Below, one piece after another: positions 1 to 64,000 of a stretch of DNA of 64,000 nucleotides. This DNA is from Pseudomonadota bacterium (GTDB taxonomy: Bacteria; Pseudomonadota; Gammaproteobacteria; Burkholderiales; UBA11063): NCBI GenBank assembly GCA_021298175.1, contig JAJTDW010000003.1, positions 26,904 through 90,903 of the forward strand, in the 5' to 3' direction. The stretch's first letter is position 1, and each line of letters starts with the position of its first letter. The notes below the pieces were generated by a model that was given only the letters and a program-made list of their open reading frames with translations, made no database searches and was not told the DNA's origin. The position numbers and the translations under genes were made by a program.

Positions 1-784
1 AATTATACTCATGGCGCTCTAAAAGACTAGTGTATCTACTTTGCCATTGTATAAAGAACTCATTGTTTACTTGCTGCAACTGTATACAATATAAGTAAAA
101 TATAACTAAAAATAGAAATACCCCGATTGCACAGGTTACAAAATATTTTCGACTTCTCCAATGTTTATCAATAATAGGCAATAAAATCAAAATTAAACCA
201 GCAATTAATATAAACTCACAAGTAAAATTAATAGATAACAGCAACAACCCAATAAATAGCAACCATCCAGATATTCCTGGTAATTCTCGATGCTTTTGTA
301 AGGCATAGAGATAGAAACATAATCCTAATAAAATTAAAATATTAGGTGATAATTGATATGCTGTATTAATGAATCCTATACTACTAATTAAAATGAGTAT
401 AACAGTTCTTCCATTCTTATAAGAACTAAGGCCAGAGCCTATTCTACCAACCATAACTAGCACAGCAAAAATTATCAAGGTGTTGATTACTCTAATTACA
501 TTTGCAATAATAGCTATGTCCGTAATCCCAAATAGACGAATAACTGCGGCATAAATCCAAAAATAAAAAGGTTGAATTTCAAGGTATGGAGCGCTAGATA
601 CATAAGGAACAAGCCAAGAATTACTATGCATAATACCTTTTACAACAGCAAAAACAAATGGCTCATATGGCTCCCATGGGGAATGAAAAAAAGCTGTTCC
701 TAAAACCCAAATTAAAGCTAAAATAAATAGTAACCATGGCGGGTCTTTGCGTTTTACTTTGGGAGTTGAATTATAAGTTAACAT
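1..784 (-). CDS. ArnT/GT39-like integral membrane glycosyltransferase, partial (runs off the left edge; absent from ORF track)
   Basis: ATG at 784 gives MLTYNSTPKVKRKDPPWLLFILALIWVLGTAFFHSPWEPYEPFVFAVVKG; this frame is also stop-free in the first ~60 nt of the window. Resembles the ArnT-like membrane protein that follows rpmE in Neisseriaceae (recall). Confidence 0.7.
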   Translation of the reverse strand, partial: MLTYNSTPKVKRKDPPWLLFILALIWVLGTAFFHSPWEPYEPFVFAVVKGIMHSNSWLVPYVSSAPYLEIQPFYFWIYAAVIRLFGITDIAIIANVIRVINTLIIFAVLVMVGRIGSGLSSYKNGRTVILILISSIGFINTAYQLSPNILILLGLCFYLYALQKHRELPGISGWLLFIGLLLLSINFTCEFILIAGLILILLPIIDKHWRSRKYFVTCAIGVFLFLVIFYLYCIQLQQVNNEFFIQWQSRYTSLLERHEYN

Positions 785-801
785 AGCTATCTGTTATCCA
801 T

Positions 802-832
802 AAAAAATGAGTAGCATTACGCTACCCATTTT
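802..832 (-). terminator. Intrinsic terminator after rpmE
   Basis: 12-bp stem (804-815/821-832, one G-U on the minus strand) ending in a T-run, 32 nt past the rpmE stop. Confidence 0.75.
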
Positions 833-864
833 ATTTTAACTAATTTTACCCATTCAGGTGTAAA

Positions 865-1101
865 TTACTCTGTAGGAGCTCCCGCACTTCTTTTGCTATA
901 CGTAGCATATTTTTGACGGAACTTATCTACACGACCAGCACTATCAACTAATCTTTGTTTACCAGAATAGAAAGGATGACATTGAGAGCATACCTCTATA
1001 TGTAAACTATCTTTAGATAATGTTGACTGTGTAGAAAATGCATGACCACAACTACAAGTAACTGTTACTTCTTTATATTTTGGGTGAATTGCTTGCTTCA
1101 T
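865..1101 (-). CDS. rpmE: 50S ribosomal protein L31 (Zn-binding type)
   Basis: MKQAIHPKY...CSCG...[11 protein letters not shown]. Confidence 0.97.
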
Positions 1102-1289
1102 AACAAACTACCTTTTAAAAATAATATACTAAACATCCTTGAATAACTAAAAGCTACCCTTTACCATAAATAAATGTCTAGCGCTACCGTAATTATAACA
1201 TATTTTAGAAGATAATTGCAATGCAATAACAAACCATTCGGGGTAAGCGTATCTTAATCAGCTGGTATTGCAATTTTCTCCGACAGCTT

Positions 1290-1382
1290 TCATTCCCAAC
1301 ATAACTATTTTGCTCCAAGAATATGAATGGGGAATCTAAAATATTTCAAAGTGAATGGATTCCCTGTCAAGCACGGAATGAC
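1290..1382. repeat. REP/dRS3-like palindromic doublet
   Basis: TCATTCCC...GGGAATC...GGATTCCCTGTCAAGCACGGAATGAC in the rpmE-ispB intergenic space. Confidence 0.6.
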
Positions 1383-1505
1383 AACTTCTGATTTTACGAT
1401 AATTTTTTGATGCGTTTACTCTGCAAACCACACAAATAAGCAATAACTAAAGTTTATCCAAATATCATATTTCGAAGAATAAAAGTTTGAAGTATAGATA
1501 TTTTA

Positions 1506-2471
1506 TTAAGTAATCCTATCCACTGATAATTTTGCCAGCTCTTGCATTGCTGATTTGTAAGCAGAATCTGGAAAAATATTAAGTAAATTTAGTGCCTTTG
1601 ATACATAATCATTAGCCATATCAGAACAATACTTAATGGCATTACTATTTTTTACTATATTAGTTATTAGATTAATATCCGTAGCTGTTGGATTATTAAT
1701 TGCCTCAATAATAACCAATTTCACATCTGGCACACCGTGTTCTAAAAGATAAATGAGTGGTAAAGTTACTTTACCCTCTAATAAATCATCGCCTATATTC
1801 TTGCCTAAGTGTGCAGATTCTCCAACATAATCAAGAATATCATCAGCTATCTGAAAAGCTGTACCAATACAACAAGCATATTCAGCTAAAGACTCTTCGA
1901 CTTCTGTGCTACCATGAGCAACAATTGCTGCCACTCTGGCAGCGGCCTCAAATAACACCGCTGTTTTAGAGCGAATAACTGCAAAATATTCTGCCTCAGT
2001 TAAATCACTACGCCCTATATTTAAAAGCTGTAAGACTTCACCTTCAGATATTTGATTGGTACTATTTGCCATGACCTCTAATAGCTTTAAAGATCCACTT
2101 TTAATCATCATCTGAAAAGAGCGAGTATAAATAAAATCACCAACTAATACACTAGCAGCATTACCAAATACTGCATTAGCAGTCTTTCTACCACGGCGCA
2201 TGCCTGATTCATCAACAACATCATCATGGAGTAAAGTTGCCGTATGAATATACTCAATCATAGCAGCCATTTTGTGTAATAACTCCCCATCCACATAACC
2301 AGCTATGCGCCCACATAACATTACCAATAAAGGCCTGATACGCTTGCCACCAGAGTTAATAATATATTCACTAATTTGTCGCACCATAAAAATATTTGAA
2401 GTTAAATCACGCCGAATTACATCATTTAACTGCACTATATCTTCTGACATTAATTTTATTATTTCATCCAT
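1506..2471 (-). CDS. ispB: Octaprenyl-diphosphate synthase
   Basis: GGKRIRP, HTATLLHDDVVDES, FQIADDILD motifs. Confidence 0.93.
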   Translation of the reverse strand: MDEIIKLMSEDIVQLNDVIRRDLTSNIFMVRQISEYIINSGGKRIRPLLVMLCGRIAGYVDGELLHKMAAMIEYIHTATLLHDDVVDESGMRRGRKTANAVFGNAASVLVGDFIYTRSFQMMIKSGSLKLLEVMANSTNQISEGEVLQLLNIGRSDLTEAEYFAVIRSKTAVLFEAAARVAAIVAHGSTEVEESLAEYACCIGTAFQIADDILDYVGESAHLGKNIGDDLLEGKVTLPLIYLLEHGVPDVKLVIIEAINNPTATDINLITNIVKNSNAIKYCSDMANDYVSKALNLLNIFPDSAYKSAMQELAKLSVDRIT

Positions 2472-3207
2472 TAACTAACCAATTCTTAAATTTAGTATGT
2501 ATTACTACAATTCCCGCTATAGCTGCCGTCTCAGCTCGCATAATTAAATTACCCAAATTCATCAAGGAAAAACCCTTAATAATAGCAAGGCTAACTTCAT
2601 CATCTGTAAACCCACCTTCTGGACCTACCACAAGTAAAACTTCATTAAGGTCTGCATCACTAATATTATTACCTAAATCATAAAGTTGTGGAGACATAAT
2701 TATTTTTTTAATTGAAGAAGTTGCACTATATTTAGTTACCAAATCATCAAATTTATGCACTGGGGCAATATCTGGTAATATATTATTACCACATTGTTCA
2801 CAGCTGCTAATAACAATATTTTGCCAATGTAGTATTTTTTTGTCGATTTTATCGTTACTAACTCTTTGCGTACGCTCACTAATTACAGGAATAATCTCTT
2901 GTACTCCAAGCTCAATTGCTTTTTGAATAACCAAATCCATTTTATCATTGGCAATCATACACATTGCTAATTTAATCTGTATTTTATTGGAAATTTTACT
3001 ATCTTTTCTACTAAAGACTTCGGCTATAGCTGATTTTTTATCTAGATTTATTAGCTTTGCTAAATATGCATAACCGTTGCCATTAAATAATTCAAGAGTA
3101 TCTCCATTACGCATCCGTAAAGCATGTAAATGGCGAATAGTATTAATTGGCAAGGTTACTGCCGAATGTAGATCTGACAATACCCCATTAAAGAAAAATC
3201 TAGGCAT
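2464..3207 (-). CDS. rsmE: 16S rRNA m3U1498 methyltransferase
   Basis: HLHALRMR, KAIELGV, VGPEGGF, RAETAA. Confidence 0.95.
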   Translation of the reverse strand: MPRFFFNGVLSDLHSAVTLPINTIRHLHALRMRNGDTLELFNGNGYAYLAKLINLDKKSAIAEVFSRKDSKISNKIQIKLAMCMIANDKMDLVIQKAIELGVQEIIPVISERTQRVSNDKIDKKILHWQNIVISSCEQCGNNILPDIAPVHKFDDLVTKYSATSSIKKIIMSPQLYDLGNNISDADLNEVLLVVGPEGGFTDDEVSLAIIKGFSLMNLGNLIMRAETAAIAGIVVIHTKFKNWLVNG

Positions 3208-3209
3208 GG

Positions 3210-3956
3210 TTATACTTCACCCATTATTTTTAGCTCTTTGGTAATCGCTGACTTAACCTTTTCAGTTAAACTCTCAGCATTATCATCCTTGCTTGGGTAT
3301 ATTGGTTTGCCAATACGAATAGTAACTTTGCCCGGGTATATCCAAAAACTGCGCCTAGGCATAATATGCCCAGCGTTATGCGCAATTGGCACAATTGGAA
3401 TATTTAATTGTAAAGCCATTCTTGCTACCCCTGTTTTATATGGTTGATCAACTCCTGGGGCAACCCTAGTGCCTTCTGGAAACACCATAATTGAGAAACC
3501 ATCTTTAACACGCTCTTTACTCTGAGATAAAATCTGCTGAACAGAAGCCACCCTATCTGAGCGATTAATTGCAATTGGCGACACCATGCGTAATGCCCAA
3601 CCAAAAAATGGCAGATAAATTAGTTCCCGCTTTAAAATCCACACATGTTGCGGTAAAAACACATTAAATGCCATGGTCTCCCAAGTTGATTGATGATTAC
3701 TTGCTAAAATTGCAGGCTCTTTAATTAAATGCTCAATTCCAATAACCTCATAATCCACATTGCACCAATGCTTACCCAAGAAAGTAAATACATTGCCCCA
3801 ACTAGTTAGCATTCTGTGCTTAGCTTTTCTACTTAGGAAGAATAATAAAACCCCCGCTAAATTATATAATGGAATTAACCCCACTAGTACAATCCAAGTA
3901 ATTGTTGAACGAATTTTTATACCCAAAGTTACTTGATTATTTTTTTTATTACTCAT
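3210..3956 (-). CDS. plsC: 1-acyl-sn-glycerol-3-phosphate acyltransferase
   Basis: NHQSTWE, FPEGTR motifs. Confidence 0.92.
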   Translation of the reverse strand: MSNKKNNQVTLGIKIRSTITWIVLVGLIPLYNLAGVLLFFLSRKAKHRMLTSWGNVFTFLGKHWCNVDYEVIGIEHLIKEPAILASNHQSTWETMAFNVFLPQHVWILKRELIYLPFFGWALRMVSPIAINRSDRVASVQQILSQSKERVKDGFSIMVFPEGTRVAPGVDQPYKTGVARMALQLNIPIVPIAHNAGHIMPRRSFWIYPGKVTIRIGKPIYPSKDDNAESLTEKVKSAITKELKIMGEV

Positions 3957-4497
3957 TATCTTTTGCCATTAAATACTCACTAACTTCCAATAAATTTTCA
4001 AATACTAAAGTTCCTGGAGGAACTTTTCCCTTAGATAATGTTTTTTTGCCATTACCTGTTTTAACTAATACAGGAACACCTCCAGCTGCATGTATTGCCT
4101 CTAAATCACGATCACTATCACCTACAAGCATAACATTAGCAATATTTTCCACATTAAAGCGATCACAAATATCAAAAATCATTCCCGGCATTGGCTTTCT
4201 GCAGTTGCAATGATCCTCTGTCTTATGCGGGCAAAAAAATACCGCGGTAATCTCACCACCAGATTGCTCAACCATTTTATGCATCTTCTCATGAATATCA
4301 TTTAACTCTTCAAGAGTAAATAAGCCCCTCCCAATACCTGATTGGTTGGTGCATACTACAATCTTATAGCCTAATTGAGTAATATTAGCTATCGCTTCCA
4401 AACTTTCAGGAATTGGCTCCCATTCCTCAGTGTTTTTAACATATTTATCGCTATCATAATTAATAACGCCATCACGGTCTAAAATAATTAACTTCAT
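3949..4497 (-). CDS. gmhB: D-glycero-D-manno-heptose 1,7-bisphosphate phosphatase
   Basis: LDRDGVIN, TNQSGIGRG, CPH...CNCRKP. Confidence 0.93.
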   Translation of the reverse strand: MKLIILDRDGVINYDSDKYVKNTEEWEPIPESLEAIANITQLGYKIVVCTNQSGIGRGLFTLEELNDIHEKMHKMVEQSGGEITAVFFCPHKTEDHCNCRKPMPGMIFDICDRFNVENIANVMLVGDSDRDLEAIHAAGGVPVLVKTGNGKKTLSKGKVPPGTLVFENLLEVSEYLMAKDNE

Positions 4498-4504
4498 ATA
4501 TTAC

Positions 4505-6592
4505 CTATAAACAAAGCTCAGAAAGTTTACAATAAACATTCATCTCATCATAAACCGCAATTAGTAAACACAAACGATTATTGCGCACCGCTAAATCATC
4601 GTCCATAACCATTACACTATCAAAAAAGTTTGCTATTGGCTGATTAAACTCCTCAAGAACGCTAAAATATTTATCCCAATTATCATAGAAATTCCCATCA
4701 GAGCTGCTGCCCAATAAATCAAATAATCTATTTTCCACAGGATTTTTAAATAAATGTTGATTAACTGTTCGTGCATTTTTTGCCGCACTAGCATTTATTA
4801 TATTTTTCTTTAAAATATTATCAATACGCTTGTTAGCCGCAAAAAGTAACTGATTATTTGGATTAATAGCAAATCTCTCCAACGTATCCAATAACACTGG
4901 TAAATAATAAAACTCTCCTGGAATTGCAGCACAAACACTCTGCACACAATGCTTGCTATAAGAAAACTCATTATTTGATGTTAAATAATTAAATAAGCGT
5001 TGTAATATGAATTGATATACTTCGTCATTTATTCCTGATTTCCAATTTTCACCTGAACCCATAAATTCTGCTGTAGTTACACTCAGTAGCTTCTTAATAT
5101 CAAGATTGTTTTTTAATAGAATCCTCACTACCCCAAGTGCCGCACGTCTTAAAGCAAAAGGGTCCTTGTCTCCCGTTGGTACAAGCCCAATGCCCCAAAT
5201 ACCTACTAATGTTTCTAACTTCTCAGCTAATGCTACTACTGTGGATAAATCATCATTAGGCAAATCATCCCCACTAAATCGTGGATAATAATGCTTTTCA
5301 ATAGCATTTGCAACCTCTATCTTATAACCCCCATGAAGTGCATAATATTTGCCCATAACACCTTGCAATTCTGGAAACTCCCCTACCATTTCGGTGGCAA
5401 GATCCGCCTTCATAAAATTCACAGTGTCTTTTATATCTTGCTCTAATAGAGCAGGATAATATGTATGCACGATGCCAAGAGCTATACGCTTTATCCGCTC
5501 TACTCTATTTAATTGACTACCAAGCTTATTATGATAAACAACATACCCTAATTTTTCTTTATAATAATCTAAACCATGTTTTTTATCTACATCATAGAAA
5601 AATTTTGCATCAGCTAACCTAGCGCTTAAAACCCGTTCATTACCATTGATTATTGTATTGGGCTCTAAAGAATCTATATTTGCTACAAATAAAAACTTAT
5701 TGCTTAACTTTCCTTGAGGATCAAGTAATGCAAAATATTTTTGGTTTTTTGCCATTGATAAAATTAGGCATTCTTGCGGAACATCCAAAAAATTCTCATC
5801 AAAGCTACCCTGCAGCACCACTGGAAACTCAACTAATGCTGTAACTTCATCTAAAAGACCATCCATATCATTTAAAACCAACCCTATTTCATTAGCTATC
5901 TTACGTAAATTATTATTTATAAGATCCTTTCTAATAGAAAAATCTGCAATTACTTTGCCAGATAACTCTAACTGGCTAAAATAACTTTCGGGATGCTTAA
6001 TATGTATCTCGCCAAAGCTCATAATTCTATGCCCAAAAGTATAATGGCTCGGTATTAGACCTAATATTGGCGTAGTTAAATCAATTATTTCGTCCCCATG
6101 CAATATTAGTAAATTATGAACAGGGCGAACAAAGTAGTATTCATTATTACCCCAACGCATATTTTTAGCAATTTGAATCTTTTTCAATGAGTTAGATATT
6201 GCAAACCCTAAAACATCCTGTAAATTACGCCCTTTATTAATCTGTTTAGCATAAAAATACCCGTCTTTTTGTTCCAAATCTTGCCAATTATCCACATTAC
6301 ATGAACGCATAAACCCAAGTAGTGCAGGCAGGGGTAATGAATCTTTAAGTGAAGAATTAATTGCAGGGCCTTTACGCAATAAATAAGCATCTGGTTCAAA
6401 TATGCTGACATCATTTATTACACAACCAAATCTACGCGGAGTAATAATTACCGAAGCTTTAATATCTTCAGGTAAAAAGCTCTTTATTTCAAGGCATATA
6501 TTTTGCATAAAAGCATTACCAATGTTCTTTTCTAAATTTATTGGAGGCAATTCTTCGGTTAAAAATTCTATTAATAAACTTTTAGTATTCAT
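4505..6592 (-). CDS. glyS: Glycine-tRNA ligase beta subunit
   Basis: TEELPP, MRWG, FVRPVH, KADLAT.MVGEFPELQG, DPFALRR. Confidence 0.97.
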   Translation of the reverse strand: MNTKSLLIEFLTEELPPINLEKNIGNAFMQNICLEIKSFLPEDIKASVIITPRRFGCVINDVSIFEPDAYLLRKGPAINSSLKDSLPLPALLGFMRSCNVDNWQDLEQKDGYFYAKQINKGRNLQDVLGFAISNSLKKIQIAKNMRWGNNEYYFVRPVHNLLILHGDEIIDLTTPILGLIPSHYTFGHRIMSFGEIHIKHPESYFSQLELSGKVIADFSIRKDLINNNLRKIANEIGLVLNDMDGLLDEVTALVEFPVVLQGSFDENFLDVPQECLILSMAKNQKYFALLDPQGKLSNKFLFVANIDSLEPNTIINGNERVLSARLADAKFFYDVDKKHGLDYYKEKLGYVVYHNKLGSQLNRVERIKRIALGIVHTYYPALLEQDIKDTVNFMKADLATEMVGEFPELQGVMGKYYALHGGYKIEVANAIEKHYYPRFSGDDLPNDDLSTVVALAEKLETLVGIWGIGLVPTGDKDPFALRRAALGVVRILLKNNLDIKKLLSVTTAEFMGSGENWKSGINDEVYQFILQRLFNYLTSNNEFSYSKHCVQSVCAAIPGEFYYLPVLLDTLERFAINPNNQLLFAANKRIDNILKKNIINASAAKNARTVNQHLFKNPVENRLFDLLGSSSDGNFYDNWDKYFSVLEEFNQPIANFFDSVMVMDDDLAVRNNRLCLLIAVYDEMNVYCKLSELCL

Positions 6593-6671
6593 TTATATTC
6601 CATAATTTTGTTTTTTCACATGTTATACGCACGTCATTTTATCATAAAAATGTGATGCAAGCTTAATTAGT

Positions 6672-6801
6672 ATATACTCGAAGTATTTGGATTATGGACG
6701 CGAAAGATATCTAAAAAATGAGGCTAAGTTTACATAAAAGCACATGAGGCGCATTTTTTAGGCTTCTGACAAAGCGCAGGATTCGAAGACTTCGAGTATA
6801 T
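6672..6801. repeat. ~130-bp ERIC/MITE-like palindromic element
   Basis: 13-bp terminal IR ATATACTCGAAGT (6672-6684/6789-6801) plus a nested 10-bp IR CTAAAAAATG (6711-6720/6752-6761). Confidence 0.7.
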
Positions 6802-6879
6802 TAATATAAATGCTTCTTTAGTGGTGTAATATGATAAAATTACGCTATATAAAAAGGGTATTAATACCGAGAGGTTAGT

Positions 6880-7353
6880 ATGATTGATAAAGATGGGTAT
6901 CGATTAAATGTCGGTATAATACTTTTAAACCAAAACAATCAAGTGTTCTGGGGAAAAAGAAAAGGTGAAGGTTCATGGCAATTCCCACAAGGAGGTCTTT
7001 ACGAAAATGAAGAAATAGATCAAGCAATGCTTCGTGAATTAAATGAAGAACTTGGATTATCTCCTAAACACGTAACAATCATAGCCCGTACTGAAAAATG
7101 GCTCTACTATGACGTGCCGAACTCTTATAATAGACCAAATAATAAAATGTATCGTGGGCAAAAACAAATCTGGTATTTATTAAACTTTATTGGCAAAGAT
7201 TACGACATCAATGTTAAATCACACAAAGAGCAAGAGTTTGATGCTTGGAGATGGATTAACTATTGGGAGCCAATTGATCTAGTTATTAAATTTAAACATG
7301 ATGTTTATAAACAAGCGCTACAACAGCTATCCAGTTTTTTGCCAAATACGTAA
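6880..7353 (+). CDS. rppH: RNA pyrophosphohydrolase
   Basis: GYRLNVGIIL, WQFPQGG, Nudix box RELNEELGL, YRGQKQIW. Confidence 0.95.
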   Translation: MIDKDGYRLNVGIILLNQNNQVFWGKRKGEGSWQFPQGGLYENEEIDQAMLRELNEELGLSPKHVTIIARTEKWLYYDVPNSYNRPNNKMYRGQKQIWYLLNFIGKDYDINVKSHKEQEFDAWRWINYWEPIDLVIKFKHDVYKQALQQLSSFLPNT

Positions 7354-7390
7354 AAACTAAATTAACCCTCAATAGAAAGCTTATATAAAT

Positions 7391-8449
7391 ATGAGTACTT
7401 TGATTAATTCACTATTAAATAAACCCATAACGCATACTCCAATTTGGCTAATGCGGCAAGCTGGTCGCTATTTGCCAGAATACAGGCAAATCAGAAATAA
7501 AGCTGGTAGCTTTATGAGTTTATGCACTAATCCAGAACTTGCATGTGAAGTTACATTGCAACCTCTGCGTAGGTTTAATTTAGATGCAGCAATACTTTTT
7601 AGTGATATATTGGTAATCCCTGATGCTATGGGACTTGGATTACACTTTGTTGAAAATGAGGGTCCTAAATTTACTAACCCAATCCAAACCGTTTATGACA
7701 TAGATAATTTACAAACTGCAGATATTTTGAGTAAACTAGATTATGTATTTAAAGCAATACACAACGTAAAAGCAGAACTTAAGGTGGGAACTCCATTAAT
7801 TGGATTTAGCGGATCTCCTTTTACTTTAGCATGCTATATGTTAGAAGGAGGCAGTAGCAAAAACTATTTGACTATAAAAAAACTACTTCTTAATAACCCC
7901 GAAGCCTGTCACAAACTACTAAACAAAATAACCGATGTTGTAATTCTTTATTTGAATGCACAGATTGAAGCTGGTGTAGATGCAGTTATGCTATTTGATA
8001 GTTGGGGAGGGGTATTGACTGAAAATGCCTATTTAGAGTTTTCTTTACCATACTTACAAAAAATACTTAACTCTTTAAAAAAAGAACATCAAAATAAAAC
8101 TATCCCTAGTATAGTTTTTACTAAAGGTGGCGGTCTATGGCTTGAACATATTGCAAAAGCAAATACCAACGCATTAGGTCTTGATTGGACTATTGATATA
8201 GCTAAAGCAAAATTAGTTTCCAAAGACATGGTACTGCAAGGAAACCTTGACCCAGTGATTTTAGCTGTTGGTGATAAAGCTGCTATAAAAAAAGAGGCTA
8301 CCAGAATTTTAACATCTTATCTTGATGCTAATGATGGAAATATATCTGGTCACGTATTTAATTTGGGGCATGGAGTATTACCAATAACTAATCCAGATCA
8401 TGTTGCGTACTTAGTAGATACTGTACATGAAATCAGTAATCGAATGTAA
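7391..8449 (+). CDS. hemE: Uroporphyrinogen decarboxylase
   Basis: PIWLMRQAGRYLPEY, LFSDIL, FNLGHG. Confidence 0.97.
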   Translation: MSTLINSLLNKPITHTPIWLMRQAGRYLPEYRQIRNKAGSFMSLCTNPELACEVTLQPLRRFNLDAAILFSDILVIPDAMGLGLHFVENEGPKFTNPIQTVYDIDNLQTADILSKLDYVFKAIHNVKAELKVGTPLIGFSGSPFTLACYMLEGGSSKNYLTIKKLLLNNPEACHKLLNKITDVVILYLNAQIEAGVDAVMLFDSWGGVLTENAYLEFSLPYLQKILNSLKKEHQNKTIPSIVFTKGGGLWLEHIAKANTNALGLDWTIDIAKAKLVSKDMVLQGNLDPVILAVGDKAAIKKEATRILTSYLDANDGNISGHVFNLGHGVLPITNPDHVAYLVDTVHEISNRM

Positions 8450-8517
8450 CTACTTACCTGCATTAATTCGTGGCTCACATTATTACCAATTTAGTTATTA
8501 TTTTTGAGTATTAAATT

Positions 8518-9363
8518 ATGAAAAAATTACTTTTATATTGGATTTTTTTAATAATCTCCCAAGTAGCAATAGCTTTATCTATGCATGATTCAATCCTGTC
8601 CACACAAAATAAATTATTACAAGCTGAATCATCACACATTGAATCTATTAAAAATCATATAAACTTATCTTATGTAACACCGTCTTTACATAAATACACG
8701 ATATTGCTGACTCCAATTATATTTACCGATGATCAAATTATTGCAACAACACAATTAGAAAGCAGCGCTAAAATGATTATAACTAATAAACTAATAACTC
8801 TCCCAGATTCTTTATATAAGATAAATGAATCTAATAGCATTATTGTCTTTAAAGATGCTGAGTCTTCGATCCTTAAATGGCAAAAAAATAATACCCGTGG
8901 CATAGCAGAAACTCTACAAAACGCAAAAATAACAGAGTCTGTCAATATTTTAGAGAATACTATTCACAAAAATATAGATAATCAACAAATTATACTATTT
9001 GGCGTACTTAAAAACATCTCCTTTGCCAAAAATGAAGATAGTATACCCTATACAAGTCTAACCTCAATAATGTATAACCTCAGTATACAAGTCAAATTTT
9101 ATTTAGTCTCCGCAATCAATGGGACATTAATCCATAAATTCACCGCAATTGGACATAGCGGAATATCTAAACTAGTATTAAATAATAGCATCAATATAAG
9201 TTATGATCCTAATTTACTAATTACCCCAGCATTTGACAATTTAAATAATAATATTTATTCAGAATTAATATGGAACAATTCACCAATCCAAAAAACTAAA
9301 AACTACACTCGAACAAAACAAAACTCAAATCACCTTACCAATGACTCAACTTATATGCAGTAA
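8518..9363 (+). CDS. Hypothetical exported protein
   Basis: 281-aa ORF with signal-peptide-like N-terminus; no family recognised. Confidence 0.6.
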   Translation: MKKLLLYWIFLIISQVAIALSMHDSILSTQNKLLQAESSHIESIKNHINLSYVTPSLHKYTILLTPIIFTDDQIIATTQLESSAKMIITNKLITLPDSLYKINESNSIIVFKDAESSILKWQKNNTRGIAETLQNAKITESVNILENTIHKNIDNQQIILFGVLKNISFAKNEDSIPYTSLTSIMYNLSIQVKFYLVSAINGTLIHKFTAIGHSGISKLVLNNSINISYDPNLLITPAFDNLNNNIYSELIWNNSPIQKTKNYTRTKQNSNHLTNDSTYMQ

Positions 9364-9406
9364 TGAACAAATATTTAAATTAGATACTATATGGAGCAAT
9401 GTGCAC

Positions 9407-10099
9407 ATGAACCAATTCAAGTACTTAAATGAATCTTTTACAAAACTTCCTATAGAATGGCAATTGTTTTTAAGCAATGAGTTATACCCTGAATTAATAG
9501 CAATTGATAGTACCTTATTAAATTTATCAACTAAGCATACAATACTGCCCCCACAAAATCTAATTTTTGAAGCGCTAGCAAAAACACCTTTAAATAAAAT
9601 TTCTGTAGTGATTTTAGGACAAGATCCTTATCATGGAATAGGCGAAGCAAATGGATTAGCTTTTGCAGTTAATCATGGAGTTAAGCTACCACCTTCATTA
9701 AAAAATATTTTAATAGAACTAAATAATGAATACCCAGATAATAAGCAGAATTTATCTGCAGCCAATCTTACTAAATGGGCAGAGCAAGGAGTTTTACTAT
9801 TAAATAACTCCTTAACAGTTATTGAAAACCAAGCAAACTCATTGGCTAATATTGGCTGGAATACAATTACTAATCAAATTATTAAAAAAATTAGCGCTTC
9901 TCTTTATAATGTCGTATTTATATTATGGGGAGCATTTGCCCAAAAGAAGTCAGTTCTAATTGATGACAAGAATCACTTGATTTTAAAATCCCCTCATCCA
10001 TCGCCATTATCATCATATCGTGGATTCTTTGGGTGTAATCATTTTATTTTAGCAAATAAATATCTAGAACAACACCTCAAGCAACCTATAATCTGGTAA
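9407..10099 (+). CDS. ung: Uracil-DNA glycosylase
   Basis: GQDPYHG, GVLLLN, SPHPSPLS. Start moved from 9341 to ATG 9407, which has GGAG upstream. Confidence 0.95.
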   Translation: MNQFKYLNESFTKLPIEWQLFLSNELYPELIAIDSTLLNLSTKHTILPPQNLIFEALAKTPLNKISVVILGQDPYHGIGEANGLAFAVNHGVKLPPSLKNILIELNNEYPDNKQNLSAANLTKWAEQGVLLLNNSLTVIENQANSLANIGWNTITNQIIKKISASLYNVVFILWGAFAQKKSVLIDDKNHLILKSPHPSPLSSYRGFFGCNHFILANKYLEQHLKQPIIW

Positions 10100-10176
10100 T
10101 TGCAGTACAAAAATAGCACCTATCCTAAGTATGTTATAATATTGTCCTTAAACCAATCATAATAGGACATACCTCC

Positions 10177-11595
10177 ATGATAATTCAACAGAAACAACCT
10201 AAAGGATTTCCTATATTTTTTCTAACAGAAATGTGGGAAAGATATGGATTTTATGTTATCCAAACATTACTAATATTCTATCTAACTGATAACCTACACC
10301 TAGATGATAAATCTGCCTATGTTACTGTTGGTTCTTTTACTGCATTAGCTTACATCAATAGTGTTTTTGGTGGTGCGATTGCTGATAAATTCATAGGAAG
10401 TAGCAAGGGGGTTTTGATAGGTGGGTTATTACTAAGTATAGGATACTGTTTATTAAGCATTCATATAAATACATTTTTTTTGAATCTCGCATTAGCTGTA
10501 ATTACTGTTGGCACTGGTTTATTAAAACCCAACGCCTCTAGCCTATTGAGCATTCTATACCCTCACAAGGATTCACGCAAAGAAGCTGGATACACTCTTT
10601 ATTATGTCGGGATATATGCAGGTGCTATCAGTGGAAGTTTACTTGGTGGATATTTACAAAAAACTTTCGGATGGTCTATAGCATTTTATTCTGCATCCTT
10701 AGGTGGCATAATTTCTGTGTTAACATTTGCATTTGGGATTTGTAAATTTAAATTAGTTGACAAGCGTAAAGCACACCCTACCGCTAAAGACTATCTTGCA
10801 ACTCTAGTTAGCATTGTGGCTTTGATTATAACCTCATATTTTGTATTACACTCAGAATTTTTATCATTAATTTATTTTATTATAATTGCCATATTTTGTT
10901 TATCCTTTTTATTATATTGTATAGCTAAGCATCATGGAGCACAAAAAAATCGACTGATTGCATTTCTAATTTTAATGATTATTTCAGTGGGCTACTGGGG
11001 AATATACTTTCAACAATTTTTCTCAATAAGTTTATGCATAGCTAGAGTTGGGAACTCTTCTGCACCAGCAAGCATATTTTCAGCTATCGAATCATTTGGC
11101 GTTATTATATTTGGACCATTAATTAATTTAGCCTGGAACTATTGGCAATTTAAGGGGAAAAAAGTATCGATTCCAACTAAATTTAGCTTTGGCTTCTTAT
11201 TCAACGCCTTCGGATTTTTGATTATTGCTATAGGATTATGGTATGCTAACATACACTCAACCTATCTAAATACATTTGTAATCGTAGCTTCTTATCTCAT
11301 TATTGCAATTGGCGAATTAAGTCTATCGCCAACTAGTCTTTCGATGGTAACATCACTAGTGCCAGAGAATTTATCTTCAATTATGATGGGCATTTCGCTA
11401 CTGTCTATTGGATTTGGTGGAAAAGTAGCTGGCCTACTAGCTAATGATGCTATAATAAACACTATCAAGACTTCATTAAATGATACTAAAAATATTTATA
11501 TGCATTCATTCTTAAACTATTTTGTAATAAGTCTTATAATATTTATCATAACTATTTGCTTAACTAAATATCTTCGTAAATTAATTTCACTATAA
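10177..11595 (+). CDS. Proton-dependent oligopeptide transporter (POT/PTR family)
   Basis: ExxER motif EMWERYGFY; GTGLLKPN; 12+ hydrophobic segments. Confidence 0.9.
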   Translation: MIIQQKQPKGFPIFFLTEMWERYGFYVIQTLLIFYLTDNLHLDDKSAYVTVGSFTALAYINSVFGGAIADKFIGSSKGVLIGGLLLSIGYCLLSIHINTFFLNLALAVITVGTGLLKPNASSLLSILYPHKDSRKEAGYTLYYVGIYAGAISGSLLGGYLQKTFGWSIAFYSASLGGIISVLTFAFGICKFKLVDKRKAHPTAKDYLATLVSIVALIITSYFVLHSEFLSLIYFIIIAIFCLSFLLYCIAKHHGAQKNRLIAFLILMIISVGYWGIYFQQFFSISLCIARVGNSSAPASIFSAIESFGVIIFGPLINLAWNYWQFKGKKVSIPTKFSFGFLFNAFGFLIIAIGLWYANIHSTYLNTFVIVASYLIIAIGELSLSPTSLSMVTSLVPENLSSIMMGISLLSIGFGGKVAGLLANDAIINTIKTSLNDTKNIYMHSFLNYFVISLIIFIITICLTKYLRKLISL

Positions 11596-11608
11596 ATGGA
11601 TATCATAC

Positions 11609-11830
11609 ATGACAAATAACCCAAAAAATTTTGAGCAAGCAATTGAGGAACTAGAAATAATCGTAAGTCAGATTGAAAATAATGATATTGCTCTTGATGC
11701 TGCATTAGAAAAATATCAACAAGGTATAGCTCTAATTAAATTGTGCCAAACAAAGCTCACAGAAGCAGAACAACAAATTAAAATCCTTGATCCAGAAAGT
11801 AATACACTAAAGGATTTGCAACTTAAATGA
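11609..11830 (+). CDS. xseB: Exodeoxyribonuclease VII small subunit
   Basis: FEQAIEELE.IV..IE...L...L..YQQG; xseB-ispA-dxs order. Confidence 0.93.
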   Translation: MTNNPKNFEQAIEELEIIVSQIENNDIALDAALEKYQQGIALIKLCQTKLTEAEQQIKILDPESNTLKDLQLK

Positions 11831-12711
11831 CACATGAAGTTCTGCAAAAAAAATTAGTAACTGCGATTGAAAAAAAATTAGCGGATTTGATTGCAAATCA
11901 GCCACAATTGTCTTTATTATTATCTGAAGCTATGCACTACTCCTGTCTAAATGGTGGTAAAAGAATACGCCCACTATTAACAATTGCAACTGGCATGATG
12001 TATAATATCCCTGAAGAAATCTCAGTTTCTGTAGGTTGTGCAATAGAACTAATACACTGTTACTCTTTAATTCATGATGATTTACCAGCGATGGATAATG
12101 ATGATTTGCGTCGTGGTAAACCAACATGTCATAAAAAGTACAATGAAGCCATTGCTATTTTAGCTGGAGATGCACTGCAAAGCCTAGCTTTTGAAACACT
12201 AAGCAGCACAGATCTAAACATAACACAAACTGCAAAATTAAAAATTATTAATCAACTGGCTAAATCCTCAGGTTTAAGTGGCATGGCTGGTGGTCAAGCC
12301 CTTGACTTAATTAATACAGGACTTGCAATTACACAACAACAATTGCAGCAAATGCATATCATGAAAACTGGAGCTTTAATAAATACCTCGATTATTTCTG
12401 GTTATTTAGCCAATAATAGCTTTGATATTACTCTTTACCAAAAGTTGTCAGATACGGCAACTAAATTAGGACTCCTATTCCAAGTAATTGACGATATTAT
12501 TGATATTACAAGCAACACCCAAATATTAGGCAAAACAGCACACAAAGATCTAGATAATAATAAAGCTACTTATGTAACAATACTTGGAATAGAAAAATCT
12601 AACCAATACGCCAATATGCTATATTCTGAAATTAAAAATAGTTTAACTAAATATACAAATGCAGATTTTTTACTATATTTAATTGATTTAATATACTTTA
12701 GAAATAAATAA
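11827..12711 (+). CDS. ispA: Farnesyl diphosphate synthase
   Basis: [33 protein letters not shown]. Confidence 0.95.
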
Positions 12712-12730
12712 TTCTTTTAAGAATAAAAAT

Positions 12731-14581
12731 ATGACTCAATACCCACTATTAGAACAAATAAACTCTCCTTATGACCTAAGAACCTTAGATAAGTCACAAC
12801 TTTATCCATTATCTAGAGAATTACGCGAATTTATTTTAGATAAGGTAAGCCAAACTGGTGGGCATTTAGCATCAAACTTAGGTAGTATAGAGCTCACCCT
12901 AGCAGTGCATTATGTATATAATACCCCAGATGATTTGATTGTATGGGATGTTGGGCACCAATCTTATTCACATAAAATCATTACTGGAAGACGAGAACAA
13001 ATGCCAACTCTACGTCAATTAGGTGGATTAGCAGGATTCCCCAAACGTGAAGAAAGTAAATATGACACTTTTGGGGTAGGACACTCTTCTACTTCAATAT
13101 CTGCAGCACTTGGCATGTCAATTGCCAATAAGCAGCTAGGAAAATCCAATAAAGCTATTGCTATAATTGGAGATGGCTCTATGACTGCTGGACTAGCTTT
13201 TGAAGGGCTAAATAATGCTGGATGGCTAGACTCTGATTTATTAGTAATTTTAAATGATAATGAAATGTCCATCTCTGAGAACGTTGGAGCAATAAGCCAA
13301 TACTTGTCTAAAATTCTTACTAGCCGCTTTTATAATACTGTTAAAGAAACTGCTAATAAAGCTTTTAGCTTAGTGCCAACAATGCAAAAGATTGCACATA
13401 AAGTTGAAGAACATGTAAAAGGCTTGATTATGCCAAGCACTATGTTTGAAGAGTTTGGGTTTAATTATATTGGCCCAATTGATGGTCATGATTTAGATGA
13501 GTTAGTAGGCACTTTAGAACAAATAAAAAAATTATCTGGTCCACAATTTCTACATATTGTCACTAAAAAAGGTCAAGGATATAAACTTGCAGAAAATAAC
13601 CCCATTGGTTATCATGGAGTTACCAAATTTAACCGAGCCGAAGGCATGGCAGAAAGCAAACCCAGTAAAAAATTATCCTATACCCAGGTCTTTGGTCAAT
13701 GGTTATGCGATATAGCAGAAACTGAGGCGGATTTTTTAGCTATAACGCCAGCTATGCGCGAAGGTTCTGGCATGGTTGAATTTGCCAAAAAATACCCAGA
13801 AAAGTTTTTTGATGTAGGTATAGCAGAACAACACGCAGTAACCTTTGCCGCAGGAGTGGCAACACAGGGTGTAAAACCCATAGTTGCAATATACTCTACT
13901 TTCTTACAGCGGGGGTATGATCAACTTATTCATGATGTAGCATTACAAGACCTGCCAGTAATGTTCGCTATAGATAGAGCTGGAATAACTGGAGCAGACG
14001 GGCCAACACATATTGGATCATTTGATCTGTCATATCTAAACTGTATCCCAAATATGATTATTATGACACCATCTAATGAAAATGAATGCTATCAAATGTT
14101 ATGGACAGCCTATAAAACAAATAAACCAACGGCTGTACGTTATCCAAGAGGATCGGGAACTGGTGAACCAATCGAGAAAAAAATGACTATTTTACCTTGT
14201 GGTAAAGGTGAAATAGTTAAACAAGGTAAAGATATTGCTATATTAGCTTTTGGAACCCTACTACATCCAGCATTAGATGCTGCAGCAGAAATTAATGCTA
14301 CCGTATGTAATATGCGCTTTGTAAAACCATTAGATATTGAATTAATCAAAGCGATATATTCGACTCATAAAATAATAGTTACTATTGAAGAAAATGTAGT
14401 AATTGGTGGTGCAGGTAGTGTATGTACTCAAGCAGCACAGCAATTAGGATTTAATAATAAGATACTTAACTTAGGGATTAAAGATGAGTTTATTGAACAT
14501 GGAGACCCACAAAAATTACTACATTTATGTGGCTTAGATAAAGAAGGTATTTTAAAATCAATTCAACAATTTCTTAATTAG
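12731..14581 (+). CDS. dxs: 1-deoxy-D-xylulose-5-phosphate synthase
   Basis: [34 protein letters not shown]. Confidence 0.98.
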
Positions 14582-14589
14582 GATATATT

Positions 14590-15255
14590 ATGTTCAACCA
14601 AGATCAAATGAAGCAAATAGCTGGAGAAGCAGCTATAAAATATATAAAACAAGACATGGTTATCGGAGTTGGCACTGGAAGTACCGTAAAATACTTCATT
14701 GATAAATTATCTACTATGCGTAATGATATAAAAGGCGTAGTATCTAGCTCTTTACAATCTACAGAATTATTAAAAACATATAATATTCCAGTGCTTGACC
14801 TAAATAGTGTTGGACAAGTTGATATATACATTGATGGTGCGGATGAAATTAATCATTATCTAGAAATGATTAAGGGCGGCGGCGGTGCACTCACAAAAGA
14901 AAAAATTATTACCGCATGTAGCAAAAAATTTATTTGTATTGCTGATGAATCAAAATATGTTCCTAAATTAGGAACCTTTCCGTTACCTATTGAGGTCATT
15001 CCTATGGCACGTAGCTATGTTGCTCGCGAAATTTTAAAACTAGGCGGTACTCCAGATTGGCGTAGCGGTGTTCTAACAGAAAATGGCAACTATATTTTGG
15101 ATATTCATCATTTGGATATCCAAAAACCAATTGAACTAGAAGAAAAAATAAACAATATTGTTGGCGTAGTTACTAATGGTTTATTTGCAAAACGATCAGC
15201 AGATATATTAATACTTGGCAAAAAAAATAGGCAAATCGAAATCATAAATAGATAA
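14590..15255 (+). CDS. rpiA: Ribose-5-phosphate isomerase A
   Basis: [25 protein letters not shown]. Confidence 0.97.
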
Positions 15256-15263
15256 GGTTTATA

Positions 15264-16763
15264 ATGACACATAAAAATTTCCTAGCTACAGTTGATCTTG
15301 GATCAAATAGTTTTCGGTTGTTAATTGCTAAAGTTACAGATAATGATACGATACACCCTATAGACCAAATTAAAGAAACCGTAAGATTAGCAGCTGGGCT
15401 AGACCACAATCATATTCTAACGACAGAATCACAAGAAATTGCACTGCTTGCTCTATCTAAGTTCAAAGAGCGTCTATCAGGTTTTAATAAAAATCAAGTT
15501 AGAGTTGTAGCAACTAGTACATTACGCGTTGCTAAAAACTCAGCGGAATTTATTGCTAAGGCTAATAATGTATTAGGGTTTAATATTGAGGTAATCTCTG
15601 GAACTGAGGAAGCTCGCTTAATCTATATTGGGGCGATGCATTCTATTGCTTATAGCCAGGAAAAGCGCCTAATTATTGACATTGGTGGTGGGTCTACTGA
15701 ATTTATTATTGGCAGCGGATATGATCCACAAATAATGGAAAGCGTAACCATTGGCTGTGTCTCATTTAGTAACCGTTTTTTTGTCAATGGTGAATTATCT
15801 GATAATAACTTTAATAATGCAATCCTTGCAGCCAGAAGTAAGATTCAAGCAATGGAGCATTTATTTGCAAAACACGATTGGATTGAAGCCATTGGTACAT
15901 CTGGTACAGCTAAATCTCTATATGAACTATGTATAAGCCATGGTTATGCAGATAAAATAACTCTAGAGGGGCTATATAAATTAAAAAAACAGTTTATAAA
16001 ATATAAAAATACGAGCAAGCTTGATATTAGTGGATTAAAAGAAGACAGGCGTCCAGTAATCGTTGGTGGAGCGGCAATCTTAATTGCAATTATGGAAGAA
16101 CTACATATTTCTGAAATGACTATTGCTGATGGTGCATTACGTGAAGGTGTAATGTATGATTTACTAGGCAGAAAATCAGAAAATGATCTACGCACATCTA
16201 CTGTATTAACTTTAAAAGATTTTTATAGTATTGATCTAACTCAAGCACAAAATGTATCTGTAGCGACCCTTCAGATGTATATTAATTTAATGGGTCAGAC
16301 AAAGGCTGATTCAGAATTTCTAAAGTTATTACAATGGGCCTCTGAATTATATGAGGTTGGGCTATGTATTTCACATAATGACTATCATAAACATGGCTCA
16401 TATATACTGGATAACTCTGATTTAGCTGGATTTTCTAAGCCAGAACAAAGCATACTAGCTGATTTAGTTAGAACACATCGTGGAAATTTACTTAAGGCAT
16501 TAGAGAGCCTACAATCGCGCCGTAAAATTAAATTAAAATTTCTATATATGGTTCTTGCATTTAGATTATCGGTGATCTTTAATCGTAATCGTCAAGGGTT
16601 TAATAGCTCAATTATTACTATTATATCTAACTCCAAATCTAGTTTTTATATTTCAATTAATAGTGAATGGTTAAAAACCAATACTTTAACCCTTTACTCT
16701 TTAAATGAAGAAATTGAGCAATGGAATAAATGCGGCATTACTATTAATTTAATCCCCCAGTAA
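15264..16763 (+). CDS. ppx: Exopolyphosphatase (Ppx/GppA family)
   Basis: VDLGSNSFRL, EEARLIY, DIGGGSTE, ALREG. Confidence 0.9.
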   Translation: MTHKNFLATVDLGSNSFRLLIAKVTDNDTIHPIDQIKETVRLAAGLDHNHILTTESQEIALLALSKFKERLSGFNKNQVRVVATSTLRVAKNSAEFIAKANNVLGFNIEVISGTEEARLIYIGAMHSIAYSQEKRLIIDIGGGSTEFIIGSGYDPQIMESVTIGCVSFSNRFFVNGELSDNNFNNAILAARSKIQAMEHLFAKHDWIEAIGTSGTAKSLYELCISHGYADKITLEGLYKLKKQFIKYKNTSKLDISGLKEDRRPVIVGGAAILIAIMEELHISEMTIADGALREGVMYDLLGRKSENDLRTSTVLTLKDFYSIDLTQAQNVSVATLQMYINLMGQTKADSEFLKLLQWASELYEVGLCISHNDYHKHGSYILDNSDLAGFSKPEQSILADLVRTHRGNLLKALESLQSRRKIKLKFLYMVLAFRLSVIFNRNRQGFNSSIITIISNSKSSFYISINSEWLKTNTLTLYSLNEEIEQWNKCGITINLIPQ

Positions 16764-16769
16764 TAGTAA

Positions 16770-18119
16770 ATGTTAAGTAAAAAAGTAAAATTCTTAGACC
16801 CTGTATTGATTTTTAATCAAGTATCCGAACTATTTGGCACCATTTTTCTTGATAGCAACATGACTCATGAGCATTATGCTAGGTACAGCTTTATTGCTAT
16901 TAATCCAATTCATTTGTTTTGTGCTGATAATAAAATTTCCTTAGAGTCTCAATTACTAATATGGCAAGCATTATTTGATAATAATAAACAACCTTATGAT
17001 ATTAAATTGCCCCCATTTACTGGAGGATTAGCTGGTTTTATTAGTTATGATTTAGCACATCAAATTGAATTTATCTCTAATAATAAGAGCCAAGTTGTAG
17101 CAGATTATAATTTAGGACTGTATAGTCAGGTTTTTGCATTTGATTTATATAAAAAAGAATGCTATATCATTGTTAACCCTGTTGCTGGGTATGATTTAGA
17201 TTATAAAAAACAATTTACTGATTTATGTAATATATATAATAATGCTTATATATTACAAAACATTCCCCAAAATATAAATAATATTGAATTACCATCTGTA
17301 AATTTTAAATCTAATTTTGACTCGGAAGAATATACAGTAGCTACCCAAAAAGCTATTAATTACATCAAAGAGGGTGATATTTTCGAAGTTAATTTAGCAC
17401 AATGCTTTAAGGCTACGGTAGCTAAGAATTTTCCAAGTGCCATATTGTATAATAAACTCCGGCAAATTAACTCTGCCCCATTTTCCGCTTATCTAAATTT
17501 CACACCTCTAGTGATAATGTCTGCATCGCCAGAAAGATTTATCTCCATCAGAGAAAAACATGTTGAGACTCGCCCTATAAAAGGCACAATTAAACGAAGC
17601 CTAGATAAAACAGAAGATTTACAATTAACTCAAAACCTAAAAAATAGTGATAAAGACCATGCCGAAAACATAATGATTGTAGATTTAATGCGTAATGATT
17701 TATCTAAAATATGTAAACCATGTAGTGTAACCGTCTCTCAACTCTGTGAAGTAGAATCATTTACTAATATCCACCATTTGGTATCGGTAATTAATGGCAC
17801 ATTAAAAGATGATGCTTCTATTTTTGATATAATCCCAGCATGTTTTCCTGGAGGGTCAATTACTGGAGCTCCTAAGATTAGAGCGATGCAAATTATTGAT
17901 GAACTGGAGCCAGATAAACGCGGAGTTTATTGTGGCAGTATTGGATATTTTGGATTTAATAGTAATGTGGATTTATCTATTACGATTAGAACACTCATTA
18001 AAAATAATAATAATTTACGCTTCTACGTTGGTGGAGCTATAACTCTGGACTCTGACCCAGAAAAAGAATACCTAGAAACAATATTAAAAGGTCAAAAAAT
18101 TACTGAGGTATTTATATGA
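16770..18119 (+). CDS. pabB: Aminodeoxychorismate synthase component I
   Basis: SASPERF, PIKGT (PabB type rather than TrpE PIAGT), AENIMIVDLMRND, FPGGSITGAPK. Confidence 0.85.
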   Translation: MLSKKVKFLDPVLIFNQVSELFGTIFLDSNMTHEHYARYSFIAINPIHLFCADNKISLESQLLIWQALFDNNKQPYDIKLPPFTGGLAGFISYDLAHQIEFISNNKSQVVADYNLGLYSQVFAFDLYKKECYIIVNPVAGYDLDYKKQFTDLCNIYNNAYILQNIPQNINNIELPSVNFKSNFDSEEYTVATQKAINYIKEGDIFEVNLAQCFKATVAKNFPSAILYNKLRQINSAPFSAYLNFTPLVIMSASPERFISIREKHVETRPIKGTIKRSLDKTEDLQLTQNLKNSDKDHAENIMIVDLMRNDLSKICKPCSVTVSQLCEVESFTNIHHLVSVINGTLKDDASIFDIIPACFPGGSITGAPKIRAMQIIDELEPDKRGVYCGSIGYFGFNSNVDLSITIRTLIKNNNNLRFYVGGAITLDSDPEKEYLETILKGQKITEVFI

Positions 18120-18679
18120 TTCTAGTTATTGATAATTTTGATTCCTTTGTGTATAATTTAGCCAGATATGTAGAAACCACTGGTCATCCTACTTACGTGG
18201 TAAGAAATAACTCAATCACCTTAGAAGAGATTGCACAACTATCCCCAAGCCATATTATAATCTCACCAGGACCAGGTACTCCAGCAGATGCTGGAATATC
18301 ACTAGATCTCGTAAGTAAATTTTATAAAGCTATCCCTATTCTTGGTGTATGCCTTGGGCATCAAGTTATCGGGCAAGCATTCAATGCTCATATTACTTAT
18401 GCAAAGCATCCAATGCATGGTAAAACAAGTTGTATCACCCATCAAGGCAACGGAATATTTACTAATATCCCACAAACTATAAAAGTAACCCGCTATCATT
18501 CACTCATTGTAGAAAATATAACCGCAGAATCAGAATTGATAGTAACTGCAACTACCTTAGATAATGAGATAATGGCACTACAACACAAAGCATATCCCGT
18601 ATTTGGCGTGCAGTTTCACCCAGAAGCAATACTAACAGAGTATGGTATGGAAATAATCCGTAATTTTGTGAGTAAATAA
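18116..18679 (+). CDS. pabA: Glutamine amidotransferase (PabA/TrpG family)
   Basis: IDNFDSF, SPGPG, GVCLGHQ, QFHPE; overlaps the pabB stop. Confidence 0.82.
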   Translation: MILVIDNFDSFVYNLARYVETTGHPTYVVRNNSITLEEIAQLSPSHIIISPGPGTPADAGISLDLVSKFYKAIPILGVCLGHQVIGQAFNAHITYAKHPMHGKTSCITHQGNGIFTNIPQTIKVTRYHSLIVENITAESELIVTATTLDNEIMALQHKAYPVFGVQFHPEAILTEYGMEIIRNFVSK

Positions 18680-18866
18680 TTTGATTGTTGTATCATTTAA
18701 TAAAGTCACAATCTTTTTGTAATTATTTAAGGGTTATTTATATTGCAAAATATAGTAAAATAACATTCGTTACTTTAAACTCTTAGCGCTGATTTTGGTA
18801 TCATTCTGCTTACTACCACATGATATGCACAGAATCAAATCCAATTATTGCGGTTACAACCCATAT

Positions 18867-19748
18867 TTAATAAATGTGCTCTTTAATTGCATGCAAACAC
18901 TCCAAAATATGAGGACATTTAAACCTAAATCCATGAGAAATTAGCCGTTGTGGGGTAGCCTGATTACCATTTAATAATAGCTCTTCACCCATTTGCCCCC
19001 ATAATAATTTAACCACACCTGCTGGCATTTTCATAAATGTAGGTCTATGCCAAACTTGACCAATATCTTTCGTTAATTGTGCATTATTAATTTGTTCTGG
19101 TGCTGTCAAATTAAATATGCCACCATATTCTTTATCAATAATCAAATCTAAAGACCCTAATAAATCATCCAAAACAATCCAAGAAAATCCTTGTAATCCA
19201 TTACCGATCTGCCCACCTAATCCAAATAAAAACGGAGGCAACATTTTACTCATGGCTCCACCTTTGCTACTTAATACAACACCAAATCTAGTAATTGTCG
19301 TTAATCCATGGTAACCTAATGCTGCTTGTTCCCATTTTTTAGTTAATTTCTGAGAAAAATTCTTGTAATTATTATAATCAATTGTAGTATCTTCATTATT
19401 AACTGTATTAAAATCATATATCCCAACCGCACTAGCCGATATAAGATGTGCATTGGGATTATACTGATTAAAAATCCCTACTAATAGCTCAGTAACCCCT
19501 ATTCTACTTTGTAATAAATTATTTTTACGTTCTGTAGTCCATCTACCATTTGCAATATTTGCTCCTGCTAAATTAATAATTATATCAATTGATTTAATTA
19601 AACTATCATCAGAAGCAAGTTGATCCAAAGTAATATGATTAACTTGTGGTTTATGACTGACTAAAATAAATCTATATTTATCAATAAATTTTCGGCAAAA
19701 ATTAGTAGCGATAAAGCCACTAGAACCTGTAATTAATATTGTTTTCAT
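18867..19748 (-). CDS. TIGR01777 family epimerase/oxidoreductase (YfcH-like)
   Basis: ITGSSGFIA, INLAGANI...RWT, SASAVGIY, RFGVVL. Confidence 0.88.
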   Translation of the reverse strand: MKTILITGSSGFIATNFCRKFIDKYRFILVSHKPQVNHITLDQLASDDSLIKSIDIIINLAGANIANGRWTTERKNNLLQSRIGVTELLVGIFNQYNPNAHLISASAVGIYDFNTVNNEDTTIDYNNYKNFSQKLTKKWEQAALGYHGLTTITRFGVVLSSKGGAMSKMLPPFLFGLGGQIGNGLQGFSWIVLDDLLGSLDLIIDKEYGGIFNLTAPEQINNAQLTKDIGQVWHRPTFMKMPAGVVKLLWGQMGEELLLNGNQATPQRLISHGFRFKCPHILECLHAIKEHIY

Positions 19749-19838
19749 ATTATACCAATTCTTATTTAATTATTCAAAAAATTTAGGCTAAATATACAAA
19801 TTGCTTACAATTTTCTGAAAACACCTGTATAGACTAAC

Positions 19839-19949
19839 TTAAAAACATATGCCACTTTCTTCATATATCTTCAGTGAATGGTTTTTCTCTTTAAATTCTA
19901 AGCGGTATCCCTCTTCCATTTGAATTCGTGTTTCAATCTTACTTAGCAT
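19839..19949 (-). pseudogene. Possible N-terminal remnant of an AlbA_2/Schlafen-like DNA-binding protein
   Basis: 36-aa ORF MLSKIETRIQMEEGYRLEFKEKNHSLKIYEESGICF; EGYRLEFKE resembles the E...LEFK start of AlbA_2 domains. Confidence 0.35.
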
Positions 19950-20156
19950 TAATTATCTCTATTATAAGCATTAGCTCTACATCAGATAATGCAGACATAG
20001 CAATATTGTAACATATTGGGTGAATATATTATTATTTATTCAGCTTCATCAATGTATTACCTTTATCATTTTCATTAAATTTAGCATAAAACTGCGCATA
20101 TCAATATTTATTTATCGAATAACGATAATGTTAAATTATAATAACATGAGACGACT

Positions 20157-21023
20157 CTAATTTCTTTTAGATATATCCAATATCTTAGGTATGATTAATG
20201 CCGCTGTAATCACAGTGCAAATTAAAACATTTATGAATATAATATCTTTATAAATAATTGCATAAAAAAGATATGTAATTGGGGGAGCAAAGCAAAAAAG
20301 CACTGAGGCAACTCCTGGTCCTAATTTTTGCAATGCCTGCTGACTAAAAAAAATTGGTAGCACCATGGAAGATAAGCTAAGCATAATTAACTCAAGATAT
20401 TTATCGCCTATTACTAGAAATGTTGATTTGGGTAAGAAAAATACTGAACCTATAAATAATGCCCAAAATCTTAAAGATAATATTTGAATTGAGCTGATAT
20501 TGGTTTTAGAAGTTAATTCTGTGGATAATATAATATAAAAATAAAAGGATACACCAGCAAGGAATCCAAAAGCAACCCCCAGTAATGCATTCTTATAATT
20601 ACCTGAATTATAAAAGCAAGCCATAAGCAGCAAACTTAGAATCAATAGAAAAATGCTAAAAATGTTAGATTTTTTGTGGTTAGCTTTAAATAAATTAATA
20701 AACCCTAGAATTGCTAATGCCACAAATAAAGAACCCATGGCAATAAAAGGGTCTGAATTAATAGAGGAGAACAACATAAACCCCCAATCTAAACCTAGAG
20801 CAATGGACATTTGGATGCAAAGCACCCAATTTGAAGAAAATATTTTGTAGGTATTTTTGAGTTTTTTGACCCCCAATAAATTAAAACAAATTATTGCAAC
20901 ACCACTCATAAAAAATAAAGATATTCCAAGGTTAATATTGCTAGATAGTTTAGTTAATAATACAAATGTTATTGATGTTATAACCACATAAAGTATTGCA
21001 TCTATATATCCATTAATACGCAT
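20157..21023 (-). CDS. DMT/EamA-like membrane transporter
   Basis: About 10 hydrophobic segments. Start taken at ATG 21023 (MRINGYIDAIL); the longer track ORF overlaps rplS. Confidence 0.7.
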   Translation of the reverse strand: MRINGYIDAILYVVITSITFVLLTKLSSNINLGISLFFMSGVAIICFNLLGVKKLKNTYKIFSSNWVLCIQMSIALGLDWGFMLFSSINSDPFIAMGSLFVALAILGFINLFKANHKKSNIFSIFLLILSLLLMACFYNSGNYKNALLGVAFGFLAGVSFYFYIILSTELTSKTNISSIQILSLRFWALFIGSVFFLPKSTFLVIGDKYLELIMLSLSSMVLPIFFSQQALQKLGPGVASVLFCFAPPITYLFYAIIYKDIIFINVLICTVITAALIIPKILDISKRN

Positions 21024-21099
21024 TATATACCGCCCTTTAAATTTATTGTATAAAAAAAGAGCAGAAATACTCTGCCCTTTTTTTACAAGAAGATTGTTA

Positions 21100-21465
21100 T
21101 TAGTCTCTTCTAATTTCAAGTTTTTCTTTAATACGTGCTGATTTTCCAGAACGGCTACGTAAGTAATACAGTTTAGCACGTCTAACCGCACCTTTACGCT
21201 TAATTTCAATGTTTTCAACTAGTGGTGAATAAGTTTGGAAAGTACGCTCAACACCTTCACCAGCAGAAATTTTACGCACAGTAAATGCAGAATTTAATCC
21301 ACGATTACGCTTTGCGATTACTACACCTTCGTAAGCTTGAAGACGCTCACGAGTACCCTCTTTTACTTTTACTTGCACAATAACAGTATCGCCAGGTGCA
21401 AAGCTAGGGATTTTTTTATTTAAACGAGCAATTTCTTCTTGCTCTAGAATTTGAATAATATTCAT
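21100..21465 (-). CDS. rplS: 50S ribosomal protein L19
   Basis: [27 protein letters not shown]. Confidence 0.98.
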
Positions 21466-21519
21466 ATTTATTTCCTTATCTTGTTCCTACTTATACCAGC
21501 TATATATTAATAGACCTGA

Positions 21520-22269
21520 TTAAGAGTGTTTTTCAATCATCTCTTTAAGTAGACCAGATTCAATTTTGGTCATATTTTTAGACTGCAATAAATCAGGACG
21601 CCTTTGATAAGTACGCCATAAACTCATTTGCAATCTCCATAATTCTATTTGTCGATGATTTCCAGATAATAATACATCTGGAACATTTGTACCATTATAC
21701 TCTCGAGGTAAAGTATAATGTGGATAATCCAGTAAGTTGTTCATAAATGAATCTTGTACAGCTGATTCTTTATCATTTAATACACCAGGTAACTGGCGCA
21801 TAATTGAATCAATCAATAGCATTGCTGGCAATTCTCCACCAGAGACTACAAAATCCCCAATTGATAACTCCAAATCAATATTACGCTCTATAAAACGCTC
21901 ATCAACTCCCTCGTACCGTCCACATACAAATATTAAACCATCATGTAAAGCTAGTTCATTAACTAATTGTTGATTAACAACCTTACCTTGTGGTGACAAA
22001 TAGATCCGAAGCGGCGCAACAACACCATGTGTTTTTTGCTGCGAAGTAGCTTCTTTAATTGCTAACTCTAGGGGTTCTACCTTCATGACCATTCCTGGAC
22101 CTCCACCAAAAGCTTTATCATCAACTCTTTTGTATGGATCGTTAGTAAAATCTCTAGGGTTACTTGTATACAAAGCACAAATTTTATTGTCAAATGCCCG
22201 ACGAGTAACGCCAAACTTGGAAATACTCTCAAACATTTCGGGGAATATCGAAATTATATTAAATATCAA
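21520..22269 (-). CDS. trmD: tRNA m1G37 methyltransferase
   Basis: DDKAFGGGPGMVMK, CGRYEGVDER, SIGDFVVSGGE. Confidence 0.98.
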   Translation of the reverse strand: MIFNIISIFPEMFESISKFGVTRRAFDNKICALYTSNPRDFTNDPYKRVDDKAFGGGPGMVMKVEPLELAIKEATSQQKTHGVVAPLRIYLSPQGKVVNQQLVNELALHDGLIFVCGRYEGVDERFIERNIDLELSIGDFVVSGGELPAMLLIDSIMRQLPGVLNDKESAVQDSFMNNLLDYPHYTLPREYNGTNVPDVLLSGNHRQIELWRLQMSLWRTYQRRPDLLQSKNMTKIESGLLKEMIEKHS

Positions 22270-22802
22270 TAATCAAGTTCCCAATAAACTGTAATTTGTT
22301 TTTTTTCTAAATCAACATTTGCCACATAAACACCGATAAAAGGAATCAATCTTTCAGCAGTGTCATTTTTTACCACTAAAACAGAATTTGTGCCAGTTTC
22401 CATAAGGTCTATGACCTTACCTAGGTGTTCATTTTTGGAGTTGATTACCTCTAATCCAATTAAATCCACCCAGTAATATTCTCCATCATCAGTGGGCGGA
22501 AACTCATCACGCGGCACAGCTATAACTGTACCTTTTAGCATTAATGCTGCATCACGATCCGAAACACCATCAAACTTAGCATGAAAAATATCATTTTGCA
22601 CAAAGCTTTGTTCTACTGTGCGCAAAACCCATTTATTATTTATAAATAAATATAGTTTTTTATATTGATTTAGAGAATCATACTCGTGGGTATCTGTTTT
22701 AATTTTTACCCAACCTTTTATTCCAAATGCATTAACTACTCGCCCCATTGGGATTAGATTGTTTTCTGCTTCTGGTCTATTAAGCTGCTTGTTTTGCTGC
22801 AT
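22266..22802 (-). CDS. rimM: Ribosome maturation factor RimM
   Basis: GRVVNAFGIKGWVKI, EYYWVDLIG, LIPF. Confidence 0.95.
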   Translation of the reverse strand: MQQNKQLNRPEAENNLIPMGRVVNAFGIKGWVKIKTDTHEYDSLNQYKKLYLFINNKWVLRTVEQSFVQNDIFHAKFDGVSDRDAALMLKGTVIAVPRDEFPPTDDGEYYWVDLIGLEVINSKNEHLGKVIDLMETGTNSVLVVKNDTAERLIPFIGVYVANVDLEKKQITVYWELDY

Positions 22803-23034
22803 GTGTTTTTAGTAGTTTCTTTACTGCCGGTGATGTTTGTGCACCAACTGAAACCCAATGATTCAAACGTTCTGAATCAATTCTAAAAGATTCTGTATTT
22901 TCATTAGCAAGCGGATTATGGAATCCTATCTTTTCAATAAAACGCCCTTGTAGACGTGCACGTGAATCAGCAACAGCAATATAAAAGTAAGGACGATTGC
23001 GGTTACCACCACGAGCTAAACGAATAACTACCAT
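22780..23034 (-). CDS. rpsP: 30S ribosomal protein S16
   Basis: MVVIRLARGG...RP.F.I.VADSR...GRFIEKIG. Confidence 0.98.
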   Translation of the reverse strand: MVVIRLARGGNRNRPYFYIAVADSRARLQGRFIEKIGFHNPLANENTESFRIDSERLNHWVSVGAQTSPAVKKLLKTHAAKQAA

Positions 23035-23156
23035 TCATTTTTCCCTTATAGTTAATTAACAAATGACTATCCATATATCTAAATTAATTTAAACAATATA
23101 AATAGCCTAACCAGCGATTTTACCACAAAACATACCCGAATTTCCAGTAGATGTAT

Positions 23157-24023
23157 TTATTTTTTCAAAACAGTTGGTTTTAATAGCATTATTACATTAT
23201 AAAGTATTACCACAAATAAAATCCACTTCAAATAATATGCATTTACATTAGTAATTAGTGGAGCAGCCACAAAAACTCCAACTGTACCTGCAATCATTAA
23301 TATTAACGCACTTTTAAAATAAAACTTGCGTTTTAGGATAAATGGTACTGCAGTTGCTGGCATTTGAAATGCACTTGCTGTTGCCATAATAGGAAAAGCA
23401 ATAATTGGACTTGCACCAACAATAAATATAAATACTTGAACCAGTGAATAATACCCCACTCCAAAAGCAGGTAATAATCCAGAAATAAACATAAATCCTG
23501 CAAAAATTGCTAAACGATAACCAGTTAAACCATGACTAGTGCCATTAATAGGAAAAACTCCTAATTGGGATAACAATAAAATAATTCCAGTTAAAATAAA
23601 TGCTGCAAGCATAACCTTACGAATAAAATCACGGCTAACATTTACCGCCACGAAACCAGATAACATACCACCTAAAGTTATCATCACACAAGATACCATC
23701 AAAGTTAATATATCTACTTCAACAAACTGTAAAAAAATTAATGTTTGCGCTAAAGCCGTCACCATTGCTTGTAAGTTAAGAGTACCAATCAAACTTGCAT
23801 CATCAGGCATAATTCTAAAGATTCTACGTAAAGCAATTATACTTGCAAAACTTCCAATACCAAAAGTATCTCCAACATTAGCAATAAAGCCAGTAAAACC
23901 TGTTTTTAGCTTCAACTTATATGACGAATGTTCTGCATTGTTCTTACGATAAATAAAAAATAATAATAACACTAAAATTGCACAAATAATTGCTACTAAT
24001 TTGATAACTAATAGTACATTCAT
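23157..24023 (-). CDS. TauE/SafE family membrane exporter
   Basis: GFIANVGDTFGIGSFA, GTLN; hydrophobic throughout. Confidence 0.7.
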   Translation of the reverse strand: MNVLLVIKLVAIICAILVLLLFFIYRKNNAEHSSYKLKLKTGFTGFIANVGDTFGIGSFASIIALRRIFRIMPDDASLIGTLNLQAMVTALAQTLIFLQFVEVDILTLMVSCVMITLGGMLSGFVAVNVSRDFIRKVMLAAFILTGIILLLSQLGVFPINGTSHGLTGYRLAIFAGFMFISGLLPAFGVGYYSLVQVFIFIVGASPIIAFPIMATASAFQMPATAVPFILKRKFYFKSALILMIAGTVGVFVAAPLITNVNAYYLKWILFVVILYNVIMLLKPTVLKK

Positions 24024-24037
24024 AAAAACACCTATAA

Positions 24038-24066
24038 ATAAGCGCTATCTAATTGATAGCGCTTAT
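24038..24066 (-). terminator. Hairpin terminator after icd
   Basis: Perfect 12-bp stem ATAAGCGCTATC/GATAGCGCTTAT with 5-nt loop, 39 nt past the icd stop. Confidence 0.75.
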
Positions 24067-24105
24067 ATTGAAATTTAAAGATAATAAAATACATACTCGA
24101 AGTAT

Positions 24106-25329
24106 TTACATTCTTTCTATCATGGCACTGCCAAAACTAGAACAAGAAACTTCTTTTGCATGATCCATTAATCTAGCAAAATCATAAGTTACAAGTTTAT
24201 CTTTAATTGCGCCTTCCATACCTTTTATCACTAGATCAGCAGCTTCATCCCATCTCATATAACGTAGCATCATTTCTGCAGATAAAATTATTGAACCTGG
24301 GTTAACTTTATCTTGACCAGCATATTTAGGTGCAGTTCCATGAGTTGCTTCAAAAATTGCATAATCATCAGATAAATTTGCTCCAGGAGCAATACCAATC
24401 CCGCCCACTTGAGCAGCAAGAGCATCAGAAACATAATCTCCATTTAGATTAAGGGTTGCAATAACATCGTATTCAGCTGGACGCAATAAAATTTGTTGTA
24501 AAAAAGCATCCGCAATTACATCTTTAATTATAATACCATTTGGTAACTTTAACCATGGGCCACCATCTATTTCTACGCCGCCGAATTCTCTTTTAGCAAG
24601 CTCATAACCCCAAGTTCTAAAGCCACCTTCGGTAAACTTCATAATGTTACCTTTATGTACTAGGGTTACTGACTCACGATTATTATCTATCGCATACTGG
24701 ATTGCTCTACGTACCAATCGTTCTGTACCCTCGATAGAAACAGGCTTAATCCCAATAGATGAAGTTTCAGGAAAGCGAATTTTCTTAACCCCCATCTCAG
24801 TTTGTAAAAAATTAATCACTTTCTTACATTCTGGACTTTGTGCATCCCATTCAATTCCAGCATAAATATCTTCCGTATTTTCCCGAAATATTACCATATT
24901 AGTTAATTCTGGATTTTTTAACGGGCTTGGCACACCTTTAAAGTAACGCACTGGGCGAATACAAGTATATAAATCCAATTCTTGACGCAAAGCTACATTT
25001 AATGAACGTATTCCGCCGCCAACCGGGGTTCCCATAGGACCTTTTATAGCAATCTTATAGTCCTTGATTGTATTCATTGTTTCTGCTGGCAAGTATTGAT
25101 TCTCACCATAAACTTTTACTGCTTTTTCTCCTGCGTATACTTCCATCCAATGAATTTTTTTTGCACCATTATAAGCCTTAGCAACGGCAGCATCGATAAC
25201 TTTAATCATTACGGGAGAAATATCAACGCCAATACCATCACCTTCAATAAAGGGGATAATTGGGTTATTGGGAATATTTTTTATATCTGTAATTTGTTGA
25301 CCAGATGCAGGTACTTTAATATGTGACAT
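24106..25329 (-). CDS. icd: NADP-dependent isocitrate dehydrogenase
   Basis: [52 protein letters not shown]. Confidence 0.97.
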
Positions 25330-25387
25330 TTATTTATTACCTTTAAAACTTTATAATAAGACAGAATTATAACATAATCAAGAATTA

Positions 25388-25771
25388 TTATCTGGATCCA
25401 TAATATAAAATTACTACCACTTGATCCTTATTAAATGTAGTCTCGGATGTGTCTGTTAAATTAACTTCTTCCGTTGATATTGAAATATTAGCGGTTGATT
25501 GTATCGCGGCTTTAATTTTATTAGCAAGCTTATATTTTTGGTTTGGATATATTATTTTTATAGCCTTTACTTTATTATCTTGCACCATAGCAATAATTTC
25601 TTTTACCCTAGATTTATCATATTGAGTAAAAAACATTGGTGACCAGCCACCTACTGTATTGATCGCTGATACTTTATTTGCTGACAGATTTGTAACATTA
25701 GACTTTATTGAATTATTTGCCCAAGCAAAATGTGCAAGTAAAGCGATTACTATAATTTTAAAAACTTTCAT
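25388..25771 (-). CDS. Small hypothetical exported protein
   Basis: 127 aa with signal peptide MKVFKIIVIALLAHFAWA; no family recognised. Confidence 0.65.
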   Translation of the reverse strand: MKVFKIIVIALLAHFAWANNSIKSNVTNLSANKVSAINTVGGWSPMFFTQYDKSRVKEIIAMVQDNKVKAIKIIYPNQKYKLANKIKAAIQSTANISISTEEVNLTDTSETTFNKDQVVVILYYGSR

Positions 25772-25892
25772 AGTATTGTTCCTTAAGTTTTTATTTAATT
25801 AAATATTGAACTTCATTTTAACATATTCACTTAAATATACCAATCATAACCATTGGGTAATTAGTTGCAATGATAAATATCCGATATACCTG

Positions 25893-26453
25893 TTAAAAGC
25901 TGGGGTAATCATCCACAAAAGCATTACACCCTTTAAGTCCATAATTAGTTAAAAATTGCGCATACAATTTGGCTTCTGTATGAAAACCATCATCTACTTT
26001 ATTCACTGTAGCAACAACAAATGGCTGATGATAAATTGCATTACAGTATTTAGCTGAGTACTCAAATGGTTTTAATAAATCAGATAAAGTAAATCCAACT
26101 TGATTAATGTATCTTTCTTTATCACTGCCAATTGTTATGCATAGCATAACGTCTTTTCCATGTAGTTTATCCCCATCTGGACCATAAGCAAAATTATAGC
26201 TAAACACTTCATCAATCCATTGCTTCATTAATGGAGTCGTATTAAACCAGTAAAATGGGAACTGTAATACTACTAAATCATGTTCAACAATAAGCTTTTG
26301 CTCTGCATTTATATTAATTTTACCATCTGGGTACTTGGTATATAAGTCTGAAACTGTCACATGTTCTAAAGTTTTAACTTGCTCAATTAACTTACGATTA
26401 ATCACTGAATCTTTATAATTGGGATGAGCTAAGACTACTAATATTTTTTTCAT
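25893..26453 (-). CDS. NAD(P)H-dependent oxidoreductase, flavodoxin-2 (KefF/YwrO) family
   Basis: KILVVLAHP, QFPFYWFNTTPLMKQWIDEV. Start taken at MKKILVV. Confidence 0.88.
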   Translation of the reverse strand: MKKILVVLAHPNYKDSVINRKLIEQVKTLEHVTVSDLYTKYPDGKININAEQKLIVEHDLVVLQFPFYWFNTTPLMKQWIDEVFSYNFAYGPDGDKLHGKDVMLCITIGSDKERYINQVGFTLSDLLKPFEYSAKYCNAIYHQPFVVATVNKVDDGFHTEAKLYAQFLTNYGLKGCNAFVDDYPSF

Positions 26454-26470
26454 TATTTTTTTCCTAAAAA

Positions 26471-27517
26471 TTATTTGCAAATGCCATTGACTGGGGCTTG
26501 GCGAATAAAAGTTTTTTGTTTAAAATCCAAACCATTTATAGCAAAAAGATCTGCTAAAGTGGTGTTTAGCTCGCTATATGTTATTTTTTGATTACCATTT
26601 TTTAATACATTAATATAATCAATTATTCTTAAATAAACTCTCGAAGAGTTATTCTTACTGTTAGTTACAATAAAATTGCTCACTGTTCCGTACACCGTAT
26701 CTGTTTTAATCTCCGGATAAATTCTAGTTAGACTCTGTAGATTTGATCTAAATATGCTAGTATTTTGGCAGGCATTCTTATTATTTGGAAGAATAACATC
26801 TGAGCTAGTATCCAGAAACCAACTCTGAACATTAGAATAACCATTTTTGTTATTTAACACATACTGTGTTATTTTACTTAATCTTGTAGCTGCGCTTAAT
26901 GATCCATTAATGACATTTAAACTTTCAAACTGAGGGCTTAAATATGTATTTGTGTGAGTAAAATACTCTCCGCTCTTACTAATCACCCTATAGGTAAAAT
27001 GACGCTTAGTATCACTATTGGAATCGCCGTAAGCCACTTCAACAATTAAAATACTATACCTATCAGATATTTGGTAAAAGTTTGGTGCAGCTGCGCTAAA
27101 TATATCGTTAATGTATGGAATGATTTCAGTTATCGTCGCAAAATTTTGCAAAACACCATATAGAACCATTCCCTCAGAATATCCAACTAGCGGTTGGTAG
27201 TATTTTCGGTTGTTGCTAGAATCATCAGGGAATACTGGGTCTTCTTCAATAATTGCTAATCCAAATTTATTAACACCCATTTTTACATCATTATCATGCA
27301 TAAGGGCATAAAACTCATTTTTATGCTTATACGGGTTATCGTACCATGATACAAACTGTTTTATTGGCTTAATTAATTCAAAAGTTTGCTTACCGTAAAC
27401 AGAATCACGATTTTTACCCATTATTACACTTGATTCTGTAATAACCCCAAAAGATGTACAAGCAAAAGCTATATTGGTTAAACACACAATAATACTTGCA
27501 ATTAAAAATTTAATCAT
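26471..27517 (-). CDS. Secreted Ntn-hydrolase-like protein (C45/C59-like)
   Basis: Signal peptide followed by CTSFG...MGKNRD, GVNKFGL, HTNTY: N-terminal Cys nucleophile pattern. Confidence 0.65.
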   Translation of the reverse strand: MIKFLIASIIVCLTNIAFACTSFGVITESSVIMGKNRDSVYGKQTFELIKPIKQFVSWYDNPYKHKNEFYALMHDNDVKMGVNKFGLAIIEEDPVFPDDSSNNRKYYQPLVGYSEGMVLYGVLQNFATITEIIPYINDIFSAAAPNFYQISDRYSILIVEVAYGDSNSDTKRHFTYRVISKSGEYFTHTNTYLSPQFESLNVINGSLSAATRLSKITQYVLNNKNGYSNVQSWFLDTSSDVILPNNKNACQNTSIFRSNLQSLTRIYPEIKTDTVYGTVSNFIVTNSKNNSSRVYLRIIDYINVLKNGNQKITYSELNTTLADLFAINGLDFKQKTFIRQAPVNGICK

Positions 27518-28709
27518 AAATACCCCAGTAATTGACTATGTTATCCCATATAACAGTAGCTAAATCTTTTTTTAACATTAGCTCTGTTACTTGTTGCTTA
27601 AGGTCTCTATCAATAATTGTTACTTGATTCATATCACTCCCAAAAACTCCTTGTGACACATCATTAATTACAACCATATCCAAATTTTTAGCGTGCAGTT
27701 TGTTTATACCATACTCAACAACGTTATTAGTCTCTGCAGCAAAGCCAACAACAAATAAACTCGGGTACATTTTTTTTATACTCGCAACAATATCTGGGTT
27801 TTGAGTTAACTCTAAAGATAAATCAGTTCCAGATTTTTTTACCTTTTGTGAACTAGCATTCTTTATTTTGTAATCACAGACCGCGGCACAACTAATAAAT
27901 ACATCGGCGTTCTTTGCATGTTTTTTTGCAGCCACAAACATTTCTTCGGCAGAACCCACAGAATAAACTTTATCTATATTAGATGTTGTATTAATACTCA
28001 TTTTACCACAAATCATGATAACATCTGCACCCATAAATGAGGCACACTCAGCTAAAGCATTCCCCATCTTCCCAGAGCTATGATTAGAAATATATCTAAC
28101 TGGATCAATTTGCTCAATTGTGCTACCAGCTGTAATAACAACTCGCTTTCCATATAAAAGTCTATGCCCATTTTGAGCAATTAATTCACGTAAGTTATTT
28201 AATATGTTTTCAACCTCTATCATGCGTCCTACATCAATATCACCACATGCCTGTAGACCATAAGTAGGCCCCCAGACCATAAAATCAAGATATTTTATGG
28301 TCTCTAAATTACTTTGAGTAATTGGGGCCTTCCACATTTGCTGATTCATAGCGGGTACTAAGATTTTTTTTGCGGCACTGGCTAAAATAGTTGCTGTTAA
28401 TAAATTATCTGAAAACCCATGTGCCAATTTAGCCAAAGTGTTAGCGCTTAAGGGAGCAACTAAAATATAATCTGCCCATTTAGCCAAGTTAATATGCTCC
28501 ATTATACTTGTATAACTATATTGATCCATTTTACTATCAATGTATACAGCTTCCGCCCCCATACTTGATAATGCTGTAGGAGTAACAAAACTCAAACCAT
28601 CCTGCGTTATAATTACTTTGCATTGATAGCCTAATTTTATAATTTGATGCACTAAATCCACTGATTTGACTGCCGCAATACTGCCTGTAATTCCAACCAA
28701 TACCTTCAT
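27510..28709 (-). CDS. coaBC: Bifunctional phosphopantothenoylcysteine decarboxylase/ligase
   Basis: GITGSIAA, APLSANTLAKLA.G, PAMN..MW, TAGST.EQIDPVRYISNHSSGKMG, GFAAET. Confidence 0.95.
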   Translation of the reverse strand: MKVLVGITGSIAAVKSVDLVHQIIKLGYQCKVIITQDGLSFVTPTALSSMGAEAVYIDSKMDQYSYTSIMEHINLAKWADYILVAPLSANTLAKLAHGFSDNLLTATILASAAKKILVPAMNQQMWKAPITQSNLETIKYLDFMVWGPTYGLQACGDIDVGRMIEVENILNNLRELIAQNGHRLLYGKRVVITAGSTIEQIDPVRYISNHSSGKMGNALAECASFMGADVIMICGKMSINTTSNIDKVYSVGSAEEMFVAAKKHAKNADVFISCAAVCDYKIKNASSQKVKKSGTDLSLELTQNPDIVASIKKMYPSLFVVGFAAETNNVVEYGINKLHAKNLDMVVINDVSQGVFGSDMNQVTIIDRDLKQQVTELMLKKDLATVIWDNIVNYWGIYD

Positions 28710-29953
28710 GATAAATCCTTACTTTCAATATATTCCATATTTTTTATATAGTTATTTGGGGTTCTAATCAGTGCTAGTAACACTAAAAACACAATACCCA
28801 CAACTGCAAAAATTACATGTATATGAAATGTTTTAGGTGCAACTAACCAAACACTAATAATTAAATTAAATCCAATACCACTTAATCTGCCAAAAGCAAA
28901 TAACGTATTTGATGCCGTACTACGTAAATTAGTCCCATAACTTTTAATCACTAATTGGATCCAAGCTGTAGGCAGCCCCCCCCCTAATAAACCAAGAACT
29001 ATTGCATACGGGAAAAACCATTTTCCATTAATTAGCCAAAACGTTGGCATAGCAACTAAAAAAATAAAAATATTTACCAAGATGAACACTCGATAATCTT
29101 TAAATTTACTAATTATGATATTACATGCTATGGTGCTAATCAAATTACCAATAAAAAAACCAGTAAGTAACACTCTGGTTAAATCACCTAAATCACCATC
29201 TAATTGCATAAACCTTGGATAAATAAACATTATGGTAATTAAGAAATTAAACGGCATTATCAATAATAATAATCGACAAAACTTAAATACACTAACCCAA
29301 TTATTAAATAATTCTAAGATATTACCTCTTGAAATATTGTCATTTAGTTTCAAAAACAAACCAGATTCAAAAATTTTCTTGCGAGCTATGAATATTATAA
29401 AACCAGCCACGCCACCAAATAGATACATGAATTTCCAGGAAATCGAACTAAAATAAGTTGCAGTCATTCCACCTAGGATGCCACAAAAATAAAGTAGTGA
29501 TGTATATTTAGAAGCAGATTTTGTAGGTAATAACTCATTAATTAAAACACTTGACGTTGCAAACTCAGCAGCTAACCCAGCCCCAGCCACAAAACGCAAA
29601 AACGTAAAAACTGCAATAGAATGAGTAAATATACTTAATATCATTGCTATTGAATATAATAATATACTATAGCGTATCATTGCTGTACGCCCTACCTTAT
29701 CCCCCAATACCCCAAAAAAAATTGCGCCGCAAAAAATACCTACAGTATAAAAACTAGATATTTTTAAATATAACTGTTGAGTATGTGAAATATCATAGAT
29801 ATTAAATGAGTCCCTAAATACATTAACATAACTTGCAGAAAATATAGTTAAGTCATAAAAATCAATAAAATAGCCAAAACACAATAGAATTAAAGTTAAA
29901 GTATACTTATTATTTTTATTAAAATTATCCGAAACAAAGGTGCCTGTTTGCAT
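28706..29953 (-). CDS. MFS transporter
   Basis: GYFIDFYDL, motif A GVLGDKVGR, RFVAGAGLAAE. Confidence 0.88.
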   Translation of the reverse strand: MQTGTFVSDNFNKNNKYTLTLILLCFGYFIDFYDLTIFSASYVNVFRDSFNIYDISHTQQLYLKISSFYTVGIFCGAIFFGVLGDKVGRTAMIRYSILLYSIAMILSIFTHSIAVFTFLRFVAGAGLAAEFATSSVLINELLPTKSASKYTSLLYFCGILGGMTATYFSSISWKFMYLFGGVAGFIIFIARKKIFESGLFLKLNDNISRGNILELFNNWVSVFKFCRLLLLIMPFNFLITIMFIYPRFMQLDGDLGDLTRVLLTGFFIGNLISTIACNIIISKFKDYRVFILVNIFIFLVAMPTFWLINGKWFFPYAIVLGLLGGGLPTAWIQLVIKSYGTNLRSTASNTLFAFGRLSGIGFNLIISVWLVAPKTFHIHVIFAVVGIVFLVLLALIRTPNNYIKNMEYIESKDLS

Positions 29954-30127
29954 AAAATCAAGTCCTTAAAATACTAGAGAAGCAGTCAAATATAAAATAC
30001 GTTGCTGTGTGCTATAAATTAAATAGTCGCACGCACTCGCTATTTTACATTTATCCTAAGCATATGGTCAACTTTAATATGTGATAAAATCTCGGATGGG
30101 ATAAAATAATATTTTTAGGATGTTTTT

Positions 30128-31291
30128 ATGAATTTACATGAATACCAAGCCAAAGAACTATTGGCGAAATACGGTTTAAGGGTACAAACAGGGATCCTAG
30201 CCCACAACGCATCAGAAGCTGGTGATGCTTTTGACCGCTTGGGTGGAAAATTTGCCGTAGTTAAAGCTCAAGTTCACGCTGGTGGCAGAGGTAAAGCAGG
30301 CGGAGTAAAAGTAGTTAAATCACGTGATGAAGCAATGAATGTTGCTAAAGAACTCATTGGCAAAAACTTAGTTACATATCAAACAGATGCACATGGTCAG
30401 CCCGTAAACTCAGTGTATGTGAGTGAGGATTTATATCCAGTTACCCGAGAATTATATTTAGGTGCGGTAGTTGATCGCTCTACTCGTAGGGTTACATTTA
30501 TGGCATCCACAGAAGGTGGGGTTGAGATTGAAAAAGTTGCAGAAGAGACTCCAGAGAAAATATTTAAGACTGTTGTAGACCCTCTAGTTGGATTATTACC
30601 TTGTCATGCGCGTGAGATTGGCTTTAAACTAGGATTAAATAATGACCAAATTGGTCAATTTGTAAAAACAATGACTGGAAGTTATAAGGCATTTATTGAA
30701 AATGATTTTGCATTATTTGAAATTAATCCATTAGCTATTCGTGAAAATGGCGATATTGTATGTGTTGATGCTAAGGTAAGTTTAGACTCTAATGCTTTAT
30801 ACCGCCATCCAAATTTACTAGCGCTACGTGATAAATCACAAGAAAATGAGCGCGAACTAAAAGCTTCTGAATTTGATTTAAATTATGTTGCACTTGAGGG
30901 AAATATTGGTTGTATGGTTAATGGGGCTGGTCTAGCTATGGCAACTATGGATATTATCAAGTTATATGGTGGGCAACCAGCAAACTTTCTTGATGTAGGA
31001 GGCGGAGCAACTAAAGAGCGTGTAATTGAAGCATTTAAAATCATACTGGCGGATCCAAGTGTTAAAGCAGTTTTAATAAATATATTTGGCGGAATCGTAC
31101 GTTGCGATATGATAGCTGAAGCAATTATTGCTGCAGTAAAAGAGGTTCATGTAAATGTACCAGTGGTTGTTAGACTCGAAGGTAACAATGCAGAGTTGGG
31201 AGCACAGATTTTAAAAGATTCTGGCTTAAAATTAATTCCAGCTGATGGCCTAGCGGATGCAGCCGAAAAAGTTGTAGCAACTTTAAAATAA
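30128..31291 (+). CDS. sucC: Succinyl-CoA synthetase beta subunit
   Basis: [43 protein letters not shown]. Confidence 0.98.
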
Positions 31292-31302
31292 GGATTGAAT
31301 AA

Positions 31303-32181
31303 ATGAGTGTTTTAGTTAATAAAAATACAAAAGTCTTAGTTCAGGGATTTACTGGTAAAAACGGTACTTTTCATTCTGAACAAGCAATTGCATATGGAAC
31401 AAAAGTAGTTGGAGGGGTTACTCCAGGCAAAGGCGGCACAATACATCTAAACCTACCAGTATTTAATACTATGGCGGATGCTGTTAAAGAAACAAAAGCT
31501 ACCACATCAGTAATCTATGTGCCAGCTCCATTTGCGATGGATTCAATCATTGAAGCCGCAGATGCAGGCATAGAACTTATTGTATGTATTACTGAGGGTG
31601 TGCCAACATTAGACATGCTTAAAGTTAAACGTTACCTTGAAAGTATGGGGGCTAGGTTAATTGGACCTAACTGCCCAGGGATTATAACGCCTGGAGAGTG
31701 TAAAATTGGTATTATGCCTGGACATATTCATTTACCAGGTAAAATTGGTATTGTCTCTCGCTCTGGCACTCTTACTTATGAAGCAGTTGCACAAACTACT
31801 AAGCTGGGCTTAGGTCAGTCTACTTGTATTGGTATTGGCGGGGACCCTATTCCTGGAACATCACATATTGATGCTTTAAAATTATTTCAAGATGACCCCA
31901 AAACAGAAGCTATCATTATGATTGGTGAAATTGGCGGTACAGCTGAAGAAGAAGCCGCAGAATTTGTAAAATCTTATGTAACAAAACCAGTTGTTGGTTA
32001 TATTGCAGGAGTTACGGCACCTAAAGGCAAACGCATGGGACACGCTGGGGCTATAATTTCTGGTGGACAAGGAACTGCCGAAGAGAAATTTAAAGCTTTT
32101 GAAAAAGCTGGTATTGCGTATACTCGCTCTCCAGCAGAAATTGGTAAAACTATGTTTAATCTTTTAAACAGCAAAAAATAG
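31303..32181 (+). CDS. sucD: Succinyl-CoA synthetase alpha subunit
   Basis: [33 protein letters not shown]. Confidence 0.98.
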
Positions 32182-32193
32182 TTGAATTTTAAT

Positions 32194-32222
32194 GATAGGT
32201 AGCTTAGGCTATCTATCTTTAT
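32194..32222 (+). terminator. Intrinsic terminator after sucD
   Basis: 10-bp stem GATAGGTAGC/GCTATCTATC (one G-U) followed by TTTAT. Confidence 0.75.
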
Positions 32223-32241
32223 TAATATAGGTCGGGTTATT

Positions 32242-33177
32242 TTGGATAATTTACAACAGAGCTTAATTGATGCGTCACAAAATTTACAAACAATAAGAGA
32301 TTTCATCCGTTTTATGGTGAGTACTTTTGAAGAACATAACTTAAGCTACGGACATGGTACTACTAATCCATATGACGAAGCTGCATATTTAGTTTTATCC
32401 ACCTTAAATCTTCCAATAGATACCCTAGAACCACATTTAGATGCAAAACTTCTGGATCACGAAATTAAAAAAATTATAAAAGTTTGTGAGCAAAGAATCA
32501 TACATCGTATACCTGCACCGTATATTACTAATGAAGCAAATTTTTTAGGATATAAATTTTATGTGGATGAACGGGTAATTATTCCTCGATCATATATTGC
32601 TGAAATATTATTAAACAATGAACTAAGTGATTATATAGAGCATCCAGAGCTGATAAGTAATATATTAGACTTATGTACTGGCAATGGTTCACTTGCTATC
32701 ATTATGGCGGATTATTTTTCTGATAGCCAAGTAATTGCTGCAGACATTGATGAGAATGCACTTGAAGTTGCTGAAATTAACGTTAACAAATATGATATGA
32801 GCGCTGTTATTGAATTGCGCCAGTCTAACTTATTTGAAAATTTAACTGACTGCCCTAATAAATTTGATTTAATCGTTACTAACCCACCATATGTAGATGC
32901 TAAACGGATGAATATCTTACCTCAAGAATACCTACACGAACCACAAATATCATTATCTGGCGGCGAGAGCGGATTAGAATTAGTCAATGACATTTTAAAA
33001 AATGCAATATATTTTCTTAATGATTTTGGAATTCTGGTACTTGAGATGGGTGATAATCAAGAAGAGTTTGAGCAGTTATATGATGGGCTAGAATTTACAT
33101 GGCTTACTACACAAAACGGTGATGGATTTGTCTTTGTGGTAACTAAAAAAGCTCTAATTAATTATTTTAAAATATGA
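32242..33177 (+). CDS. prmB: Ribosomal protein L3 N5-glutamine methyltransferase
   Basis: YGHGT.N.YDEA, YVDERVIIPRS.I.E, DLCTGNG, NPPY; TTG start. Confidence 0.92.
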   Translation: MDNLQQSLIDASQNLQTIRDFIRFMVSTFEEHNLSYGHGTTNPYDEAAYLVLSTLNLPIDTLEPHLDAKLLDHEIKKIIKVCEQRIIHRIPAPYITNEANFLGYKFYVDERVIIPRSYIAEILLNNELSDYIEHPELISNILDLCTGNGSLAIIMADYFSDSQVIAADIDENALEVAEINVNKYDMSAVIELRQSNLFENLTDCPNKFDLIVTNPPYVDAKRMNILPQEYLHEPQISLSGGESGLELVNDILKNAIYFLNDFGILVLEMGDNQEEFEQLYDGLEFTWLTTQNGDGFVFVVTKKALINYFKI

Positions 33178-33650
33178 GGCATCATATTCTTGCAATTATT
33201 TTATTTCAACCAGAAATACCTCCCAACACAGGGAATATCATCCGCTTGTGTGCTAATACTGGCTATGAGCTTCATTTAGTGAAGCCCTTAGGTTTTCCAT
33301 TAGAGGATACAAGACTCAAACGTGCTGGACTAGACTATCATGAATATGCCAACCTTGTAGTACATGATAGTTGGGAAGCTATAAAATGTTATTTTCAAAA
33401 ACGTCGGATTATTGCTATAGAAACCTGCGGCGCGAGCTGCTATAGCAAATTCAAATACAGTTATGATGATGTACTATTATTTGGATCGGAAACCAAAGGG
33501 TTACCTGATTTTGTATTAAACGATTTAACCAAGGAGAATATCGTTAGACTCCCTATGCTACCAAAGCAACGGAGCCTTAATTTATCTAATTCAGTTGCAA
33601 TTGTTGCTTATGAAGCATGGAGACAATTAAATTTTATTGGAGGAATCTAA
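33174..33650 (+). CDS. trmL: tRNA (C34/U34) 2'-O-methyltransferase
   Basis: PEIPPNTGNIIRLCAN, RAGLDY, FGSETKGL, RSLNLSN. Confidence 0.93.
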   Translation: MRHHILAIILFQPEIPPNTGNIIRLCANTGYELHLVKPLGFPLEDTRLKRAGLDYHEYANLVVHDSWEAIKCYFQKRRIIAIETCGASCYSKFKYSYDDVLLFGSETKGLPDFVLNDLTKENIVRLPMLPKQRSLNLSNSVAIVAYEAWRQLNFIGGI

Positions 33651-33651
33651 T

Positions 33652-34155
33652 ATGCGACTTAAATATCTACTACTTTTATTCATGTTTTCTTTTATGCTGG
33701 CACAACCATCTGTTGCAACAGTAACAAATAAAAGCGCACAAAAAAACACTCATAGCCATAAAAGAGTAAAAAAACATAAAAAACCCACACGTAAAAAAGA
33801 TTATATGCATGGAGTAGCCAGTTATTACGGCAAAGGTGATGGATTTAATGGCAAAAAGATGGCTAACGGCCAAATATTCGATGCTAATAATATATTTATA
33901 GCTGCCCACCCTACATTACCTCTAGGCACAAAGTTAAAAGTTATAGACGACGCAACGGGTAAAGTTATTTATGTTGAAATAAAAGACCGCATGCCACGTT
34001 ACAATAGAGTTATAGACTTAAGTTATGCTGGGGCACGTAAATTAGGAATGCGTAAAAAGGGGCTATCTTACGTTACCCTAGTTAAAATAAATAATGCTGA
34101 ATTTAATAAACAAAAGCGCGTAATCAAGCAACAAGAAATTTCTAATAATCAATAA
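33652..34155 (+). CDS. rlpA: RlpA-family septal lytic transglycosylase (DPBB domain)
   Basis: GVASYYG, ANGQIFD, AAHPTLPLGT, VIDLSYAGA. Start at ATG 33652 after GGAGG. Confidence 0.85.
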   Translation: MRLKYLLLLFMFSFMLAQPSVATVTNKSAQKNTHSHKRVKKHKKPTRKKDYMHGVASYYGKGDGFNGKKMANGQIFDANNIFIAAHPTLPLGTKLKVIDDATGKVIYVEIKDRMPRYNRVIDLSYAGARKLGMRKKGLSYVTLVKINNAEFNKQKRVIKQQEISNNQ

Positions 34156-34395
34156 GTGGTCGAGTTAGTCTCAAAAATTGATGCAGTGCCATAGTATAAT
34201 GCCCCTAATAAATAAAAATATAAATATATATTTTTATTTTTCAATTAATGTTATAATACTTTGGTGATGTCTAACTTTTAGCTAAGCATTATAATAAACC
34301 AAATCAGATAATTGCACACCTAAGTTAATAATGACCTTGAAATACATAAATTAATGTTCTTATAAAAATAAAACATATCTTATAAAGGAAATAAA

Positions 34396-34572
34396 ATGTT
34401 AACATGGGTTATAATATTTTTAGTTATTGCTATAATTGCAGCAATCTTTGGGTTTGGCGGTATTGTAGAAGCAGCTGTTGATATCGCAAAAATTATATTT
34501 TTTATCTTTATTGTATTATTTATCATTAGTTTAGTTATGCATATTGGTAACTATAGCATTCCAGGATTTTAG
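34396..34572 (+). CDS. DUF1328 (YtjA/UPF0391) small membrane protein; absent from ORF track
   Basis: 58 aa [58 protein letters not shown] with AAGGA RBS. Confidence 0.9.
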
Positions 34573-34731
34573 CTGGTCTTAGTTTCTCATAGATTCATTA
34601 CCTATTACTCTTAGCCCACTTAGTACTCAAAATATCGTACTTATACAATTACCTTCTTAAATTCCAGAAGCTTTCAACCTTTTTCATACAATTACAATAA
34701 GCTCAATTAATAATATTATTTGGAGATAATC

Positions 34732-35226
34732 ATGATAAAAAAAATAAGTATATATTTAATTTTAATTTTAAATATTATATTTTGTGGAACTGCTTACGCA
34801 ACAAACCTTGAAGATAAAGTTAACTCAGTTTTAAAGACACAATTCTCATCTGGTAGTTACACAGTTGCTAGTCACAAACAAAATATATTATTAGCTGGGC
34901 AAGTTCCAAGTGAAGAAATGAGAATACAAACAAGTAAAGCTGTTCAAAACATTATTGGTGGTGGCACTCTATGGAATTATCTACAAGTACGAGAAAACGA
35001 AAATGCAGCAGAAATATCTGCAGATGGCATTATAACCTCAGAAGCTAAAACTAGGCTTATTCTTCAAAAGAATGTAAATACCAATAATATAAAAGTAGTA
35101 ACTTGCGCAAATGTGGTTTATTTATTGGGCAGTAATGCAGGAACTACATATCAAATAAAAGGCGCTATTCACGGCATAAAAAATATTGCAGGAGTTAAGG
35201 GTGTTGTGAACTTAATTAATAAATAA
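34732..35226 (+). CDS. BON-domain periplasmic protein (OsmY/DolP-like)
   Basis: Signal peptide; ILLAGQVP, D..IT...K..L, IKVVT....VYLLG, V.GVV.L. GGAG RBS before 34732. Confidence 0.8.
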   Translation: MIKKISIYLILILNIIFCGTAYATNLEDKVNSVLKTQFSSGSYTVASHKQNILLAGQVPSEEMRIQTSKAVQNIIGGGTLWNYLQVRENENAAEISADGIITSEAKTRLILQKNVNTNNIKVVTCANVVYLLGSNAGTTYQIKGAIHGIKNIAGVKGVVNLINK

Positions 35227-35258
35227 GAACCCGACAAAGTATATTTTTTAATGATATA

Positions 35259-35281
35259 GCCCCTGAAAAATCATAGGGGTT
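35259..35281. terminator. Hairpin between convergent BON and J-domain genes
   Basis: GCCCCT...AGGGGT stem. Confidence 0.5.
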
Positions 35282-35335
35282 GTGTAGTAATGATTAAAAT
35301 ATACTCCCTCTATCTAACATACTAGCATCTGGTAA

Positions 35336-36403
35336 TTACAATTTTACCCCTTTTACATATTTCTTTAGCTCTTTAATATCTTTCCAGAGCTCTAAATTAA
35401 GATTTAACCCATCAATGGATTCTTTTATATCTTCAATTTGATTATGCAATTTATTTATAATAATTGAGGGGGAATGTATTACATAGATAGGTGAAAGATT
35501 AAACTCGCAACTAAATATCGAGCAAGTATGGTGAATTTCACCTTCTAGCTCATTTAGTTGCATTTTTAATATTTTATTAAAATGTTTCAGTTTTTCCATC
35601 GCAATTGAATTAAGATTAGCTGGGTCAATATGCTCAATTTGGAGTTGAACCTCAAGTAAAGTTAGCAAATCTTGCTTATCATAAGCCGCATTAACCTTTT
35701 GCATTAGAGTAGTTTTGCTCTCATGATCCATATGCTCCGATTTACGGTCAGGATGTAGCACTCTAACTAACTGACGATACACTTCACGTATCGACTGACT
35801 AACATTCTTCTCTTCTGCCATCTGTTGAGCTTCTTTAGCTAAAGCTTTAGCACTTTTTTTACGCTTCTGTTTTATTGCCTGTTGCTGCTCATGCTTGTTT
35901 TGCATTTCTTGAGCAATATACTCTATTATATCCTCGGGACTATCTATACTAGAATCTATATCAATATCTAGATGCTCTTTAGCCATTTCTTTTATATAAG
36001 AAGCTTCCATTTCATGCGTATATTCTTGCTGTTTGTCATAATCCTCATCACTACGTGTATTATAAATATGCTTTAATTTTTCATCTTCATTAGCTGACTC
36101 ATCCACCACATCATGGATTATATATAACATTTTTTTGCGATCAGATTTAGTAAAAAGTTTATTATCATAAACTTCATTCATTAGATAAGCCATTTTTATT
36201 CTAAGGTCAGCATATTGCTTTCCTAGTGGGAAATAATCATTTGAGTATATCTGTTTAAATTTAACGACACTCTCTTGCCATTTTATCAACAATTCTCGTT
36301 TATTGCTAATTTGGGTTATTAGTTTATTAAATAGCCTTTGCTCTTTTTGTAAAATAGTATCTTTAGAGCCAGAAACTATCGTGGGTAAATTGGTGTTTTT
36401 CAT
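35336..36403 (-). CDS. Coiled-coil protein with internal J-domain (DnaJ-like co-chaperone)
   Basis: SIREVYRQLVRVLHPDR...LMQKVNAAYDK; HPD motif. Confidence 0.8.
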   Translation of the reverse strand: MKNTNLPTIVSGSKDTILQKEQRLFNKLITQISNKRELLIKWQESVVKFKQIYSNDYFPLGKQYADLRIKMAYLMNEVYDNKLFTKSDRKKMLYIIHDVVDESANEDEKLKHIYNTRSDEDYDKQQEYTHEMEASYIKEMAKEHLDIDIDSSIDSPEDIIEYIAQEMQNKHEQQQAIKQKRKKSAKALAKEAQQMAEEKNVSQSIREVYRQLVRVLHPDRKSEHMDHESKTTLMQKVNAAYDKQDLLTLLEVQLQIEHIDPANLNSIAMEKLKHFNKILKMQLNELEGEIHHTCSIFSCEFNLSPIYVIHSPSIIINKLHNQIEDIKESIDGLNLNLELWKDIKELKKYVKGVKL

Positions 36404-36475
36404 AAGGTTATATGGCTATAAATAATTTTGTTTATATAAAGTAGTTATTTTGCTTGTAATAGCATAATTTATAGC

Positions 36476-36982
36476 CTAATAAGCTGCTTTTAAAGTTGTA
36501 GCTTCACTATAAAGCCTATCGCATTCATTTTGGTACTTAGTAGCAACTTGTTTATCATTCCAAATAACAAGCACGTTCTCAGCATTTTTATTAACAGCAC
36601 CCGCTGAATAATTGAACGAACCAGTTTCTACAGTTTGGTTATCAATTACAATAAACTTATTATGCATAATTGCATAATTAGCATTAAGCCTAACCTCAAC
36701 ACCATTATTTGCTAAATATGTGGTCGCTGAGTATTTACTTCTATTGCTTTTATTATCTGATACAATATGAATGACAACTCCACGTTTTTTAGCGCTCAAT
36801 ATTGCCATAGCAACAGGCTTTGAGGTAAAACTATATGTAGCCATACATATATTACTTTTTGATGAGTTAATAGCTTTTAAAACCAACTCTAAAGATCCTT
36901 GTTTTGGGCTAAACCCAACCTCAATATTTGATGCAAATACCATTTGTATTATAAACGATAAAACTAATAACTTGTTCATCAC
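36476..36982 (-). CDS. Phospholipase D-family endonuclease (Nuc-like), exported
   Basis: VGFSPK, MATYSFTSK, HNKFIVID (HxKxxxxD), TGSFNYS..A...NAEN. Confidence 0.88.
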   Translation of the reverse strand: MMNKLLVLSFIIQMVFASNIEVGFSPKQGSLELVLKAINSSKSNICMATYSFTSKPVAMAILSAKKRGVVIHIVSDNKSNRSKYSATTYLANNGVEVRLNANYAIMHNKFIVIDNQTVETGSFNYSAGAVNKNAENVLVIWNDKQVATKYQNECDRLYSEATTLKAAY

Positions 36983-37095
36983 ATCTCACTTTTACAATAA
37001 AATATCTTAATGCCTGGCATTTTTAGATACATGGCTATCTGGCTAAGTCAGGTATGACACACCAAATTAATACTTTAAACATCAACTTATGATTA

Positions 37096-39022
<1,927 letters not shown>

Positions 39023-39030
39023 CGCACACC

Positions 39031-39857
39031 TTATATCTTTTTGACTACTCTATCAATAGCCATAATTTCGGTTAAAAACCCTTCAATTTCATGCATAGGA
39101 AATGAATTTGGCCCATCAGATTTCGCCTCTTCTGGTCTTGGATGAGTTTCCATAAAAATCCCACTTATCCCAACAGCCACTGCAGCACGAGCTAAAACCG
39201 GAACAAACTCACGTTGGCCGCCAGAACTAGTTCCCTGTCCGCCAGGAAGCTGTACCGAATGAGTAGCATCAAAGACAACTGGACAATTGGTATCACGCAT
39301 AACCATCAGACTGCGCATATCAGATACTAAGTTATTATATCCAAAACTTGCTCCACGTTCACATGCCATGATTAACCCATGACCCTCAACTGATAAAGCT
39401 TTATCAGTAACGTTTTTCATATCCCATGGAGATAAAAACTGCCCCTTTTTGACATTAACCGCTCTACCACTTTGCGCAACAGCTTTAATAAAATTGGTTT
39501 GCCTACATAAAAATGCTGGAGTTTGTAAAATATCAGCAACACTTGCCACCTGATCAATTTCTTCTAACTCATGTACATCAGTTAAAATTGGCAACCCTAA
39601 TTGTTTTTTTACCTCTGATAAGATTCTCAAACCCTCATCAATTCCTAAGCCACGAAAAGTTTTATCTGAGCTACGATTAGCTTTATCATAACTAGATTTA
39701 TAAACATAATTAATGCCTAATTTTTGGGTAACTTCTTTCAAATATCCTGCAGTATCAATAGCTAACTGCTCTGACTCAATAACACATGGCCCCGCAATTA
39801 AAAACAATGGGCGATTTAACCCAATCTCAAAATCTAATAATTTCCACGTTGTTTGCA

Positions 39858-39858
<1 letters not shown>
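39031..39858 (-). CDS. kdsA: KDO-8-phosphate synthase
   Basis: [40 protein letters not shown]. Confidence 0.97.
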
Positions 39859-41525
<1,667 letters not shown>

Positions 41526-41791
41526 CTACGCACGCTCAATATCTTTCATTTCTACCCGCATATATGCACCGCCAAGTCTGCCTACATGCACATGATAACG
41601 TTTCAACACTTTCCATAAGTGGGGGGGTAACCCTCTCTAATAGATGAACAACGCCGTGTGACTCTATGTGCATAAGGCGTGAATCATGACGTATAATTAA
41701 AAAATGGAATTGGCATTAAACACATAATTATACACTAAAACATAGCTCTATACTTAAGCAAACAAATTAAAATATCTATCGACTTGATTCG

Positions 41792-42559
41792 TTAAACATT
41801 TAAAGTAATGATTACTGGCGTATGATCAGATGGACGCTCATTCTTACGCGGCTCAATATCTATTTCGCATTGAGTAGCAATGCTCTTTAGGTTATCATTA
41901 ATTAGAATATGGTCTATCCTTAAGCCAAGTTTTCTTCTAAATGCAAAATTACGATAGTCCCACCAGCTATAATTTTTTGGTTCCACGTGAAACAATCTAA
42001 AACTATCACTAAGCCCCAAATTGATCATTTTACCCCATGCTGAGCGTTCTTCATCAGTACACAAAACCTTACCTTGCCATTCTATTGGGTCATATAAATC
42101 AATATCTTGAGGCGCTATATTAAAATCCCCTAATATCATAAAATACTCATGTTTATTTAGGGATTCCTCCACGTAATTAGTCAAGTTCTCTAGCCATGAT
42201 AGTTTATATATAAACTTATCACTAGTTGTTGATTCCCCATTTACTACATAAACACACATTATGCGTACCCCATTTATGGTAGCAGTAATTACCCGCTTCT
42301 GTGGGTCATCAAAACTAGGCATATCCATATAAACGTCATGAATGGGTAGCTTTGATATTATCGCCACTCCATTGTAGGTTTTTTGTCCATTAAATACGCA
42401 ATGATAACCCAAACTAGTAAAAGCCTCTATTGGGAAATTTGCGTTATCTAACTTTAACTCTTGTAATGCCAATACATCACAATTACTTTTTTGCATCCAC
42501 TCTATAACCTGAGGCAACCTCACTTTTAGAGAATTTACGTTCCACGTTGCTATTTGCAT
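41792..42559 (-). CDS. xth: Exodeoxyribonuclease III
   Basis: ATWNVNSLK, LQELK, YNGVAI, GDFNIAP, GLRIDHIL, SDHTPV. Confidence 0.95.
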   Translation of the reverse strand: MQIATWNVNSLKVRLPQVIEWMQKSNCDVLALQELKLDNANFPIEAFTSLGYHCVFNGQKTYNGVAIISKLPIHDVYMDMPSFDDPQKRVITATINGVRIMCVYVVNGESTTSDKFIYKLSWLENLTNYVEESLNKHEYFMILGDFNIAPQDIDLYDPIEWQGKVLCTDEERSAWGKMINLGLSDSFRLFHVEPKNYSWWDYRNFAFRRKLGLRIDHILINDNLKSIATQCEIDIEPRKNERPSDHTPVIITLNV

Positions 42560-42681
42560 GTTTTATTCCTTTGTTTAGCATGTACTTAATTTAATAATAC
42601 TCTTCATTCTTGATAACTTTATGCACCAATAGCTTAAAATTTTCAAAGAATACAGATTGCAGCATTTTTCTTTAATATATC

Positions 42682-42713
42682 ATCATTTAACATCAATTTA
42701 TAATCCCTCATTA
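42682..42713. repeat. 32-bp direct repeat, copy 1
   Basis: ATCATTTAACATCAATTTATAATCCCTCATTA, identical at 45624-45655; overlaps the stop of the ATP-grasp/PAS/HTH gene. Confidence 0.9.
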
Positions 42714-44815
42714 AGCATAAATGGGATTAGTTTAAGTATTGTTGCAGTCTCTATTAATTGAGCAATACTATAAGCTCCAAGCTTATCATATAAGCCCTTG
42801 TCTATAACGGCTTGAATTGTTGCAGACTTAATACTTTTATTTTCTAGAATACTTAAAATGGAAGCAATCTCTTTTGGCGATTTATTTAATGACAAATAAT
42901 ACAAAACATCAAGTTCTCGTTTAGTAAGTTTCTGGCTCTTATCTGTCATCTTATTATTAGAGCCAGTTTTTATCCCAAGCTTTTTATTTAGTGCATTTAT
43001 TTTATGAAGTTGTATCGTATTTTGAAGACTATCAAGGCATTCTTCATACATTGTTTGTTGTTGAGTTGATTTTTTATAGTAATCAATTTCTAATGCATGA
43101 TTCTCTTTTATTAATCTTTCAGATTCTGCCTTGGCTAAAGATTCTTGTTCTTTAATTTCAGTTATATCAGTAGAAAACCCAAGCAATCCAATTATTTTAC
43201 CATCATCATATAGAGGCTGTTTATGTGAAATATAGGTCTTTATGCCAAATGGAGTTGGTATGGTTTCTTCAAAAATTTTTTCTTTTCCAGATTTCATTAT
43301 TTCATTATCAATTTTATCAACTTGCCTCGCAGCTTTTTGGTCCTGAAGAATTTCAAAAATTGTTTTTCCAGTAAATTCAGAGATAGAGCTAAAATTGAAG
43401 GCTTTTGCCTGATTTAAGTTGCATCCTAAGTAAACACCCTTTTTGTTTTTCCAAAAAAGAAATGGCAATTTCTTAAATAATTGATCTATAACAATCAGAT
43501 GGGAGCTCTTAAGATTGTTATTTAATTGATCTTTTTGTGGAGATGTTTTTTTAAAGGTTACAGGTTTATGATACTTCAGTATTTCGAAATCATCATGTAC
43601 TTTTTGTAATGATGTATCCCAAAAAATAATGCTACATGTAGCATCCAAAAGGCTTTTAGCAGCATTGGTTTTTTCACCAACACTTACATGTTCAATAAAT
43701 TTATATTTAACATCAAGACTTGGTTTTATAAATCTTTCTATAACTCCATCTTCTTGTGGGTATGTTATCCAACCTGCAAATTTATTTAAGTTATTTAATT
43801 CTGGGTTATTTAATAGTCCCATATGAGCCAAATAATGCCATTCTTCAATATGAAACCCATATTGAATTTCATATATATTCGACACTAATGCGCCAGGTGT
43901 TCGAGCTGCAATCTCTAAAAAAATTAAATCATTTGATTTGTATTCTAAAAAAACTTCTAAATGATATGCCCCATTTTTACATTTTAACTCTTGTGTTACT
44001 TTTTTAGTGAATTCTTCTAACTTTTTGTATATTTCGGAATCGATAACTTGTATGCCCCCCATTGGATTACCTTTTGAAAAGGTAGCTAAATGAAACGCAT
44101 ACTTACATGCAGCAAAAAAAAGTATTTCAGAATTATTAAATACTATATCGCAATGAAAGATATCACCATTAATAAATTCATCAACCTCAAACTCATATTC
44201 GTAGGTAATTATTTCATCTGCAATATTTCTAAGTGTATCTAAGTCATCAATACGATAAGTATAAAGGCTACTAACCAAGTCTACTGGCTTAATAAACATT
44301 GGTAAATTAAGCTTTTCAGATATTTTTTTTAGATAACCTTCTTTTTTTGTAATATACTCTGCTTTATTAAAATGCAAAAATTTGGGGGTTTTCACAATTT
44401 TTTTGACTAGTTTTTTTGACGTAGTTTTATACACAAATGGCTGTATTTCTTCAACTCTCAAGCCATGTAGCTCATTATTCTCACGAATTTTTGCACATGT
44501 CATCTGCGCGCTATCTTCATTAGTCATCAACTTTATGTTTTTAGCACCATACTCCTTAATATATTTCCCAACCACTTTTTCAACTATATCATAATCAGCA
44601 TGATGAAAATTTCTTGGTATATTGTAAATTTCATCAAAGCAAGAGTAATTTTCTGCTGTCATATTATCTATACAATAATTGCTGGCTATTAAAATAAATT
44701 TTTGATTTCCTGAAATTTTTTTTAAATCCAAAAAATTAGCTTTAATCTGAACAACATTATAAACAAATATATTTATTGTTGTTTGATTCCTATTTTCATA
44801 TTGTTTTTTATTCAC
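42698..44815 (-). CDS. ATP-grasp + PAS + LuxR-type HTH fusion protein
   Basis: aa ~1-420 ATP-grasp (PMFIKP, EFINGDIFHCD, HLEVF..FLEIAARTPG); aa ~440-553 PAS (WKNKKGVYLGCN, GKTIFE, KQPLYDDGKIIGLLGFSTDITE); aa ~630-695 HTH (LTKRELDVLYYL..NKSPKEIA). GTG start. Confidence 0.82.
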   Translation of the reverse strand: MNKKQYENRNQTTINIFVYNVVQIKANFLDLKKISGNQKFILIASNYCIDNMTAENYSCFDEIYNIPRNFHHADYDIVEKVVGKYIKEYGAKNIKLMTNEDSAQMTCAKIRENNELHGLRVEEIQPFVYKTTSKKLVKKIVKTPKFLHFNKAEYITKKEGYLKKISEKLNLPMFIKPVDLVSSLYTYRIDDLDTLRNIADEIITYEYEFEVDEFINGDIFHCDIVFNNSEILFFAACKYAFHLATFSKGNPMGGIQVIDSEIYKKLEEFTKKVTQELKCKNGAYHLEVFLEYKSNDLIFLEIAARTPGALVSNIYEIQYGFHIEEWHYLAHMGLLNNPELNNLNKFAGWITYPQEDGVIERFIKPSLDVKYKFIEHVSVGEKTNAAKSLLDATCSIIFWDTSLQKVHDDFEILKYHKPVTFKKTSPQKDQLNNNLKSSHLIVIDQLFKKLPFLFWKNKKGVYLGCNLNQAKAFNFSSISEFTGKTIFEILQDQKAARQVDKIDNEIMKSGKEKIFEETIPTPFGIKTYISHKQPLYDDGKIIGLLGFSTDITEIKEQESLAKAESERLIKENHALEIDYYKKSTQQQTMYEECLDSLQNTIQLHKINALNKKLGIKTGSNNKMTDKSQKLTKRELDVLYYLSLNKSPKEIASILSILENKSIKSATIQAVIDKGLYDKLGAYSIAQLIETATILKLIPFMLNEGL

Positions 44816-44877
44816 TTTTTACTTCTTTAAGCAAGTAAAACCTATAACCTAAACTACCAGAAAATTATCTTTATAAA

Positions 44878-44902
44878 GCATATACGCATATTGCGTATAT
44901 GC
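44878..44902. promoter_or_regulatory. Perfect 11-bp inverted repeat, candidate operator
   Basis: GCATATACGCA-TAT-TGCGTATATGC, 62 nt upstream of the fusion gene start. Confidence 0.5.
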
Positions 44903-45089
44903 AAATGTTATATTTACGTATATAATACAGCTCTAACCATTGTAGTATTATTTTAGCATCTAAAAACTATGTGTGACAATTTTCAATAATAACAGACATT
45001 TCAAATGCAAATCTAATTCAACTGATGCTGGATGGGTTTTACGTCGGTTTTAATATTTTTCCTTAATTATTTTTAATAAGGACTTGACC

Positions 45090-45409
45090 ATGAAGATTGT
45101 ATCATATTTTATTTTTACAAAACAAGGTAAATAAATAGAATAGCTATACTTGAAGGATATTGGCACTTAACACCAACAAAATCTGATTTTAAAGATTTTA
45201 ACGCTTATACCCTAATAAATCGGTTGCTTCTGTATTATACTCTTGATAATAATGATAACGTAATCATGATTCATCCTCATCAGCTTGCAGACGTTGCAGT
45301 TATAAATAAAGAGGATGCAAATAAGAAAAATACAATGTGTCAAGTTATTGATGGTATGTCTGAAGAACTTTGGAATGAGAACAAAAAAGAGTTAAATTTT
45401 AAAATTTAA
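45090..45409 (+). pseudogene. Possible frameshifted small gene of unknown function
   Basis: AAGGAC RBS + ATG 45090 gives MKIVSYFIFTKQGK* (stop at 45134); an overlapping frame is open 45131-45409 with no ATG until late. Confidence 0.35.
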
Positions 45410-45467
45410 GGTATACAAATACTTATTTTCATTTAATGCTGAGCTTAAAAGAGAGCTTATATTCTTT

Positions 45468-45598
45468 ATGACCATTAAAGTAGGTTCAAAGTATGTGTTT
45501 GATGTATTATTAACACTTTGGTACTCTGTATTGGAGTGTTATACTAAGGATAAACCATCATGTCCCTCCATATACTTTGAGCCTACTTTAATGGTTAT
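45468..45598 (+). repeat. ~130-nt long palindromic element or structured RNA
   Basis: 25-bp arms 45471-45495/45571-45595 whose two mismatches are G-U pairs on the + strand; inner hairpin TAACACTTTGGTAC-TCT-GTATTGGAGTGTTA. Confidence 0.65.
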
Positions 45599-45623
45599 TT
45601 TAATCTCACTCGTGACACATACA

Positions 45624-45655
45624 ATCATTTAACATCAATTTATAATCCCTCATTA
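45624..45655. repeat. 32-bp direct repeat, copy 2
   Basis: Identical to 42682-42713. Confidence 0.9.
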
Positions 45656-45772
45656 TAATAAATAAAGCATAATTATATCCTCGTTCAACAGCAAATAGTG
45701 TATAATATCAGTAATATGTATAAATTACAATACCTATTTTTAGGTTATATTAATATTTAGGGAGAATTGATT

Positions 45773-46261
45773 ATGCCAAATACAATCTATAGCTTCACAG
45801 CAAATGACACACACGGTAAAGAAATAAATTTTGCTGACCTAAAAGGTAAAGTTCTTCTTATTGTAAATACTGCCAGCAAATGTGGTTTTACCAAGCAATA
45901 TGCAGAGCTAGAAGAGCTACACGAAAAATACCATAACCAAGGCTTAGAAATTATTGCCTTCCCCTGTAATCAATTTGGTGACCAAGAACCAGGGAATGCT
46001 GAAGAAATTCAAAAATTCTGTAATTTGACTTATGGTGTGACCTTTACGCTTATGCAAAAAATTGATGTTAATGGTGAACACACCCATCCTTTATACGCTT
46101 TTCTAAAAAATAAAGCAAAAGGACTCCTAGGTTCTGAAAAAATTAAATGGAATTTTACTAAGTTTTTAATCGGTAAAGATGGAACCTCAATAACTCGATA
46201 TGGCTCACCAAAGAAACCCTTAAGGATGGAAGAGGACATCCTTAAACTACTAAATAACTAG
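45773..46261 (+). CDS. Glutathione peroxidase (BtuE/Gpx family)
   Basis: VNTASKCGFT, FPCNQFG.QEPG, KWNFTKFLI. Confidence 0.93.
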   Translation: MPNTIYSFTANDTHGKEINFADLKGKVLLIVNTASKCGFTKQYAELEELHEKYHNQGLEIIAFPCNQFGDQEPGNAEEIQKFCNLTYGVTFTLMQKIDVNGEHTHPLYAFLKNKAKGLLGSEKIKWNFTKFLIGKDGTSITRYGSPKKPLRMEEDILKLLNN

Positions 46262-46344
46262 AAAAACTTTAACTTAACGACGATGAAGTCTAACGTAACT
46301 ACTTAGCAATAGTAGAATTTAACTGCTCAGATATACAATTATGG

Positions 46345-47184
46345 CTATTCATAATACTTAATATCAATACCTAACTCAGTTACCTTAGAAGCAACTCGTG
46401 CTAAAAAATCTAGGCTTACAGAAGAAATATGCTCACCCTCTGGAAGCATTGGATTTCTGGCTACCGAGTACAATAAAACTCCATTAACCTCGCCCTTAAA
46501 AGGTTTAATAAAATTAATGTATTGTTCAATAAATTCTTGAGTAGGCTCAACCCCATGAGATTGAAACATACAAGTTTGAATATAAGTTTTACATAATTTA
46601 CAGGAAATGCCCAACTTCTTAGCTATGCCGCTTAGGGATAAAGCAACCTGATTAATTTGACTAATTCCAGCCACGCTACCACTATCCACTTTAAACCAAA
46701 CTTCACCGTTATTCTGTGATAACAATGCTACCGCCTGTTGGATGTCATCACGTTCAAACTCACTACCGTTAGTAATTAGAATAGATTTTACGTAATTATC
46801 TAAATTATACTTTTTTCTTAACTTATCTATAATTAAAACAACATCTAAAAACTGCTTAGATACTGTAGACTCACCATTACCAGACAAACAAATATCGTTT
46901 AATCTATCTAATCCAAAAGGCGCATATTCATGTAAAAAACTCGTATTAATAGCTGCATCAAGCATAGAATCTAGCTCAAACTCTAAAATATCTAATTTTA
47001 TATTATCGGGTTTACCACGTTTCAAACCATCAACCTGACAATATATACAACGCCAATTACACGCATTATTTACATTTAGATTTATACCTAATGATATCCC
47101 TTGGCTACGCCTTGATAAAACAGGATATATATAAGTAAAATCCTTGAAGATACGAGAATGATCAGAAAAAGATAATTTTGACAT
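46345..47184 (-). CDS. Radical SAM protein of unknown function
   Basis: YPVLSRRSQGISLGINL, CNWRCIYC, SGNGE, LITNGS. Confidence 0.85.
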   Translation of the reverse strand: MSKLSFSDHSRIFKDFTYIYPVLSRRSQGISLGINLNVNNACNWRCIYCQVDGLKRGKPDNIKLDILEFELDSMLDAAINTSFLHEYAPFGLDRLNDICLSGNGESTVSKQFLDVVLIIDKLRKKYNLDNYVKSILITNGSEFERDDIQQAVALLSQNNGEVWFKVDSGSVAGISQINQVALSLSGIAKKLGISCKLCKTYIQTCMFQSHGVEPTQEFIEQYINFIKPFKGEVNGVLLYSVARNPMLPEGEHISSVSLDFLARVASKVTELGIDIKYYE

Positions 47185-47231
47185 TATTTTCTCAATAAAA
47201 AGCACTGAGTATCCTCAGTGCTTAAAAGATA

Positions 47232-50200
47232 TTATATAAACATAATCGACAACTCACGTACAACAGCTGATAGCATTGATAAATCTAACGTTTTATAGCT
47301 CTGCAATTCATCAAGCATCTCATTAATTTGCCTCACTTTTACAGATTCGTACTTAATCCAAGCAGAAGCAAATTTTAAATCATTGTAGGAAGAGGCATAC
47401 TTAACTGCATGACGAATAAAAGTGCTATATAACATATAACCATCTGCTAATAATGATGAACGTGATAACGCTTGCCACTTATTATGTTCAGGTAAAGCAA
47501 TTAAACTTCTGCGCAACCAATCAATTCTAAGCACTCTACCAATATAGAAGTAATTACTAGCTACAGCACCTAAATCATGATTGGATTCCTGCGCTAAAAT
47601 TGCAACATCCAATAATTGTGGGAAAAAACTGCTTCTAGCCATTAAGGCTGCCAAACTTTCAGGCACTTTGTCATGAATGAATGATGCCTCTAAATCTTTA
47701 ACCATTGAATAACAATTAACTGTCAATAAACTTGGGATTAATGCCAATAAATTTGTTACTGAATCTTTATAATTCACTACCAGTTGTGAAACTAAATCCT
47801 GATTTTTAATATTTCTTAATATCCAACGAGTTAAACGCTCTAAAGATTTTTTTATTCTAATTAGCATTTGTATTTGAACATCAGCACTAATTATATTATC
47901 TAAAGCATCCACTTGTTTTATCATATCCTCTGCCCCAAGCAGTTTATATGCAGCCCAAAATGCTCTAACAATTTGTGGTGCCCCTATGCGCAATTCATCC
48001 TCAAACCTAGATACAAAAGTAATACCCATTCTATTTACAACTAGATTAGCTATCTGATTTGCAATAATTTCTTTGCGTAAATAATGATTATCAATATAAT
48101 CTCTATAGTGAGTTTGTAGATATTTAGGAAAATAATTAACTAGTAATTCATTAAATATTTTATCTTCAACTAAATTAGATGCTGAAATTTCTTTATTTAA
48201 CCTAATTTTAGAATAAGCTAAAATAACTGCCAATTCAGGCATTGTCATTCCAGTACCTAATCGCTGACGCTCTAATATTTCTTGAGAATTAGGCAGAAAC
48301 TCAATTGCACGATCTAATTCGCCACATTTTTCTAGTTTTTCCATAAAATTAATACACGCAGTAAATAACTCTTTTGCACGCTTATCTGCATAGCGTAGAA
48401 TTTGGGTTTGTAAATAATTATCCTGTAATACCAAGTGCCCAACATCCTGAGTCATACTTTCTAAAATTTTATTACGTTCATCTGTACTCATCGAAGTTCT
48501 ATGCATAACATCAGAAAATAAAATCTTAATATTTACTTCATGATCAGAGCAATCAACCCCGGCAGAGTTGTCTATTGCATCAGTACACACAAAGCCACCA
48601 TACTTAGCAAATTCTACCCTGCCTAGTTGAGTTGCCCCTAAATTACCCCCCTCAACAAATACGTTGGCTCTTATTTCGTCACCATTAACCCTGAGCATAT
48701 CATTAGTCTTATCTTTTGCCATATCATTAGACTCAAGGGAAGATTTAATATATGTGCCAATCCCTCCGTTATAAAGCATATCTACATTTAATTTAAGCAA
48801 TTGATTAATTAAATTATTTGGCGTCATCTCTTCTGCATCAACTTTTAATAAAGCCTTAACGGCAATTGATAGCGGTATTGTTTTCAAAGAACGCTCAAAT
48901 ACTCCACCACCTGAAGAAATTTTAGCAATATCATAATCAGACCAACTAGAACGTGGCAGATCAAATAACCGCTGTCTTTCAGCAAATGACTCTGCAGCAT
49001 CTGGGTTTGGATCTAAAAATATATGTTGGTGATTAAATGCAGCAACTAGCCTTATATGTTTTGACAATAACATCCCATTACCAAATACATCTCCAGCCAT
49101 ATCACCAATACCAACAACAGTAAAATCTTCCGCCTGAATATTAATGCCTAAATGACGAAAATGTCGCTTGGCAGATTCCCATGCCCCTCTTGCTGTAATC
49201 CCCATTTTTTTATGGTCATATCCAGCGGACCCACCCGAGGCAAAAGCATCTCCTAACCAAAACCCATACTGCTGCGACAATTGATTAGCATAATCAGAAA
49301 AAGTCGCAGTACCTTTGTCTGCAGCTACAACCAAATATGGGTCATCATCATCATATCTCACTAATCCATGAGGTATTATAATTTTACCTGACACTATATT
49401 ATCGGTTAAATCTAATAATCCACATATAAATGATTGATAGCAAGCCACACCTTCTGCTAAATAAGCATCTCTATTGCTTGCTAAGGGCAACTTCTTGCAT
49501 ATAAAACCACCTTTTGAGCCAGTAGGTACAATTACTGAATTTTTTACAATCTGAGCTTTTACCAAACCTAGAACTTCTGTTCTAAAATCTTCCTTACGAT
49601 CTGACCAACGTATACCACCACGGGATACTTTACCACCACGTAAATGAACCCCCTCAAAGCTCATAGAATATATAAATATTTCATATAAAGGCTTGGGTTT
49701 AGGTAAAAAATCAAGATGCTCAGATTTTAACTTAAAAGAAATATATGGCTTATTTAAACCAGAGTGGTCTAGTTGATAATAATTGGTTCGAAGCATTGCT
49801 TCTATTATAGATAGATAGGATTTTAAAATTTGATCATCATCAATGCTATTAACTTTAGATAACTCTTGAATAATATTTTCTTTAAAATCATTAACTTTAT
49901 TTATATCATGACTTGCAATATTAAATTTGGCATCAAACATTAAAAATAAATCTCGAGCCACTTCTGGATATAAAGTTAGGCTCTCTTTTAAATATTGTTT
50001 AGAAAATGGCAAAGCTGTTTGCGCTATATAATGAGTCATACTTCTTAATAGCACAACCTGATGAAAGTTTAACCCACTGGTTAAAATCAGCTTGTTTAGT
50101 ATATCGTTTTCAACTTCACGATTAAAAGCTGCAACAACAGCATTTTTAAAATTTGCCTCTATTAATGGTTCTTCTAGCTTATGCGCCCATTGCTCTAAAA

Positions 50201-50597
50201 TCAGAACCCCAAAATCACATACATATACAGCATCTTTATTTCCTAATATAATCTTTCTGGGCTGTTCATCTAATAACTTTACCCCAAAATTTTCAATTAA
50301 AGGAAGCCCACGTGATAAGCTAACAGGCTCATTATATCTAAATAATTTAACTTGCCATATGTTTTTGCGATCTCCTTGCCCTTTAGATAAGCTAATTGCA
50401 TATTGATTTGTATCTGACAGTTGATTAATCATTACAATATCATTAGCTATCTCCGTAGTAGAATAATTGTTAAAATAATCATCTGAAAAAACATTAGCGA
50501 ACTTATTATATAAACTCTCTGTACTCTTCTCATCAAACTTAGTCATTAAATCTGCCTTTAACTGTTCAAATACTGCATCCATCTGCAAAGTAGACAT
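47232..50597 (-). CDS. NAD-specific glutamate dehydrogenase, large type, with short N-terminus
   Basis: GVHLRGGKVSRGGIRWSDR.EDFRTEVLGLVKAQ.VKN, GIGDMAGDVFGNGMLLS, TDAIDNSAGVDCSDHEVNIKI. Confidence 0.92.
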   Translation of the reverse strand: MSTLQMDAVFEQLKADLMTKFDEKSTESLYNKFANVFSDDYFNNYSTTEIANDIVMINQLSDTNQYAISLSKGQGDRKNIWQVKLFRYNEPVSLSRGLPLIENFGVKLLDEQPRKIILGNKDAVYVCDFGVLILEQWAHKLEEPLIEANFKNAVVAAFNREVENDILNKLILTSGLNFHQVVLLRSMTHYIAQTALPFSKQYLKESLTLYPEVARDLFLMFDAKFNIASHDINKVNDFKENIIQELSKVNSIDDDQILKSYLSIIEAMLRTNYYQLDHSGLNKPYISFKLKSEHLDFLPKPKPLYEIFIYSMSFEGVHLRGGKVSRGGIRWSDRKEDFRTEVLGLVKAQIVKNSVIVPTGSKGGFICKKLPLASNRDAYLAEGVACYQSFICGLLDLTDNIVSGKIIIPHGLVRYDDDDPYLVVAADKGTATFSDYANQLSQQYGFWLGDAFASGGSAGYDHKKMGITARGAWESAKRHFRHLGINIQAEDFTVVGIGDMAGDVFGNGMLLSKHIRLVAAFNHQHIFLDPNPDAAESFAERQRLFDLPRSSWSDYDIAKISSGGGVFERSLKTIPLSIAVKALLKVDAEEMTPNNLINQLLKLNVDMLYNGGIGTYIKSSLESNDMAKDKTNDMLRVNGDEIRANVFVEGGNLGATQLGRVEFAKYGGFVCTDAIDNSAGVDCSDHEVNIKILFSDVMHRTSMSTDERNKILESMTQDVGHLVLQDNYLQTQILRYADKRAKELFTACINFMEKLEKCGELDRAIEFLPNSQEILERQRLGTGMTMPELAVILAYSKIRLNKEISASNLVEDKIFNELLVNYFPKYLQTHYRDYIDNHYLRKEIIANQIANLVVNRMGITFVSRFEDELRIGAPQIVRAFWAAYKLLGAEDMIKQVDALDNIISADVQIQMLIRIKKSLERLTRWILRNIKNQDLVSQLVVNYKDSVTNLLALIPSLLTVNCYSMVKDLEASFIHDKVPESLAALMARSSFFPQLLDVAILAQESNHDLGAVASNYFYIGRVLRIDWLRRSLIALPEHNKWQALSRSSLLADGYMLYSTFIRHAVKYASSYNDLKFASAWIKYESVKVRQINEMLDELQSYKTLDLSMLSAVVRELSIMFI

Positions 50598-50702
50598 AAC
50601 AATAGTACCCTTAAAAATTTTCAATAGTCCATTATTTTAACACTAAATCCATAGTATAAGCACAAGACAAAGCAATATTTTGTAATAATTTTAATTTTTT
50701 AC

Positions 50703-50732
50703 TTGCATTTTATCCACAACTTGGTATACAAT
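50703..50732 (+). promoter_or_regulatory. Sigma70 promoter of tRNA-Ser with an embedded DnaA-box consensus
   Basis: TTGCAT-N18-TACAAT; TTATCCACA at 50710-50718. Confidence 0.6.
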
Positions 50733-50750
50733 TACTTCCTCAGTCGTTAA

Positions 50751-50840
50751 GGAAGCTTGGCAGAGCGGTTGAATGCAACAGTCTTGAAAACTGTCGAGGG
50801 TGCGAGCCCTCCGTGAGTTCGAATCTCACAGCTTCCGCCA
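50751..50840 (+). tRNA. tRNA-Ser (TGA)
   Basis: GGAAGCT...anticodon loop CTTGAAA, long variable arm, GTTCGAATC, GCCA end; 90 nt. Confidence 0.96.
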
Positions 50841-51158
50841 TTAACGCAAAACTTTGTTTATCCAATCAAGATACTCAACATCCCCACCATCCATTTTTAG
50901 CTTTATTATTTCCACAACCTCATATGGATGAATAGTCTTTACTTTTTGCTCCAATTTAGAATAATTGCTTTCTATACTTTTTGCAAACATTAAGACCTCT
51001 GGAGTTTCATTAAGCTTGTTATCCCACTCATAAATAGACAATGCCCCTGGGATTAAGTTTACACAAGCGCATAATTTATCAGTAACTAGCACTTTTGCAA
51101 TACTTTTTGCAACATTCATATCAGGCGCAGTCATTAAAACCACTATAAAATCATTCAT
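50841..51158 (-). CDS. cutA: Divalent-cation tolerance protein CutA
   Basis: VLMTAPD...AK.IA..LV..KLCACVN, SIYEWDNK, HPYEV.EII. Confidence 0.92.
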   Translation of the reverse strand: MNDFIVVLMTAPDMNVAKSIAKVLVTDKLCACVNLIPGALSIYEWDNKLNETPEVLMFAKSIESNYSKLEQKVKTIHPYEVVEIIKLKMDGGDVEYLDWINKVLR

Positions 51159-51225
51159 TTCACGCAACCTCACTTTAAAAAAACCTCTGTTTTAACACGA
51201 ATTTTAAAATAAATTAAAATATTTC

Positions 51226-51254
51226 TTGACAAACCCACCTCTTTTTGATATAAT
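51226..51254 (+). promoter_or_regulatory. Consensus sigma70 promoter of tRNA-fMet
   Basis: TTGACA-N17-TATAAT, 15 nt before the tRNA. Confidence 0.85.
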
Positions 51255-51269
51255 CACTCCCTAATCAAT

Positions 51270-51346
<77 letters not shown>

Positions 51347-51704
51347 ATTAGCCGTAAGGCTTTCTAATATTCTACAAATTAACTCAAAAATCATTTTATA
51401 CTCTATTTGATTTCCGTATCACTATTTACTATTTATTGGGTACTATAATTATTATTTATAATGTCAGTTTAATTTTTTAACAATTATTATATTTATGTCA
51501 TTAGTCAAATTTGGGAGAAGTCTACACTATAATGTGACCTGAAAATTGATCCACAGATATAGAAATAAATAATTAGGTTAAAAAATCGCTTTGTAATGTT
51601 AACCAAAGATAGCGTTTTGTGTTGTTTTGTGTACATAATTTCATACTTTGTTAAAGAATGAAATTGTAGATCAAATTATTGGTGGATATGGGGTATTGCT
51701 GCTA

Positions 51705-51752
51705 GTAACTACAAAGCAGATGTCGTACGTAACTACAAAGCAGACGTCATAC
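51705..51752. repeat. 24-bp tandem duplication
   Basis: GTAACTACAAAGCAGATGTCGTAC / GTAACTACAAAGCAGACGTCATAC (22/24). Confidence 0.85.
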
Positions 51753-51821
51753 TGAACTCGTTTCAGCCCCCCCTATAAGAAAGATACTGAATTTCATACG
51801 AGTGTGAAATTCAGTATGACG
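51745..51821. repeat. REP-like palindromic doublet downstream of efp
   Basis: 12-bp terminal IR CGTCATACTGAA/TTCAGTATGACG; inner perfect 13-bp stem 51784-51796/51805-51817. Confidence 0.75.
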
Positions 51822-51887
51822 AAACTCAAATATATAATGGTTGCTAAGTAGTTACTATTGCTACCTCACTTGAAAGGTTATGTTTAA

Positions 51888-52463
51888 TTATTTTCCTTCT
51901 TTATAACGCTCTGAGTACTCTCTAGTGGCGGTCTTCAGAACAATCTTTTCTCCAACATTGACAAAAGAAGGTACAACCACACGAATACCAATATCGAGTA
52001 TTGCTGGTTTATCCATCGCTGTAGCTGTAGCCCCTTTGATTTGAGGGTCAGTTTCCACAACAGTACATACAATTGTTGCGGGAAACTCAACTGCAAGAAC
52101 ACTTCCATCAACTAATTTAAGTTTTACATTAATCCCCTCTGATAAAAATACAACATCATTTCCTATTGTATCTGGAGTAACTGTAATTTGGCTATAATCT
52201 TCCATATTCATGAATATGTAATTTTCACCTTCTTTATATAATAAGGAACACTCAAGCTCTTCTGTTGATAAGCGCTCTATCGAATCAGTTGATCTAAATC
52301 CAACCTGAGCTTTTGAACCCGTTTGAATATTTCTCATTTCAGTTTGTATAACTGCACCACCACCAGTCCCTGATTTAACTGTACGTGTGCTTAATACCGC
52401 AAATTGACGACCATCATGCTGAATAATCCAACCTGAACGAAGATCGACTGCTTTTTCTTTCAT
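51888..52463 (-). CDS. efp: Elongation factor P, atypical (Thr33 at the loop tip)
   Basis: DLRSG.II.HDG, LYKEGENYIFMN..DY.Q, VVETDP.IKGATA, KPAIL..G..V.VP.F...GE.I...T....Y.ER. Start at ATG 52463 after AAAGGA. Confidence 0.9.
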   Translation of the reverse strand: MKEKAVDLRSGWIIQHDGRQFAVLSTRTVKSGTGGGAVIQTEMRNIQTGSKAQVGFRSTDSIERLSTEELECSLLYKEGENYIFMNMEDYSQITVTPDTIGNDVVFLSEGINVKLKLVDGSVLAVEFPATIVCTVVETDPQIKGATATAMDKPAILDIGIRVVVPSFVNVGEKIVLKTATREYSERYKEGK

Positions 52464-52552
52464 ATTGAGTTCCTTTTTATTATTGAAAATATTTTGTTTT
52501 GGGCTAATCAAAGCGGAGTGTTTCTATAAATCTTGCTTCAGAAACCGAAGCA

Positions 52553-53311
52553 TTACATAAGAAACTTACTCGATACATTACTATGTTGCAAAATCCATTG
52601 TTGAATTTCATTTGTCTCTTGCTCTGCAAGTAAGTATTGATTTAATGATGTATTAGCATCATGAAATCGATAGCGCAGAATAACATCTGGTAGATTAGTA
52701 GCCATAATATTTTGTGCAAAAACAAGTCTAGCAAATAGATCATAATCAGTACATACTTTATAGTATGAGTTATATCTCAAAGTATTTAATGCTGACTTAC
52801 GAAACATAACACTCGGATTCAGAAATGGCACTCCGTTAAAAAAGCTTTGCTTTAATTCGTCTATTGAGGATGAAGCCAAATAATTTAATCTCACGCTAGA
52901 TCCGTCTGGATAAAATCCATCAGCTTGTCCACCGACAAAACCAAACTCAGAGTTATCTTTTAAAAATTTAACTTGCTGTTCAAATCTAGTTGAAATACAA
53001 ATATCATCCTGATCCATCATAGCGATAAATGTACCTTGTGCGCGGTTAATTCCAATGTTTGAAGCTATAGCTATGCCACTATTTATTTTGCATGGTATCC
53101 AAATAATTCGGTCATCATTATAGCTTGAAACAATATGCTGCAATCTTGAATCATCTTGTGGGCTATCATTTACAATTAAAAACTCAAAATTTGAATAAGT
53201 CTGCTCAAGCACACTCTCAATAGCGTCTCGTAAATAAATTTCATAAGTTTGATAAATTGGCATCACCACACTAAGTTTGGTATTATTATAATTTATAATT
53301 TCACCCCTCAA
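52553..53311 (-). CDS. Glycosyltransferase family 2 (GT-A)
   Basis: LSVVMPIY, AIESVL.QTY.NFEFLIVND, N.GI..A.G.FIAMMDQDD, RFEQQV.FL. Confidence 0.9.
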   Translation of the reverse strand: MRGEIINYNNTKLSVVMPIYQTYEIYLRDAIESVLEQTYSNFEFLIVNDSPQDDSRLQHIVSSYNDDRIIWIPCKINSGIAIASNIGINRAQGTFIAMMDQDDICISTRFEQQVKFLKDNSEFGFVGGQADGFYPDGSSVRLNYLASSSIDELKQSFFNGVPFLNPSVMFRKSALNTLRYNSYYKVCTDYDLFARLVFAQNIMATNLPDVILRYRFHDANTSLNQYLLAEQETNEIQQWILQHSNVSSKFLM

Positions 53312-53465
53312 ACGTTAGCCCTCATTTTAATGTGCAATGGCAACGATCATATGCCCTAACTGAATTCTAAAACATCTAAATTCAATAAGTTTTCTAAATC
53401 ATAGCCCATAATTATAGCCCACCACAAGTATAATCTGCTGATAATTTTAACCATCATGCCGCCCA

Positions 53466-53670
53466 TTTACTAATGAAATGCAACAGTCATTTTTTTGTTA
53501 GTGCGTAGGTTTCTTTTAACTCATTGCGGGTATTTGCTTATAACCTCGTTAGGATTTCTGTAATTAAGTTCTTTTCTAGGTCGATTATTGATAGTGTTTT
53601 GTACCTGTTATATCTCTTCATCAGTAATTGTATCAAGATAATTATTATAATTTCTTCTCAAGTACTCTGT
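53466..53670 (-). mobile_element. IS30-family transposase C-terminal remnant
   Basis: EYLRRNYNNYLDTITDEEI*QVQNTINNRPRKELNYRNPNEVISKYPQ*; in-frame TAA at 53608-53610; followed by IS30-like end GTTGCATTTCATTAG. Confidence 0.75.
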
Positions 53671-53702
53671 ACGGAATTATAGCAGTATTCCAAACCCCTC
53701 AT

Positions 53703-54106
53703 CTACTCAGGATCATGACACACAACCTCTATATTATGCCCATCTGGATCTAAAACAAAAGCACTGTAATAATGTGCATGATAATGCGGTCGTAAACCAG
53801 GCTTACCATTATCAGTTCCACCAGCACTAATAGCATCTGTAAAAAACTCGTTAACTTGATTTCTATTTTTAGCTCTAAACGCTATATGATTCCCAGATTT
53901 ATTCACAGGCTTATGTTCCGTTGCTTCACTAATCCAAAAATCCGCCTTAGCTAAAGACGCCTCACCAAATCCAGCAACATTAGTAGTTTGAGTAATTGCC
54001 TTACTAAATTCCATTAGTTTTATATAAGCAATTGATTTCAGAGCATTCTGATACCACTTACTACTTATATCAAATTACTTACAACAACTCCTGTATGATC
54101 TAACAT
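53703..54106 (-). pseudogene. VOC/glyoxalase family gene with a 1-nt frameshift
   Basis: ATG 54106 gives MLDHTGVVVSN then TAA at codon 14; one added base restores FDISSKWYQNALKSIAYIKLMEF...HIAF...YYSAFVLDPDGHNIEVVCH (134 aa). Confidence 0.8.
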
Positions 54107-54238
54107 AGATAGCCCCTTCAATAATATGCTGATAAATTACAACAACCATCTAGTCATGATGATATGTTTATACCAGTTCCAGATTTAATTAGACTAACAG
54201 CTGAGCAACGCCGTTTACTCTAGTGAATAATGGCTGGT

Positions 54239-54898
54239 TTATAGAACTCTGCCAAGTAAATATACCACCCTACCCACAACTTTTAAATCATCATGCATAT
54301 TAAAATGTTTTTCAGGATAAACAGGATTTTCAGAACGAGCAATAAGCTTGCCGCTACCAATTTCTTTAAACATCTTTTTTATAAAAATATCATTCTCCAT
54401 AGATATCGCATAAATTCGATTGTCAATTATTTCGTTCTGGGAAATATCCACAATAACTTTTTGCCCATCATAAAGCTCTGGAACCATGCTATCGCCTTGT
54501 ATTTCAAAGACACACAGGGTCTCCTCCTTCCAGCCAAATATCTTAATGTCGCTACGATCAACGGAATGATAACGAACAATATTTTGTTCAAAAATTGTGT
54601 TGCCGTGCCCTGCTGATAAACGATTACTATATACTGGAATATGCAGTACTGTTTCATATTCAGCAATTCCACCATCCAAATCAAGATTACCAGGTTGCAA
54701 CTTAAACAACTGTTCTACAGTTTTTGCAACTTTAGAGCCAAACTGCCTGTTTCCCTTTGTAATCATATAATATGGCGTTGGGCTAATTCCATACTTTTTT
54801 GCAAAAGCATTTATCGAACCATCAAAATGCTCTTTAACCAAGCGCAAGAAGTTATTAACTCGAATAGCGTTAAGTCTATCACTCACTTTATACCTCAT
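54239..54898 (-). CDS. CI/LexA-like repressor (HTH + S24 peptidase)
   Basis: N-terminal HTH-like region; SAG cleavage site (RLSAGHG), GDSM Ser, IKKM Lys. Confidence 0.88.
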   Translation of the reverse strand: MRYKVSDRLNAIRVNNFLRLVKEHFDGSINAFAKKYGISPTPYYMITKGNRQFGSKVAKTVEQLFKLQPGNLDLDGGIAEYETVLHIPVYSNRLSAGHGNTIFEQNIVRYHSVDRSDIKIFGWKEETLCVFEIQGDSMVPELYDGQKVIVDISQNEIIDNRIYAISMENDIFIKKMFKEIGSGKLIARSENPVYPEKHFNMHDDLKVVGRVVYLLGRVL

Positions 54899-54946
54899 AA
54901 AGAAATAAATTTACTTTCTCCTCTTGAGAGAAGGTGATATAATACC

Positions 54947-55076
54947 GCTAGAACTTTTGTGTTATTAAATTCTATTTTAATTACCGCAATGAGTGTAAGC
55001 TTTGCGGATAAATAGATTATAACCATAAGTTCTAGCAGGTGGCTCATGTTTTTTTGCAAGCAACGTAGCCATCTGC
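54947..55076. other. Two adjacent hairpins upstream of the repressor
   Basis: 10-bp IR GCTAGAACTT/AAGTTCTAGC (54947-54956/55027-55036) with inner stems; second stem GCAGGTGGCT/AGCCATCTGC (55035-55044/55067-55076). Confidence 0.55.
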
Positions 55077-55373
55077 TCCACAGTAGGTATTATAGCATTC
55101 CGAAATAACAAATAATAGTATATCTCTTAAGCCCTCACCTACCAAAAAAACAAGTATTTCTAAGCTACATAAATTAACTACCAAAAATTGGATTATATTA
55201 AGCATCGTATTATACTATATCAATATATTATCTAGCTATCAAAAATTTTGTAACCCCCTTACATAGAACTATAGATCATTACCGCAAATTCAAATATAAA
55301 AACATCACCCCTCAATATGCTATTTGCTTTATAATAATGCGTATTAAAAATAAAGATCATTGGAGAACTTAAA

Positions 55374-56096
55374 ATGATTAGACTTGGTGTAAACATTGAC
55401 CATATTGCAACAATCCGTAATGCTAGAGGAGAGCCATTCCCAAGTGTTATTGAAGCCGCCCTAGTTGCTGAAACAAATGGTGCAGATCTAATAACTGTCC
55501 ACTTAAGAGAAGACAGAAGACATATAAAAGACGATGATGTGTTTTTACTTAGACAAACATTAAAAACTCAACTAAACCTAGAAATGGCAGCAACCCAGGA
55601 AATGTTAGAAATAGCACTGGAGGTACGCCCAGACTTCGTATGCCTAGTACCTGAAAAACGCCAAGAACTAACCACCGAAGGCGGGCTTGATGTTATCAAT
55701 AATTTTAACCATATTGCTAATATAATAAAAACCTTACACGATAATAAAATTTGGACATCAATTTTTATTGATCCTGATTCAACCCAAATAACTGCAGCTC
55801 GCGAAGCCAATGCATATGCCATTGAGATTCATACAGGAAAGTATGCACAAGCTAAAAATAATTATTCCTCAACAGAAGAGTTCTTCCGCATAAAAGATAT
55901 GGCGGAACTTGCTGACTCACTGGAACTTATAGTTAACGCAGGACATGGACTTAATTATCATAATGTTCAGCCAATTGCTAGGCTTCCACAAATGCATGAA
56001 CTAAATATAGGGTATGCTATCATAGCCCAAAGTGTATTTGCTGGGCTACCCAATGCCGTATCTAAAATGAAGCAACTTATGTTAATGTTAGAATAA
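55374..56096 (+). CDS. pdxJ: Pyridoxine 5'-phosphate synthase
   Basis: [47 protein letters not shown]. Confidence 0.97.
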
Positions 56097-56216
56097 GATA
56101 CTCTAGCCTTAATATTTAATAATACATAAAAATTTAAATTTGACTTAATGGTTACGTAATGATAAAATTTAATGAGTAAATGGGCGACCCATATATTAAA
56201 ATAGAAAGACTTTGAA

Positions 56217-56828
56217 ATGCAAAATATGCTTCTGGTCTTAAGTGGCATTTTATTTGTGCTAGCAGTATTTCCTGGTATTGGACCACAAAACCTTAATACC
56301 GCAAGCCATGGTATAAGAAAAAACCATCATTATGCAGTTGCAACCACATGTTTTATAGCAGATGGGTTATTAATTATACTCGGTGGGGTTGGGCTTAAAC
56401 TTTCCAATTCTCACTTAATTATCACCATAATTAATATAATTGGTATAGCATTTATCCTATTTTATTTATTTATAAAAATCAAAAGACTTTTTGGTTCTCA
56501 TGAAAAATATAAAATATCTCCACAAATGGATAGCCTAAACACCTCTATAACTAGGGCGATCGCTTTAACTTGGCTAAATCCACTAGTGTTTATGGATACA
56601 ATTGTAATTCTGGGGGGTGCAGCTAGCCATTACTACAATAATGATTGGTATTTATTTATGCTGGGGGCTATTATTGGAGATTTTATATGGCAATTTGGTT
56701 TAGTTTCTTTATGCAGTAAATTTTCATATAAGCTCAATAATGTTAAAGTATGGGTTTCGTTAGATTCCTTTACTATCATTGTAACTTCTTATGTGTTATA
56801 TAAGACAATTTACTTGGTAATGCATTAA
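56217..56828 (+). CDS. LysE/ArgO family exporter
   Basis: GIGPQN, C..AD..LI..G..G, TWLNP.V.MDT. Confidence 0.85.
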   Translation: MQNMLLVLSGILFVLAVFPGIGPQNLNTASHGIRKNHHYAVATTCFIADGLLIILGGVGLKLSNSHLIITIINIIGIAFILFYLFIKIKRLFGSHEKYKISPQMDSLNTSITRAIALTWLNPLVFMDTIVILGGAASHYYNNDWYLFMLGAIIGDFIWQFGLVSLCSKFSYKLNNVKVWVSLDSFTIIVTSYVLYKTIYLVMH

Positions 56829-56829
56829 T

Positions 56830-57219
56830 ATGATTGTTGGAATTGGACACGATATTGTTGAAAATAGTCGTATTAAAAAACTATTAGACCTCTATGGAGA
56901 TAAATTTGCAGCTAAAATATTATCTACAAAAGAACTACCGATATTCATGCAGCACAAATCTCAAGCTAATTATCTTGCAAAACGTTTTGCTGCAAAAGAA
57001 GCCTTTGCTAAAGCATGTAATACTGGACTGCGTGACCCGATATTATTAAAAAATATATCTATTCTCAATGACAACTTAGGCAAACCTATATTTGTTTTTT
57101 CAGAAAATTTGCAGCAATGGCTCAACTCACAAAACATATCTAAATACCATATTAGCCTATCTGATGAAAAGTATTTATCTAGCGCCTTTGTAATCCTAGA
57201 AACTACTCATTGTTTTTGA
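56830..57219 (+). CDS. acpS: Holo-ACP synthase
   Basis: GIGHDIVE, AKRFAAKEAFAKA.TG, GKP, ISLSDE. Confidence 0.95.
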   Translation: MIVGIGHDIVENSRIKKLLDLYGDKFAAKILSTKELPIFMQHKSQANYLAKRFAAKEAFAKACNTGLRDPILLKNISILNDNLGKPIFVFSENLQQWLNSQNISKYHISLSDEKYLSSAFVILETTHCF

Positions 57220-57296
57220 ATATCGGACTTTATCAGGCTTTATAAAAGTCTCCTTATGTACTTGTATTAAATATAAGACAGCGTAGTTTCATATTT

Positions 57297-58412
57297 CTAT
57301 AAGTATACTCTAGGAATTCTATCATTAAAACTACACAGAATTTCATAGGTAATAGTGCTACACTTATTAACTACACTTTCTAAAGTAATATTTTGAGTAC
57401 CTTGCTTGCCAATTAACACAACTTCATCGCCAACATAAGCTTCATTACTACCAATATCTACCATTAGCATATCCATGCATATAGTACCTGAGACTTTATA
57501 CATATGCCCCCTAATAAGTACCTCACCAATATTTGACAAGCAACGCCTGTAGCCATCGCCATATCCTATAGGAATAGTAACTACTCGAGTCTCCTGTGTT
57601 GTTGTATATTTATGATTATAACTAATGCCCTGATTAGCAGCAACAACCTTAAAGTAACTTACAATTGATTTTAATTCAAAACATGAAGCGGTATAAGATA
57701 AACCATCATTTAATAATAGTTTATTTGGTGAGTATCCATAAGACATAATTCCAGGACGCACCATATCAAAATATGAATCTGGATAATAACAAACACCCCC
57801 AGAATTTGCTAAATGGCAAATTGTTTCTGGTTTGTGTTTTTTAATATATAAGACTACTTGAGCAAATTTAGTAATTTGTTCTTTTGTAAAGCCATCATCT
57901 GCGCAATCACTACTAGCTAAATGAGAATAAGCTCCAACTAAATTAAGACACTTATGCTGTAAAACATAATCTATTAAATATCTAGCATTTTCAACCCTAA
58001 CACCAATACGGTTCATACCTGTATCAACTTTAATATGCACATTACATACTTTTCCAGTTGATTCACAATATTCAGCAACGTACTGCGCCTTATATAAAGA
58101 AGATACGGTAACCTCCAAGCTATTATTGATTAACGCTTCAACTTGACCTTCTGCAAAAGAACCAAAAACCAAAATTGGTTTTATAATCCCATGTTGACGA
58201 AGTATAACACCCTCATCAAGACATGCAACACCAAAATAATCAACATACTCTTGTGCTATTTTTGCAATACCTACTAAACCATGCCCATAGGCATTGGCTT
58301 TTATTGGTAAACAAAATTTTATTCGCTTATTATTATGATTTACATGATCACGAATCGTTTGAATATTTTGAATAAATTGTTGTGAGTTTATCTCAATAAC
58401 TGTATTGTGCAT
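57297..58412 (-). CDS. alr: Alanine racemase
   Basis: KANAYGHG, HIKVDTGMNRIG, VRPGI..YG, IGYGDG, GTICMDM. Confidence 0.95.
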   Translation of the reverse strand: MHNTVIEINSQQFIQNIQTIRDHVNHNNKRIKFCLPIKANAYGHGLVGIAKIAQEYVDYFGVACLDEGVILRQHGIIKPILVFGSFAEGQVEALINNSLEVTVSSLYKAQYVAEYCESTGKVCNVHIKVDTGMNRIGVRVENARYLIDYVLQHKCLNLVGAYSHLASSDCADDGFTKEQITKFAQVVLYIKKHKPETICHLANSGGVCYYPDSYFDMVRPGIMSYGYSPNKLLLNDGLSYTASCFELKSIVSYFKVVAANQGISYNHKYTTTQETRVVTIPIGYGDGYRRCLSNIGEVLIRGHMYKVSGTICMDMLMVDIGSNEAYVGDEVVLIGKQGTQNITLESVVNKCSTITYEILCSFNDRIPRVYL

Positions 58413-58413
58413 A

Positions 58414-59826
58414 TTAGCCTCTTATCCGTTTTAATACTTCATCTTTACCAAGAAGATATAAAATCATATCAAATGATGGGGTTTGTGTAGTACCGCATAG
58501 TTTAAGTCTAAGAGGCATGCCAATTTGTGGCATTTTTAAGCCATTTGTAGCACAAAAATCTTTAATATATTGTTTGATTGCATCAATACTCCACTGAACA
58601 TCTGCAACACCTACAGCAAAAGTATCTAATATATTACAAGCCTCTGCAGTTAAATGCTTATCTTTATCTTCTTTCGAAATATTAACTCTTTGATAAAAAT
58701 AACTACACTCATATGTGAGGCTATTAAGGTTATCTACGCGAGACTTAACCAAGTCAATTACCTGAACTAGATCTATACCATCATCAGATCTTATACCCCT
58801 TGCATCTAAATTAGCTTTAACTATAAGCCCTAACTCACTATTCGCGGATTGTTTTATATGCTGAGAGTTTACCCAGAGTAGTTTTTTCATATCAAAACGC
58901 GCCGGAGAACTTGATACATTCTTGAAATCAAACCATTCTATAAATTGCTTAAGGCTAAAAATCTCAGCATCCCCATGCCCAAAACATAATCGAGCTAAAT
59001 AATTTAATAAAGCTTCTGGTAAAATCCCCATTTCTTTATATTGCATAACACTCACAGCATCGGTACGTTTAGACATTTTATGCCCATCATCACGTAGAAT
59101 CATCGGCACATGCGCATAAAGTGGCACTTCAGCTTCCAGAGCTTTTAGTATATTTATCTGCCTAGGAGTATTGTTAACATGATCATCACCACGAATAACA
59201 TGAGAAACCCTCATATCTAAATCATCAACCACCACACAAAGATTATAAGTAGGGGTTCCGTCACTACGTGCAAGAATTAAATCATCTAACTCTGCGTTAC
59301 TTATCTCTATTCTACCTTTTACTAGGTCTTCCCATACTACACTACCAGATTCTGGGTTATTAAATCTTACAACTGGGGTAACTCCATCTTTTTTAATCCC
59401 AGAATGCAAGCATCTTCTATCATACCTGGGTTTTAACCCTTTACTCTTCTGCTCTTCGCGCATCTGATCTAGCTCTTCTTTACTGCAATAACAATGATAA
59501 GCCCTGCCATTATCAACTAATTTTTGAATGGTAGACTTATATCTTTCCATCCGCATAGTTTGAAAAAATGGACCTTCATCATAATCCAATCCCAACCAAT
59601 GCATTGCATCTAAAATACTTGATACGGAATCTTCTGTTGATCTCTCAATATCACTATCTTCAATTCGAAGAATAAACCTTCCTTTATATTTTCTAGCATA
59701 AGCCCAAGAAAACAAAGCTGTGCGCGCTCCACCTATATGTAAAAACCCCGTAGGGGATGGTGCAAATCTGGTAATAGTCAATTTAGTTCCTTTCTCCAAT
59801 TGTCTTATGTAACTCTCGTAATTCAC
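58414..59826 (-). CDS. gltX: Glutamate-tRNA ligase
   Basis: TRFAPSPTGFLHIGG, LRIEDSD, HVIRGDDH, KMSKR. Confidence 0.97.
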   Translation of the reverse strand: MNYESYIRQLEKGTKLTITRFAPSPTGFLHIGGARTALFSWAYARKYKGRFILRIEDSDIERSTEDSVSSILDAMHWLGLDYDEGPFFQTMRMERYKSTIQKLVDNGRAYHCYCSKEELDQMREEQKSKGLKPRYDRRCLHSGIKKDGVTPVVRFNNPESGSVVWEDLVKGRIEISNAELDDLILARSDGTPTYNLCVVVDDLDMRVSHVIRGDDHVNNTPRQINILKALEAEVPLYAHVPMILRDDGHKMSKRTDAVSVMQYKEMGILPEALLNYLARLCFGHGDAEIFSLKQFIEWFDFKNVSSSPARFDMKKLLWVNSQHIKQSANSELGLIVKANLDARGIRSDDGIDLVQVIDLVKSRVDNLNSLTYECSYFYQRVNISKEDKDKHLTAEACNILDTFAVGVADVQWSIDAIKQYIKDFCATNGLKMPQIGMPLRLKLCGTTQTPSFDMILYLLGKDEVLKRIRG

Positions 59827-61351
59827 GTTTTAGAATTTTCTTAGTTGCATTCCTTGGTAATTCTGCCATAAAGTAAACTCTTCTCGGTTGTTTAAATGAA
59901 GCTAGATGAGGCTTTAGAAAGTCTTTTATTTCTGTCTCTGTACAAGTTTGATCTTCCCTCAATTCAATATATACAACAGGTACCTCATTGCCATCATCAT
60001 CTCTAATCCCCACAACAGCACATGCATTTATCTTGTCATACGTATATAAAACTTCTTCAATCTCTCTTGGATAAATATTCATACCCTTATGAATTATCAA
60101 ATCTTTTTTTCTATCTACAATATAAATAAACCCTTCTTTATCTAAGCGCCCAATGTCTCCCGTCCTAAACCAACCATCAATAATTGCCTCTTTAGTGTCT
60201 TCAGGTCGATTATAATACCCCTTCATAACACAGTCGCCTTTAACACATATCTCCCCAATGCTACCTATTTCTAGATCCTTCATATTGTCATCGCAGATTT
60301 TGACCTGATAATCAAGTAATGGTTTTCCTACAGAACCAACCTTATTTTCTGCAGGAGAATTACAAGAAACAATCGGAGAACATTCAGTAATCCCGTAACC
60401 TTGCAGCAACTTACCACGTTTGAAAGACGTAGAAAATCTCTTAGAAACTTCATCAGATAAAGGAGCTGCACCAGAAATAAATCCTTTAACATTATGAAAC
60501 CAATGGAAGTACCATGGAAGAGTGGCCTTTGACATCGCACTATAGATATCTGGAACCCCAGCAAAATATCTACATCTATGCAGCAATAGCTGTTTTAATA
60601 AATTTTTAAAATCACTTCTGTTGCTAATTGAGCGAATAACAACTACGCCACTATTTGTATATACTGGCAAAATAACTGTTGCTGTTAAAGTAAAAGCATG
60701 GAACATTGGCAAATAAGATAACATTCTTATCTGTCCATCTTTAACCCCCATTAATTTTTTCCCGCCCTCACAGTTAGAAAAAATATTCTTAAAAGATAGC
60801 TCAGCTCCCTTTGGTTTGCCTGTAGTTCCTGAGGTGTACAATATAAATGCTGTATCATCTAATTTTAAGTCAAATGGCTTATTTACTGGGTATACTGCAT
60901 TCATGATCTTACTATAATCAATATTGTTTTCATTTTCCAACGCACAGCCATTAACCCACACTATTTTATTAATCTCCGTTTTAGATAATAGCCCCTTAGT
61001 TTCTACTGAAAACTTCTCTGAAGAAAATAGTATTTTAGCTCTTGCATCATTAAGCACATAAGATATTTCATCCATTTTAAAGAAATTATTTATAGGAACA
61101 ACAATAGCCCCAATTTTACTAATTGCAAATATATTCACTATATACTGCCATGAATTTGACATAACTAGGGCAACTTTATCTCCGGGCTTTATTCCCGAAT
61201 CAATCAAAAAACCAGACACCTTATCTACATAATCTTTTAACATTATATTGCTAATCTTTAAGCCATCTTCATAAATAATGGTTTTTTTAGTTGCCAACTG
61301 AGCATTATATTCTATAACATCATATAAATTATTAAATCGATACTGCTGCAT
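59783..61351 (-). CDS. Long-chain fatty acid-CoA ligase (AMP-binding)
   Basis: LYTSGTTGKPKG, LPMFHAF, QGYGITE, GWFRTGD, IVDRKKD. Confidence 0.9.
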   Translation of the reverse strand: MQQYRFNNLYDVIEYNAQLATKKTIIYEDGLKISNIMLKDYVDKVSGFLIDSGIKPGDKVALVMSNSWQYIVNIFAISKIGAIVVPINNFFKMDEISYVLNDARAKILFSSEKFSVETKGLLSKTEINKIVWVNGCALENENNIDYSKIMNAVYPVNKPFDLKLDDTAFILYTSGTTGKPKGAELSFKNIFSNCEGGKKLMGVKDGQIRMLSYLPMFHAFTLTATVILPVYTNSGVVVIRSISNRSDFKNLLKQLLLHRCRYFAGVPDIYSAMSKATLPWYFHWFHNVKGFISGAAPLSDEVSKRFSTSFKRGKLLQGYGITECSPIVSCNSPAENKVGSVGKPLLDYQVKICDDNMKDLEIGSIGEICVKGDCVMKGYYNRPEDTKEAIIDGWFRTGDIGRLDKEGFIYIVDRKKDLIIHKGMNIYPREIEEVLYTYDKINACAVVGIRDDDGNEVPVVYIELREDQTCTETEIKDFLKPHLASFKQPRRVYFMAELPRNATKKILKRELRELHKTIGERN

Positions 61352-61643
61352 AAATTCTATTCCTGATAAAAATAATTATTCTTACTCATATGTTTCATGT
61401 AAGAACCCTATTAAATTAAGCTCCAATAAAAGTAATAAATATTATTTTATAAATCGAAACTTGATGTAAAAGAATATATTGTATCAGAATACTACATAAA
61501 TTTGTTCTGATTATTGTATTACATCGCAAAAATTATTCATGCACGCTGAGCATATAACTATGATAAAATATATACTATATTTATATTCCGTTTAGTACAA
61601 TGGTGGTTATTCAACTTTTAGTTAATTTTTTATTCAGGTTTAT

Positions 61644-63851
61644 ATGGCTGTGGAAACTAACGATATTTTATCAAATCTCAACCCAGAACAACTCGCGGCT
61701 GTAACACATATGGAAGGCTCAATGCTGGTACTTGCAGGAGCTGGAAGCGGCAAAACTAAAGTATTAACCACCCGTATTGCCTGGTTAATTGAATCTTTTC
61801 AAATTCAGCCTCATGAAATCTTAGCAGTAACATTCACTAACAAAGCCTCCAAAGAAATGATTCACAGGGTTACCAGTTCAATGAAATTGAAAGCAAAAGA
61901 TTTATGGATTGGCACATTCCATTCTATAGCACTCAGAATTTTGTCAAAACACCATCAAGAAGCTGGATTAAACGCTTATTTCCATATATTAGATATGCAA
62001 GATCAATTAAATGTAATCAAAAGAATTATTAAGCAAGCGAATCTCGATGAAGACAGATACCAAGCTCGCGAATTACAAAAATTTATAAACTCACAAAAAG
62101 AACAAGGATTACGCTCTCAAGATTTAGTAGCAAATGGACTTAGGCAAGAGTATTGGATTAACTTATACGCATCTTATGAAGAAACATGTAATAAAGACAA
62201 CCTAGTAGATTTTACTGAGCTTTTACTGCGTAGTTTTGAACTATTATCTGTTAATGCCCACATTTTAAGCCTCTATCATAGACAATTTAAGCATATTTTA
62301 GTTGATGAATTTCAAGATACTAACCAGTTACAATATAAATGGCTAAAACTGTTTAAATCAGAGCAAGCTAAAATATTTGCCGTTGGAGATGACGACCAAT
62401 CAATATACTCCTTTAGGGGGGCTCAAGTAACTAATATGCAATCATTCCTGATTGATTTTAAAGTAGAATCACCTGTAAGACTAGAACAAAACTATAGATC
62501 AACAACTAATATACTACAAGCAGCAAATGCAGTTATTGGGAATAACAATGGCAGAATTGGTAAAAACCTGTGGACTGAAAACACCATTGGTGAAAAAATA
62601 AAACTATATGAGGCTTATACTGAGGAAGATGAGGCATTCTTTGTTATGGATGAAATCCGCCATTTATCGACTAAAGGTTTACTTCTATCAGAAATTGCGA
62701 TACTTTATCGCTCCAATGCACAGTCCCGAGTATTTGAACAAATATTTTATAGTCGTGGCATCTCATACCGTGTCTACGGTGGGCTACGCTTCTTTGATCG
62801 CCAAGAAATAAAACAAGTTTTAGCATATTTGCGCCTACTGATAAACAATAAGGATAACGATGCTTTCTTAAAAGTAGTAAACTTCCCAACACGTGGAATC
62901 GGAGCCAAAACTATAGAACACTTACAAGAAATATCATCTACCCAAGGCACATCATTATATGAAGCATGTAATATAGTTGAAGGAAAACAAAAGCAGCATC
63001 TATCAAAATTTACAGATTTAATTAATAAAATACAGCTAGGATGTAAAGGCTTAACCTTACCCGAAACCATTGGTTATGTAATTGAAACTAGTGGCATCAC
63101 AGAACATTATAGCAATGACAAAAAAAACGGTAACGAACGCCTAGAAAACCTTAATGAATTAATCAATGCAGTTACTAATTTTAAAAGTGACGCTGAGTCT
63201 AACAATGTTGTTGCCGAATTCTTAGCCCATGCAATACTTGAATCTGGCGAAGGACAAGCCCAACAAACCGAACAAGCCGTACAGCTAATGACTGTACATG
63301 CAGCCAAAGGTCTTGAATTTAAAGTAATATTCATTGTAGGGCTAGAAGAGGGGCTATTTCCACATGATAACAGCATTGAATCTGCCAAAAACCTTGAAGA
63401 AGAACGAAGGCTAATGTATGTTGCAATAACCAGGGCAAAAGAAAATCTTTACTTACTAAGAGCATGTAGCCGCTTAATGTGGGGAAAAAGACAATTAGCC
63501 CCATTATCTCGCTTCGTTAATGAAGTCCCAAATGACCTTATCTCAAATATATCTGGGATTAGCAAAATAGGTTGTGACACATTGTCCTCAAAAGATATGC
63601 TTAATAACCCTGATAACATAAATCTAGTTAACCGCAATATAAGTAACCCCGGATGCAAAACCTCCCATATTGAGCTTACTGATAAAGACTTGACGCTAAA
63701 AATTGGAGATATTGTCCAACATAATAAATTTGGCAATGGTAAAATTATGCAACTAAATGCTGAAGGCAAAAAGCTATCTGCGGAGATCTTCTTTATTGGG
63801 CTTGGAAGAAAAACCCTAGATTTAAATATTGCAAAAATAGAAAAAGTCTAA
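61644..63851 (+). CDS. uvrD: UvrD/PcrA DNA helicase
   Basis: LAGAGSGKT, VTFTNKA, VDEFQDTN, VGDDDQSIY.FRGA, LEQNYRS, LMTVHAAKGLEF, EERRLMYVAITRA. Confidence 0.95.
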   Translation: MAVETNDILSNLNPEQLAAVTHMEGSMLVLAGAGSGKTKVLTTRIAWLIESFQIQPHEILAVTFTNKASKEMIHRVTSSMKLKAKDLWIGTFHSIALRILSKHHQEAGLNAYFHILDMQDQLNVIKRIIKQANLDEDRYQARELQKFINSQKEQGLRSQDLVANGLRQEYWINLYASYEETCNKDNLVDFTELLLRSFELLSVNAHILSLYHRQFKHILVDEFQDTNQLQYKWLKLFKSEQAKIFAVGDDDQSIYSFRGAQVTNMQSFLIDFKVESPVRLEQNYRSTTNILQAANAVIGNNNGRIGKNLWTENTIGEKIKLYEAYTEEDEAFFVMDEIRHLSTKGLLLSEIAILYRSNAQSRVFEQIFYSRGISYRVYGGLRFFDRQEIKQVLAYLRLLINNKDNDAFLKVVNFPTRGIGAKTIEHLQEISSTQGTSLYEACNIVEGKQKQHLSKFTDLINKIQLGCKGLTLPETIGYVIETSGITEHYSNDKKNGNERLENLNELINAVTNFKSDAESNNVVAEFLAHAILESGEGQAQQTEQAVQLMTVHAAKGLEFKVIFIVGLEEGLFPHDNSIESAKNLEEERRLMYVAITRAKENLYLLRACSRLMWGKRQLAPLSRFVNEVPNDLISNISGISKIGCDTLSSKDMLNNPDNINLVNRNISNPGCKTSHIELTDKDLTLKIGDIVQHNKFGNGKIMQLNAEGKKLSAEIFFIGLGRKTLDLNIAKIEKV

Positions 63852-63856
63852 TCACC

Positions 63857-64000
63857 ATGTCAGTCATTATTCAAAAATATGGCGGAACATCTGTTGGCAA
63901 CATTGAAAGAATATTAAACGTTGCCCAAAATATTTCTAAGATGTATAAAAATGGATACCGCTTAGTGGTGGTGGTTTCTGCAATGTCAGGAGAAACCACC
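63857..64000 (+). CDS. lysC: Aspartate kinase, partial (runs off the right edge)
   Basis: MSVIIQKYGGTSVGNIERI...VVVVSAMSGET. Confidence 0.93.
   Translation, partial: MSVIIQKYGGTSVGNIERILNVAQNISKMYKNGYRLVVVVSAMSGETT

What the first reader, a model, noticed from the sequence alone, without database searches (positions are those of the whole stretch)
51888..52463. EF-P with threonine in place of the modified Lys/Arg
Seen: the loop reads V29-K-S-G-T33-G-G-G-A (ACT at 52365-52367), aligning to E. coli V30-K-P-G-K34-G-Q-A with one extra Gly; the C-terminal EF-P signature is intact. Known: this residue is beta-lysylated Lys (EpmA/B), rhamnosylated Arg (EarP, usual in Betaproteobacteria), aminopentanolylated Lys, or Arg in EfpL/YeiP. 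Thr fits none of these. Inference: a new EF-P subtype or paralog, either unmodified with different stall specificity or carrying an unknown modification.
Basis: partly seen in the sequence, partly recalled or inferred. Interest (0 to 1): 0.75.

Follow-up and report, generated by a model that had tools for sequence, protein, structure and literature searches.

The report
Threonine-tipped EF-P with partner glycosyltransferase
This bacterium's only copy of translation factor EF-P has a threonine where every characterised EF-P has a lysine or arginine, it has replaced the native arginine-type gene (now a 90-base relic nearby), and it always co-occurs with one particular glycosyltransferase gene, which suggests an undescribed sugar modification of EF-P.

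Summary
Window 51888-52463 (-) encodes a three-domain, 191-aa EF-P with the loop V29-K-S-G-T33-G-G-G-A. R27-A37 is invariant in 49 distinct homologues, with synonymous codon variation and dN/dS of about 0.06.

It is the only intact EF-P in a 100%-complete 1.66-Mb genome. EarP and EpmA are absent. Among 1.84 billion representative proteins it forms a single 50%-identity cluster, and the next hit is 39% identical.

Its nearest relatives (43-47%) are alphaproteobacterial Lys-type EF-Ps (QPGKGGA) with an EpmA-like gene alongside. Thr33 therefore sits at the modified-Lys position.

The genus' native EF-P is an Arg type (HVGGRGGA) in a fixed xth-efp-pyrG locus. In this genome that gene is a 90-nt relic at 41532-41621 (-).

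Thr-only and Arg-only genomes interleave on ValS and PyrG trees.

A soluble 252-aa GT2 glycosyltransferase (52553-53311, -) lies directly upstream of the Thr-type efp in nearly all loci, although every other flanking gene differs. Its orthologue is found in every Thr-type genome examined, including three where the two genes are unlinked, and in none of seven Arg-only genomes.

Best reading, about 50%: an acquired EF-P/GT2 module in which GT2 O-glycosylates Thr33. No biochemical evidence exists.

The parts
51888..52463 (-). Thr-type efp: 191 aa, three EF-P domains, the only intact EF-P gene in the genome
   Evidence: dN/dS is 0.06 over 91 orthologue pairs.
52353..52376 (-). Codons 30-37, the beta3-beta4 loop K-S-G-T-G-G-G-A. 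It has 8 residues, one more than the canonical 7. Thr33 is ACT at 52365-52367.
   Evidence: Read from the sequence. Invariant in 49 distinct sequences. Loop limits taken from the AF2 model.
52464..52552 (-). 89-nt spacer between GT2 and efp, with an AAGGAA ribosome-binding site before the efp ATG. The consensus scan found no promoter-like or terminator-like site in it.
   Evidence: The spacer is 30-286 nt in other species, and the AAAGGAA-N6-ATG context is conserved.
52553..53311 (-). Orphan soluble family-2 glycosyltransferase (252 aa; the TTG start is uncertain by a few codons). It is the candidate EF-P modifying enzyme.
   Evidence: PF00535 at 8e-25. AF2 pLDDT is 93.5 with a GT-A fold. The NDSP.D, DxDD and D189 motifs are conserved and dN/dS is 0.13. 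No hydrophobic segment; pI 4.9. Adjacency and phyletic pattern.
51784..51817 (-). Terminator-like hairpin with a T-rich tail, about 70 nt after the efp stop codon
   Evidence: This is a consensus scan only.
41532..41621 (-). Relic of the native Arg-type efp. It reads LWKVLKRYHVHVGRLGGAYMRVEMKDIERA*, 80-87% identical to residues ~20-50 of intact Arg-type EF-Ps of sister species. It lies between xth (41792-42559) and pyrG (39858-41495), which is the conserved native efp locus.

Best explanation
Shown:

(1) The gene is a genuine three-domain EF-P under strong purifying selection, with an invariant K-S-G-T-G-G-G-A loop.

(2) It is the genome's only intact EF-P. The lineage's native Arg-type efp (loop HVGGRGGA), which sits between xth and pyrG in relatives, has been deleted here to a 90-nt relic.

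(3) Its closest relatives are Lys-type, EpmA-linked alphaproteobacterial EF-Ps. It therefore came in from outside the lineage, and Thr33 occupies the position of the modified Lys.

(4) A specific soluble GT2 glycosyltransferase travels with it.

- GT2 lies directly upstream on the same strand in nearly all loci, although all other flanking genes differ.
- GT2 is retained elsewhere in the genome in the three cases where the pair is unlinked.
- GT2 is absent from every genome of the genus that keeps only the Arg-type EF-P.

(5) The EF-P-dependent Pro-Pro-Pro motif of ValS is retained.

Inferred: the Thr-type EF-P and GT2 form a two-gene activation module, analogous to efp-earP and efp-epmA. GT2 would use a nucleotide sugar to O-glycosylate the hydroxyl of Thr33 at the tip of the Gly-rich, one-residue-longer loop. 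The sugar would then reach toward the peptidyl-transferase centre and stabilise the P-site tRNA CCA end, as beta-lysyl-Lys34 and rhamnosyl-Arg32 do, allowing rescue of polyproline stalls. The module made the native Arg-type EF-P redundant, and one or the other system was then lost repeatedly within the genus.
For: Family and selection.

Sole copy.

Isolated cluster, next hit 39% identical. No Thr at the tip among the 149 nearest clusters.

Origin: the EF-P tree puts the clade on a long stem (0.89 substitutions per site) inside Lys-type PGKGGA EF-Ps. The nearest genomic relatives (43-47% identity) are alphaproteobacterial, have the loop IQPGKGGAF, and carry a 350-aa class-II aaRS paralogue (EpmA-like) divergently adjacent.

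Replacement of the native gene:
- There is a relic in the syntenic xth-pyrG locus.
- Differently shaped relics occur in G013 and G014, next to pyrG.
- G010 still has both intact genes.
- ValS and PyrG trees interleave Thr-only and Arg-only genomes with support of 94-100.

GT2 link:
- GT2 is adjacent in 13 of 14 loci of the genus.
- A gene-family scan of 25 species-level loci plus the window scored GT2 adjacent to efp in 21 of the 24 loci where the upstream side could be judged, while almost no flanking family is shared between loci.
- The orthologue (68-73% identity) is present elsewhere in the three genomes where it is not adjacent.
- The orthologue (at least 70% identity) is in all 15 Thr-type genomes and in none of the 7 Arg-only genomes of the genus, where the best hit is at most 38%.
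- The GT2 clade is sharply bounded: at least 63% identity, then at most 42%.
- The nearest outgroup GT2s are about 340 aa and lie in O-antigen/ABC-transporter clusters. This one is shorter, soluble, and has no polysaccharide genes around it.
- Catalytic motifs are conserved and dN/dS is 0.13.

Precedents inside the same order: EarP sits next to efp in all 12 genomes that have the KSGRNAA loop.

EF-P demand persists: ValS keeps PPP in all Thr-type genomes checked, and the own genome has 405 PP and 15 PPP motifs.

Known modifiers absent: EarP in 0 of 25 genomes of the genus, and EpmA above its cut-off in 0 of 41.
Against: There is no biochemical, mass-spectrometric or transcript evidence.

GT2 enzymes overwhelmingly act on glycan or lipid acceptors. 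The fold and sequence searches returned only generic polysaccharide GT2s at about 20% identity. The protein O-GlcNAc transferase GmaR appears only as a weak hit over the N-terminal half (E = 6.9e-6).

Everything comes from one genus-level clade of uncultured MAGs, so the co-occurrence events, although repeated, are not deeply independent. Where the genes are adjacent, a single deletion removes both.

Spacers of up to 286 nt mean co-transcription is not established.

One MAG has GT2 split by a frameshift (L085).

Unmodified EF-Ps with altered or extended loops are known: the actinobacterial PGKGP type and EfpL (PMC12856214, PMC13602936). A Gly-rich 8-residue loop might therefore work without modification.
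Confidence: 0.5

Rival explanations
1. The Thr-type EF-P works unmodified. The one-residue-longer, Gly-rich loop positions backbone or Thr atoms near the CCA end, as proposed for the extended loops of EfpL and PGKGP-type EF-Ps. GT2 is a cell-envelope or other glycosyltransferase that came in on the same acquired DNA segment.
For: The loop has 8 residues rather than 7. Unmodified extended-loop EF-Ps are documented (PMC13602936, PMC12856214). GT2's closest homologues are polysaccharide enzymes. Spacers reach 286 nt. One genome has a split GT2.
Against: A passenger gene should not stay adjacent while every other neighbour changes. It should not be kept in three genomes after unlinking. It should not disappear in every lineage that lost the Thr-type efp on at least four separate branches. 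GT2 is under purifying selection. It is soluble and has no polysaccharide-pathway neighbours, and the 1.66-Mb genome has only one other GT2-like hit.
Confidence: 0.27
2. GT2 and EF-P are functionally coupled, but not through O-glycosylation of Thr33. GT2 might modify another EF-P residue such as K30 or S31, or another translation component. Alternatively, Thr33 carries a different modification, such as phosphate, made by an enzyme encoded elsewhere.
For: S31 and K30 are also invariant and lie in the loop. EF-P Ser/Thr phosphorylation exists in Streptococcus suis, although at S148 and T176 rather than in the loop (PMC12595652).
Against: Thr33 aligns exactly with the modified Lys or Arg of every characterised system. 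No kinase or other enzyme shows the GT2-like linkage. K30 corresponds to the unmodified K31 of E. coli.
Confidence: 0.13
3. The Thr-type protein no longer acts as a polyproline rescue factor. It would be neofunctionalised or only weakly active, with other factors (ABCF Uup/YfmR-like, YebC2-like) covering proline stalls.
For: It lost the basic tip residue that all characterised EF-Ps need. It sits on a long stem branch (0.89 substitutions per site). PP motifs are mildly depleted in the own genome (405 observed against 527 expected).
Against: It repeatedly replaced the native Arg-type EF-P as the sole copy. dN/dS is 0.06. ValS PPP and hundreds of PP motifs are kept, whereas Brewer and Wagner link EF-P dysfunction to loss of such motifs (PMC11388002). 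All three domains are intact.
Confidence: 0.08
4. Artefact: a sequencing or assembly error, or a contaminating contig in the MAG.
For: The genome is a 45-contig MAG. Another gene in it (valS) looks frameshifted.
Against: There are 49 distinct sequences from many independent assemblies with an identical loop. The gene lies on the same contig as the native-locus relic and housekeeping genes. Estimated contamination is 0.53%.
Confidence: 0.01

Closest known systems
EarP / Arg32-rhamnosylated EF-P (Pseudomonas, Shewanella, Neisseria; most Betaproteobacteria)
   Same: EF-P would be activated by a dedicated glycosyltransferase encoded directly next to efp. The loop begins K-S-G, with Ser rather than Pro at position -2. 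This system is present in 12 other families of the same order.
   Different: Here the tip residue is Thr, not Arg. The loop is one residue longer. The enzyme is a GT-A fold GT2 of about 250 aa, not the GT-B fold EarP (GT104). EarP is absent. The linkage would be O-, not N-. On the tree, this EF-P is not related to EarP-type EF-Ps.
EpmA/EpmB(/EpmC) beta-lysyl-Lys34 EF-P (E. coli type)
   Same: The closest sequence relatives (43-47% identity) are Lys-type EF-Ps with an EpmA-like gene beside efp. The modification position is the same.
   Different: Lys is replaced by Thr, the Pro at -2 by Ser, and a Gly is inserted. No EpmA reaches its cut-off in any of 41 related genomes.
EfpL (YeiP) and actinobacterial PGKGP-type EF-P (unmodified, altered loops)
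   Same: The loop architecture is non-canonical. Function without a known modification is possible.
   Different: EfpL has Arg at the tip, always co-occurs with a canonical EF-P, and its NCBIfam models are not met here (151.5 against 216; 143.3 against 264). The PGKGP type keeps Lys flanked by prolines. This protein has neither feature and is the sole EF-P.
GmaR of Listeria monocytogenes (GT2-family enzyme that O-GlcNAcylates flagellin Ser/Thr; function stated from my own knowledge)
   Same: It shows that a cytoplasmic GT2-family enzyme can O-glycosylate a protein directly.
   Different: Similarity is weak and confined to the N-terminal half (E = 6.9e-6). The substrate and domain organisation differ.
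Arg-type 'HVGGRGGA' EF-P of the same genus (modification unknown)
   Same: It is the native EF-P of the lineage and also has an 8-residue loop. It is 36-39% identical to the Thr type, and the two replace each other across species.
   Different: It has Arg at the tip and a fixed xth-efp-pyrG locus. It has no GT2 partner and no EarP.

Membership tests
EF-P (bacterial elongation factor P) | Three-domain architecture: KOW-like N domain, OB domain, C-terminal domain | tested here: met
   PF08207, PF01132 and PF09285 all score above their cut-offs. The AF2 model has pLDDT 88.
EF-P (bacterial elongation factor P) | Scores above curated NCBIfam thresholds | tested here: inconclusive
   The subfamily model NF001810 is met (190.1 against 161). 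The equivalog TIGR00038 falls just short (185.4 against 185.8).
EF-P (bacterial elongation factor P) | Conserved Lys or Arg at the beta3-beta4 loop tip | tested here: not met
   Thr33 aligns to the tip residue. It is invariant in 49 sequences.
EF-P (bacterial elongation factor P) | Rescues ribosomes stalled at polyproline motifs | not testable with these tools
   Indirect support only: it is the sole copy, dN/dS is 0.06, and the ValS PPP motif is retained.
EarP-type (rhamnosyl-Arg) EF-P system | Arg at the tip, plus an EarP (PF10093) gene | tested here: not met
   The tip is Thr. EarP is absent from the own genome and from all 25 genomes of the genus.
EpmAB(C) beta-lysyl-Lys EF-P system | Lys at the tip with Pro at -2, plus EpmA (TIGR00462) | tested here: not met
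   The loop is S-G-T. No hit reaches the cut-off in 41 genomes; only LysRS, AspRS and AsnRS are found. EpmB was not searched separately.
EfpL / YeiP | Meets the EfpL equivalog models; Arg at the tip of an extended loop; co-occurs with a canonical EF-P | tested here: not met
   NF003392 scores 151.5 against 216, and TIGR02178 scores 143.3 against 264. The tip is Thr. There is no second intact EF-P.
PGKGP-type unmodified EF-P (Actinobacteria) | P-G-K-G-P loop motif | tested here: not met
   The loop is K-S-G-T-G-G-G-A.
YmfI/GsaB/YnbB 5-aminopentanolyl-Lys EF-P (Firmicutes) | Lys32 at the tip, plus the pathway genes | tested here: not met
   There is no Lys at the tip. The pathway genes were not searched.
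Glycosyltransferase family 2 (the partner gene) | PF00535 domain, GT-A fold, DxD motif and catalytic-base Asp | tested here: met
   PF00535 scores 88 bits. The AF2 model matches GT2 structures with TM 0.66-0.78. D100/D102/D103 and D189 are conserved.
Protein O-glycosyltransferase acting on EF-P (proposed) | Transfers a sugar to Thr33 of EF-P | not testable with these tools
   Genomic linkage only.

The most novel reading that the evidence does not exclude
This is a fifth, chemically new way of activating EF-P: O-glycosylation of a loop-tip threonine by a dedicated soluble GT2 (GT-A fold) enzyme. The two-gene module was acquired horizontally and has repeatedly displaced a native Arg-type EF-P within one betaproteobacterial genus. 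It would be convergent with EarP-mediated Arg rhamnosylation, and it would show that a basic tip residue is not required for EF-P function.
Probability: 0.5. Interest if true: 0.88.

Novelty: new variant of a known kind. Interest (0 to 1): 0.8.

Why it matters
Every characterised EF-P and a/eIF5A carries Lys or Arg at the loop tip. The literature I searched lists only K, R, N, Q, M and A at this position, and four modification strategies (PMC6544042, PMC12856214, PMC13602936). About half of bacterial EF-Ps have an unknown activation mode (PMC11388002).

A Thr-tipped EF-P that is the sole copy under strong constraint challenges the idea that a long cationic side chain is needed at the peptidyl-transferase centre.

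The tightly co-inherited GT2 turns 'unknown modification' into a specific hypothesis that two genes can test. If confirmed, it would add O-glycosylation to EF-P chemistry and add a new protein-specific GT2. It would also give a natural case of modification-system replacement caught in progress: some species have both systems, some have one, and some carry relics.

The module could also serve as an orthogonal EF-P/modifier pair for translation engineering.

Tried and rejected
- Second efp in the genome. Only a weak EFP_N hit turned up, and it proved to be the Arg-type relic rather than a functional gene.
- EarP and EpmA. Both are absent.
- EfpL identity. Rejected on model scores.
- Homology-based assignment of a GT2 acceptor. 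PDB sequence and fold searches gave only generic polysaccharide GT2s at about 20% identity, which says nothing about the acceptor.
- A wider efp-linked GT2 family. The nearest non-orthologous GT2s (about 40% identity) lie in O-antigen clusters without efp.
- Derivation of the Thr type from the native Arg type or from the EarP type. Rejected by the tree and by the 43-47% identical alphaproteobacterial relatives. The low-GC composition could bias the tree placement, so the donor lineage remains tentative.
- Promoter and terminator scan of the GT2-efp spacer. Nothing was found, and the total number of hits did not exceed the shuffled controls, so it is uninformative.
- A model of the GT2:EF-P complex.
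- Literature search for a Thr-tip EF-P or a GT2-EF-P system. Nothing was found in the held library.

Full report
OBSERVATION. The ORF at 51888-52463 (-) encodes 191 aa. It matches all three Pfam EF-P domains and the NCBIfam EF-P subfamily model (190 bits against a cut-off of 161). It falls 0.4 bits short of the TIGR00038 equivalog cut-off and well below both EfpL/YeiP models. The loop reads V29-K-S-G-T33-G-G-G-A, and ACT at 52367-52365 is codon 33.

HMMER alignments to solved EF-Ps put T33 opposite the modified Lys, with a one-residue insertion after it. A MAFFT alignment with 149 representative EF-Ps gives the same placement. An AlphaFold2 model (pLDDT 88) has beta3 at 19-29, an 8-residue loop at 30-37 and beta4 at 38-45.

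NOT AN ERROR, AND UNDER SELECTION. I collected 49 distinct full-length homologues from independent MAGs and metagenomes, with a lowest pairwise identity of 81%. R27-A37 is identical in all of them. The loop codons vary synonymously. Median dN/dS over 91 orthologue pairs is 0.06, with a maximum of 0.13.

HOW UNUSUAL. In a full HMMER scan of 1.84 billion 50%-identity representatives, the family collapses to one cluster (91% identity), and the next hit is 39% identical. Among the 149 next-best clusters the tip residue is K, R, N or rarely Q, and never T.

The literature I could search lists K, R, N, Q, M and A at the tip (PMC6544042). Reviews from 2026 describe only Lys or Arg tips and four strategies (PMC12856214, PMC13602936). 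No paper in the library connects EF-P with a Thr tip, O-glycosylation or a GT2 enzyme.

GENOME CONTEXT. The window lies in a 1.66-Mb MAG of 45 contigs, estimated 100% complete, with 33% GC. Public records label its relatives as Neisseriaceae, Burkholderiales or 'Aquella sp.'.

It has a single intact EF-P. EarP is absent from it and from all 25 genomes of its genus. In the same order, 12 genomes from other families carry the KSGRNAA loop with EarP right beside efp. No EpmA reaches its cut-off in any of 41 relatives.

TWO EF-P TYPES IN ONE GENUS. Of 22 genus genomes with an EF-P hit:

- 14 carry only the Thr type.
- 7 carry only a 33-37% identical Arg type with the loop Y-H-V-H-V-G-G-R-G-G-A. 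This loop also has 8 residues.
- One genome (G010) carries both.

The Arg type is also found in four other families of the order and has no EarP. It occupies a fixed locus, xth-efp-pyrG.

In the window, that locus (xth 41792-42559, pyrG 39858-41495) holds only a 90-nt relic at 41532-41621 (-). The relic reads LWKVLKRYHVHVGRLGGAYMRVEMKDIERA* and is 80-87% identical to residues ~20-50 of intact Arg-type EF-Ps. About 400 nt of the gene are gone. G013 and G014 carry a differently shaped relic (residues 1-58, two stop codons) next to their pyrG.

The Arg type is therefore ancestral. The Thr type has replaced it at least twice independently.

ORIGIN. A maximum-likelihood tree puts the Thr clade on a long stem (0.89 substitutions per site) inside Lys-type H-V-K-P-G-K-G-G-A EF-Ps. 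It is not inside the Arg type or the EarP type.

The scan of GTDB species genomes found 23 Thr-type loci, all MAGs. The next best hits are uncultured alphaproteobacterial EF-Ps at 43-47% identity, with the loop I-Q-P-G-K-G-G-A-F and a similar N-terminus (MKEQANQIRPGWV...). Divergently adjacent to each is a 350-aa class-II aaRS paralogue, i.e. an EpmA-like gene.

The flanks G-x-G-G-A-F-I-Q align without ambiguity. Relative to these nearest relatives, the Thr type differs by Pro to Ser at -2, Lys to Thr at the tip, and one inserted Gly. Because of low-GC compositional attraction, I treat the donor lineage as tentative.

RECIPROCAL SORTING. Thr-only and Arg-only genomes are interleaved on both marker trees.

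- ValS tree: (G000_T, G009_R, G003_T) at 100/98, and (G007_T, (G023_T, G017_R)) at 97/93 and 99/95.
- PyrG tree: (G009_R, (G000_T, G003_T)), (G017_R, G001_T) and (G007_T, G006_R).
- G010, which has both genes, is basal to an all-Thr clade.

On these two single-gene proxies, the Thr module was lost at least four times and the Arg gene at least four times.

THE GT2 PARTNER. Directly upstream of efp on the same strand, after an 89-nt spacer, lies a 252-aa family-2 glycosyltransferase at 52553-53311. I noted this link, before seeing an earlier first-reader note that makes the same suggestion. That note is not independent evidence.

Adjacency:
- The orthologue is adjacent to the Thr-type efp in 13 of 14 genus loci.
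- It is also adjacent on metagenome contigs where GT2 is only 63-66% identical.
- A gene-family scan covered the window, 23 loci from GTDB species genomes and two metagenome contigs. GT2 followed by efp was scored in 21 of the 24 loci where the upstream side could be judged, while almost no flanking family is shared between loci (F11-F90).

Retention when unlinked:
- The three exceptions all encode the orthologue elsewhere, at 68-73% identity.

Phyletic pattern:
- The orthologue (at least 70% identity) is in all 15 Thr-type genomes and in none of the 7 Arg-only genomes of the genus, where the best GT2 hit is at most 38%.

Distinctness of the clade:
- The clade is sharply bounded: at least 63% identity, then at most 42%.
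- The nearest outgroups are about 340 aa and sit in O-antigen/ABC-transporter clusters.
- This enzyme is shorter, has no hydrophobic segment and has pI 4.9.
- Its neighbours are a glyoxalase-like gene, an S24 repressor, pdxJ and cutA, none of them polysaccharide genes.
- The genome has only one other GT2-like hit.

Integrity of the enzyme:
- The AF2 model (pLDDT 93.5) has a GT-A fold. The NDSP.D and DxDD motifs and Asp189 are conserved, and dN/dS is 0.13.
- Fold and sequence searches against the PDB return only generic GT2s at about 20% identity. The protein O-GlcNAc transferase GmaR is a weak hit. Homology therefore says nothing about the acceptor.

Transcription:
- Spacers are 30-286 nt with a conserved AAAGGAA-N6-ATG context. 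A terminator-like hairpin follows efp at 51817-51784. Co-transcription is plausible but not shown.

IS EF-P FUNCTION STILL NEEDED? The ValS Pro-Pro-Pro motif (QLPPPNVTGTLHMGH) is intact in every Thr-type genome checked and in the own genome. That genome has 405 PP and 15 PPP motifs in about 1,420 ORFs. Brewer and Wagner associate EF-P dysfunction with loss of such motifs (PMC11388002). Retention here argues that the Thr type is a working EF-P.

INTERPRETATION. Shown:
- This is a distinct, constrained Thr-tip EF-P subtype.
- It is the sole EF-P in the genome.
- It entered the genus from outside and repeatedly replaced the native Arg-type gene.
- It is co-inherited with one specific soluble GT2, beyond what physical linkage alone explains.

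Inferred, at about 50%: GT2 O-glycosylates Thr33, and the sugar plays the role of beta-lysine or rhamnose at the peptidyl-transferase centre.

Rivals:
- Unmodified extended-loop function, with GT2 unrelated (about 27%).
- Coupling through another site or another chemistry (about 13%).
- Loss of the rescue function (about 8%).
- Artefact (about 1%).

LIMITS. All data are from uncultured MAGs of one genus-level clade. The species trees are two single-gene proxies.

Noticed in passing
window 41532-41621 (-), between xth (41792-42559) and pyrG (39858-41495): A 90-nt relic of the native Arg-type efp lies in its conserved syntenic locus, with about 400 nt of the gene deleted. Differently shaped relics occur in G013 (C3:5765-5941) and G014 (C66:4698-4871).
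   Followed up: yes
loci L019-L028, L030 (G004, G006, G008, G009, G015, G017, G021, G027, G032, G037, G038): A separate EF-P subfamily has the 8-residue loop H-V-G-G-R-G-G-A (Arg tip). It has no EarP and no EpmA, and is found in this genus and four other families of the order. Its activation mode is unknown and would merit its own study.
   Followed up: partly
own genome, contig C40:2441-5037 (outside the window): valS appears split by a frameshift near C40:4681-4714. It also lacks about 55 residues that E. coli ValS has between the HIGH region and the 'LVNWD' segment (E. coli sequence recalled from memory). This could be a MAG assembly error or a real lesion in an essential gene. The PPP motif is intact in the N-terminal piece.
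   Followed up: partly
L097-L100, L133 (uncultured Alphaproteobacteria MAGs): These are the closest relatives of the Thr-type EF-P (43-47% identity). They are Lys-type (IQPGKGGAF), with an EpmA-like 350-aa class-II aaRS paralogue divergently adjacent. In L097 a LexA gene lies just downstream of efp.
   Followed up: partly
L085 (G044 C2:12773-13488): The GT2 orthologue is split into 178-aa and 91-aa pieces by a frameshift in one Thr-type MAG. This is either a sequencing error or a natural GT2 loss-of-function case.
   Followed up: no
L015 2390-3571 (G016 contig C86), upstream of efp: A 393-aa (open-ended) ankyrin-repeat protein has replaced GT2 as the upstream neighbour of efp. Together with the low GC and small genomes, this hints at a host-associated (protist) lifestyle for the genus.
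   Followed up: no
window 54239-54898 (-): A CI/LexA-like repressor (HTH plus S24 peptidase-like C-terminus, judged from the sequence) lies about 0.9 kb upstream of the GT2-efp pair. It may be a prophage remnant near the acquired module.
   Followed up: no
window 47232-50624 (-): A 1130-aa ORF looks from its sequence like an NAD-specific glutamate dehydrogenase. From memory, that is noticeably shorter than the roughly 1600-aa proteins usual for this family.
   Followed up: no

What the first reader, a model, noticed from the sequence alone, without database searches (positions are those of the whole stretch)
51888..53311. Candidate new EF-P glycosylation system: GT2 gene directly upstream of Thr33-EF-P
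Seen: a stand-alone GT-A enzyme (DQDD motif) is co-oriented 89 nt before efp, away from any polysaccharide cluster. The spacer has only a 7-bp hairpin (52534-52552) without a U-tract. Known: EF-P modifiers are typically encoded beside efp (earP, epmA/B), and EarP shows that EF-P can be activated by a sugar. Inference: Thr33 offers a hydroxyl for O-glycosylation by this enzyme. Caveat: the protein looks like an ordinary GT2 and the adjacency may be accidental in an accessory region.
Basis: inference. Interest (0 to 1): 0.7.

Follow-up and report, generated by a model that had tools for sequence, protein, structure and literature searches.

The report
Thr-tipped EF-P with dedicated glycosyltransferase
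In most species of the water bacterium genus Aquella, the essential translation factor EF-P has a threonine where all studied EF-Ps have a modified lysine or arginine, and a small sugar-transferring enzyme stays beside its gene, which points to an undescribed, still unproven, sugar-based way of activating EF-P.

Summary
On the minus strand, a 252-aa soluble GT2 enzyme (53311..52553, DQDD motif) lies 89 nt upstream of efp (52463..51888). The EF-P loop reads KSGTGGGA, with Thr33 at the apex.

This is the genome's only EF-P. EpmA, EpmB and EarP are absent, although EarP is found in 113 of 151 genomes of the order.

In the genus (38 genomes), 25 carry this Thr-type EF-P and all 25 carry the GT2 orthologue. 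The two genes are adjacent and co-oriented in 21 of 25, while nearly all other flanking genes differ. Nine genomes have only an Arg-type EF-P, and none of them has the GT2.

The window also holds a decayed remnant of that Arg-type efp (about 41526-41621). The Thr-type pair therefore replaced it.

The closest outside EF-Ps are Lys-type and have EpmA next door. No Thr-tip EF-P and no GT2 orthologue was found outside the genus.

The GT2 is under purifying selection. Its nearest homologues (40-42% identical, about 90 aa longer) sit in polysaccharide clusters.

Functional coupling is strongly supported. O-glycosylation of Thr33 is an inference and has not been shown. The cultured Aquella oligotrophica P08T appears to carry both genes, so mass spectrometry can decide.

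The parts
52553..53311 (-). Gene for a soluble 252-aa family-2 (GT-A) glycosyltransferase, the candidate EF-P modifier
   Evidence: PF00535 E 8e-25. AlphaFold pLDDT 92.7. Foldseek finds a GT-A fold like K4CP, WrtF, SpsA and TarP at about 20% identity. No transmembrane segment, pI 4.9. Orthologues are 63-91% identical with dN/dS 0.07-0.24.
53003..53014 (-). DQDD (DxD-type) metal and nucleotide-sugar motif, residues 100-103
   Evidence: Read from the sequence. D100, D102 and D103 are invariant in 18 orthologues, where the motif is mostly DHDD.
52464..52552 (-). 89-nt spacer with an 8-bp hairpin (52534-52552) lacking a U-tract, promoter-like motifs and the efp ribosome-binding site
   Evidence: Fold. 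No terminator hit. Conserved TTGATT, ATATTTTCAATAAT and AAAAAGGAA elements in relatives, where the spacer is 30-286 nt.
51888..52463 (-). efp, the only EF-P gene of the genome (Thr-type)
   Evidence: Three EF-P domains. NF001810 scores 190 bits against a cut-off of 161. Single EF-P hit in a 100%-complete genome.
52353..52376 (-). Codons of the beta3-beta4 loop K30-S31-G32-T33-G34-G35-G36-A37 (Thr33 = 52365-52367)
   Evidence: Invariant in 24 species. The loop is residues 30-37 in the model. T33 aligns with the modified Lys.
51784..51817 (-). Terminator-like hairpin with a T-run, 70 nt after the efp stop
   Evidence: The only terminator-like site on this strand in 51600-53700.
41526..41621 (-). 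Decayed remnant (about 30 codons, with a stop) of the ancestral Arg-type efp, between xthA (41792-42559) and pyrG (40065-41495)
   Evidence: tblastn finds LWKVLKRYHVHVGRLGGAYMRVEMKDIER, 83% identical to residues 21-49 of the intact Arg-type EF-P of G151. It is also reported by the genome search. Intact genes sit at the same efp-pyrG locus in G151, G277 and G330.

Best explanation
The two genes form an EF-P activation module of a new type.

Proposed mechanism (inferred):
- The GT2 is a soluble cytoplasmic GT-A enzyme. It binds a nucleotide sugar through its NDS and DQDD motifs.
- It recognises the KOW-domain beta3-beta4 hairpin of EF-P.
- It transfers a sugar to the hydroxyl of Thr33 at the loop apex. 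Ser31 is a less likely acceptor.
- On the ribosome, the sugar would do what beta-lysyl-Lys34 or rhamnosyl-Arg32 do in other bacteria: reach the CCA end of the P-site tRNA and speed up Pro-Pro bond formation.
- The extra glycine in the 8-residue loop would compensate for the short Thr side chain.

Shown here:
- The gene pair exists, and its adjacency is conserved against a shuffled background.
- Thr-type EF-P and the GT2 orthologue co-occur strictly.
- The known modifiers are absent.
- The pair replaced an ancestral Arg-type efp.
- The GT2 is under purifying selection.

Inferred only: that EF-P is the acceptor, that Thr33 is the site, which sugar is used, and that the sugar is needed for activity.
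For: 1. Sole EF-P, and still needed. This is the only EF-P in a 100%-complete 1.66-Mb genome. The proteome keeps polyproline motifs (16 PPP against 17 expected), and ValS keeps PPPNVTG.

2. No known modifier. There is no EpmB. The only EpmA-family hit is LysRS. There is no EarP, although EarP is found in 113 of 151 genomes of the order and in 0 of 4 of this genus.

3. Unique, fixed loop. KSGTGGGA is invariant in 24 species. None of the 149 nearest EF-P clusters, from a library of 1.84 billion representative proteins, has Thr at the tip.

4. Co-occurrence. All 25 Thr-type genomes have the GT2 orthologue. It is adjacent and co-oriented in 21 of 25, and absent from all 9 genomes with only the Arg-type.

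5. Adjacency against shuffled flanks. There are 12 distinct upstream contexts among 15 loci and 20 distinct downstream contexts among 21 loci. The most divergent orthologue (63% identical) is still followed by efp.

6. Retained when unlinked. Where the genes are separated, the GT2 is kept under purifying selection (dN/dS 0.15-0.21).

7. Replacement. R-type efp remnants lie in the window and in five other Thr-type genomes. One genome has both types intact.

8. Sister group. The nearest outside relatives are Lys-type EF-Ps, and three of five have EpmA divergently adjacent. The slot beside efp is therefore a modifier slot.

9. Recruited enzyme. The nearest GT2 homologues are 40-42% identical and about 90 aa longer, and they lie in classic polysaccharide clusters. 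This one is shorter, soluble and stand-alone.

10. Loop context. The -2 residue is Ser (KSGT), as in rhamnosylated KSGR EF-Ps. Lys-type EF-Ps have an invariant Pro there (PMC6544042).
Against: - There is no direct evidence of any modification.
- The GT2 sequence and fold are generic. The best family and structure matches act on glycan or lipid-linked acceptors.
- All Thr-type genomes may form one clade. The 25/25 against 0/9 pattern may then reflect a single gain and is not 34 independent observations.
- Four lineages tolerate separation of the two genes.
- Conserved promoter-like motifs in the spacer suggest that efp is at least partly transcribed on its own.
- One relative (L017/G333) has the GT2 split over two frames. 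This could be an assembly error or a real loss.
- With an 8-residue loop, the exact apex (T33 or G34) is ambiguous. A gap-free alignment to the Arg-type loop puts Arg opposite G34.
Confidence: 0.55

Rival explanations
1. The two genes are functionally linked, but not through O-glycosylation of Thr33. The GT2 might glycosylate another EF-P residue (Ser31, Thr26 or Thr28), another translation component, or a small molecule that acts together with the Thr-type EF-P.
For: Adjacency and co-occurrence show coupling only, not the chemistry. The loop apex is ambiguous between T33 and G34. The GT2 fold gives no clue to the acceptor.
Against: Thr33 is the residue that replaced the universally modified Lys or Arg. 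All known EF-P modifiers act on that position (PMC12856214).
Confidence: 0.2
2. The GT2 is an ordinary envelope-polysaccharide or lipooligosaccharide glycosyltransferase. It arrived with, or next to, the Thr-type efp and has stayed adjacent by inertia. The Thr-type EF-P works unmodified through its longer, glycine-rich loop, as EfpL and PGKGP-type EF-Ps work unmodified.
For: - The best family matches are EpsE, TuaG and WcaA, and the fold is generic GT2.
- efp seems to have its own promoter.
- Four lineages have the genes apart.
- Unmodified EF-Ps exist (PMC12856214).
- The genome makes several NDP-sugars for envelope glycans.
Against: - The GT2-efp junction was broken about twice, while each flanking junction changed at least 11 to 19 times. 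My rough binomial estimate for this is p about 1e-3 or lower.
- The GT2 has no membrane segment, is about 90 aa shorter than its cluster-borne homologues, and lies outside any glycan cluster.
- Known unmodified EF-Ps keep Lys or Arg at the tip, made rigid by prolines or extended. This loop has neither a basic residue nor a proline.
Confidence: 0.17
3. The Thr-type EF-P is a degenerate or repurposed paralogue that no longer rescues polyproline stalls, so no activating modification is needed.
For: It is very divergent. It has a long stem branch of 0.61 and scores 185.4 bits against TIGR00038, just below the 185.8-bit cut-off.
Against: - It is the sole EF-P in most of these genomes.
- It is under strong purifying selection (dN/dS 0.07-0.09).
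- PPP motifs are not depleted, and the ValS PPP motif is kept.
- The ancestral Arg-type copy was lost repeatedly in its favour.
Confidence: 0.04

Closest known systems
EarP / EF-P(Arg32) rhamnosylation (GT104; Pseudomonas, Shewanella, Neisseria and most Burkholderiales)
   Same: A dedicated cytoplasmic glycosyltransferase is encoded beside efp and would put a sugar on the tip of the beta3-beta4 loop. The loop context is K-S-G-X, with Ser rather than Pro at -2 (PMC6544042). It occurs in the same bacterial order.
   Different: EarP is a GT-B enzyme (PF10093) that N-glycosylates arginine with dTDP-rhamnose. Here the enzyme is a GT-A GT2, the acceptor would be a Thr hydroxyl (O-linkage), the loop is one residue longer, and no EarP is present.
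EpmA/EpmB/EpmC beta-lysylation of EF-P Lys34
   Same: The modifier gene is adjacent to efp. The closest outside relatives of this EF-P are of this type, with EpmA next door.
   Different: The chemistry is entirely different: an aminoacyl-tRNA-synthetase paralogue adds beta-lysine to a lysine. EpmA and EpmB are absent here, and the lysine is replaced by Thr.
Unmodified EF-P types (actinobacterial PGKGP subfamily; EfpL/YeiP with an extended Arg loop)
   Same: The loop is longer than the canonical 7 residues, as in EfpL. No classical modifier is present.
   Different: Those types keep Lys or Arg at the tip. EfpL models score below their cut-offs here (151 against 216 bits). This loop is glycine-rich, has no basic tip residue and has a conserved enzyme partner.
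Polysaccharide GT2 enzymes (EpsE, TuaG, WcaA, SpsA, WrtF, K4CP GT-A domains)
   Same: Same Pfam family, the same GT-A fold and the same DxD and (E/D)DxD-type motifs.
   Different: Scores are far below every equivalog cut-off. The protein is shorter, stand-alone and outside glycan clusters, and it co-inherits with efp.
Glycocin S-/O-glycosyltransferases (SunS, ThuS, GccA), which I recall from my own knowledge to be CAZy GT2
   Same: They are a precedent for GT2-family enzymes that glycosylate Ser, Thr or Cys in a loop of a ribosomally made peptide, encoded next to the substrate gene (glycocins: PMC12457901).
   Different: Their substrates are secreted bacteriocin precursors, and the enzymes carry extra C-terminal domains. 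No specific sequence or fold similarity was detected here.

Membership tests
Glycosyltransferase family 2 (GT-A fold) | PF00535 domain match above the gathering score | tested here: met
   88.1 bits against a cut-off of 23.3.
Glycosyltransferase family 2 (GT-A fold) | GT-A Rossmann-like fold with a DxD motif | tested here: met
   AlphaFold pLDDT 92.7. Foldseek E 1e-16 to K4CP, WrtF and SpsA. DQDD at residues 100-103, with D100, D102 and D103 invariant in orthologues.
Named polysaccharide GT2 equivalogs (EpsE, TuaG, WcaA and others) | Score above the NCBIfam equivalog cut-off | tested here: not met
   The best score is 96.5 bits against a 450-bit cut-off.
EarP (GT104) EF-P arginine rhamnosyltransferase | PF10093 domain / GT-B fold | tested here: not met
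   No hit in the genome. The search works, since it finds EarP in 113 of 151 genomes of the order. The enzyme here has a GT-A fold.
EarP-type EF-P | Arg at the loop tip | tested here: not met
   Thr33.
Elongation factor P | KOW domain plus two OB domains (PF08207, PF01132, PF09285) | tested here: met
   All three are above their cut-offs. NF001810 scores 190 bits against 161. TIGR00038 scores 185.4 bits against 185.8, which is borderline.
Elongation factor P | Lys or Arg at the beta3-beta4 loop tip | tested here: not met
   The loop is KSGTGGGA. The 149 nearest clusters have K, R, N or Q at the tip, never T.
EfpL / YeiP | Score above the NF003392 or TIGR02178 cut-off; SPTARGAA-type loop | tested here: not met
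   151.5 bits against 216, and 143.3 bits against 264.
EpmA/EpmB beta-lysylation system | epmA and epmB present in the genome | tested here: not met
   Only LysRS is found, as a 514-aa frame scoring 233 bits, below the 287-bit cut-off. There is no EpmB.
EF-P post-translational activation system (generic) | Modifier gene co-occurs and is genomically linked with its EF-P type | tested here: met
   Co-occurrence 25 of 25, adjacency 21 of 25, and 0 of 9 in genomes with only the Arg-type.
EF-P post-translational activation system (generic) | Covalent modification of the loop-tip residue, required for activity | not testable with these tools
   This needs mass spectrometry and reporter assays.

The most novel reading that the evidence does not exclude
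Aquella activates its only EF-P by O-glycosylating Thr33 with a dedicated GT-A (GT2) enzyme. This would be a further, chemically distinct EF-P activation strategy. It would also be the first in which the loop tip carries no basic residue, so the sugar alone would have to supply the contact to the P-site tRNA. The module would have arisen from an EpmA-type Lys EF-P and displaced an Arg-type EF-P within one genus.
Probability: 0.5. Interest if true: 0.85.

Novelty: new variant of a known kind. Interest (0 to 1): 0.78.

Why it matters
EF-P/eIF5A activation is a textbook case of the same problem, reaching the peptidyl-transferase centre, being solved by unrelated chemistries: hypusine, beta-lysine, rhamnose and 5-aminopentanol. 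A January 2026 review lists no modification on a hydroxyl residue (PMC12856214).

A Thr-linked sugar made by a GT-A enzyme would matter in three ways:
- It would add a new chemistry and a new enzyme family to this list.
- It would show that a basic tip residue is dispensable.
- It would give a natural example of a modification system being switched. The sister group uses EpmA, the order uses EarP, and the ancestral Arg-type gene is caught decaying in the same window.

It would also add a bacterial cytoplasmic protein O-glycosyltransferase with a single defined substrate. A cultured strain appears to carry both genes, so the hypothesis can be tested directly.

Tried and rejected
- Known modifiers in the genome: EarP, EpmA and EpmB were not found. 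The EarP negative was validated in the order.
- Thr-tip EF-Ps outside the genus: none turned up in a word-based search of 5.8 billion proteins, an HMMER scan of 1.84 billion representatives, or a pattern scan of 185,579 species genomes.
- GT2 orthologues outside the genus: none. The next best hits are at most 42% identical.
- Origin of the Thr-type by duplication of the genus's own Arg-type EF-P: rejected. The tree groups it with alphaproteobacterial Lys-type EF-Ps, with support 0.83-0.96.
- Phage or mobile origin: no relatives in viral contigs, no repeats bracketing the pair, and no compositional anomaly (GC3 0.22-0.23, like the neighbouring genes).
- Specific structural likeness of the GT2 to protein glycosyltransferases: Foldseek returned only generic GT2 enzymes.
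- Co-transcription: not settled. There is no terminator in the spacer, but relatives show conserved promoter-like motifs.
- Complex prediction: no multimer tool was available.
- One tree script gave no answer and was rerun with FastTree.

Full report
**What is there**

Both genes lie on the minus strand. A 252-aa ORF (53311..52553) is a family-2 glycosyltransferase:
- It matches PF00535 at 88 bits.
- It has an NDS motif at residue 48, DQDD at 100-103 and DYD at 189.
- It has no hydrophobic segment, and its pI is 4.9.

Eighty-nine nucleotides downstream, efp starts at the ATG at 52463 and ends at 51888. It encodes 191 aa with all three EF-P domains.

The spacer holds an 8-bp hairpin at 52534-52552 with no U-tract. 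The only terminator-like site on this strand follows efp, at 51817..51784.

The beta3-beta4 loop reads K30-S31-G32-T33-G34-G35-G36-A37. HMMER aligns T33 with the modified lysine of solved EF-Ps. An AlphaFold model (pLDDT 87.7) puts residues 30-37 between strands 19-29 and 38-45, so T33/G34 are the apex.

Nothing within about 8 kb is a polysaccharide gene.

**The organism and its EF-P repertoire**

The window lies in a 1.66-Mb, 32.7% G+C, 100%-complete assembly. Relatives are labelled Neisseriaceae, Burkholderiales or Aquella.

One genome of the same GTDB genus is a single contig of 2,820,660 bp. That is exactly the chromosome length published for Aquella oligotrophica P08T (PMC6612550, abstract seen). 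I take the genus to be Aquella, on the basis of this length match.

This efp is the only EF-P in the genome. Known modifiers are missing:
- There is no EpmB.
- The only EpmA-family hit is the 514-aa LysRS.
- There is no EarP. That negative is meaningful, because the same search finds EarP in 113 of 151 genomes of the order and in none of four genomes of this genus.

EF-P is still needed. PPP motifs are not depleted (16 observed, 17 expected), and ValS keeps PPPNVTG.

**Linkage test**

A scan of species-representative genomes found 23 relatives with EF-P 87-94% identical. All have the invariant loop KSGTGGGA.

In 20 of the 23, the GT2 orthologue (66-85% identical) lies directly upstream and co-oriented. 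None of the window's other genes appears in their flanks, apart from alr and dnaB about 4 kb away in L017.

Clustering all flanking ORFs gave these counts:
- 12 distinct upstream contexts among 15 loci.
- 20 distinct downstream contexts among 21 loci.
- Shared flanks only between very close species pairs.

The GT2-efp junction therefore survived while both neighbouring junctions were rebuilt many times. Synonymous divergence between these genes is 0.45 to above 2. My rough binomial estimate for at most 2 of about 32 breaks falling on the middle junction is about 1e-3 or lower (inference).

The most divergent orthologue found in metagenomes (63% identical) is also followed by the efp start.

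**Genus-wide phyletic pattern**

Among 38 genomes of the genus:
- 25 have the Thr-type EF-P, and the same 25 have the GT2 orthologue.
- The genes are adjacent in 21 of 25. They are unlinked in G305 (P08T, 555 kb apart), G309, G320 and G315.
- Nine genomes have only a different EF-P, 33-36% identical, with the loop HVHVGGRGGAYMQVEMK. I call this the R-type. It sits at an efp-pyrG locus. None of the nine has the GT2 orthologue (for two of them).
- One genome, G330, has both types intact.
- Four incomplete genomes show neither.

In the unlinked genomes, the GT2 is still under purifying selection (dN/dS 0.15-0.21).

Caveat: if the Thr-type genomes form one clade, the co-occurrence counts as about one evolutionary event. 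The stronger evidence is the conserved adjacency.

**Replacement caught in the window**

Between xthA (41792-42559) and pyrG (40065-41495) lies a fragment of about 30 codons. It reads LWKVLKRYHVHVGRLGGAYMRVEMKDIER and is 83% identical to residues 21-49 of the intact R-type EF-P. Stop codons flank it.

Similar decayed remnants occur in five other Thr-type genomes. The Thr-type efp plus GT2 therefore coexisted with the ancestral R-type efp and then repeatedly displaced it. This argues that the Thr-type is a fully competent EF-P.

**Origin**

In an HMMER scan of 1.84 billion representative proteins, the Thr-type forms one isolated cluster. The next hit drops from 381 to 137 bits. None of the 149 nearest clusters has Thr at the tip.

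A FastTree phylogeny places the Thr-type inside a group of uncultured alphaproteobacterial Lys-type EF-Ps with the loop (I/V)(Q/K)PGKGGAF. Support is 0.83-0.96, and the stem branch is long at 0.61.

In three of those five relatives, the gene divergently adjacent to efp is EpmA (TIGR00462, 359-377 bits against a cut-off of 287). The lineage therefore went from 'Lys tip with EpmA next door' to 'Thr tip with one extra Gly and a GT2 next door'.

The -2 residue also changed from Pro to Ser. Pro at -2 is invariant in Lys-type EF-Ps and selected against in rhamnosylated Arg-type EF-Ps, which read KSGR (PMC6544042).

**The enzyme**

The AlphaFold model is confident (pLDDT 92.7). Foldseek returns generic GT-A GT2 enzymes at about 20% identity: K4CP, WrtF, SpsA, TarP, AvpGT and heparosan synthase. 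All NCBIfam equivalogs score far below their cut-offs.

Orthologues are confined to the genus. The nearest non-orthologues are 40-42% identical and 341-348 aa long. They sit in classic multi-GT, ABC-transporter polysaccharide clusters.

The catalytic acidic residues are invariant in 18 orthologues, and dN/dS is 0.07-0.24. The genome has GalU-, RmlA-, RfbF- and ManC-like enzymes, so several NDP-sugars are available. The donor is unknown.

**Interpretation**

Functional coupling of the GT2 and the Thr-type EF-P is strongly supported. The most economical mechanism is O-glycosylation of Thr33 by the GT2, by analogy with EarP. This remains an inference, and I give it about 0.55.

The rivals are:
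- Coupling through another acceptor (0.2).
- An unrelated envelope GT2 beside an unmodified EF-P (0.17).
- A degenerate EF-P (0.04).

Points against the best reading:
- The enzyme is generic.
- efp probably has its own promoter, because the spacer holds conserved motifs.
- Four lineages have the genes unlinked.
- One relative has the GT2 split over two frames.

**Literature**

A January 2026 review lists beta-lysylation, Arg-rhamnosylation, 5-aminopentanolylation, unmodified PGKGP-type EF-Ps and EfpL (PMC12856214). No Thr-type or GT2-linked EF-P appears there, in PMC11388002, in PMC12931083, or in full-text searches.

Earlier notes of this scan mention other GT-A or GT2 genes next to efp in other phyla. 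I did not test them, and they are leads only.

**Limits**

No complex prediction and no mass data were available.

Noticed in passing
window 41526-41621 (minus strand), between pyrG 40065-41495 and xthA 41792-42559: A pseudogene remnant (about 30 codons) of a second, Arg-type efp (loop HVHVGRLGGAY) lies at the locus where same-genus genomes G151, G277 and G330 have an intact gene.
   Followed up: yes
L084:1489-2052, L085:1486-2049, L147:3888-4454; also L044, L046, L048 (Burkholderiaceae MAGs): An Arg-type EF-P has an 8-residue VGGRGGA loop and no EarP in the genome. It may be another unmodified or unknown-modifier EF-P subtype. It has no conserved modifier neighbour and sits at an efp-pyrG locus.
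   Followed up: partly
L146 (G330:C1:130000-139500) and L147 (G330:C2:86000-94000): One 3.5-Mb genome of the genus carries both the intact Arg-type efp and the Thr-type efp with its GT2. It is a natural intermediate for comparing the two factors.
   Followed up: partly
L145:3820-6102, L103:2410-4693, L107:2413-4690: In the genomes where the GT2 is unlinked from efp, including the apparent A. oligotrophica type strain, it follows hrpA, nagB (glucosamine-6-phosphate deaminase) and a lipoprotein gene, all co-oriented. This may hint at an amino-sugar donor, or it may be coincidence.
   Followed up: no
window 52464-52552 and the homologous spacers of L006-L028: The GT2-efp spacer contains conserved promoter-like elements (TTGATT... 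and TGTACAAT or TGTAAAAT extended -10 boxes). efp may therefore have its own promoter despite the conserved adjacency.
   Followed up: partly
own genome, contig C40 about 1500-5400 (outside the window): valS reads as two frames: a 119-aa N-terminal piece with PPPNVTG, then a 758-aa piece. About 45 residues seem to be missing at the join. This could be an assembly error, a frameshift or a lineage-specific deletion.
   Followed up: no
L017:4195-4943 (same genome as G333:C2:12773-13488): The GT2 orthologue is split into 178-aa and 91-aa frames in one relative. This could be a pseudogene or a sequencing error.
   Followed up: no
window 51705-51752: Two tandem copies of a 24-nt unit (GTAACTACAAAGCAGAYGTCRTAC) lie just beyond the efp terminator. 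An inverted partner of the unit's start lies at 51842-51857.
   Followed up: no
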